A stretch of 32,021 nt of DNA. Source: Flavobacteriales bacterium. GTDB taxonomy: Bacteria; Bacteroidota; Bacteroidia; Flavobacteriales; Flavobacteriaceae. The stretch's first letter is position 1. Each line of letters opens with the position of its first letter. The stretch is taken from positions 1-32,021 of the forward strand of contig JALSTJ010000415.1 of NCBI GenBank assembly GCA_026983815.1. Direction: 5' to 3'. The notes beneath the pieces were generated by a model. It was not told the origin of the DNA, did no database searches, and worked only from the letters and a program-made list of their open reading frames with translations. Shown here in pieces: positions 1 to 32,021 of this stretch. The position numbers and the translations under genes were made by a program.

Positions 1-102
1 TCCTGTTATCAAAGCGATAGTTCCCCCCGAAACTCCCGGGATAACATTTGCAGCTCCCATAGCCATAGCTTTAAGTATGAGCTTCGGATTAAATTTTTTC
101 AT
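1..102 (-). CDS. DUF368-family integral membrane protein (PopT-like polyprenyl-phosphate translocase family); only the first 34 codons, gene runs off the left edge
   Basis: Reverse complement of 1..102 starts ATG AAA AAA TTT and reads MKKFNPKLILKAMAMGAANVIPGVSGGTIALITG. The IPGVSGGTIAL motif is the characteristic DUF368 N-terminus. It is absent from the ORF track because it is truncated by the window edge. Confidence 0.6.
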   Translation of the reverse strand, partial: MKKFNPKLILKAMAMGAANVIPGVSGGTIALITG

Positions 103-103
103 A

Positions 104-1333
104 TTAATTTCCGCTCATTTTGTTTTGGATTTTTTTGCAGTCAGGGAACTGTTTATTGGCTTCTAAAAGTAAGGAACGATAATTTTCTTTATCGTGAATT
201 TTCAGGTATAAATCAGCTAATTGCAATACTACCGGCACTTTCAAAGGGCCAAATTTGATGCTGTTTTCCAATGCTTTAATTGCTTTTTCTATTTGATTTT
301 GTTTTAAAAGTAACTCTGCATGTTGTTCATAAATTTGTTGGGTTGGACTGATTTTAATTGCCTCCAAACTTTTTTGAAGGGCTTCTTCAAATTTATTATT
401 TTTTTCCAACAAATTGATTAATTTATACCAAGATTTATAATGTCCGGGATCTTCATCAAGGGCTTTATTATAAAATTCAATGGCTTTGTCCGGTTGTTGA
501 TCGAGTTCATAGTTTTTTGCAATATGATAGTAAGCAAAAGGGGTAGGGTCTGATATTTCCAATGTTATCTTGTATAAATTGATGGCATCATTGTAATTTC
601 CCAAATGTGTAAGAACAAATGCTTTGTCATAGTATGCCCCTAGAAATTTATCATCAATTGCAATAGCATAATCCAATGCATTGAGTGCCTTGTAGTATTC
701 TTTTTTTTCCAGATATTTTTTTGCTAATAAACTCCATCCGATTTCACTCAATGGCTGTTTATCTACATAGCTTTCAAGAAACTGAATGCTTTTATCCGTC
801 AAACTTAGATAATCATAACATGAAATTGCATTGTATAAAGCTGCTTGATTTTCCGGATCAAATTTTAAACTTAATAAAGCTGCTTTTAAGGCATTTTCAT
901 AATCATCCAAATAAAGATATTCAATGGTTAGCAAATCATAAATTTCCGGATCATGAATCTGATTTTTTAAAGCTTTTTGAAGTGCTTTAACAGCTTTGAG
1001 ATGATGATTGGTACGAGAATAAATATCAGCTTCAAGTAAAAAAACTTCGATATCTATCTTTATTTTTTGAATTCCTTCTATAATTTCCAAAGCTTCTTCA
1101 AACTTATTTTCTTGACTCAACAGCTCTGCTTTAAATAAAGCGATATCAGGATTTCCGGGATTTTGTTTATCTGCTTCTCTTAGGGATTTCCAAGCCATAT
1201 TGTTATTTCCAATAAATATATAGTGATCGATAATTTCCAGAAATTCATTTAAGTCGAAAAAATAATTTTTTCCAGATACAATCATTTTTTCAAAACGTTG
1301 TATCAAATCTTCATGTGAGCGTTTTTTACTCAT
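104..1333 (-). CDS. Tetratricopeptide-repeat (TPR) protein
   Basis: 409-aa ORF with many consecutive 34-residue helical-pair repeats showing the A/Y/L TPR pattern (e.g. YYHIAKNYELDQQPDKAIEFYNKALDEDP, GAYYDKAFVLTHLGNYNDAINLYKITLEISP-like). Its stop lies 1 nt from the DUF368 start. Confidence 0.85.
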   Translation of the reverse strand: MSKKRSHEDLIQRFEKMIVSGKNYFFDLNEFLEIIDHYIFIGNNNMAWKSLREADKQNPGNPDIALFKAELLSQENKFEEALEIIEGIQKIKIDIEVFLLEADIYSRTNHHLKAVKALQKALKNQIHDPEIYDLLTIEYLYLDDYENALKAALLSLKFDPENQAALYNAISCYDYLSLTDKSIQFLESYVDKQPLSEIGWSLLAKKYLEKKEYYKALNALDYAIAIDDKFLGAYYDKAFVLTHLGNYNDAINLYKITLEISDPTPFAYYHIAKNYELDQQPDKAIEFYNKALDEDPGHYKSWYKLINLLEKNNKFEEALQKSLEAIKISPTQQIYEQHAELLLKQNQIEKAIKALENSIKFGPLKVPVVLQLADLYLKIHDKENYRSLLLEANKQFPDCKKIQNKMSGN

Positions 1334-1353
1334 AGTGTATTTTTTATAAGATG

Positions 1354-1361
1354 CAAATTTA
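1354..1361 (-). promoter_or_regulatory. Bacteroidota sigma-A type -7 box (TAAATTTG) for the TPR gene
   Basis: Exact match to TAnnTTTG on the minus strand, 20 nt upstream of the ATG at 1333. No clear -33 TTTG seen. Confidence 0.4.
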
Positions 1362-1458
1362 ACAAAAATTAAATAGAAGACTAATTTATATTTTTTATAG
1401 TTATTAACATATTTATCAAATAAACTCTTTTAATTAAGAAAAAGGAAGTGAATTACTT

Positions 1459-3231
1459 TTATAGATTATCATAAATATCATTATAAAGATGTTGATATTT
1501 TTCTTTGATGATTTTTCTTTTGAGTTTCATAGTAGGGGTCAAATGCCCGGCTTCAACCGTCCATTCATCAGGGGTCAGACGGAAAAGTTTGATTTTTTCC
1601 CATTTACCAAAATCTTGGTTATATTTATCTATTTCTTTTTGAAATCTTTGAATAACTTGGGAATGTTTAATTAATTCTTTCGGATTTTCCGGTAGATTTA
1701 ATTGATGTCTTTTTCCCCATTCTTTTACAAAAGGGAAATTGGGTTGTATCAGAGCAGATACTAATTTTTGTCCTTCTCCTACCACCATAATTTGTTCAAT
1801 AAAAGGAGATTGTTTCATCGCATTTTCCAAAAGTTGTGGTGCTACGTATTTACCCCCCGAGGTTTTGAACATTTCTTTTTTTCTATCAGTTATCTTTAGC
1901 ACGCCATCTTTATCCAATTCACCAATATCTCCCGTATGTAAATAGCCATCAGTTATTACTTCTGCGGTTTTTTCGGGGTCTTTATAATATCCCATCATGA
2001 TATTTGGACCTTTGGCAAGAATTTCTCCGTCATCGGCAATTTTAACTTCTACAATGTCAATTGGAGGACCGACAGTTCCTATTTTCCAGAATGCATTGGG
2101 AGAATTTACAGAAATTACACCGGCACTTTCCGTTAAGCCATATCCTTCCAAAATAAAAATTTGAGCTGCATTAAAAACTCTTTGCAAGCGTGGTTGTAGT
2201 GCGGCACTTCCGGAAACAATATATCTAACTTCTCCACCAAGTGCTTGTTGCCATTTACTGAAAATTAATTTACGAGCTATTTTTAATTTAATGCTGTATG
2301 GAAATTTATTTTCTTTTTTAAAATCAAATTTTTCACCGACTTTTACGGCCCAAAAAAATAAAGCTTTTTTAATTCCGTTTAATTCTTGTCCTTTGGCTAT
2401 AATTTTATCATATACTTTTTCCAGAAGTCTTGGGACAGCTGTAAAAATATGAGGTTTGACTTCTCGAATGTTTTCTCCGATTTGGTCAATGGATTCGGCA
2501 AAATAGATGCCATATCCTTTATAAGTGTATAAATATTGAATAATTCTTTCAAAAATATGACATGAAGGCAGAAAACTAATAGTTCTGGCTTGGTCGGGTA
2601 GAGGAGGGATTCTTTTGGCTGCTGATGTTACTACAGAAGCAATATTCCGGTGTGATAGCATCACTCCCTTAGGCTTTCCAGTGGTTCCTGAAGTATAGAT
2701 CAAAGTAGCCAAGTCATCAGGTTGAACAGAATTTTTTCTATTTTCCACATCTTGTTGATTGTTTTCATCTTTTCCCAATTCTATGATTTCGTTCCAATTT
2801 TTTACTTCGTTTATATTATCAAAAGAATAAATTTCTTTAAGCGTAGGAATATTTTTTGCAACGGATTTTAATTTTTGATAAATTTCATCATTTGATACGA
2901 TGGCTAATTTAACCTCAGCATGATTCATAATATATTCATAATCGGAAGCTGCGATAGTAGGGTAAATCGGGACATCTTGCGCTCCCACCTGTAAAACACC
3001 AAGGTCAGTTATATTCCATTTGGTTTGATTATTATGTGAAATAATTGCTATTTTATCATTGGCTTGAATCCCTAATCTTAATAGCCCGCGACTAAATTGA
3101 TCAACTTGTTTTTTTAAATTAGCAGTAGATGTTTTAACCCATTTGCCGTTTTCTTTGGTTACAAAAGCATCTTCACGTGGATTATTTTTTAATTGATAAT
3201 CAATAAAATCAAATAATTTATTTAGTTCCAT
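1459..3231 (-). CDS. Long-chain fatty-acid--CoA ligase (AMP-forming acyl-CoA synthetase, FAA1/COG1022-like)
   Basis: 590-aa ORF with the AMP-binding signature YTSGTTGKPKGVMLSHRN, plus LEGYGLTES, TGDIGELDKDG and ITDRKKE motifs. Length is typical of the long FAA1-type enzymes. Confidence 0.9.
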   Translation of the reverse strand: MELNKLFDFIDYQLKNNPREDAFVTKENGKWVKTSTANLKKQVDQFSRGLLRLGIQANDKIAIISHNNQTKWNITDLGVLQVGAQDVPIYPTIAASDYEYIMNHAEVKLAIVSNDEIYQKLKSVAKNIPTLKEIYSFDNINEVKNWNEIIELGKDENNQQDVENRKNSVQPDDLATLIYTSGTTGKPKGVMLSHRNIASVVTSAAKRIPPLPDQARTISFLPSCHIFERIIQYLYTYKGYGIYFAESIDQIGENIREVKPHIFTAVPRLLEKVYDKIIAKGQELNGIKKALFFWAVKVGEKFDFKKENKFPYSIKLKIARKLIFSKWQQALGGEVRYIVSGSAALQPRLQRVFNAAQIFILEGYGLTESAGVISVNSPNAFWKIGTVGPPIDIVEVKIADDGEILAKGPNIMMGYYKDPEKTAEVITDGYLHTGDIGELDKDGVLKITDRKKEMFKTSGGKYVAPQLLENAMKQSPFIEQIMVVGEGQKLVSALIQPNFPFVKEWGKRHQLNLPENPKELIKHSQVIQRFQKEIDKYNQDFGKWEKIKLFRLTPDEWTVEAGHLTPTMKLKRKIIKEKYQHLYNDIYDNL

Positions 3232-3328
3232 ATTTTGTTATTTTGAAGGACAATATATAAAAAAAAATACAATTTTAAAAACAATAATTTAATTTGTCTA
3301 TTGATTTTATTGATTTTTCAATATAAAA

Positions 3329-4393
3329 TTATTCAACAATGATTTTTTTCACCGATGTATTTTCTTGACTTTTAATCAAAAGAATATACATTCCTTGCAA
3401 TTCTAGTGGAAGATGAATATTTTTAAAATTTTTTTGGACAATTTGTATTTTTTTGCCGGAAAGATCCATAATATCTATTTCCTGAATTTTGTCCTGATTT
3501 AGGTTTTTGATATGAAGAACATGATCTGGTATAGGATTTGGATAAATTACCCATTTGTTAGTTTTATTATTAGGAGTTGCATTGGTCGGGTCCCAAATTT
3601 GTGCAACCCATTCGGGATGGTCTATATACGGATTTCTGTTTCCTTGAAAATTATAGACCGCATTGTTTCTATCAATTTCTCTTTGAGAAACAGGGTCATT
3701 ATAATGCCATTGAAGCAGGATATTTAGGAACCAATTGCTAAATACTTGGTTGCTGGTGTGATTTAGCATATCATGATCCCAACCGGCAACCTGATCTTCA
3801 TATCGAGTTGCAAAATAGAATAACATACGGGCAATATCTCCTTTGAATTCATCTATGGGTTCAAAAACAATTCCATTATATCCCGATGTAGAATTATGTC
3901 CGAGTTTTGAGCCGTTGGTTGAAGTCCAAGTAGGATTGGAGACTTCTCCAAATGGATAATTGCTTCTTCTATTGTTTACATATCCATCGGTGGGAACAAC
4001 AAAATGGGCGTCGCTTTTCATCGGTGCAGCCGAACCAAATACACTTTGCGGGACCAGATGTTCTCTATTGTAACATGAACCCTCTCCTGAATAATTTCCA
4101 CATTTATCCGAAATGTGATGATATTCATAAGCATCAGGACCATTAGGTTTTTCGGAATACATATCCAAGACGGTTCCATCGTTTTCATAATAATTATCCG
4201 TATCGCTTGTTTGATAACAAGTATATAAATCACTATAAGAATGAGGATTGTGTGAGTTTGTAATGATATTTTTTAATGCTGTTTTTAGTTGATATCCACT
4301 CAAACCTTGTGCATTATCATAATATCCTGCGGGTATTTGTGCTTGGAGGTGAAAGCTTATAATGAGTAGGAGTAAAGCTAGTTTTTTCATCAT
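3329..4393 (-). CDS. Secreted endonuclease I family nuclease with T9SS type A C-terminal sorting domain
   Basis: Signal peptide MMKKLALLLLIISFHLQAQ. Endonuclease I motifs are present: NREHLVPQS and SDAHFVVPTDGYVNNRRSNYPFG, with NPYIDHPEW near the end of the catalytic domain. The last ~74 aa look like a Por/T9SS sorting tail. Confidence 0.85.
   Translation of the reverse strand: MMKKLALLLLIISFHLQAQIPAGYYDNAQGLSGYQLKTALKNIITNSHNPHSYSDLYTCYQTSDTDNYYENDGTVLDMYSEKPNGPDAYEYHHISDKCGNYSGEGSCYNREHLVPQSVFGSAAPMKSDAHFVVPTDGYVNNRRSNYPFGEVSNPTWTSTNGSKLGHNSTSGYNGIVFEPIDEFKGDIARMLFYFATRYEDQVAGWDHDMLNHTSNQVFSNWFLNILLQWHYNDPVSQREIDRNNAVYNFQGNRNPYIDHPEWVAQIWDPTNATPNNKTNKWVIYPNPIPDHVLHIKNLNQDKIQEIDIMDLSGKKIQIVQKNFKNIHLPLELQGMYILLIKSQENTSVKKIIVE
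3332..3553 (-). other. T9SS type A (Por secretion tail) C-terminal sorting domain of the nuclease
   Basis: C-terminal 74 aa are WVIYPNPIPDHVLHIKNLNQDKIQEIDIMDLSGKKIQIVQKNFKNIHLPLELQGMYILLIKSQENTSVKKIIVE. This shows the YPNP start, D..GK..., G.Y.L.I and KK(I/L)I(V/K) pattern typical of TIGR04183-type CTDs. Confidence 0.7.
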
Positions 4394-4404
4394 TTTGGTG
4401 TGTG

Positions 4405-5598
4405 TTAATTTATTTTTTTCAATTTTGCCATATAAAATCCATCATTTCCTGTTGCAGACGGAAAAATATGTTTATCTTCGACAAAGATAAAATTTTTATT
4501 TTGTTCCAAGAAAGACTTAATATTTTTTTCATTTTCTTCGGGCAAAATGGAACAGGTAACATAAATAAGCTGTCCACTGGGCTTTATCATTTGGGAATAA
4601 TTTTCCAAGATATTTTTTTGGACGGTTTTGATTTTTTTTAATTTATATTGGTTTAACTCCCATTTAAGTCCCGGTTTTCTTTTGAGAGTGCCTAAACTGC
4701 TGCAAGGAACATCCAATAATAAAATATCAGCCATCATTTTATTTTTTTCCAAAATTTCATTTGTTATCACTTGGGCTTCTACAATATTTTTTATACCGTT
4801 TCGTTTGGCTCTTTTTTTTAGTTCGTCAATTTTGGAGGGATAAATATCATAAGCATAAATTTTTCCTTTGTTTTTCATTAAACAAGCCAAATGCAAGGTT
4901 TTACCACCCGCTCCTGCACAAGCATCTATTATGGTTTGTCCGTGTTTAGGTTGGACAAAAAAAGCTACTTCTTGTGAGGAAGCATCTTGTATTTCAAACC
5001 ATCCTTTTTTGTAGCAATCCAGATGGGTAAGTTTGGGTTTTCCTTGGATAAATAAGGCGTGAGGATACTTTTCTTTTGAATAGGATTTTATATTTTGAAG
5101 GGCTAATTTTTCTTGAAGTTTGTTAATATCGGTTTTTAAAATATTTACACGTATTACGGTAGGTGCTTCTATATTTAATGCTTTGATTTCTATTTCAAAT
5201 TTTTCGTTACCCATTTGTTTTTTTCCCGTTATTTCCAACCAATCGGGGATGGATTGTTCGATAGAGAAGGGGAGTTGTTGTTCAAAATTTATTTTATCGA
5301 ATTCTATTGTGTTTTTAAACCATTGCTGTATTGGAATATCATTTTGTTTACTCCAAGCAGTTAAAATATTCCATTTTCCTTCAATAGTTTTTATGTCGGA
5401 ATTAGTAACATATTCATATAATCTTTTCCAACGAATGATATCATATAATACTTTTGCTGCAAATTTTCGATCGCGGCTGCCCCATTTTTTTTGAGATTTC
5501 AATAAATCCCGAATACTTTTATCTGCTTGTTTATGTTGATTGAAGATTTCTTCTAAAATTTTTAAAACTGCATAACTTATGTTTTTATACCATCTCAT
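4405..5598 (-). CDS. RsmB/NOP2/Sun-family SAM-dependent RNA (cytosine-C5) methyltransferase
   Basis: 397-aa ORF with SAM motif I DACAGAGGKT, motif IV DVPCSSLGTLKRKP (catalytic Cys) and motif VI YVTCSILPEENE (second Cys). The N-terminal region is NusB-like. The exact rRNA target cannot be told from sequence. Confidence 0.85.
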   Translation of the reverse strand: MRWYKNISYAVLKILEEIFNQHKQADKSIRDLLKSQKKWGSRDRKFAAKVLYDIIRWKRLYEYVTNSDIKTIEGKWNILTAWSKQNDIPIQQWFKNTIEFDKINFEQQLPFSIEQSIPDWLEITGKKQMGNEKFEIEIKALNIEAPTVIRVNILKTDINKLQEKLALQNIKSYSKEKYPHALFIQGKPKLTHLDCYKKGWFEIQDASSQEVAFFVQPKHGQTIIDACAGAGGKTLHLACLMKNKGKIYAYDIYPSKIDELKKRAKRNGIKNIVEAQVITNEILEKNKMMADILLLDVPCSSLGTLKRKPGLKWELNQYKLKKIKTVQKNILENYSQMIKPSGQLIYVTCSILPEENEKNIKSFLEQNKNFIFVEDKHIFPSATGNDGFYMAKLKKIN

Positions 5599-5608
5599 TT
5601 GAATACTT

Positions 5609-5616
5609 TATCTTTG
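5609..5616 (+). promoter_or_regulatory. -7 box TATCTTTG for the downstream membrane-protein gene
   Basis: Exact TAnnTTTG 18 nt upstream of the ATG at 5635. It lies inside the TTG-initiated extension in the ORF track, which argues that 5635 is the true start. Confidence 0.45.
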
Positions 5617-5624
5617 CAAAAATA
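5617..5624 (-). promoter_or_regulatory. -7 box TATTTTTG for the RNA methyltransferase/nuclease operon
   Basis: Exact TAnnTTTG on the minus strand 18 nt upstream of the ATG at 5598. It directly abuts the plus-strand box (TATCTTTGCAAAAATA, 5609..5624). Confidence 0.45.
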
Positions 5625-5634
5625 TAACTTATTC

Positions 5635-6417
5635 ATGTTAATAAAGCATTTAAAAAAAATATTTGATCTTTATATTTTTCTAAACATACATGTTGCTTTG
5701 TCTGTTTTAGCTTTATATTTTATTTTTCATCATCAATGGAATCAAAACTATGCTTGGTTTTTATTTACCTCAACGGTTTTATCCTATGGAATTATCCGTT
5801 TGATTGATGTGTCATCTAATAGGGATATTTTTAAAAGCTATTTTTATGCTTATCGCTTGCTTTTTTATATAGTTTTGCTTTTAAGTTTCTTGTTTGCGCT
5901 TGGTTTCTTTTTGAAATTGAATTTTCTTACTCAATTATTGATTATTCCTTTGACTATTATAACATTGACTTATCAGACCATATTGAGAAGAAATGGTATC
6001 GTAAAAATATTGACGGTTGCGGGAGTATGGGCTTCGATGATTGTTCTTTTACCTATTGAACATTTGAAAGATTTTGACAGAAAGCTTTTGCTCCATTTTA
6101 TTTATGTTTTTCTTTATGTTTTGATGCTTACTTTAAGTTTTGATCAAAGAGATGTGTTGATAGATGCTCCGGAATTAAAAACTTTGGCACAACGTTTTCC
6201 TCATAAAAAGCTATTGATATATTTTACATTATTGACTGTTTTTCTATCGATGAATAGTTTTATTTTTACAAATACCCGATCATATTTAGTCAGTAATTTT
6301 ATGATTTTGATTTCATTGGTATTATGTTTTTCTTCTAAACAAGAAAAAAGTTTTTATTTTACGGCTTTTTGGATTGAAGCTTTGCCTATTTTTTGGTATC
6401 TAATTTTGAAAATATAG
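5635..6417 (+). CDS. Polytopic integral membrane protein, function unknown
   Basis: The ORF is open from 5599 (TTG); the first ATG is at 5635 (MLIKHLKK...). There are about 7-8 hydrophobic stretches of ~20 aa and no motif I can assign. Confidence 0.6.
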   Translation: MLIKHLKKIFDLYIFLNIHVALSVLALYFIFHHQWNQNYAWFLFTSTVLSYGIIRLIDVSSNRDIFKSYFYAYRLLFYIVLLLSFLFALGFFLKLNFLTQLLIIPLTIITLTYQTILRRNGIVKILTVAGVWASMIVLLPIEHLKDFDRKLLLHFIYVFLYVLMLTLSFDQRDVLIDAPELKTLAQRFPHKKLLIYFTLLTVFLSMNSFIFTNTRSYLVSNFMILISLVLCFSSKQEKSFYFTAFWIEALPIFWYLILKI

Positions 6418-6474
6418 AAATGCCTAAAGCATATTGTTTTCGGTATTTAAAATATACATTTTACAAATTATTTC

Positions 6475-8865
6475 TTAAGGTTTCCCTACAATTTGAAAAG
6501 GTCTAATCATCACATAAACATTAGTAATTTTCATTGTAGAAGAACCATCAGTAATACCATAAAGATGTAACTCCCAAATGTCAGTTCCTGCATTCCAAGC
6601 TTTCCACTGAGATTCTACTATATATTTTCCGGGACTGGTATTATTCCAGGTCCAAGTGTCAGAAGTTGTAATAGGAGTTACGTCTGATGCATTATTGATA
6701 GCGTGTAATTGGAACTGATTTCCTAAGCCGGAAGCATTGGATACCCTGACAAATACTTTTACTTGAACCAAGCCTTGCAATTGATAAATTACAGGATTAA
6801 AACCTGCTTCCATAAGATTTAAGTCGGCATTGGTGTTTTGAAATACTGTATATTCGTTACCACTCCATAAGTTGATTGTCGAAACTTGATTTTTTGAAGT
6901 GGTATAGCCTTTGAACATCCCCGCCCAAGATTTGTTGTCATTATCATCCACCTCACCATATACTGCAATGTGTCTTCCATTACCATTATTTTTAGCAACA
7001 TTATAAGATCCTACATGTGTCCCATTACCTAAATCAGATACTTCATTGTAAGTTCCGAAATGATCTCCATCACCATTGTCTATGAAAACCGAAGGATTAT
7101 TTAGTAAATCACGACCAATAATATTTAAATTACCATATTGTCTTCCTCCAACAATCATATTGGAAGCATCAGATTTGGCAATAATACTGTTAAGATTTGC
7201 AATTTGCAATCCTTGTAATTGACTCCCGACATGTCCGCCGGCTAAGACATTATTGGTACCGATGTGAGTCCCATTACTGTTTATTTCGGAATTATTTAAC
7301 AAATCCAATCCAATTATATTAAATGTACCATTATGTATTCCCGAACCTCGATCATTTAAGTTATTTACTGTTCCGAAATGATTTCCGGTTGTATTGGTAG
7401 GTGTATGATTTGCATAATTATATCCGATAATATTCATTCCTCCTATATGTTTACCATTTCCTGTGCTTAAAATATTATTTAAAGAGGTTATATGTTCGCC
7501 ATTACCATCCCCCATAATTACATCAGTATTTCCTATTCTTTTGGCATCACTGTCTCCCGATACTGGAATTGGAGTGGTGGGTGCAGTCTGTGTAACATAA
7601 GCCCCCAAAATATTAACAGTTCCTGCATGTGAGGCATTTCCAATATCAGAAAGTGTATTGAAAATTCCAATATGTTTTCCAGTGGTTTGGGTGGGAGTTT
7701 GGTTGGTTGGATCATATCCCAAAGAATTTCCGATACCAATATGTAAGCCATTCCCTGTACTAAAAACAGCATTTCCTTCAGCAATATGAATTCCGCTACC
7801 ATTTCCTGCAACAATGTTTATAGCTCCAACTCTTTTTCCATTGCTGTCGTTGGTAATAGGGTCAATGGAGGTAGGGTTGTTTTCATGAACGCCAGCTCCA
7901 ATAGAGTTTAAAGTTCCAACATGAATTGCAGTTCCATTATTTTTAATTTCATTAACTACTCCGATTTGCTTTCCTGTTCCTGTATTTAATATTCTATTGA
8001 AAGCTCCAAATTGTGAGCCATTCCCTGTTCCTCCAATTCTTTGATATTGACCAAAATGTATTCCGTCTTTGCTATTATCAATAAAAGTGTAATAAGAATA
8101 AATAATTCCTTCTGTGTTGTTATTAAATCCTAAATAATTTAATACTCCATAGGTAGCTCCGGTTCCTTGCGAATTATGAATATAATTATAATCTCCAACC
8201 ATATTTACATCATTGTTTCCACTTATATCAGAAACATAGCCATAGGAATTCTTATTACTTCCGATAATATCGGTTTCAAAACCGGTAAGTGCATCATAAT
8301 TTGTATTTCCAATATTTCCTCCTAAAGCAGAATAAACTCCAATTTTTCCCAAAGAAGTCGGCATTGGTCCATTACTGTTAAAAAAGCCGGATATTCTTAA
8401 AATTGAAGTATCAGTGTTGGCTTGATTTACTTTTAATACACTTGATTTGGAATCATCGGTAATATCCAATCGATATTCCGGAGTATTTTTTCCAATGGCG
8501 ACATTTCCCATATGATAAATATCATCATTGATATCTGTTGGGGAATCGGTTGTTCCGGTTTTGAACCAGTCTTTATCGCTAGAGGAAGTGTTAGAACCTA
8601 TTTGATTCCAAGTAGTTCCATCCCAAAACCAAAAACTTTTGGTATCTGTATCGTATACTGTCAGCCCATCTTCAGAAGCAGATAAAGAAGCAGCCAAATT
8701 TGTTCTGTCAGCGGTAGTAAATCTTGGAATTAAAATTCCCTTGGTATTTGAAGATATATCTAACATTGCATTAGTGTTAGGCGTATTTCCGGTATTATTA
8801 ACTGCAACTTGTGCTTGAATTAAATTAACGGAAATCAATATAAAAAATAATATAATTGTTTTCAT
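6475..8865 (-). CDS. Secreted Gly/His/Asn-rich repeat protein (beta-solenoid-like), function unknown
   Basis: The ORF is open to 8904, but the ATG at 8865 gives a clean signal peptide MKTIILFFILISVNLIQAQ. The core (about 6955..8367) has ~19 copies of a G-x-G-x-H-(I/V/F)-G-x-x-N motif. The C-terminal ~140 aa are non-repetitive with no recognisable T9SS CTD. Confidence 0.75.
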   Translation of the reverse strand: MKTIILFFILISVNLIQAQVAVNNTGNTPNTNAMLDISSNTKGILIPRFTTADRTNLAASLSASEDGLTVYDTDTKSFWFWDGTTWNQIGSNTSSSDKDWFKTGTTDSPTDINDDIYHMGNVAIGKNTPEYRLDITDDSKSSVLKVNQANTDTSILRISGFFNSNGPMPTSLGKIGVYSALGGNIGNTNYDALTGFETDIIGSNKNSYGYVSDISGNNDVNMVGDYNYIHNSQGTGATYGVLNYLGFNNNTEGIIYSYYTFIDNSKDGIHFGQYQRIGGTGNGSQFGAFNRILNTGTGKQIGVVNEIKNNGTAIHVGTLNSIGAGVHENNPTSIDPITNDSNGKRVGAINIVAGNGSGIHIAEGNAVFSTGNGLHIGIGNSLGYDPTNQTPTQTTGKHIGIFNTLSDIGNASHAGTVNILGAYVTQTAPTTPIPVSGDSDAKRIGNTDVIMGDGNGEHITSLNNILSTGNGKHIGGMNIIGYNYANHTPTNTTGNHFGTVNNLNDRGSGIHNGTFNIIGLDLLNNSEINSNGTHIGTNNVLAGGHVGSQLQGLQIANLNSIIAKSDASNMIVGGRQYGNLNIIGRDLLNNPSVFIDNGDGDHFGTYNEVSDLGNGTHVGSYNVAKNNGNGRHIAVYGEVDDNDNKSWAGMFKGYTTSKNQVSTINLWSGNEYTVFQNTNADLNLMEAGFNPVIYQLQGLVQVKVFVRVSNASGLGNQFQLHAINNASDVTPITTSDTWTWNNTSPGKYIVESQWKAWNAGTDIWELHLYGITDGSSTMKITNVYVMIRPFQIVGKP

Positions 8866-8912
8866 AATGAAAGGTTTTTTGTGAAAAACACAAGTTAAAA
8901 ACATGTAAATTT

Positions 8913-8954
8913 AATAAAAAAAACAATACTCATGAATTTTCATGAGTATTGTTT
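8913..8954 (-). terminator. Rho-independent terminator after the OmpA-family gene
   Basis: Perfect inverted repeat AAACAATACTCATGAA (8921..8936) / TTCATGAGTATTGTTT (8939..8954). On the minus strand the stem is followed by a U-run (plus-strand A-run 8916..8923). Confidence 0.8.
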
Positions 8955-8973
8955 ATTACAAATTGAAGTTTTA

Positions 8974-10710
8974 TTATTTTTTTGAAGTATCAATAATGAT
9001 AAATTCAGATCTTCTGTTTTGTCTGTGTTCCATTTCGGTACACTTGACGCCATCTTTACATTTATTAACTAATTGAGTTTCTCCATATCCTTTTGCTGTT
9101 ATACGTGCAGGGTCAATTCCACTGTCAATTATATATTTTTTGGTAGCTTGGGCTCTTTTTTCAGAGAGTTTTAAATTAAATTCAGCACTACTTCTGGAGT
9201 CCGTATGTGAACGGATATCAAGTTTTAAATAGGGATATTTTCTAAGAACGGCTATAACCTTTTCCAATTCAATGGCTGCTCTGGGACCAATATCAAATTT
9301 TCCATATTCAAAATATATAGGTTTGAGTTTTAATATTTTACCTAAATCTTTTCCTTTTACAATAACTTCTTTTTTTGGAATGGCTACTTTAATTTTATCT
9401 TGCATTTTTGAGAATAAATCTTTTACATCTCCTTTTTTAATTTCATTGGATTTGTAGAAAACATAAATATCATCTCTACTTTTTTCTTTATTTCTATTGG
9501 AAGCAAAATATCCGTATTTTTCATCTTTACTAATAGCAAAAGAGAAATCATCTTGGGGGGAATTGATTGGTTTTCCAAGATTAAGAATATCACCAATCAT
9601 ACCGTTTTCATCCAAGTCTGCAACAAAAATATCTAAACCTCCATATCCTAATTGACCATCAGATGTAAAATATATTTTGTCTTTAGTTACATAAGGGAAA
9701 TTTTCCCTTTCAGTTGTATTGATTTTAGGTCCTAAATTTTGTGGATAACTATATGAATTATCATCATAGATTTCTACATACCAAATATCTGAATTTCCAA
9801 AAGTTCCGGGCATATCCGAAACAAAATATAATCTTTTGCCATCAGGGCTAAGAGCGGGACTTGTGAAAGTATAATTTTCACTGTTAAATGGAAGTTCTTC
9901 AACGGTTTTCCATTTTCCGTCTATCTTTTCTGCTCTGTAAATTTTGAGTTTGCTGAGATTGGCATCCGAATATTCTGCTTTTTTATAACTATTTCTTGAG
10001 AAATACATAGTTTTTCCATCGGGTGTGATGGTAGCTGAAGATTCATGATATTCTGTATTGATATCACCATCCAAAGGTTTTACTCCTGTAACATCATTGG
10101 GTGCATTGATGGTTGCCTCAAACAAGTCGAAATAAGGTTGTCCGTTTTGCCAATTTTTTTTATATCCGACTGGTGCATGTCCTGCGGATGTAAATATTAA
10201 TTTTTTTCCAAAAATAACGGGGGCAAAATCCGAATATTCCGTGTTTACATTTTTTAAACTATCTATTTTATAACTACTATATTCCAAAGGAATATCATTG
10301 TCATATAAAATATAAGATTTTTTCTTGATTAGATTGGATCGAAATTTATCATCTACCAAGGTGTAGTATTTTTGTAAATATTCATTTCCTTTTTCTTTTT
10401 GTCCGGAAGCTTTAAGACATTGAGCATATCGGAAATAATATTCGGGTTCAGGATTTTCTCCTAATTTAAACAGTTTGTGATACCATTTGAGCGCCTCTTT
10501 ATAATCAGCTGTTTTAAAATAGGAGTCTCCCAATTTTTTATACAAATATCCTGATACATAACCTCTTTTAGCTACTTTTAGATATATATCCCGTGCTTTG
10601 ATATATTCATAACCTTCATATAATTCATCAGCTTTTTTTACTTCTTTTTGTCCAAAGCTCCAAGCAGGAATTATTAAAAATACTATGATGTATAAAATTT
10701 TTTTTCTCAT
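8974..10710 (-). CDS. OmpA-family protein with N-terminal TPR-like region and TolB/WD40-like beta-propeller repeats
   Basis: Signal peptide MRKKILYIIVFLIIPAWSFGQ followed by TPR-like helices (YKEALKWYHKLFKL...). PD40-type repeats are present (ITPDGKTMYFS, LSPDGKRLYFVSD, KIYFTSD, YGYFASNR). The C-terminal OmpA domain reads IRSHTDSRSSAEFNLKLSEKRAQATKKYI...GYGETQ...NRRSEFII. Confidence 0.85.
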   Translation of the reverse strand: MRKKILYIIVFLIIPAWSFGQKEVKKADELYEGYEYIKARDIYLKVAKRGYVSGYLYKKLGDSYFKTADYKEALKWYHKLFKLGENPEPEYYFRYAQCLKASGQKEKGNEYLQKYYTLVDDKFRSNLIKKKSYILYDNDIPLEYSSYKIDSLKNVNTEYSDFAPVIFGKKLIFTSAGHAPVGYKKNWQNGQPYFDLFEATINAPNDVTGVKPLDGDINTEYHESSATITPDGKTMYFSRNSYKKAEYSDANLSKLKIYRAEKIDGKWKTVEELPFNSENYTFTSPALSPDGKRLYFVSDMPGTFGNSDIWYVEIYDDNSYSYPQNLGPKINTTERENFPYVTKDKIYFTSDGQLGYGGLDIFVADLDENGMIGDILNLGKPINSPQDDFSFAISKDEKYGYFASNRNKEKSRDDIYVFYKSNEIKKGDVKDLFSKMQDKIKVAIPKKEVIVKGKDLGKILKLKPIYFEYGKFDIGPRAAIELEKVIAVLRKYPYLKLDIRSHTDSRSSAEFNLKLSEKRAQATKKYIIDSGIDPARITAKGYGETQLVNKCKDGVKCTEMEHRQNRRSEFIIIDTSKK

Positions 10711-10722
10711 ATAACTATGCTT

Positions 10723-11637
10723 TTAAAAGAACCTGGGTGATTGAAAACGGGCACTATTTTCGTCGGTTGATAAATAATATCTGATAAAGCCTTCGTGAGA
10801 ACCATAATTGGTTCTGTAAAAACGACTTTGATCCCAATCGAAAGCATAACCCATATGCAATTTCCTGGTTACATTTACACCTATAAGCAAACTGTATGCC
10901 GAATTGAATCTGTAAGCAATTCCGGTAGTAAGAGTTTCACTCCATTTCATATTGATACTCAATTCGGCTGAAATGGGTAATTGGTCGGAATATCTAATTA
11001 AAAAAGAAGGTTGTAAAATACTTCTCTTAGATAAATTGAAATTATATCCTCCCATAAAATAGGCATGTAAAAGTCTTTTATCTTGTTCGTATTGGTTGTT
11101 TTTATGAATTTTTTGCAAATTTAAATTAGGTGTTGAAATACCCAAATACCAATTCTCTGCATATAAAAATGCTCCTAATCCAACATCAAAATCTATGGCA
11201 TTATAATCTTCTGAAAAAATATTTTCGGAATCTTTGATTAATAGTTTGTTTAGGTCAAATTTGTGATTGTAAATTCCAGCATCTACTCCTAAGGAAAGAA
11301 ATGTAAAATAATCTAATTCTAAATTGTAAGCAAACTGGAATTTTCCAATGATTTTAGAAACGGGACCAGCATCATCTTTGGATAATTCTATTCCAAATGC
11401 TGCTTTTTCCAAAGGATATTGAAATGATAGATTTGTAGTTGTAGGGGCGCCACTTACTCCTACCCATTGGGATCGGTGCAAAAGTGCAACCGATATTTTT
11501 CCATCCACTCCAACATATCCCGGATTAATCCCTCCTTTATTATACATATATTGTGTAAACAAAGGAAAATCTTGAGCTTGAATGCTACTTATTACAAGTA
11601 TTATCAAAAGCAATCCTATGTAAAGTTTTTTATTCAT
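10723..11637 (-). CDS. T9SS membrane protein, PorP/SprF family
   Basis: From the ATG at 11637 the protein begins MNKKLYIGLLLIILVISSIQAQDFPLFTQYMYNKGGINPGYVG, the typical PorP/SprF N-terminus (Q.D..FSQYM.N....NPAY.G). It is about 304 aa of beta-barrel-like sequence. The start overlaps the stop of the upstream giant gene (TAATG). Confidence 0.85.
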   Translation of the reverse strand: MNKKLYIGLLLIILVISSIQAQDFPLFTQYMYNKGGINPGYVGVDGKISVALLHRSQWVGVSGAPTTTNLSFQYPLEKAAFGIELSKDDAGPVSKIIGKFQFAYNLELDYFTFLSLGVDAGIYNHKFDLNKLLIKDSENIFSEDYNAIDFDVGLGAFLYAENWYLGISTPNLNLQKIHKNNQYEQDKRLLHAYFMGGYNFNLSKRSILQPSFLIRYSDQLPISAELSINMKWSETLTTGIAYRFNSAYSLLIGVNVTRKLHMGYAFDWDQSRFYRTNYGSHEGFIRYYLSTDENSARFQSPRFF

Positions 11638-14600
11638 TATTTTAAAATATATAAATAACCGGCTTTGTTTTTCCATTTTCCATCTTCTTTATATTCAAAC
11701 ATATAATAATAAGTTCCGGAAGGCAATTTTTTGCCATTTAATCCAAAACCTTTAAATTTCACATTATTATTATCATAATTTTTGCCTTCCCAAACTTTAT
11801 AATGCCAACGATCCACAATCAATACTTTATTTTCGGGATATTTATCTACATTTTCTATGAACATAAAGTCATTCTTTCCATTTCCATTGGGTGAAATAGC
11901 ATTATAGATTATGATTTCTCTATCATCGGTATCATCTAAATAATCGGGTATTCCATCTGAATCGGTATCAATTGCATCATCGGGTTCATGATTTCCGTTA
12001 TCATCTGCATGTTCATTCAAAGTGAGAATACCATCATCATCATCATCGTTATCTAAATAATTAGGTGTTCCATCCCCATCTGTGTCGTCATTGGTAGGGT
12101 CTCCATCTTGAGGATAATTGTTATGAATGTCTACATCTTCATATATGGTATAAATTCCGTCTCCATCATCATCTATATCCAAGTAGTTGGGTATTCCATC
12201 ATTATCGGTATCCAAGGCATCATCGGGATACCCATTGGTATTGTCGTCAGGATGTTCATCGGCAGTTAATACCGCATCATTATCATCATCGGTATCCAGA
12301 TAGTCAAGAATTGAATCACTATCGGAATCTTGATAAGAATAGTTGATAGTTCCGCTATCTGGAGAGGTTTCCAAGGAATCGGGCATTCCGTTATTTCCAA
12401 CGGTTCCATCATCCGTTCCGTCCATATTGGCATCGGTTGCGGCAGTTTGACCGGATTCTACAATATCGAACAAACCATCGTTATCGGAATCCAAATCAAA
12501 ATGATTTGGAATGCCATCTCCATCGGTATCAAAACCGGGTTCTATTTGGTTGTTGTCATCTCCTATAGTATTATCATTGTCATCATCATCCAAATATGCA
12601 GGAACATAATCATTATCATTATCTGCGGAAGGATTTACACCACCGGCTTCATCTATATCGGGTATTCCATCATTATCATCGTCAATATCTGTATAATCGG
12701 GTATTCCATCTTGATCATTGTCTTCCATGTGATCATCCAAATAATCAGGAATTCCATCATGATCGGTATCCCAAGCATCTTCGGGTTCATGATTTCCATT
12801 GTCATCGGGATGTTCGTTGATAGTTAGAATGCCATCATTGTCATCATCATCATCTAAATAGTTGGGAATTCCGTCCCCATCGGTATCATCATTGGTGGGG
12901 TTACCATCTTGCGGATAATTATTGGGTAATTCGATATCTTCAAAATCGGTATAAATACCATCACCATCATCATCTCTATCCAAGAAATTGGGACTGGCGT
13001 CGTTATCGGTATCCAAGGCATCATCGGGATATCCATTGGTATTATCATCCGGATGTTCATCGGTAGTAGGAATATGGTCATTATCGTCATCAGTATCCAG
13101 AAAATCAGGATTTCCATCATTATCAGTATCTTGTAAAGTAAAAATCAAGGAGCCACTATCGGCAGGGTTTTCCAAATCATCAACTAATCCGTTGGTTCCT
13201 ACATTTCCTTCGAGTTTTCCATCCATATCAGCATCAGTTCCCACTGGAATGGAAAGTCGACCGGACTCTGCGGTGTCCCAGACTCCATCATTATCGGAAT
13301 CGTAATCTAAGAAGTTGGGAATATTGTCGCCGTCAAAATCATATGCAGGTTCTACAATGCCATTATCATTTCCTATTGCAGGATCCGAGTCATCGTCATC
13401 CATGAATACAGGAATGTTATCTCCATCGTCATCGGTTAGAGGATCAATTCCACCTGATTCATCTATATCGGGGATACCATCATTATCATCATCTATATCT
13501 ACGTTATCCAAAATTCCGTCATTGTCATAATCATTTCCATCCAAATAATCAGGGATACCATCATTATCAGAATCCCAAGCATCTTCGGGTTCATGGTTTC
13601 CATTGTCATCGGGATGTTCATTAATTGTTAATATTCCATCATTATCATCATCGGTATCCAAATAGTTGGGTATACCATCATCATCAGTATCGTCGTTGGT
13701 AGGATCTCCATCTTGAGGATATGTATTTGGTAAAGCAATATCTTCGAAATCGGTGTAGATTCCATCGCCATCGTCATCACGGTCATGATAGTTAGGATCT
13801 CCGTTGCTATCGGTATCCAGAGCATCATCGGGGTATCCATTTCCATTATCATCCGGATGTTCATTGATGGTGGGAATATGGTCATTATCGTCGTCGAAAT
13901 CCAAGAAATCATCTGAAGTGTCATTATCCCAATCCATTATAGAGTAGTTAATGTTTCCACTATCCGGTGTGGTTTCCAAAATATCTGCCAAACCATTGGT
14001 TCCGACATTGTCATCCAATTGACCATCAAAATTTGCATCAGTTGCCACAGTTTGACCGGATTCTGTTAAATCATATAATCCATCACCATCGGAGTCAAGA
14101 TCTAAATGATTGGCAATACCGTCATTATCCAGATCCCATGCTGCTTCTACAGTTCCGTTATCGTTTCCAATACTATTGTCATTATCATTATCATCTAGAT
14201 ATACGGGTACGCCGTCATTGTCGTTATCAACAAAAGGATTTTGCCCATTATATTCTCTTGTATCCGGAATTCCATCGTTATCATCATCTAAATCGGTACT
14301 ATCTGGAATACCGTCTCCATCGCTATCTATACCATCAATATTATCAAGATAATCCGGTGTTCCATCATTATCGGAATCCCAAGCATCTTCAGGTTCATGG
14401 TTGCCGTTATCATCGGGGTGTTCAAAGGCGGTATCTATTCCATCATTATCATCATCGGTATCTAAATAATTAGGAATTCCATCTCCGTCGGTATCGTCAT
14501 TAGTGGGATCACCGTCTTGAGGATAATTGTTGGGTAGTGCAATGTCTTCGAAATCGCTATAAATACCATCTCCATCATCATCTCTATCGATGTAATTAGG

Positions 14601-17600
14601 GTTCCCGTCATTGTCAGTATCCAAGGCATCATCGGGGTAACCATTATGGTTGTTATCCGGTTGTTCTCCTGTGGTAGGTATATGATCATCATCATCATCA
14701 GTGTCCAAGAAATTATAGTAACTATCATTATCGGTATTAATTAATGTATAATTGATAGTTCCGCTATCCGGAGAAGTTTCTACATTATCTACCAATCCAT
14801 TACTTCCGACACTGCCTTCTAAAATTCCATCGGAATTTGTATCGGTTCCTGTTGTTTGTCCGGATTCTGCAGCATCAAAAAGTCCGTCGCCATCAGAATC
14901 TTTATCAAAATGATTGGGGACCCCATCGCCGTCAATATCAAAGGCGGGCTCAATTTGTCCATTATTATCACCTATGGTATTATCGTTGTCATCATCATCT
15001 AAATAAACGGGAACACCATCGTTGTCTGCGTCTGTTAAGGGATCAATACCGCCTGACTCATCCGTGTCCGGAATTCCATCATTGTCATCATCTATATCTA
15101 TACTATCGGCAATGCCATCATTGTCATGGTCATCAGCCACATTATCATAAAAGTCAAGATAATTTGGTGTTCCATCACCATCAGAATCCAGGGCATCATC
15201 GGGGATATGGTTTCCATCATCATCAGGATGTTCGTTTATGGTTAAAATACCGTCATTATCATCATCATTATCCAAATAATTTGGGATACCGTCAAGGTCG
15301 GTATCGTCATTCATAGGATTTCCATCAACAGGAAAATTGTTGGGTAATTGTATGTCTTCAAAATTGGTATAAATACCATCGCCATCATCATCTCTGTCGA
15401 GATAGTTTGGTATTCCATCACCATCAGTATCTAAAGCATCATCGGGATATCCATTGGAATTATCATCGGGATGTTCATTCATAGTCAATACATGGTCATT
15501 ATCATCATCTCGATCCAGAAAATCATTAAAGAAATCGCTATCTGTATTTTGCAAAGTATAATTGATAGTTCCACTGTCCGGAGAAGTTTCTACATTATCT
15601 ACCAATCCGTTTGTTCCAACACTTCCTTCTAAGATTCCATCGGAATTGGTATCTGTTCCGGTAGTTTGTCCGGATTCTACTGCATCAAGAATTCCATCAT
15701 TATCAGAGTCTAAATCGAAATGGTTAGGAATTCCATCATTATCAATATCATATAATGGTTCGATTTGTCCATTGGCGTCGCCAACGGAATTATCATTATC
15801 ATTATCGTCTAAATATAAAGGAACTCCATCGCCATCAGCATCAGTAAGAGGATCCATTCCATTGGATTCATCTACATCTGGAATACCGTCATTATCATCA
15901 TCAATATCTACATTGTCATCAATTCCATCATTATCATGGTCATTGGGATTAATATCATAAGGGTCTAAGTAATTTGGTGTTCCATCATTGTCATCATCAA
16001 TGGCATCTTCGGGTTCATGGTTTCCGTTATCATCCGGATGTTCATCAATTGTTAATGTGCCGTCATTATCATCATCATTATCTAAATAATTGGGAATTCC
16101 ATCTAAATCGGTATCATCATTCATGGGATTACCATCTTGAGGATAGTTGTTGGGTAAAGCAATATCTTCAAAATCGGTATAAATTCCATCGCCATCATCA
16201 TCTCTATCCAAATAATTGGGTATTCCGTCAAAATCCGTATGCAGGGCATCTTCGGGATATCCATTATGATTATCATCGGCATGTTCGTTGGAGGTGAGAA
16301 CATGATCATTATCATCATCGCGATCTAAGAAATCAGAGAATAGGTCATTATCGGTATTTTGTATCGTATAATTTATTGTTCCGGAATCGGGGGAAGTTTC
16401 TACTTCATCTGCCAAACCATTAGCGCCAACATTTCCATCCAGCATTCCATTCATATCGGCATCTGTTCCGACAGGAACGGTAAGTCTTCCGGATTCAGCT
16501 GTATCCCACAATCCGTCTCCATCTGAATCTAAATCGAAATGATTGGGAATTCCGTCATTATCAATATCATAAAGAGGTTCTATTTGTCCATTATCATTTC
16601 CGATGGTATTGTCATTGTCGTTATCATCGAGATAAACGGGTACACCATCATTATCTGCATCGGTTAGGGGGTCTATTCCGTTAGATTCATCAGTATCCGG
16701 TATTCCGTCGTTATCGTCATCCAAATCTACATTATCTTCTATTCCATCATTATCATGATCATTAGGATTTGTAATATGATCTAGATAGTCGGGTGTTCCA
16801 TCGCCATCTGTGTCCAGTGCATCTTCGGGTTCATGGTTTCCGTTATCATCGGGGTGTTCGTTAATGGTAAGTGTTCCATCATTATCATCATCTTCATCGA
16901 GATAATTGGGTATACCGTCATTATCGGTATCGTCATTTTGGGGGTTCCCATCTTGAGGATAATTATTTGGGAGGGCAATATCTTCATAGACTGTATAAAT
17001 TCCATCGCCATCATCATCCGGATCGAGATAATTATAAATGGTATCATTATCGGTATCTAAACCATCATCTGGATATCCGTTCCCATTATCATCTGGATGT
17101 TCATTTATAGTCGGAATTGAATCATTGTCATCATCTTTATCTAGATAATCGGGATTGGAGTCTGAATCGGTATCTTGAATGGTATAATTGATAACGCCAC
17201 TATCAGTAACTGTTTCTACTTCGTCGCAAAGTCCATTAGTTCCAAAGGGACCTTCAAGGTATCCATCATGGTTTACATCATTTCCGGATGTTCTGCCGGA
17301 TTCAGCTGCATCATATAATCCATCACCATCCGAATCCAAATCAAAATGATTGGGGATTCCATCCAGGTCAAAATCAAAAGCGGGTTCTACAAAGTTGTTA
17401 TTATCTCCAATAGAATTATTATTATCATCATCATCCAGATAAACAGGAACACCATCGCCATCGGCATCGGTTAGAGGATCGATTCCCCCACTTTCAATAA
17501 CATCAGGAATCCCGTCATTATCATCATCAATATCAATATTATCTCGGATTCCATCATTATCATGGTCAAGTGGATCATTAACGGGATCGAGATAATCGGG

Positions 17601-18494
17601 TGTTCCATCGCCGTCGGCATCAGTAGCATCTTCCGGGATACCATTATTATTGTCGTCAGGATGTTCATCTGAGGTTAATATTCCGTCATTATCATCATCA
17701 TTGTCCAGATAATTAGGAATCCCGTCGGCATCGGTGTCATCGTTCATTGGGTTTCCGTCCTGTGGAAAGTTATTGGGCAAGGCAATATCTTCCCAGCGTG
17801 TATCAATACCATCTCCATCGTCGTCGGGATCGCGATAATTTGGTAATCCACCGCCATCGGTATCCAATGCATCGTCAGGGTATCCGTTTCCATTGTTATC
17901 GGGTTGTTCGTTTTCAGTTAAAACCAAATCGTTATCATCATCTATATCGAGAAAATCGGGGATTGTATCTGTGAAAGCACCAAACTGGTCTGTATTTTGT
18001 AAAGTATAATTGATTTGTCCGGTATTATTTCCAAGTTCCACATCATCAATTAGACCATTGGGACCGACATTTCCCTCCAATTGTCCGTTCGTATCTGAAT
18101 CTATACCCGATGTTCTACCGGATTCAGCAGCATCCCATAAACCGTCATTATCGGAATCCAGATCCAAAAAATTGGGTGTACCATCACCATCAACATCGAA
18201 ACCGGGTTCAATTTGTCCGTTGGCATCTCCTACGTTAAAGTTGTTATCATCATCATCTAGATAAACGGGAATTCCATCGTGGTCTGCATCTGTAAGTGGA
18301 TCGATTCCATTACCTTCATCAACGTCTAAAATTCCATCATTATCGTCATCAATATCAATATCATCTGTTATTCCATCGCCATCCGAATCATTAAAAGTGA
18401 TAGTAAAAGGACTTTTAAATGAATGAATATTGGTTGTAAATCCTTGATTTACAATTAATAACAGAAGTGAAATAAAAAAATAAGTTTTTTTCAC
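11637..18494 (-). CDS. Giant (2285 aa) hyper-acidic cell-surface protein: 8 tandem modules of thrombospondin type 3-like Ca-binding repeats plus a T9SS type B sorting domain
   Basis: Uninterrupted 6.86-kb ORF with GTG start and signal peptide MKKTYFFISLLLLIVNQGFT. Eight ~265-274-aa modules are rich in DxDxDGxxD loops. The C-terminal 94 aa match the gliding-associated/CHU_C type B CTD. Confidence 0.9.
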   Translation of the reverse strand: MKKTYFFISLLLLIVNQGFTTNIHSFKSPFTITFNDSDGDGITDDIDIDDDNDGILDVDEGNGIDPLTDADHDGIPVYLDDDDNNFNVGDANGQIEPGFDVDGDGTPNFLDLDSDNDGLWDAAESGRTSGIDSDTNGQLEGNVGPNGLIDDVELGNNTGQINYTLQNTDQFGAFTDTIPDFLDIDDDNDLVLTENEQPDNNGNGYPDDALDTDGGGLPNYRDPDDDGDGIDTRWEDIALPNNFPQDGNPMNDDTDADGIPNYLDNDDDNDGILTSDEHPDDNNNGIPEDATDADGDGTPDYLDPVNDPLDHDNDGIRDNIDIDDDNDGIPDVIESGGIDPLTDADGDGVPVYLDDDDNNNSIGDNNNFVEPAFDFDLDGIPNHFDLDSDGDGLYDAAESGRTSGNDVNHDGYLEGPFGTNGLCDEVETVTDSGVINYTIQDTDSDSNPDYLDKDDDNDSIPTINEHPDDNGNGYPDDGLDTDNDTIYNYLDPDDDGDGIYTVYEDIALPNNYPQDGNPQNDDTDNDGIPNYLDEDDDNDGTLTINEHPDDNGNHEPEDALDTDGDGTPDYLDHITNPNDHDNDGIEDNVDLDDDNDGIPDTDESNGIDPLTDADNDGVPVYLDDNDNDNTIGNDNGQIEPLYDIDNDGIPNHFDLDSDGDGLWDTAESGRLTVPVGTDADMNGMLDGNVGANGLADEVETSPDSGTINYTIQNTDNDLFSDFLDRDDDNDHVLTSNEHADDNHNGYPEDALHTDFDGIPNYLDRDDDGDGIYTDFEDIALPNNYPQDGNPMNDDTDLDGIPNYLDNDDDNDGTLTIDEHPDDNGNHEPEDAIDDDNDGTPNYLDPYDINPNDHDNDGIDDNVDIDDDNDGIPDVDESNGMDPLTDADGDGVPLYLDDNDNDNSVGDANGQIEPLYDIDNDGIPNHFDLDSDNDGILDAVESGQTTGTDTNSDGILEGSVGTNGLVDNVETSPDSGTINYTLQNTDSDFFNDFLDRDDDNDHVLTMNEHPDDNSNGYPDDALDTDGDGIPNYLDRDDDGDGIYTNFEDIQLPNNFPVDGNPMNDDTDLDGIPNYLDNDDDNDGILTINEHPDDDGNHIPDDALDSDGDGTPNYLDFYDNVADDHDNDGIADSIDIDDDNDGIPDTDESGGIDPLTDADNDGVPVYLDDDDNDNTIGDNNGQIEPAFDIDGDGVPNHFDKDSDGDGLFDAAESGQTTGTDTNSDGILEGSVGSNGLVDNVETSPDSGTINYTLINTDNDSYYNFLDTDDDDDHIPTTGEQPDNNHNGYPDDALDTDNDGNPNYIDRDDDGDGIYSDFEDIALPNNYPQDGDPTNDDTDGDGIPNYLDTDDDNDGIDTAFEHPDDNGNHEPEDAWDSDNDGTPDYLDNIDGIDSDGDGIPDSTDLDDDNDGIPDTREYNGQNPFVDNDNDGVPVYLDDNDNDNSIGNDNGTVEAAWDLDNDGIANHLDLDSDGDGLYDLTESGQTVATDANFDGQLDDNVGTNGLADILETTPDSGNINYSIMDWDNDTSDDFLDFDDDNDHIPTINEHPDDNGNGYPDDALDTDSNGDPNYHDRDDDGDGIYTDFEDIALPNTYPQDGDPTNDDTDDDGIPNYLDTDDDNDGILTINEHPDDNGNHEPEDAWDSDNDGIPDYLDGNDYDNDGILDNVDIDDDNDGIPDIDESGGIDPLTDDDGDNIPVFMDDDDSDPAIGNDNGIVEPAYDFDGDNIPNFLDYDSDNDGVWDTAESGRLSIPVGTDADMDGKLEGNVGTNGLVDDLENPADSGSLIFTLQDTDNDGNPDFLDTDDDNDHIPTTDEHPDDNTNGYPDDALDTDNDASPNFLDRDDDGDGIYTDFEDIELPNNYPQDGNPTNDDTDGDGIPNYLDDDDDNDGILTINEHPDDNGNHEPEDAWDTDHDGIPDYLDDHMEDNDQDGIPDYTDIDDDNDGIPDIDEAGGVNPSADNDNDYVPAYLDDDDNDNTIGDDNNQIEPGFDTDGDGIPNHFDLDSDNDGLFDIVESGQTAATDANMDGTDDGTVGNNGMPDSLETSPDSGTINYSYQDSDSDSILDYLDTDDDNDAVLTADEHPDDNTNGYPDDALDTDNDGIPNYLDIDDDGDGIYTIYEDVDIHNNYPQDGDPTNDDTDGDGTPNYLDNDDDDDGILTLNEHADDNGNHEPDDAIDTDSDGIPDYLDDTDDREIIIYNAISPNGNGKNDFMFIENVDKYPENKVLIVDRWHYKVWEGKNYDNNNVKFKGFGLNGKKLPSGTYYYMFEYKEDGKWKNKAGYLYILK
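11640..11921 (-). other. T9SS type B (gliding motility-associated, SprB-type) C-terminal sorting domain
   Basis: Sequence is REIIIYNAISPNGNGKNDFMFIENVDKYPENKVLIVDRWHYKVWEGKNYDNNNVKFKGFGLNGKKLPSGTYYYMFEYKEDGKWKNKAGYLYILK. It fits the TIGR04131 pattern: (FT/IS)PNGDG.ND.F.I.....YP.N.L.I.NRWG..V....NY.N.W.G....G..LP.GTYYY. Confidence 0.85.
11922..18389 (-). repeat. In-frame tandem array of eight ~0.8-kb coding repeats
   Basis: Unit boundaries come from hand alignment of the protein: 17568..18389, 16761..17567, 15942..16760, 15132..15941, 14328..15131, 13533..14327, 12723..13532 and 11922..12722. Units 4 and 5 share long near-identical DNA stretches (compare about 15560..15700 with about 14750..14890). 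Confidence 0.85.
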
Positions 18495-18554
18495 AGTAGT
18501 ATTTTTTTCAAACCATAAATATAATAAAAAAATGTATAATAAAAATTTATTTTA

Positions 18555-20153
18555 TTATTTTGCTATATTAACAGCTCTAGTTTCTCTGATTACCGTCACT
18601 TTTACTTGTCCGGGATAGGTCATTTCGGTTTGAATTTTTTGCGTGATTTCAAATGATAATTGTTTAACTTGATCGTCAGTTACTTGTTCACTTTTGACGA
18701 TTACACGCAATTCTCTACCGGCTTGTATTGCATAAGCTTTTTGAACGCCGGGGAAACCGAATGCAATTTGTTCCAACTCTTTTAATCTTTTGAGATAAGA
18801 TTCCAAAATTTGACGTCTAGCACCCGGTCTGGCGCCTGAAATAGCATCTGCTACTTGTACAATTGGAGCATAAAGCGAGGTCATTTCTATTTCATCATGG
18901 TGGGCACCGATTGCATTGACTATATCGGGGCTTTCTCCATAGCGTTCTGCCCATTGCATTCCAAGTAATGCATGAGGCATTTCTGTTTCTTCGGTAGGCA
19001 CTTTTCCAATATCATGTAATAACCCTGCTCTTTTGGCTATTTTTGGATTTAGTCCTAACTCAGCTGCCATAATACTACAAATTTTGGCTACTTCACGTGA
19101 ATGTTGTAAAAGATTTTGTCCGTATGAGGAACGATATTTCATTCTTCCCACAGCTTTGACTAATTCGGGGTGGAGGGAATGAATTCCTAAATCAATAATG
19201 GTTCTTTTACCTATTTCGACAATTTCCTGATCGAGTTGTTTTTCTGTTTTTTTAACTACTTCTTCAATTCTTGCAGGATGTATTCTTCCATCGGTAACCA
19301 ATTTGTGGAGAGACAATCTGGCAATTTCACGTCGGATTGGATCAAAACCTGAAAGTAGGATGCTTTCAGGGGTATCATCTACGATAATTTCTACACCTGT
19401 AGCGGCTTCAATTGCACGAATATTTCGTCCTTCACGTCCGATGATTCGTCCTTTGATTTCATCGGATTCCAAATGGAATGTTGTAACGGTATTTTCAATA
19501 GCTTCTTCAGTTCCGATACGTTGAATGGTTGTAATCACAATTTTTTTGGCTTCTTTTTGCGCTGCCAGTTTGGCTTCTTCCATAGAATCTTGGATGAATT
19601 TCATGGCTTCGGCTTTAGCATCTTCTTTAAGAGACTCAATCAATTCATTTTTGGCTTCTTCTGCAGAATAACCTGAAATTTTTTCAAGTAATTCCAATTG
19701 TTTTTCATGGTGTTTTTTTACCTCTTCTTGTTTTTTTTCAAGAAATATCAATTTTTCATCATACAATTTTTCTTTTTGAGCCAATTCTTCTTTGAGCTTT
19801 TTATTTTGAGCCAATTCGATGGACAAAATACTTTCTTTTTCTTTGTTTTTTTTCTCTAATTCGCTAATTTTTTTCTCACGGTCCAAAACATGTTTTTCAT
19901 GTTTTTCTTTGAGTTCCAAAAATTTTTCTTTGGCTTGAAGAATTTTTTCTTTTTTAAGGGATTCTCCTTCTTTATTGGCAATATCAATAATAGATTTGGC
20001 TTCGTTTTTTGCCTTTAATAGAATATCATCAGCTTTTTTAAAAGCACTATTGATGATGCTTCCAGAGCGTTTTTTGTCAATGAAACCCTTTAAAAAATAG
20101 GTTAAAATAAAACCTAGTATAATTCCGATAATAACATATAAAAATGTTTCCAT
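18555..20153 (-). CDS. rny: Ribonuclease Y
   Basis: 532 aa with an N-terminal TM helix and a long Lys/Glu coiled coil. KH domain ([20 protein letters not shown]) and HD domain (LLHDIGK ... IGAHHDE) are present. This is the canonical RNase Y architecture. Confidence 0.95.
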
Positions 20154-20178
20154 AATTGTAATTTTTGTGTTGGTTTAT

Positions 20179-20381
20179 AAAAAAAGCCTGTACCTATTTA
20201 TATTTTTGATTAAACCCCGAATAAACAGGTTTAGGACTAACTTGATGGTCAAACTTCCACTAATCCGAAAAAATACGGAATCCCTAAGGGATTGTGGCTT
20301 GTTTTTGCATCAAAGACTCATCCTTTTTAATTTGTAAGTGTTGAGTTTAACAAAATCAAATAAGCACAGGCAGTTTTGTAA
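20179..20381 (-). ncRNA. Candidate structured ~200-nt RNA (6S-like rod; alternatively a structured rny leader)
   Basis: Hand fold of the minus strand. GCCUGUGCUUAUUU (plus 20358..20371) pairs with AAAUAGGUACAGGC (plus 20186..20199): 14 contiguous pairs including 2 G.U. UUUUGUUAAACUC (20343..20355) pairs with GGGUUUAAUCAAAA (20204..20217): 13 bp with one bulge. Inner pairing joins UUGAUG and CAUCAA (20308..20313 with 20242..20247). Apical hairpins lie at 20279..20293 and 20264..20279. A U7 tract (plus A-run 20179..20185) follows the 3' arm. Ends are approximate. Confidence 0.4.
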
Positions 20382-20401
20382 ATGAATGATCGATTACTAT
20401 T

Positions 20402-20674
20402 TTATATTTTTAATAAATTGTCAAGTTTTTCTTCTAGCAATTTATTATTTAATTTATTATTTTCCTTTTCAAAAATTAATTCTGAAGCTATTTCTATTAA
20501 AATTAATGATAAAATATCCTGAATATCTGTAATAGCAAAATTTTTTTCAGTTTCATTGATTTTTTTTCCAATCAATATCGCCGCTTCTCTTACATATTTT
20601 TCATTTTCAAATAAAACCTTTATAGGGTATTGTCTACCGGCTACATTGATTTGTATTCTGATTTTATCTTCCAA
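20402..20674 (-). CDS. zapA: Cell division protein ZapA
   Basis: 90 aa beginning MEDKIRIQINVAGRQYPIKVLFENEKYVREAAILIGKKINE. The (I/V)NI.GR.Y.(L/I)......E..(I/V)R.AA..(I/L) pattern and the size are typical of Bacteroidota ZapA. Confidence 0.75.
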   Translation of the reverse strand: MEDKIRIQINVAGRQYPIKVLFENEKYVREAAILIGKKINETEKNFAITDIQDILSLILIEIASELIFEKENNKLNNKLLEEKLDNLLKI

Positions 20675-20677
20675 TTC

Positions 20678-20974
20678 TTATTCTTTTATTTCTGCTATAC
20701 AAATATTGATTTCTTTTATCAGTTTTTCAATTTTTTTCTTAGCTTCATCATTATTTTTATCGCTGCCTGCGACAAAAGTCTTTGCAATTTTTAATTTTTC
20801 ATAATCTGATTTTAATTCTTGATATTGAAAATTAATTTCTTGCAATTTCTTTTCTTTATTTTCCAACTTTTTTTCAAAGTTAGAAATTTTTTGAGATAAT
20901 TCAAAATTTTGGTGAATTAAGTTTTGGATTTTTATTTCCAAGAAATTTAATTTTTCCAAAATTTGCTTATCCAT
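20678..20974 (-). CDS. Small coiled-coil protein (possible ZapB-like division-associated protein)
   Basis: 98 aa of heptad-rich Lys/Glu/Leu sequence, 3 nt upstream of zapA in the same orientation. No specific motif is recognisable. Confidence 0.6.
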   Translation of the reverse strand: MDKQILEKLNFLEIKIQNLIHQNFELSQKISNFEKKLENKEKKLQEINFQYQELKSDYEKLKIAKTFVAGSDKNNDEAKKKIEKLIKEINICIAEIKE

Positions 20975-20991
20975 TTTTTTCTTTTATTCTA

Positions 20992-20999
20992 CAAAAATA
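20992..20999 (-). promoter_or_regulatory. -7 box TATTTTTG for the coiled-coil/zapA/(RNA)/rny transcription unit
   Basis: Exact TAnnTTTG on the minus strand, 17 nt upstream of the ATG at 20974. Confidence 0.45.
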
Positions 21000-21089
21000 C
21001 ATTATTTTTTTATTAAACCATATAAAAGACCTATTCATTACATATAATAATTTTTTATAAATAAAGTAATGTTATATTTATAATAACCC

Positions 21090-21097
21090 TATTTTTG
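21090..21097 (+). promoter_or_regulatory. -7 box TATTTTTG for the Crp/Fnr-family regulator gene
   Basis: Exact TAnnTTTG 20 nt upstream of the ATG at 21118. Confidence 0.45.
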
Positions 21098-21117
21098 CAT
21101 AATAAACAATTTTATTT

Positions 21118-21681
21118 ATGGCTATTGAGGATTTTATTAATGAAATTACGCCGCTTCCTGATGATATTTTATTGGAAGTAAAAGAAAAATTTATAAAAAA
21201 AGAATTTTCCAAAGGTGATAAAATAATTGAACAAGGCAAAGTTTGTAAATATCTTTACTTTATTGAACACGGTTTGGCAAGAAGCTATTATATCAATGAA
21301 AAAGGAAAAGATATCACTGTCTGGTTTTTTGCTGAAAATAATGTCATGACTGGTGTTGAAAGTTTTTTTCAACGGAAACCCAGTATGTATGAGATGGAAT
21401 TTTTGGAAAATAGTATTGTCTATGCCATTTCATATCAAAATTTGAATCTGCTTTTTGATAAATATCATGAACTGGAAAGATTTGGTCGTTTATTGTCCAT
21501 TCGATTACTAACTGAAGTTGTAGATAAGCTGATTGCCATGCAATTTCAATCAGCCAAAGAACGATATCAATTCATGATAAATAAGTTTCCCAATATTTCT
21601 TATAGGGCACCACTGGGTCATATCGCTTCATATCTGGGAATTACCCAAGAAACTCTTAGCAGAATACGGGCTCAAATCTGA
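21118..21681 (+). CDS. Crp/Fnr-family transcriptional regulator (cNMP-binding-like domain + C-terminal HTH)
   Basis: 187 aa with an N-terminal beta-roll effector domain (GDKIIEQGKVCKYLYFIEHGLARSYY) and a C-terminal HTH (HIASYLGITQETLSRIRAQI). Confidence 0.85.
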   Translation: MAIEDFINEITPLPDDILLEVKEKFIKKEFSKGDKIIEQGKVCKYLYFIEHGLARSYYINEKGKDITVWFFAENNVMTGVESFFQRKPSMYEMEFLENSIVYAISYQNLNLLFDKYHELERFGRLLSIRLLTEVVDKLIAMQFQSAKERYQFMINKFPNISYRAPLGHIASYLGITQETLSRIRAQI

Positions 21682-21694
21682 TTTTTTATAAAGT

Positions 21695-21723
21695 GATTTT
21701 TTTGATTTAGGTCAAAAAAAATC
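21695..21723. promoter_or_regulatory. Candidate Crp/Fnr-type operator: palindrome containing TTGAT-N4-GTCAA
   Basis: GATTTTTTTGA (21695..21705) and TCAAAAAAAATC (21712..21723) are inverted repeats. The core TTGAT (21702..21706) TTAG GTCAA (21711..21715) differs by 1 nt from the FNR consensus TTGAT-N4-ATCAA. Its centre lies ~30 nt upstream of the tolC -7 box. Confidence 0.35.
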
Positions 21724-21738
21724 TCCTGTCTACATTCA

Positions 21739-21746
21739 TATCTTTG
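21739..21746 (+). promoter_or_regulatory. -7 box TATCTTTG for the TolC-HlyD-ABC-2 operon
   Basis: Exact TAnnTTTG 24 nt upstream of the ATG at 21771. No TTTG sits at the normal -33 spacing; the palindrome occupies that position instead. Confidence 0.45.
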
Positions 21747-21770
21747 CATCGTTTTTTAAAAAAGAAAATT

Positions 21771-23147
21771 ATGCAAAGAAAAAGTTATCATATATTTATC
21801 ATATTATTTATGATCTCAGCGGCAGAAATTTATGCCCAAAAAATTCAACCGGATTTAAAATTTTTAATCAATCGTGCAATTAAAAAAAATCATGAAAAAA
21901 AAATAAATAATTTTGAAATTGAACGAACTAAAATCCAACAAAAAAACTTGTGGAATAACTATTTACCTAAACTTTATTTAAATGCATCCTATACAAGACT
22001 CGATAATGATATAAAACTTGATAACAATTTGCAAAAATTGTTGATGGGCACAGAGAAATTATTAATAAAAGAGGCATATGGAATTCCATTTAATACACCG
22101 TTACCGCCGCAAGTTTCTTTAATACCTATACCAAAAATTCAAGATAAAAATATTTTGAAAAGTAGTCTTGATGCCGAATGGTTATTGTTTTCCGGGTTAA
22201 AGATTTCTCAAGCATCTAAAGTGTTGGAACATAAGTCTAAAGCATTGGAATATCAAAATAATATAATTGAAGAACGATTGGTTGGAAAACTAGTCAAAAC
22301 CTATCATCAATTGGCTTTGATTCAATCTACACAACAAGTATTAAATACTATGGATGATTATCTTCAAAAACAAGAAAACTTTGTGTCTAAAGCCAAGAAA
22401 AACGGATTGGCAATAGAACTTGATTTGCAAAAAATTGCTTTGGCTCAACAAAAATTAAAAATAAAACAATTGTCTTTGGAAAATAGCAAGAGATTGGTAT
22501 TGGAAACATTACATCAGATGACGGATATTCCTACAGATAGGCTTAAAACAATGGATATAGGGCTTGATAAAATACTTATCAATTTTGATAAATTGAAAGG
22601 AGAACAACCTTATGAAATGCATGCACTTAATGAAAAATTAACCGCACAAAAATATCAGAAAAAAATGGCTTATACCGCTTATATTCCTAAGTTAATGCTC
22701 AAGGGTCATTATGAGCTACTAAAAGATGATTTAACTATGTTAGATCCAAAATGGTATGTTGGAATAGGTTTGAAATGGGATATTTTTGATGGATTTAAAG
22801 CATGGAATCAATCCAAACAAATCCAATTGCAAGAAAATCAAACCCAAGAAAAAATCAGAGAAGCGGATGAGTTAATACATTTACAACAGTTACAAGCCCA
22901 ATTGAATTATCAAACATCTTTGGAAAAAATTGAGGAAACCAAAAAACAAGTAAAAATTGCAAAATATACCTACCAACTTTCTAAAAAACAATATGAAAAT
23001 GGATTGATCAGTATAACAGATTTACTAAAATCATTAAATGACTTAAAAATAGCTAAATTGGATTATACTAAAGCATTGTATGAAGAAAATAATGCAGCAA
23101 TTGCTTATTTAAAAGCATATGGGAACTTATTGAATATAATTAAATAA
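21771..23147 (+). CDS. TolC-family outer membrane efflux protein
   Basis: The ORF is open from 21744 (TTG), but the ATG at 21771 gives MQRKSYHIFIILFMISAAEIYAQ (signal peptide). It has two long coiled-coil/beta repeats typical of OEP/TolC (LKFLINRAIKKN..., ...YENGLISITDLLKSLNDL...). Confidence 0.85.
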   Translation: MQRKSYHIFIILFMISAAEIYAQKIQPDLKFLINRAIKKNHEKKINNFEIERTKIQQKNLWNNYLPKLYLNASYTRLDNDIKLDNNLQKLLMGTEKLLIKEAYGIPFNTPLPPQVSLIPIPKIQDKNILKSSLDAEWLLFSGLKISQASKVLEHKSKALEYQNNIIEERLVGKLVKTYHQLALIQSTQQVLNTMDDYLQKQENFVSKAKKNGLAIELDLQKIALAQQKLKIKQLSLENSKRLVLETLHQMTDIPTDRLKTMDIGLDKILINFDKLKGEQPYEMHALNEKLTAQKYQKKMAYTAYIPKLMLKGHYELLKDDLTMLDPKWYVGIGLKWDIFDGFKAWNQSKQIQLQENQTQEKIREADELIHLQQLQAQLNYQTSLEKIEETKKQVKIAKYTYQLSKKQYENGLISITDLLKSLNDLKIAKLDYTKALYEENNAAIAYLKAYGNLLNIIK

Positions 23148-23150
23148 AAA

Positions 23151-24116
23151 ATGATAAAAATGAAAAGTATAAAATTAATATTATTAGGATTAATGATCCT
23201 ATTTTTTGGCTCGTGTCAAAATAAAAAAATGACAGATCATAGAGGAAAAATAAAATTTGATAAAATACATATTGCTCCCAAAATAACGGGAAGAGTAAAA
23301 GAAATTAGAGTAAAAGAAGGACAAACTATTCAAAAAGGTGATACTTTGCTCGTATTAGAAGTTCCTGAACTTCAAGCTAAAAAAATGCAAGCTATGGGTG
23401 CATTTCAGGCAGCTAAAGCTCAATTGCAAATGGCATATAATGGGGCTACCATAGAGCAAGTGAAACAAATTGATGGAAAATTAGAAGCAGCACAATCTCA
23501 ATTGGATTTTGCCAAAGAATCTTATGAAAGAATTAAAAATATGTATACAGATTCGCTCGTGCCTTCGCAAAAATATGATGAAGTCAGAATGAAATATCGA
23601 ATGGCTCAAGCACAAGTCAATGCAATAAAAGCTAAAAAGAAAGAGGTTCTAAAAGGAACAAGAAAGGAAGTTATTGCACAAGCTAAAGGACAGTTGAAAA
23701 GAGCTTTGGGAGCTTTGGAAGAGATAAAAACAGCCGAAAATGAAAGATATATCGTTGCGCCACAGGATTTCAGAATTGACCATATCAGTTTACAAAAAGG
23801 CGAATTAGCAACTGCAGGATACACATTAATAAATGGGACTTTATATAATTCAGCTTATTTTAGATTTAGTATTCCCGAGCATAATATTCAACACTTTAAG
23901 GTGGATCAGATTGTGGAATTAACCAATCCGTTTATCAATGAAAAATTAAAAGCTAAAGTAGTAGAAATAAAACCTTTAAATCATTATGCAGATATAACGG
24001 CGCCGGCGACTTCTTATCAGTTGGGTGAAACTGTTTATGAAATGAAATTGATCCCTTTGGATATTCATAAAACAGGAAATTTTAAACAAAACATGACATT
24101 TTTGATTTTAAATTAG
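23151..24116 (+). CDS. HlyD-family periplasmic adaptor (membrane fusion) lipoprotein
   Basis: Lipobox LILFFGSC, a lipoyl-like hairpin (ITGRVKEIRVKEGQTIQKGDTLLVLE) and a long alpha-helical hairpin. It starts 3 nt after tolC. Confidence 0.85.
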   Translation: MIKMKSIKLILLGLMILFFGSCQNKKMTDHRGKIKFDKIHIAPKITGRVKEIRVKEGQTIQKGDTLLVLEVPELQAKKMQAMGAFQAAKAQLQMAYNGATIEQVKQIDGKLEAAQSQLDFAKESYERIKNMYTDSLVPSQKYDEVRMKYRMAQAQVNAIKAKKKEVLKGTRKEVIAQAKGQLKRALGALEEIKTAENERYIVAPQDFRIDHISLQKGELATAGYTLINGTLYNSAYFRFSIPEHNIQHFKVDQIVELTNPFINEKLKAKVVEIKPLNHYADITAPATSYQLGETVYEMKLIPLDIHKTGNFKQNMTFLILN

Positions 24117-24121
24117 AAATA

Positions 24122-25270
24122 ATGAAAAGGACATTTAATTTAATAAAAACAGAATTTAAAAGATTTTTTAACAATGATGTTTTGGTTGCGATTTTCTTTG
24201 GAGCTCCACTGCTTTATGGTATTTTGTTCGGTTTTGTATATCGACAAGCAAAAGTCGTCAATCTTCCTGTGGCTGTGGTAGATATGGATCAATCAGAATT
24301 GTCAGATAAAATTATAGATGCTTTAAATGATAATGAAAATATTGACATAAAAGATGTTTTTTCTTCAACAGCCAATCTCAAAGAAGAGCATTTAAAAAAA
24401 GATTATGTAGCTGTAATAAGAATTCCGGAACATTTTCAAAATCAAATCAACCAGGCAAGACATCCTGAATTATTGATTGAGCTTAATATGAGCAATATTT
24501 TAAATGCAAATTTTGCCAGCAAAAGTATTCAAAGAGTTTTGGGAACATTGAATGCGGGTATTGAAATAGAAGCATTAAAAAAGAAAGGCTTGAATCCTGA
24601 AATAGCCAAAAATAAATTTGAAAGCTTTAAGATTTCTTATCACAAATTATATAATCCCAATAGTAACTATCTGTATTTTATGCTTCCTGCGCTTCTGGGA
24701 GCAATAATGCAGCAAGTGATTTTTTTGGCTATGGCACTGGTTTTTTCACGTGATTTTGAAGATGGGTATTGGAAAAAATTGACTTCTTTTAGCAAAAATC
24801 CATTTTATTTGATTTTTATAAAGTTAATTCCATATTTAATTTTGTCAGCAATAGTTTGGACAATTGTGGGGATTATTTACAATTATTTTGAAATTGCTTT
24901 TAATGTTTTCAATTTCCCTATGTTATGGATTGTTATTCTACTAACACTTGCTGCAATGTTTATAGGTATGTTATTTTCTTTATTAATTCCTAGTCAGTTA
25001 AAAGCTACTGAGTTTCTTATGGTTATCTCAACACCTGCTTTTATTTTGAGTGGTTTTACATGGCCTTTATCTGCTATGCCTAAATGGATAAAATTTATTT
25101 CAAATGCCATTCCCTTGACACATTTTCTACAAGCTTTTAAAAAAATAGCAATATATGGTGGAAGTTTTGGAGCTATTAATTCCCAAATGAAAGCATTACT
25201 TATAATAATCATTGTAAGTTTTACTTTAACATTTTTGGGGTTAGCCCTAAAATTAAAATCAAATGAATAA
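24122..25270 (+). CDS. ABC-2 type transporter permease (YhhJ/YbhS/YbhR-like)
   Basis: 382 aa with an N-terminal TM helix, a ~150-aa extracytoplasmic domain and then five more TM helices, which is the ABC2_membrane_3-like layout. It starts 5 nt after the adaptor gene. No Walker-A ORF is present anywhere in the window. Confidence 0.8.
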   Translation: MKRTFNLIKTEFKRFFNNDVLVAIFFGAPLLYGILFGFVYRQAKVVNLPVAVVDMDQSELSDKIIDALNDNENIDIKDVFSSTANLKEEHLKKDYVAVIRIPEHFQNQINQARHPELLIELNMSNILNANFASKSIQRVLGTLNAGIEIEALKKKGLNPEIAKNKFESFKISYHKLYNPNSNYLYFMLPALLGAIMQQVIFLAMALVFSRDFEDGYWKKLTSFSKNPFYLIFIKLIPYLILSAIVWTIVGIIYNYFEIAFNVFNFPMLWIVILLTLAAMFIGMLFSLLIPSQLKATEFLMVISTPAFILSGFTWPLSAMPKWIKFISNAIPLTHFLQAFKKIAIYGGSFGAINSQMKALLIIIIVSFTLTFLGLALKLKSNE

Positions 25271-25323
25271 ATCAGTTTATTACAACGTAGTTTTTTTCAT
25301 AGTTAATTAATGTTGTAATCTTT

Positions 25324-25346
25324 GGGGGCAAAAGCCCCCTTTTTTG
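25324..25346 (+). terminator. Rho-independent terminator of the efflux operon
   Basis: GGGGGC (25324..25329), loop AAAA, GCCCCC (25334..25339), followed by TTTTTTGTTT. Confidence 0.85.
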
Positions 25347-25575
25347 TTTATGGATTGAAATTATAAATTCATAAACTAATTTATACCAATTATATAATCT
25401 AATTTAAATAATAGCAAATGACATATTATTTTTACCTCAAAATATTTATCAGATGAAATTACATTGGTATAAAATCATCAGAAAAAAAATTCAGAATCTA
25501 TTTGCTTTGCCCAATTTGGATATTCCTGCTAAGGACTTCAGAAAAAGAAGGATATCTACAAGAAATAAGAGTAGT

Positions 25576-27567
25576 TTATAGTTGTCCTTGAAGTTTTTTT
25601 AGAAACCATTCGGTAGATAACAACAAAACAATTAAAAATAATAACCATCGATAGTCTATCAATGGAATTGTTTTGGAAATCATTTTAAAATGTGCCGGAT
25701 ATTTGTTCTTCTGAAGCAAATTATTTATCAATTTTTGATAGTTTTCGGGAAAATAAATTTTTCCTTGAGTATTTTTGCTCAATACCTCCAATGCTTCTAC
25801 ATCAGGACGACTCTTATATGCTTCGGGGCTCTTATCCAAAACAACAAAACTCCCTTGGGTATGTATCATTGTGGATTTATCACGGACTTTAAAAAAATAT
25901 TCATCCGGAGGTAGAGACTTCAAATTCAAATGAAAACCCTTTTCATCTTGTATGAATGGAAGTTTTTTAAGAAATTTATTTTTGGCATAAATCTCAATTA
26001 AGGGTTTCGCTTTTGGATTGTTTTCCAGATTTTCATTTAGAATAACTGTGGAAATATCAATGGCCTCACCCAAATAATAAGTTTTTTTGTATTGAATTTG
26101 TATTTTATCAAAATTCTTATGTAAACTTATATATTGAATAATTTTCTGAAATAATTCGGTTATTTTTTCTTTTTCATGATTTTTTCCTGCAAACAAAGCC
26201 CATTGCCAAAGATTTTCTCCTGCTAATAACACTTGTTTGGGTTGCATATTTACCAATAACAATCCTTGCTGAGTGGAAATTCCTTTGATTTTGGAAAATA
26301 AAGCGCTTTGAACATTCTTGTATTTTAATTGTCCATAGAAATCTCGAAGCGGAGGAAGTTTTTCATAAGAGATTTCCGGAAGTTTAAATAAATTAAAATC
26401 TTTGTTTGCCCATGGAAAATATTCTTCAATGGATGTGGAAATTGCTTTTTTGAAAAATAAATTCTCACTATTGAGCCATTTCCAATCGGTGTGAGGTCCG
26501 GTAATGATAAACCAATTTGATTTTGAAAGCTTATTTTGTTTGAACAATTGTTTAAAATTTTTATCGGGTTGATACAAAACCAGCGCATCATATTTGGATA
26601 AATTTGGATGATTTTTATTTAGGTCAATTATATCAGTTTGATAATATTTGTTTTTTTGGAATATACGATTCAATGCTCCTATATCCGGATGAATAATAGA
26701 TGAAATAATGGCTATTTTTTTGCTTTGATCAATAACTTCCAAACTAAAATATTTCTTGTTATCAATAATATTTTTTTCATTTTTAAGTGTTCCGACACGG
26801 GCAGTATAGTGATGAACCCCCGATGTATTGGCTTTTAAATGGACAGTTTTAATCAAATTATTTTTCTCCGGATGAAAATTTTCATGATAGACCAATTTTT
26901 TTCCATCATAGATTTTTAAATTGGAGTTGATCTTTCGATTTCCGTCATAATTGATAAATATTTCAACCGGAAATTTATTTCCTTTAAATACAATGGGGTT
27001 GACATTGATTCGTTCAATATATATATTTTCATAATGTGTGGTATCACCTAATATAATAGGAAAAACTTGCAATTTATCTTGTTTGTTAATCGCAAAACTA
27101 TAATCTTGTCCTTGGTTTGCATTTCCATCGCTGATTAAGATAACAGGAGCAGTATTTTTTTGATTATATATTTCTTTGATACCTTGCAGTGCTTGCGCAA
27201 TATCCGTTCGTTGTCCTTTAAAATTTAAACTATCCAAAGGGAAAAGTCCAGAATGAAAACCTAAAAAATGTAAGTGAAATTTTTTTTCTAAATCACTTTT
27301 TTTTAAAGATTGAATAATTTTTTTTACTCGAAAAGTTTCATGGATATATTCTATAGATTGACTTTGGTCGGTCAAAATATATAAATCGGGAAGAAATTTT
27401 TGTTTATGTTGTTTATTTATTTTGGGGTTAATCCAAAGTAATAAGATCAAGAAATATACTAATGTTCTGATTATAAATAGTTTATAATCATTTTTTTTAT
27501 GCAAGTATTGCCAAGCAGCCAATGCTGATGAAACAAGAAATGCTAAAAATAATTGTACCCACATCAT
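25576..27567 (-). CDS. Membrane protein with N-terminal double-TM (BatA-like) segment and vWA-like domain
   Basis: 663 aa with two N-terminal TM helices (MMWVQLFLAFLVSSALAAW, IIRTLVYFLILLLWINP). A MIDAS-like DxSxS (LYILTDQSQSI) and VILISDGNANQG are present. There is also a C-terminal TM helix (WLLFLIVLLLSTEWF). Confidence 0.7.
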   Translation of the reverse strand: MMWVQLFLAFLVSSALAAWQYLHKKNDYKLFIIRTLVYFLILLLWINPKINKQHKQKFLPDLYILTDQSQSIEYIHETFRVKKIIQSLKKSDLEKKFHLHFLGFHSGLFPLDSLNFKGQRTDIAQALQGIKEIYNQKNTAPVILISDGNANQGQDYSFAINKQDKLQVFPIILGDTTHYENIYIERINVNPIVFKGNKFPVEIFINYDGNRKINSNLKIYDGKKLVYHENFHPEKNNLIKTVHLKANTSGVHHYTARVGTLKNEKNIIDNKKYFSLEVIDQSKKIAIISSIIHPDIGALNRIFQKNKYYQTDIIDLNKNHPNLSKYDALVLYQPDKNFKQLFKQNKLSKSNWFIITGPHTDWKWLNSENLFFKKAISTSIEEYFPWANKDFNLFKLPEISYEKLPPLRDFYGQLKYKNVQSALFSKIKGISTQQGLLLVNMQPKQVLLAGENLWQWALFAGKNHEKEKITELFQKIIQYISLHKNFDKIQIQYKKTYYLGEAIDISTVILNENLENNPKAKPLIEIYAKNKFLKKLPFIQDEKGFHLNLKSLPPDEYFFKVRDKSTMIHTQGSFVVLDKSPEAYKSRPDVEALEVLSKNTQGKIYFPENYQKLINNLLQKNKYPAHFKMISKTIPLIDYRWLLFLIVLLLSTEWFLKKLQGQL

Positions 27568-28313
27568 TAAATGGTCATACCTCCATCAACTGTAAGAACT
27601 TGACCGGTAATATAACTTGACAAATCTGAAGCCAAGAATAAACAGGCATTTGCCACATCTTCGGGAGTTCCAATTCTTTTGAGCGGAATATCTTTTATCC
27701 AATCTTCAATGACTTTTTCGGGTAAATTTTCGGTCATTTCAGTAGCAATAAAACCCGGGGCAATTGCATTGCAACGTATATTCCTGCTTCCTAATTCTTT
27801 TGCTATGGATTTAGTAAACCCGATAATACCAGCTTTGGAAGCGGCATAATTGGCTTGTCCGGCATTTCCACCAACACCAACAACTGAACTCATATTGATG
27901 ATGGAACCTTTACGAGCTTTCATCATTGGTCTGACTACAGCTTTGGTAAGATTAAACACTGATTTTAGATTGATATTAATTACATCATCCCAATCTTTTT
28001 CAGACATACGAAGTAATAAATTATCTCTGGTAATTCCGGCATTATTGATCAAAACATCAATTTTTCCAAAATCTTTTATGATTTCATTAACTGTATTTTG
28101 TGAAGAATCAAAATCCGAAGCATCCGAAACATACCCTTTTGCTTTTACACCGAAACTTTGTAATTCTTTTTCCAAAGATTGAAAATTTTCATCTATTTTT
28201 CTTCCGGTAAAAGCTACTTCGGCGCCATATTCAGCAAAAGTTAGCGCAATGGTTCTACCGATTCCTCTGGCAGCACCGGTAACTAAAATCGTAAAGTCTT
28301 TTAATGAATCCAT
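27567..28313 (-). CDS. fabG: 3-oxoacyl-[acyl-carrier-protein] reductase
   Basis: 248-aa classical SDR with TGAARGIGRTIA, NNAGI and the catalytic YAASKAG, ending ITGQVLTVDGGMTI. Its stop overlaps the next start (TAATG at 27567). Confidence 0.9.
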   Translation of the reverse strand: MDSLKDFTILVTGAARGIGRTIALTFAEYGAEVAFTGRKIDENFQSLEKELQSFGVKAKGYVSDASDFDSSQNTVNEIIKDFGKIDVLINNAGITRDNLLLRMSEKDWDDVININLKSVFNLTKAVVRPMMKARKGSIINMSSVVGVGGNAGQANYAASKAGIIGFTKSIAKELGSRNIRCNAIAPGFIATEMTENLPEKVIEDWIKDIPLKRIGTPEDVANACLFLASDLSSYITGQVLTVDGGMTI

Positions 28314-28331
28314 AAAATTATTTTTTCATGA

Positions 28332-28339
28332 CAAATATA
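28332..28339 (-). promoter_or_regulatory. -7 box TATATTTG for fabG
   Basis: Exact TAnnTTTG on the minus strand 18 nt upstream of the ATG at 28313. It lies immediately downstream of the terminator hairpin of the preceding gene. Confidence 0.4.
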
Positions 28340-28342
28340 ATG

Positions 28343-28371
28343 AAAAAAATAAACCGCCCAAAAGGCGGTTT
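28343..28371 (-). terminator. Rho-independent terminator after the OmpA-like lipoprotein gene
   Basis: AAACCGCC (28351..28358) and GGCGGTTT (28364..28371) form an 8-bp stem with a 5-nt loop. On the minus strand the stem is followed by AUUUUUUU (plus A-run 28343..28349). Confidence 0.8.
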
Positions 28372-28384
28372 ACAATTGGTTTTT

Positions 28385-29221
28385 TTAGTTTTTCTGTTGA
28401 TTGTCTCCTTGTTTCATCAATTTATTGAATTGATCCAATTTGGGAAGCAATATAATCTCCGTTCTTCTGTTCATTTCTCTGTGTTCTGCACTGTCATTAG
28501 GAACTTTTGGAACCCATTCACCTCGACCACCGGCTGTTAAACGTGCCGGATCTACTCCAAAATCGGTTTGAAGTTTTCTGGCAATTGATGTAGCGCGTAG
28601 CGCACTCAAATCCCAATTATCTTTTATACAAGATGTATGAATGGGAACATTATCAGTATGTCCTTCAATTAATACTTCATAATCCTTGTAATCATTGATG
28701 ATTTTAGCTAATTTTAATAAAACGCTATCTGCTTGCTTGGTTATTTTTGTTTTTCCGGATTTAAACATCATTTTGTCCGATAAGGAAATAAAAACAACAC
28801 CTTTTTTGACCTTTACATCCAGATCCTTGGTATCTACATCTTTCAATGAACGTGTAATCCTGGAACTCAAAACTTTGTTTAAGGAATCTTTCTTTTTGTT
28901 TTCCAAGATCAACATTCGAATATATTTGTTGGAAGTATTAATTTCATCCAAAAGTTTACTGATATTAACATTTCCTTGTTGATTCAAATTAACACATTTA
29001 TCCAAAGCATCTTGTAGAGTCTTATTATTTTGTTGTAGCGCTTCCAACCTTGTCTGATATTTATCCTTGTCGGTCTCGCACTTGTATAGTTTGTCTTTGT
29101 ATTCACGCAAATATTGTTCGACTTCAGCTTTTCCTTCTTTAAGCTGATTGTATTTTTTCTTACTGACGCAGGAGCTAACTAATAAGCTGATGCTCAATAC
29201 TAATAAAATTATTTTTTTCAT
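28385..29221 (-). CDS. OmpA/MotB-domain lipoprotein with N-terminal coiled coil
   Basis: Lipobox LLVSSC, a ~110-aa heptad-rich segment, and a C-terminal OmpA domain (IEGHTDNVP...NWDLSALRATSIARKL...GRGEW...NRRTEIILLP). Confidence 0.85.
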   Translation of the reverse strand: MKKIILLVLSISLLVSSCVSKKKYNQLKEGKAEVEQYLREYKDKLYKCETDKDKYQTRLEALQQNNKTLQDALDKCVNLNQQGNVNISKLLDEINTSNKYIRMLILENKKKDSLNKVLSSRITRSLKDVDTKDLDVKVKKGVVFISLSDKMMFKSGKTKITKQADSVLLKLAKIINDYKDYEVLIEGHTDNVPIHTSCIKDNWDLSALRATSIARKLQTDFGVDPARLTAGGRGEWVPKVPNDSAEHREMNRRTEIILLPKLDQFNKLMKQGDNQQKN

Positions 29222-29338
29222 ATCTGTCCTTTGTTTTTTGTTTTATGTAAAAATATTAAATCTTTTTGTAATAAAAAACGATTTGAGTCGTATTTTATTA
29301 TAAGTTTATGATTTATTTTGCATATTAAAATTTAAGTG

Positions 29339-30586
29339 ATGATTAAAATTATCAACGACAATATACGAATGGCTCTTGAATCCATTAAAACTCAAAAATT
29401 ACGGGCAGCTATAACTTTGTTAATTATTGCATTTGGAATTATGGCTTTGGTAGGAACTTTAACAGTTGTCAAAGGAATTGATAATAATTTTTCGTCGAGT
29501 TTGGCAAGTTTGGGTTCCAATAAATTTACATTTGAACGTTTTCAAAATAAACTTTTTCAAAGACGACATGGAAGAAGGAGTAAAATCAAAAGAAATCCAC
29601 CTATCACTTTTAGACAATCTTTATCCTTTAAGAAAAAATTTCATGAACCCGGCGCTTTGGTTTCCTTGTTCTTTTTTGCATCAAATAATCAAAGTGTAAA
29701 AAATGCAGATAAAAAATCAGATCCGAAATATAATATTTGGGGAGTAGATGAGAATTTTATTACAATTAATAATGACAAAATCATTGAAGGAAAGTCTTTT
29801 TCCGCCAAGGATATCAGGAATAATAAATATTATGCAATTATTGGGAAGGATCTGAAAAATGAGCTTTTTAATAAAATATCTCCTATCGGAAAAGATATTA
29901 TTATCAATGGCAATCGTTTTAAAGTAATTGGTCTGCTTAAACCCAAAGGTTCTACTTTTAGCGGAAGTAGAAACTCAGATATTTACATACCTTTGAATTT
30001 GGCTCGTAGTATTTTTAGCAGACCACAAATAAATTATGAAATCAGTGTTGCTGTCCAGGATAAGAATCAATATGAAGCTACAATTTCCAAAGCTATTGGC
30101 TTGATGCGAAATATAAGAAAACTTCGTCCTGAACAAATAAATAATTTTGGAATCAGTCGCAGTGACGAATTGGCAAATGAATTGAAAAATGTAAGTAGGT
30201 ATTTGACCTATTTTGCATTTATAGTCGGATTGATTACCATTTTGGGCTCTTCTATTGCATTGATGAATATTATGTTGGTTTCCGTTACAGAAAGAACTCG
30301 TGAAATAGGAATTAGAAAAGCTTTGGGTGCCAGTAGTTTTTTGGTTTTAATACAATTTTTTGTAGAAACGTTTGTGATTACATTCTTAGGTGGTTTTACT
30401 GGTATTCTGATGGGACTTTTAATGGGTTTCGGTATTTCCAAACTTTTTAAAATGCCTTTTAGTATGCCTTGGAATGCTATTGGAATTTCTATTTTTATTA
30501 TTTTTGTTGTTGCCTTTATCTCCGGATTATACCCTGCATATAAAGCCGCTAAGTTAGATCCGATAGAAGCTTTACGTTATGAGTAA
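29339..30586 (+). CDS. ABC transporter permease, MacB/LolCE-like (MacB periplasmic domain + FtsX 4-TM domain)
   Basis: The ORF is open from a GTG at 29336; the ATG at 29339 is the adjacent codon. It has an N-terminal TM helix, a ~240-aa periplasmic domain and a C-terminal FtsX domain ([15 protein letters not shown]...). No partner ATPase is adjacent. Confidence 0.85.
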
Positions 30587-31004
30587 GAAACTTTTTAAAC
30601 ATAATACCATCAAGGATTGTCAGATTCTGGATATTCCTAAAATTGAAGATATCCGGGGCAATTTGGCAGTTATTGAAAATGATTTATTACCATTTAAAAT
30701 CAAACGAGTATATTTTTTATATAATGTCCCCACTGGAGCTTATCGCGGAGGACACGCACACAAAGAACAACTGGAATTATTGATTGCTGTAAGCGGTAGT
30801 TTTGAAGTTACTGTTGATGATGGAAAAAATAAGAAAAAGTTTATATTAAATCGTCCCGATAAAGCTCTTTTATTGCCACAAGGGATTTGGCGTGAACTTA
30901 AAGATTTTTCTCAAGGAAGCGTATGTTTAGTCTTAAATTCGGAAAAATTTAAAGAATCCGATTATATTCGAGAATACGGTGAGTTTATTCTAAAAAAATC
31001 ATAA
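30579..31004 (+). CDS. WxcM/FdtA-like cupin (sugar 3,4-ketoisomerase family)
   Basis: 141 aa with [10 protein letters not shown]...[43 protein letters not shown], which matches the FdtA/WxcM C-terminal domain pattern. It overlaps the permease gene by 8 nt (ATGAGTAA). Confidence 0.75.
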
Positions 31005-31015
31005 ACTTGAGTCAT

Positions 31016-31052
31016 AAAAAAAAACGTCCATTTTGGACGCTCTTTATTTTTT
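31016..31052. terminator. Bidirectional rho-independent terminator between convergent fdtA-like and ilvE genes
   Basis: Stem CGTCC (31025..31029), loop ATTTT, stem GGACG (31035..31039). It is flanked by A9 upstream (31016..31024) and the T-rich CTCTTTATTTTTT downstream, so a U-run follows the stem on both strands. Confidence 0.75.
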
Positions 31053-31054
31053 AT

Positions 31055-32021
31055 TCATTTGACCGGATATCTCCATCCAAAGAGATCTTTGCCCCGATTG
31101 TATTGAATATCCATAATCCATTTTTTAAATCGATTGGCATAACTATCATCAAGTTTAGGTAAATCCTTATAAAAATCTTTATATTTTACTCCAACAATCG
31201 GAAGCACCGTAGCAGCTGTTCCCGCACCGAAAATTTCTTTCAATTCACCTTTTTGAGCTGCATCTATGATTTCAGCGACTTCAACCGGTCTTACTTCGTG
31301 GTCAATGTCATAATATTCAGCTAATTCCAAAATACTTTTTCTTGTAATGCCGGGTAAAATTCGTGAACTGGTAGTAGGAGCAGTCAATAATTTATCACCT
31401 ATACGGAAAAACATATTCATAGTTCCCGCTTCTTCCAAATATTTATGTTCTTTGGAATCCGTCCAAATAATTTGTTGAAAACCTTCTTGTTTGGCCAATT
31501 CCGTAGGATAGAATTGTGCAGCGTAATTACCGGCAGCTTTGGCAAACCCAACTCCTCCGTCACAAGCTCTGCTGAATTGATCTTCTATTTTAACTTTTAC
31601 ATCGCCTACATAATATTTTCCGGAAGGCGAGGCAATAATCATAAATCTGTAATCTTTGGAAGGTGATGCGGCGACAGCATTTTCAGTAGCAATATAAACA
31701 GGACGTAAGTATAAAGATTCTCCTTCGCCGGTAGGAATCCAATCTTTGTCCAGCTTTACCAAATTTTTTAGTCCTTCCATAAAATATTCTTCGGGAATTT
31801 CAGGCATTCCCAATCTCTTGGCAGAATTGTTAATCCGTTTAAAATTTTCTTCCGGTCTGAAAAGAAAAGCATTTCCGTTTTTATCTTTATAAGCTTTCAT
31901 GCCTTCAAATACGGCTTGTCCGTAATGAAAAACTTTGGCAGAAGGTTCATAAGGCAGGGCTTGATAAGGTATTATTTGAGGATCCAACCATTTTCCATTT
32001 TTATTGTCAGCCAAAAACATA
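31055..32021 (-). CDS. ilvE: Branched-chain amino acid aminotransferase (class IV PLP enzyme), N-terminus beyond the right edge
   Basis: Conserved motifs include HYGQAVFEGMKAY, LYLRPV, AKAAGNYA and GITR. The leading MF aligns with the internal (D)HMF of ~360-aa IlvE proteins, so roughly 30 codons lie outside the window. Confidence 0.9.
   Translation of the reverse strand, partial: MFLADNKNGKWLDPQIIPYQALPYEPSAKVFHYGQAVFEGMKAYKDKNGNAFLFRPEENFKRINNSAKRLGMPEIPEEYFMEGLKNLVKLDKDWIPTGEGESLYLRPVYIATENAVAASPSKDYRFMIIASPSGKYYVGDVKVKIEDQFSRACDGGVGFAKAAGNYAAQFYPTELAKQEGFQQIIWTDSKEHKYLEEAGTMNMFFRIGDKLLTAPTTSSRILPGITRKSILELAEYYDIDHEVRPVEVAEIIDAAQKGELKEIFGAGTAATVLPIVGVKYKDFYKDLPKLDDSYANRFKKWIMDIQYNRGKDLFGWRYPVK

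Follow-up and report, generated by a model that had tools for sequence, protein, structure and literature searches.

What does a bacterial protein of 2,285 residues do when most of it consists of repeated acidic calcium-loop motifs followed by a sorting signal? This question is raised by a gene in the window analysed here, a 32,021-nucleotide stretch of contig JALSTJ010000415.1 (GenBank assembly GCA_026983815.1) from an uncultured Flavobacteriales bacterium, probably a planktonic marine one. A sequence-only reading had described the gene as encoding eight tandem modules of thrombospondin type 3 (TSP3)-like loops exported by type IX secretion (the system abbreviated T9SS); it left out the strand (minus), the PorP/PorE anchoring operon and the closest solved relative, BamM.

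A giant Asp-rich gene made of eight modules

The open reading frame (ORF) is intact as described, with a GTG start and no internal stop over 6.9 kb (Table 1). Its product has a computed mass of 248.6 kDa, in agreement with the earlier estimate of roughly 250 kDa, a pI of ~4.05 and a net charge of ~-661, and is hence strongly polyanionic. Aspartate accounts for 26.7% of the residues (28.1% within the modules), asparagine for 11.8% and glycine for 10.1%. The 2,156 module residues include 3 Lys and 15 Arg, and the sole Cys of the protein is C423. These counts bear out the earlier impressions of at least one-quarter Asp, a near absence of Lys and Arg from the modules and a single Cys. The exact protein was not on record elsewhere in a database look-up.

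Table 1 Features of the giant gene and its operon in the window
Feature	Protein residues	Position	Strand	Remark
Terminator-like hairpin		8921..8954	minus	15-bp stem and T run, consensus scan only; just after PorE-like gene
PorE-like TPR / PD40 beta-propeller / OmpA_C protein		8974..10710	minus	578 aa; Pfam PD40, OmpA, TPR
PorP/SprF-like outer-membrane shuttle/anchor		10723..11637	minus	304 aa; Pfam PorP_SprF, E 8e-62
Giant CDS		11637..18494	minus	2,285 aa plus stop; GTG start at 18494; intact orthologues known
Type B T9SS C-terminal sorting domain	2192-2285	11640..11921	minus	Pfam CHU_C
Module 8	1925-2191	11922..12722	minus	
Module 7	1655-1924	12723..13532	minus	
Module 6	1390-1654	13533..14327	minus	
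Module 5	1122-1389	14328..15131	minus	
Module 4	852-1121	15132..15941	minus	module modelled (pLDDT 92.7, pTM 0.86)
Module 3	579-851	15942..16760	minus	
Module 2	310-578	16761..17567	minus	holds the only Cys, C423
Module 1	36-309	17568..18389	minus	would be cell-distal
Probable Sec signal peptide	about 1-21	18432..18494	minus	VKKTYFFISLLLLIVNQGFTT; judged by inspection
AT-rich spacer, rny to giant gene		18495..18554	minus	60 bp

The eight modules of ~270 residues share 62–80% pairwise identity, with modules 1 (62–71% to the others) and 8 (62–70%) being the two most divergent; module 1 carries a five-residue insertion that is also present in its orthologues. The module limits drawn in the sequence-only reading are correct, and the same limits bound lone copies of the module in other proteins. 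Its count of 10–12 DxDxDG-type loops per module likewise holds: the motif occurs 86 times, compared to 4.9 ± 2.3 times (maximum 13) in 500 composition-preserving shuffles. The stricter pattern D.D.DG.{5}[DE] has 77 instances. Each module contains 11 canonical 12-residue EF-hand-like loops, and five loops per module end in Glu and five to nine in Asp. The nested duplication of ~39 residues is found 16 times, twice in every module, as had been noticed.

The locus zapA–rny–giant–porP–porE is kept in four other Flavobacteriales assemblies (L001–L004), where the giant gene encodes 6, 7, 8 and at least 6 modules. Modules of the window gene and of the L003 gene are positional orthologues with 84–89% identity, and comparison of the two genes gives a pN of 0.086 and a pS of 0.76, a ratio that points to purifying selection on the locus. 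The columns that stay invariant in homologues with as little as 43% identity are nearly all D, N, E or G.

One might suspect that the gene is an artefact of assembly, a pseudogene in decay or a spurious ORF of low complexity, as breaks inside the gene are frequent in related metagenome contigs and there is no other record of the exact protein. We consider this reading scarcely credible. The 6.9 kb are free of stops, the probable signal peptide and the C-terminal domain (CTD) are intact and pN lies far below pS. An assembly artefact is ruled out by the longest exact DNA repeat within the gene (32 nt), the saturation of synonymous sites between modules and the intact orthologues in independent assemblies, four of which have already been used to test this reading; in at least three other assemblies the orthologues have an identical module order. 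The concern over an artefactual or interrupted ORF raised with the sequence-only reading is therefore not borne out, and the giant gene is a genuine, conserved gene of this bacterium.

The calcium-loop module and its relatives

Profile searches of the whole protein with Pfam and NCBIfam revealed neither a catalytic domain nor one of the lectin, Ig or cadherin type, as had been anticipated, and Pfam detected no Ig-like or SprB-type repeats. The ~270-residue module as such is not covered by any model of Pfam or NCBIfam. Against expectation, the whole protein gave no match to Pfam TSP_3 (PF02412), and single modules scored 13.2–14.6 bits against a cut-off of 25. Tandem DxDxDGxxDxxD motifs are present, but the disulfides by which eukaryotic TSP3 repeats are defined are absent.

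To what, then, is the module similar? An AlphaFold2 (AF2) model of module 4, calculated without ions from 30 aligned diverse sequences, reached a pLDDT of 92.7 and a pTM of 0.86. With an alignment of 21 closely related sequences the model was poor (pLDDT 52), and the good model hence depends on the alignment. The only regular elements predicted are short helical turns at loop positions 9–12, which follow all five of the Glu-ending loops and five of the six Asp-ending loops of this module. Foldseek searches with the model matched solely Ca-wire proteins: thrombospondin-1 (TSP-1; E 5.5e-6), cartilage oligomeric matrix protein (COMP; E 1.3e-5), TSP-2 (E 2.5e-5) and BamM (probability 0.92). With TM scores of 0.13–0.16 and rmsds of ~18 Å, there is no global match to the module model in the PDB, and the predicted likeness to the TSP, COMP and BamM wires is at the level of the loop and not global. 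At that level, the confident model supports the 12-residue EF-hand/TSP3-like loop body proposed in the sequence-only reading.

In sequence searches of the PDB, too, BamM alone was matched (E 1e-3 for a single module, 1e-4 for the profile). The BamM C-terminal domain, on the Flavobacterium cell surface, has no secondary structure and is structured by seven Ca2+ ions (PMC12611786). BamM (Fjoh_0050; PDB 9n2d chain D) and the giant protein share the double-loop unit DTDxDGIxxxLD-xDDDxDGxxTxxE. Both are flavobacterial, acidic, located at the cell surface (presumably so for the giant protein) and devoid of regular secondary structure (by prediction for the giant protein). However, BamM is a lipoprotein of 388 residues that belongs to the BAM complex and carries a PPIase domain at its N-terminus and about seven Ca2+ ions, whereas the giant protein appears to be a T9SS cargo with ~90 loops, no PPIase match in Pfam and no lipobox Cys. 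The NCBIfam BamM model (NF053691) matched 21 stretches, repeatedly and only at profile positions ~254–292, with 145 bits against a cut-off of 315, and we did not assign the giant protein to this family.

The thrombospondin/COMP wire (PDB 1ux6, 1yo8, 2rhp and 3fby), which gave the best Foldseek matches, is likewise formed by tandem DxDxDG loops without secondary structure. In contrast to these proteins, the giant protein is bacterial and has the signals of a T9SS cargo, its single Cys precludes intra-repeat disulfides, it has no flanking EGF or lectin-like domain and it matches them globally with a TM of just 0.13–0.16. Weak Foldseek matches were obtained to bacterial OmpA-family proteins such as Capnocytophaga gingivalis OmpA (PDB 5wtl), also Bacteroidota envelope proteins with TSP3-like Ca loops. 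Linkers of the OmpA family have few loops and are periplasmic, while the giant protein has ~90, would lie outside the cell and has no disulfides; the TSP3-like linkers are reportedly disulfide-dependent. Giant RTX adhesins (e.g. MpIBP) are tandem-repeat surface proteins as well, and the stiffness of their extender regions is expected to depend on Ca2+, as would that of the giant protein. However, they use Ig-like repeats and T1SS export and have GGxGxD nonapeptides and distal ligand-binding domains, the last two being absent here. A scan for the nonapeptides of RTX and beta-roll proteins (GGxGxDxUx) gave zero GG.G.D matches in the giant protein.

A profile search with the module retrieved 8,272 clusters of relatives. 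Giant Asp-rich relatives number in the thousands, with none characterised, and several other giants consist of loops and a CTD alone. One or two copies of the same ~270-residue module occur in small type-A-CTD proteins, indicating a reused cassette. The earlier statement that the architecture has no known characterised counterpart thus stands as far as characterisation is concerned, but the protein is less isolated than that statement implied. Within a common but unstudied class of proteins it stands as an extreme case, and it does not represent a new kind of system; it is also the cleanest example found here, combining eight copies of one domain, a sorting signal and its own anchoring genes.

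Sorting signal and presumed anchoring operon

The N-terminus of the giant protein has two lysines followed by a hydrophobic stretch and, judged by eye, equivalents of it are found in the orthologues. Only ~14 non-conserved residues separate the probable signal peptide from the first loop, which indicates that there is no N-terminal head domain. At the other end, the last 94 residues match the full Pfam CHU_C model (PF13585; positions 1–86 of 86) with an E value of 4.4e-19 and 68.8 bits (cut-off 27). The match to NCBIfam TIGR04131 is 34.0 bits, one bit under its cut-off of 35. The type B CTD assigned in the sequence-only reading is thus confirmed by the first model, while the second falls marginally short. 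The assignment as T9SS type B cargo is further supported by the adjacent cognate PorP/SprF-like gene and by a second T9SS cargo encoded in the window, an endonuclease I with a Por_Secre_tail. Together, these features suggest that the giant protein is probably exported by the T9SS and fixed at the cell surface.

The giant gene is the first of an operon, followed by the PorP/SprF-like and PorE-like genes. The ATG of the PorP/SprF-like gene overlaps the TAA stop of the giant gene (TAATG), and the two genes adjoin each other in L001–L004; the PorP/SprF-like protein scores 222 bits with TIGR03519 (cut-off 90.55). The overlap fits the stoichiometric cargo:shuttle requirement reported in Flavobacterium johnsoniae (PMC12618676). 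The PorE-like protein, which is 83–94% identical across the orthologous loci, scores 285.8 bits with the NCBIfam PorE model and 378.4 bits with CHU_0125, both under the equivalog cut-offs. It is presumed to be a peptidoglycan tether, although its gene could be the general porE of the genome instead of a dedicated one. The hairpin behind it is the probable 3' end of the operon. A consensus scan found no terminator-like site in the 60-bp spacer after rny, so the giant gene would be transcribed from its own promoter or by read-through from rny. The gene neighbourhood offers no hint of a ligand or of a regulator.

The same gene order or complex is seen in F. johnsoniae Fjoh_3952/3951/3950 and Porphyromonas gingivalis PG1035/PorP/PorE (PMC12618676; PMC9143113). 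These two systems, likened here by gene order or complex, offer a model of static surface anchoring (PMC12618676; PMC9143113). PG1035 runs at ~50 kDa, whereas the passenger here would be an all-loop fibre of 27% Asp. [quoted passage not shown] Type B CTDs are uncleaved and stay bound to PorP-like proteins (PMC9143113). By extrapolation from the one F. johnsoniae example, the cargo–PorP–PorE operon argues for a static, cell-wall-tethered fibre.

Candidate roles of the giant protein

The best reading of these data is a cell-wall-anchored, Ca-stiffened polyanionic fibre for adhesion or a surface coat. The cargo would be exported by Sec and pass the T9SS translocon; its CTD would not detach from the PorP/SprF-like outer-membrane barrel co-translated with it, and the PorE-like protein would link that barrel to peptidoglycan. 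This would give a static filament whose C-terminus lies at the outer membrane and whose outermost part is module 1. Such a filament may be a chain of eight independently folding ~270-residue domains joined by linkers of 5–8 residues, each almost without regular secondary structure and built round ~11 canonical DxDxDG loops plus several degenerate ones. From motif geometry and the BamM and TSP precedents, we infer that the loops chelate Ca2+ as in TSP3 wires and the BamM C-terminal domain; scaling from thrombospondin and BamM structures would give a load of ~100–200 Ca2+ per molecule. As there is no head domain, the Ca-loaded polyanionic rod itself would be the working part, most likely serving as a fibre for Ca-dependent adhesion or aggregation, or coating the cell surface. 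We assign a probability of about 0.6 to this explanation as a whole, a statically anchored T9SS type B Ca-loop fibre serving adhesion, aggregation or a coat.

The same anchoring evidence would serve a non-adhesive brush or coat, acting passively as a steric and electrostatic barrier (against phage or grazers, against fouling, or against cationic antimicrobials) or as a cation reservoir at the surface. With a short, non-conserved mature N-terminus, no ligand-binding head and a net charge of ~-661, the protein would suit this role, and the acidic Ca domain of BamM forms a non-specific surface 'canopy' (PMC12611786). We nevertheless think it rather unlikely, because the position-specific conservation of modules and of non-ligand residues across lineages exceeds what a charge brush needs and type B cargos as a rule are regarded as adhesins, whether known or predicted (PMC12618676). 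Mobility is harder still to reconcile with the locus. A type B CTD with a downstream SprF-family gene recalls sprB–sprF, and the relatives carry the database name 'gliding motility-associated C-terminal domain-containing protein', but the giant protein has a PorE-like partner gene, which none of SprB, Fjoh_4750 or Fjoh_1123 has (PMC12618676; PMC9143113), and no detected Ig-like or SprB-type repeat. An adhesin moved by the gliding machinery like SprB is accordingly very improbable.

Biomineralisation involves acidic proteins, and an Asp content of 26.7% brings such proteins to mind. A protein shed after export to act in the extracellular matrix, in Ca buffering or in mineral nucleation, which could cross-link acidic polysaccharides or nucleate or bind CaCO3, would also accord with the presence of the module in small type-A-CTD proteins, a releasable class (PMC12618676). 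Release is, however, at odds with type B CTDs being uncleaved and PorP-bound (PMC9143113) and with a PorE-like gene in the operon, which favours tethering, and we regard it as distinctly unlikely. A bolder conjecture, which we also hold to be improbable, is that the ~270-residue module is a previously undescribed calcium-organised domain fold and the chain of eight headless domains an 'ion-bridge adhesin'. If so, partly coordinated Ca2+ on the fibre would bind carboxylate or sulfate groups of acidic polysaccharide gels from algae, or carbonate mineral surfaces, and planktonic Flavobacteriales would need neither a lectin nor an Ig domain to attach to marine particles.

Aquatic Bacteroidota have many giant Asp-rich T9SS proteins, for none of which a function or structure has been described. 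With 270 residues, one module is small enough to be expressed and assayed for Ca2+ stoichiometry, for Ca-dependent folding and for attachment to polysaccharides or minerals, and the operon offers a natural test of the rule, proposed elsewhere, by which a PorE-like gene beside a type B cargo signals static anchoring. A functional result would help to annotate thousands of proteins named for a 'gliding motility-associated C-terminal domain' and would be relevant to surface construction in particle-associated marine bacteria.

Reading frame, composition and authenticity of the giant gene

The giant gene lies on the minus strand, which amends the sequence-only reading, and in both the ORF listing and the translation it forms the intact, GTG-started frame that had been described, with 2,285 uninterrupted codons. 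Translation of the plus strand over the same interval gives many stops and runs of Ile, and the Ile-rich plus-strand ORFs of 80–168 aa between 12330 and 16297 are reverse-complement images of the GAT and AAT codons in the giant gene rather than genes. The encoded protein (computed mass 248.6 kDa, pI about 4.05, net charge about -661) is composed of a probable Sec signal peptide, eight modules of ~270 residues (m1–m8, residues 36–2191) and a type B type IX secretion system (T9SS) C-terminal domain (CTD). The Asp-rich, Lys/Arg-poor composition that had been noted holds: Asp makes up 26.7% of the protein and 28.1% of residues 36–2191, Asn 11.8% and Gly 10.1%, the 2,156 module residues contain 3 Lys and 15 Arg, and C423 is the only Cys in the protein.

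The eight modules align end to end at the proposed boundaries with pairwise identities of 62–80%. The motif DxDxDG occurs 86 times, 10–12 times per module as had been counted by hand, compared with 4.9 ± 2.3 (maximum 13) in composition-preserving shuffles; thus, the motif is no by-product of Asp richness. The nested duplication of ~39 residues was recovered in 16 copies, exactly two per module. Each module also conserves two His-containing motifs, EHPDDNxNGYP and EHPDDNGNHEPED (16 copies each), His being otherwise rare in the protein, and an additional metal site, for an ion other than Ca2+, is possible in these motifs. The 810-bp period escaped Tandem Repeats Finder, as the period limit of the tool is 500 and the copies have diverged at the DNA level. 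In the window, whose GC content is roughly 30%, GC rises from 0.30 to 0.40 over the giant gene because of its GAT, GAC and GGA codons; in view of this codon content and of the core-genome synteny, horizontal transfer was rejected as the cause.

Pfam CHU_C aligns along its full length with the final 94 residues (E 4.4e-19), in agreement with the assignment of a type B sorting domain, and these residues score 34.0 against the TIGR04131 cut-off of 35. By contrast, the many Pfam TSP_3 matches that had been expected did not appear: the whole protein has none, and isolated modules reach 13–15 bits, short of the gathering score, which is 25. Formal membership of the TSP3 family fails. Besides the CTD, the Pfam and NCBIfam scan of the protein returned no family except repeated local matches to BamM (Fjoh_0050), a Flavobacterium surface lipoprotein with a C-terminal calcium domain.

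The possibility of an assembly artefact was addressed within the gene and among its relatives. The longest exact DNA repeat inside the gene is 32 nt, and between modules synonymous sites are saturated (pS 0.64–0.86, pN 0.14–0.24); the duplications are therefore old, and collapse or expansion of the copies by an assembler would not be easy. Close relatives occur in independent assemblies, with seven modules in P0001 (2,020 aa), six in P0002 (1,752 aa), eight in the open frame (about 2,290 aa) of locus L004 and at least six at locus L003, which is cut by a contig end; a module number read from any single short-read assembly is provisional. Modules m3–m8 correspond in position to the L003 modules, as orthologues at 84–89% identity, and for most L004 modules the partner is the module of equal number here. 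Between the giant gene and its L003 counterpart pN is 0.086 and pS 0.76, and the gene is conserved and under purifying selection. An exact look-up of the giant protein in public assemblies gave no match. Related metagenome contigs (L003/L021, L022, L023 and L025) repeatedly stop within the giant gene; two have their ends some 5.65 kb upstream of porP, and the pattern points to either strain heterogeneity or an assembly break that the repeats induce at a recurrent site.

Predicted structure of the module

Every module has five 12-residue loops, neither more nor fewer, that follow the pattern D-x-[DN]-x-[DN]-[G/H]-x5-E and whose positions are conserved (14, 78, 145, 184 and 226 in module 4). These are accompanied by Asp-ending loops, five to nine per module, for which DxDxDGxPNYLD is typical, and by degenerate Asp/Asn-rich stretches. 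An alignment of the module with segments of other giants that are as little as 43% identical leaves almost only columns of D, N, E or G invariant, plus one Ile and one Pro.

AlphaFold2 modelling of module 4 with 21 close module sequences was poor (pLDDT 52), and Foldseek matches to that model were non-significant. It was replaced by a model computed with 30 more diverse sequences (pLDDT 92.7, pTM 0.86, all five models at least 90), in which confidence falls only in the last 3–10 residues, the inter-module linker. The predicted module has no strand of three or more residues and only helical turns of 3–4 residues. The five 4-residue turns coincide exactly with positions 9–12 of the five Glu-ending loops, and of the seven 3-residue turns five lie where an Asp-ending or degenerate loop finishes, as does NYL in PNYLD. 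The modelled arrangement has the exit-helix geometry of an EF-hand loop, with the entering helix absent.

Foldseek matches to the module model in the PDB were exclusively calcium-wire proteins: TSP-1 (E 5.5e-6), COMP (E 1.3e-5), TSP-2 (E 2.5e-5), BamM (probability 0.92 over 68 columns), 1ux6 and Capnocytophaga gingivalis OmpA. Nothing useful was found among viral structures. The TM-scores of the PDB matches, however, were 0.07–0.16; thus, the building block resembles those of TSP3 and BamM, but the overall path of the 270 residues is without a solved counterpart. BamM (9n2d_D) was also the sole PDB match by sequence (E 1e-3 with one module, 1e-4 with a profile), and its likeness to the modules, in both sequence and loop structure, is local. 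The giant protein falls below the Pfam threshold for TSP_3, yet it probably works like a TSP3 wire.

Distribution of the module and its relatives

A module profile searched against 1.84 billion representatives matched 8,272 clusters at E <= 1e-3, including 4,190 at E <= 1e-10 and 1,079 at E <= 1e-30; the whole protein gave 4,125 matches at E <= 1e-10. Most are proteins of 2,000–7,000 aa with 14–23% Asp, 50–120 DxDxDG motifs and type B or type A T9SS end domains, and relatives outside Bacteroidota carry terminal OmpA-like or JDVT-CTERM anchors. Several other giants, such as P0037, P0059, P0102 and P0116, likewise consist of loops and a CTD alone, and the protein studied here and its two closest relatives, at 26–27% Asp, are the compositional extreme. 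The N-terminal half of the module (positions 1–143) is the more widely conserved part.

As a unit, the module is complete in three small type-A-CTD proteins, with the same boundaries as had been drawn from the sequence: P0152 has a single copy, between two DUF7507 domains and Por_Secre_tail, P0157 has a single copy ahead of DUF7507, a Reg_prop propeller and the tail, and P0128 has two, and no Pfam model covers it in any of them. Its neighbours in these proteins are DUF7507/DUF11 Ig-like domains or a Reg_prop beta-propeller. Such single or double occurrences beside other domains thus show the behaviour of a mobile domain cassette.

The sequence-only reading knew of no characterised protein built in this way. 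The class proved common in databases, under generic names such as 'gliding motility-associated C-terminal domain-containing protein' and 'large repetitive protein', but no paper characterising such a protein emerged from literature searches that combined thrombospondin type 3, T9SS and calcium. TSP3 repeats of marine flavobacteria are mentioned in passing in genomic work as putative adhesion or Ca-binding domains (PMC2668756, PMC5613140). A 6S-Flavo RNA in the window supports an origin in Flavobacteriia and, taken with the T9SS genes and the GC content of roughly 30%, assigns the stretch to an uncultured Flavobacteriales lineage. The source bacterium is probably marine, since a Tara sequence falls in the cluster of P0019, one of the more distant module-bearing relatives (31% identical to the query).

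Operon, proposed anchoring and possible function

Read along the minus strand, zapA and the 6S-Flavo RNA come first, followed by rny and the giant gene, then by genes for a PorP/SprF-like, a PorE-like and an 809-aa protein, and finally by rsmB and endonuclease I with a type A CTD.

Features of the giant gene locus and its flanks
Feature	Coordinates	Strand	Remarks
Endonuclease I	3329-4393	-	type A T9SS tail (Por_Secre_tail)
809-aa gene	6475-8904	-	secreted-looking; signal peptide; many Gly/Asn-rich 'GNGxHIGxxN' repeats
Terminator-like hairpin	8954-8921		15-bp stem; 3' of PorE-like gene
PorE-like gene	8974-10710	-	578 aa; TPR / PD40-propeller / OmpA_C
PorP/SprF-like gene	10723-11637	-	Pfam E 8e-62; TIGR03519 222 bits
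Giant gene	11637-18494	-	
6S-Flavo RNA (RF01685)	20212-20346	-	between zapA and rny; 86.4 bits, gathering score 85
cNMP-binding regulator, then TolC-like outer-membrane factor (OEP), then ORFs of 321 and 382 aa	21118-25270	+	

The operon holds the cargo, shuttle and PorE-like genes. The PorP/SprF-like ATG overlaps the TAA stop of the giant gene (TAATG), and cargo and shuttle are predicted to be translationally coupled. No terminator-like site was found in the rny–giant spacer, and a sigma-70 promoter scan gave 87 sites against 82 expected from shuffles, the consensus being uninformative on Bacteroidota promoters. The order zapA-rny-giant-porP-porE is kept at L001 and L004, the related loci with flanks long enough; L002 and L003 begin at or inside the giant gene and display giant-porP-porE and downstream genes only. 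Distant PorP homologues (<=34% identity) lie beside type B cargos that are non-acidic, and a few have no adjacent cargo.

The PorE-like protein best matches CHU_0125 (378 bits) and PorE (286 bits), both under equivalog cut-offs. Across L001–L004 its identity is 83–94%, compared with 62–87% for the PorP-like protein and 55–82% for RsmB; its conservation equals that of RNase Y and exceeds that of the PorP-like protein, RsmB and the cargo. It may be the general PorE of the genome rather than a cargo-specific paralogue.

The 809-aa gene was excluded from the system, as it lies beyond the hairpin and is missing from L004. Its product, which has a conserved N-terminal segment (ILIPRFT...GLTVYDTD...FWFWDG..W), had no match in NCBIfam or in the Pfam copy searched, but PF26696 (PTL_trimer) is present in its orthologues. 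Endonuclease I is probably secreted, given its type A tail, and its L001 orthologue is longer (610 aa), with an extra fn3 domain. The plus-strand genes probably form an efflux operon and appear unrelated to the giant gene.

The thrombospondin wire holds about 26 Ca2+ in about 250 aa. BamM has seven Ca2+ in its C-terminal domain (PMC12611786). Scaled from that wire and from the 7 Ca2+ in roughly 150–190 aa of BamM, the eight modules would carry on the order of 100–200 Ca2+. The mature N-terminus consists of about 14 non-conserved residues, with no head domain, so the Ca-loaded fibre would itself be the functional surface. We favour adhesion or aggregation through this surface as its function, with a passive polyanionic coat as the main rival; interaction with minerals is less likely.

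Anchoring bears on two further alternatives. A type B CTD depends on its cognate PorP/SprF-like shuttle, whose gene lies directly downstream and which has to be present at near-stoichiometric levels (PMC12618676). The CTD is uncleaved and the cargo remains on the PorP-like barrel, which binds PorE, itself a peptidoglycan-binding protein (PMC9143113); release into the matrix is among the less likely readings. So is SprB-like motility: SprB and Fjoh_4750, the two tracked mobile F. johnsoniae cargos without a co-encoded PorE homologue, follow helical tracks, and Fjoh_3952, the one cargo examined that has a PorE homologue encoded alongside, forms static foci (PMC12618676). For the Fjoh_1123 CTD, examined solely when fused to SprB, most foci were static and a minority, present in about 3% of cells, was mobile (PMC12618676). 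The three-gene operon and the coupling of cargo to shuttle point to a static fibre that would be fixed to the cell wall and have module 1 at its outer end.

The central proposal of the sequence-only reading, a T9SS-exported, polyanionic surface fibre built of Ca loops only, is supported by computation, with the anchoring operon and the BamM precedent now added. What is new here is the definition of the 270-aa unit, which is without a Pfam model or a global structural match, as a discrete, reusable and confidently predicted Ca-organised domain, of which the giant protein is the purest natural array.
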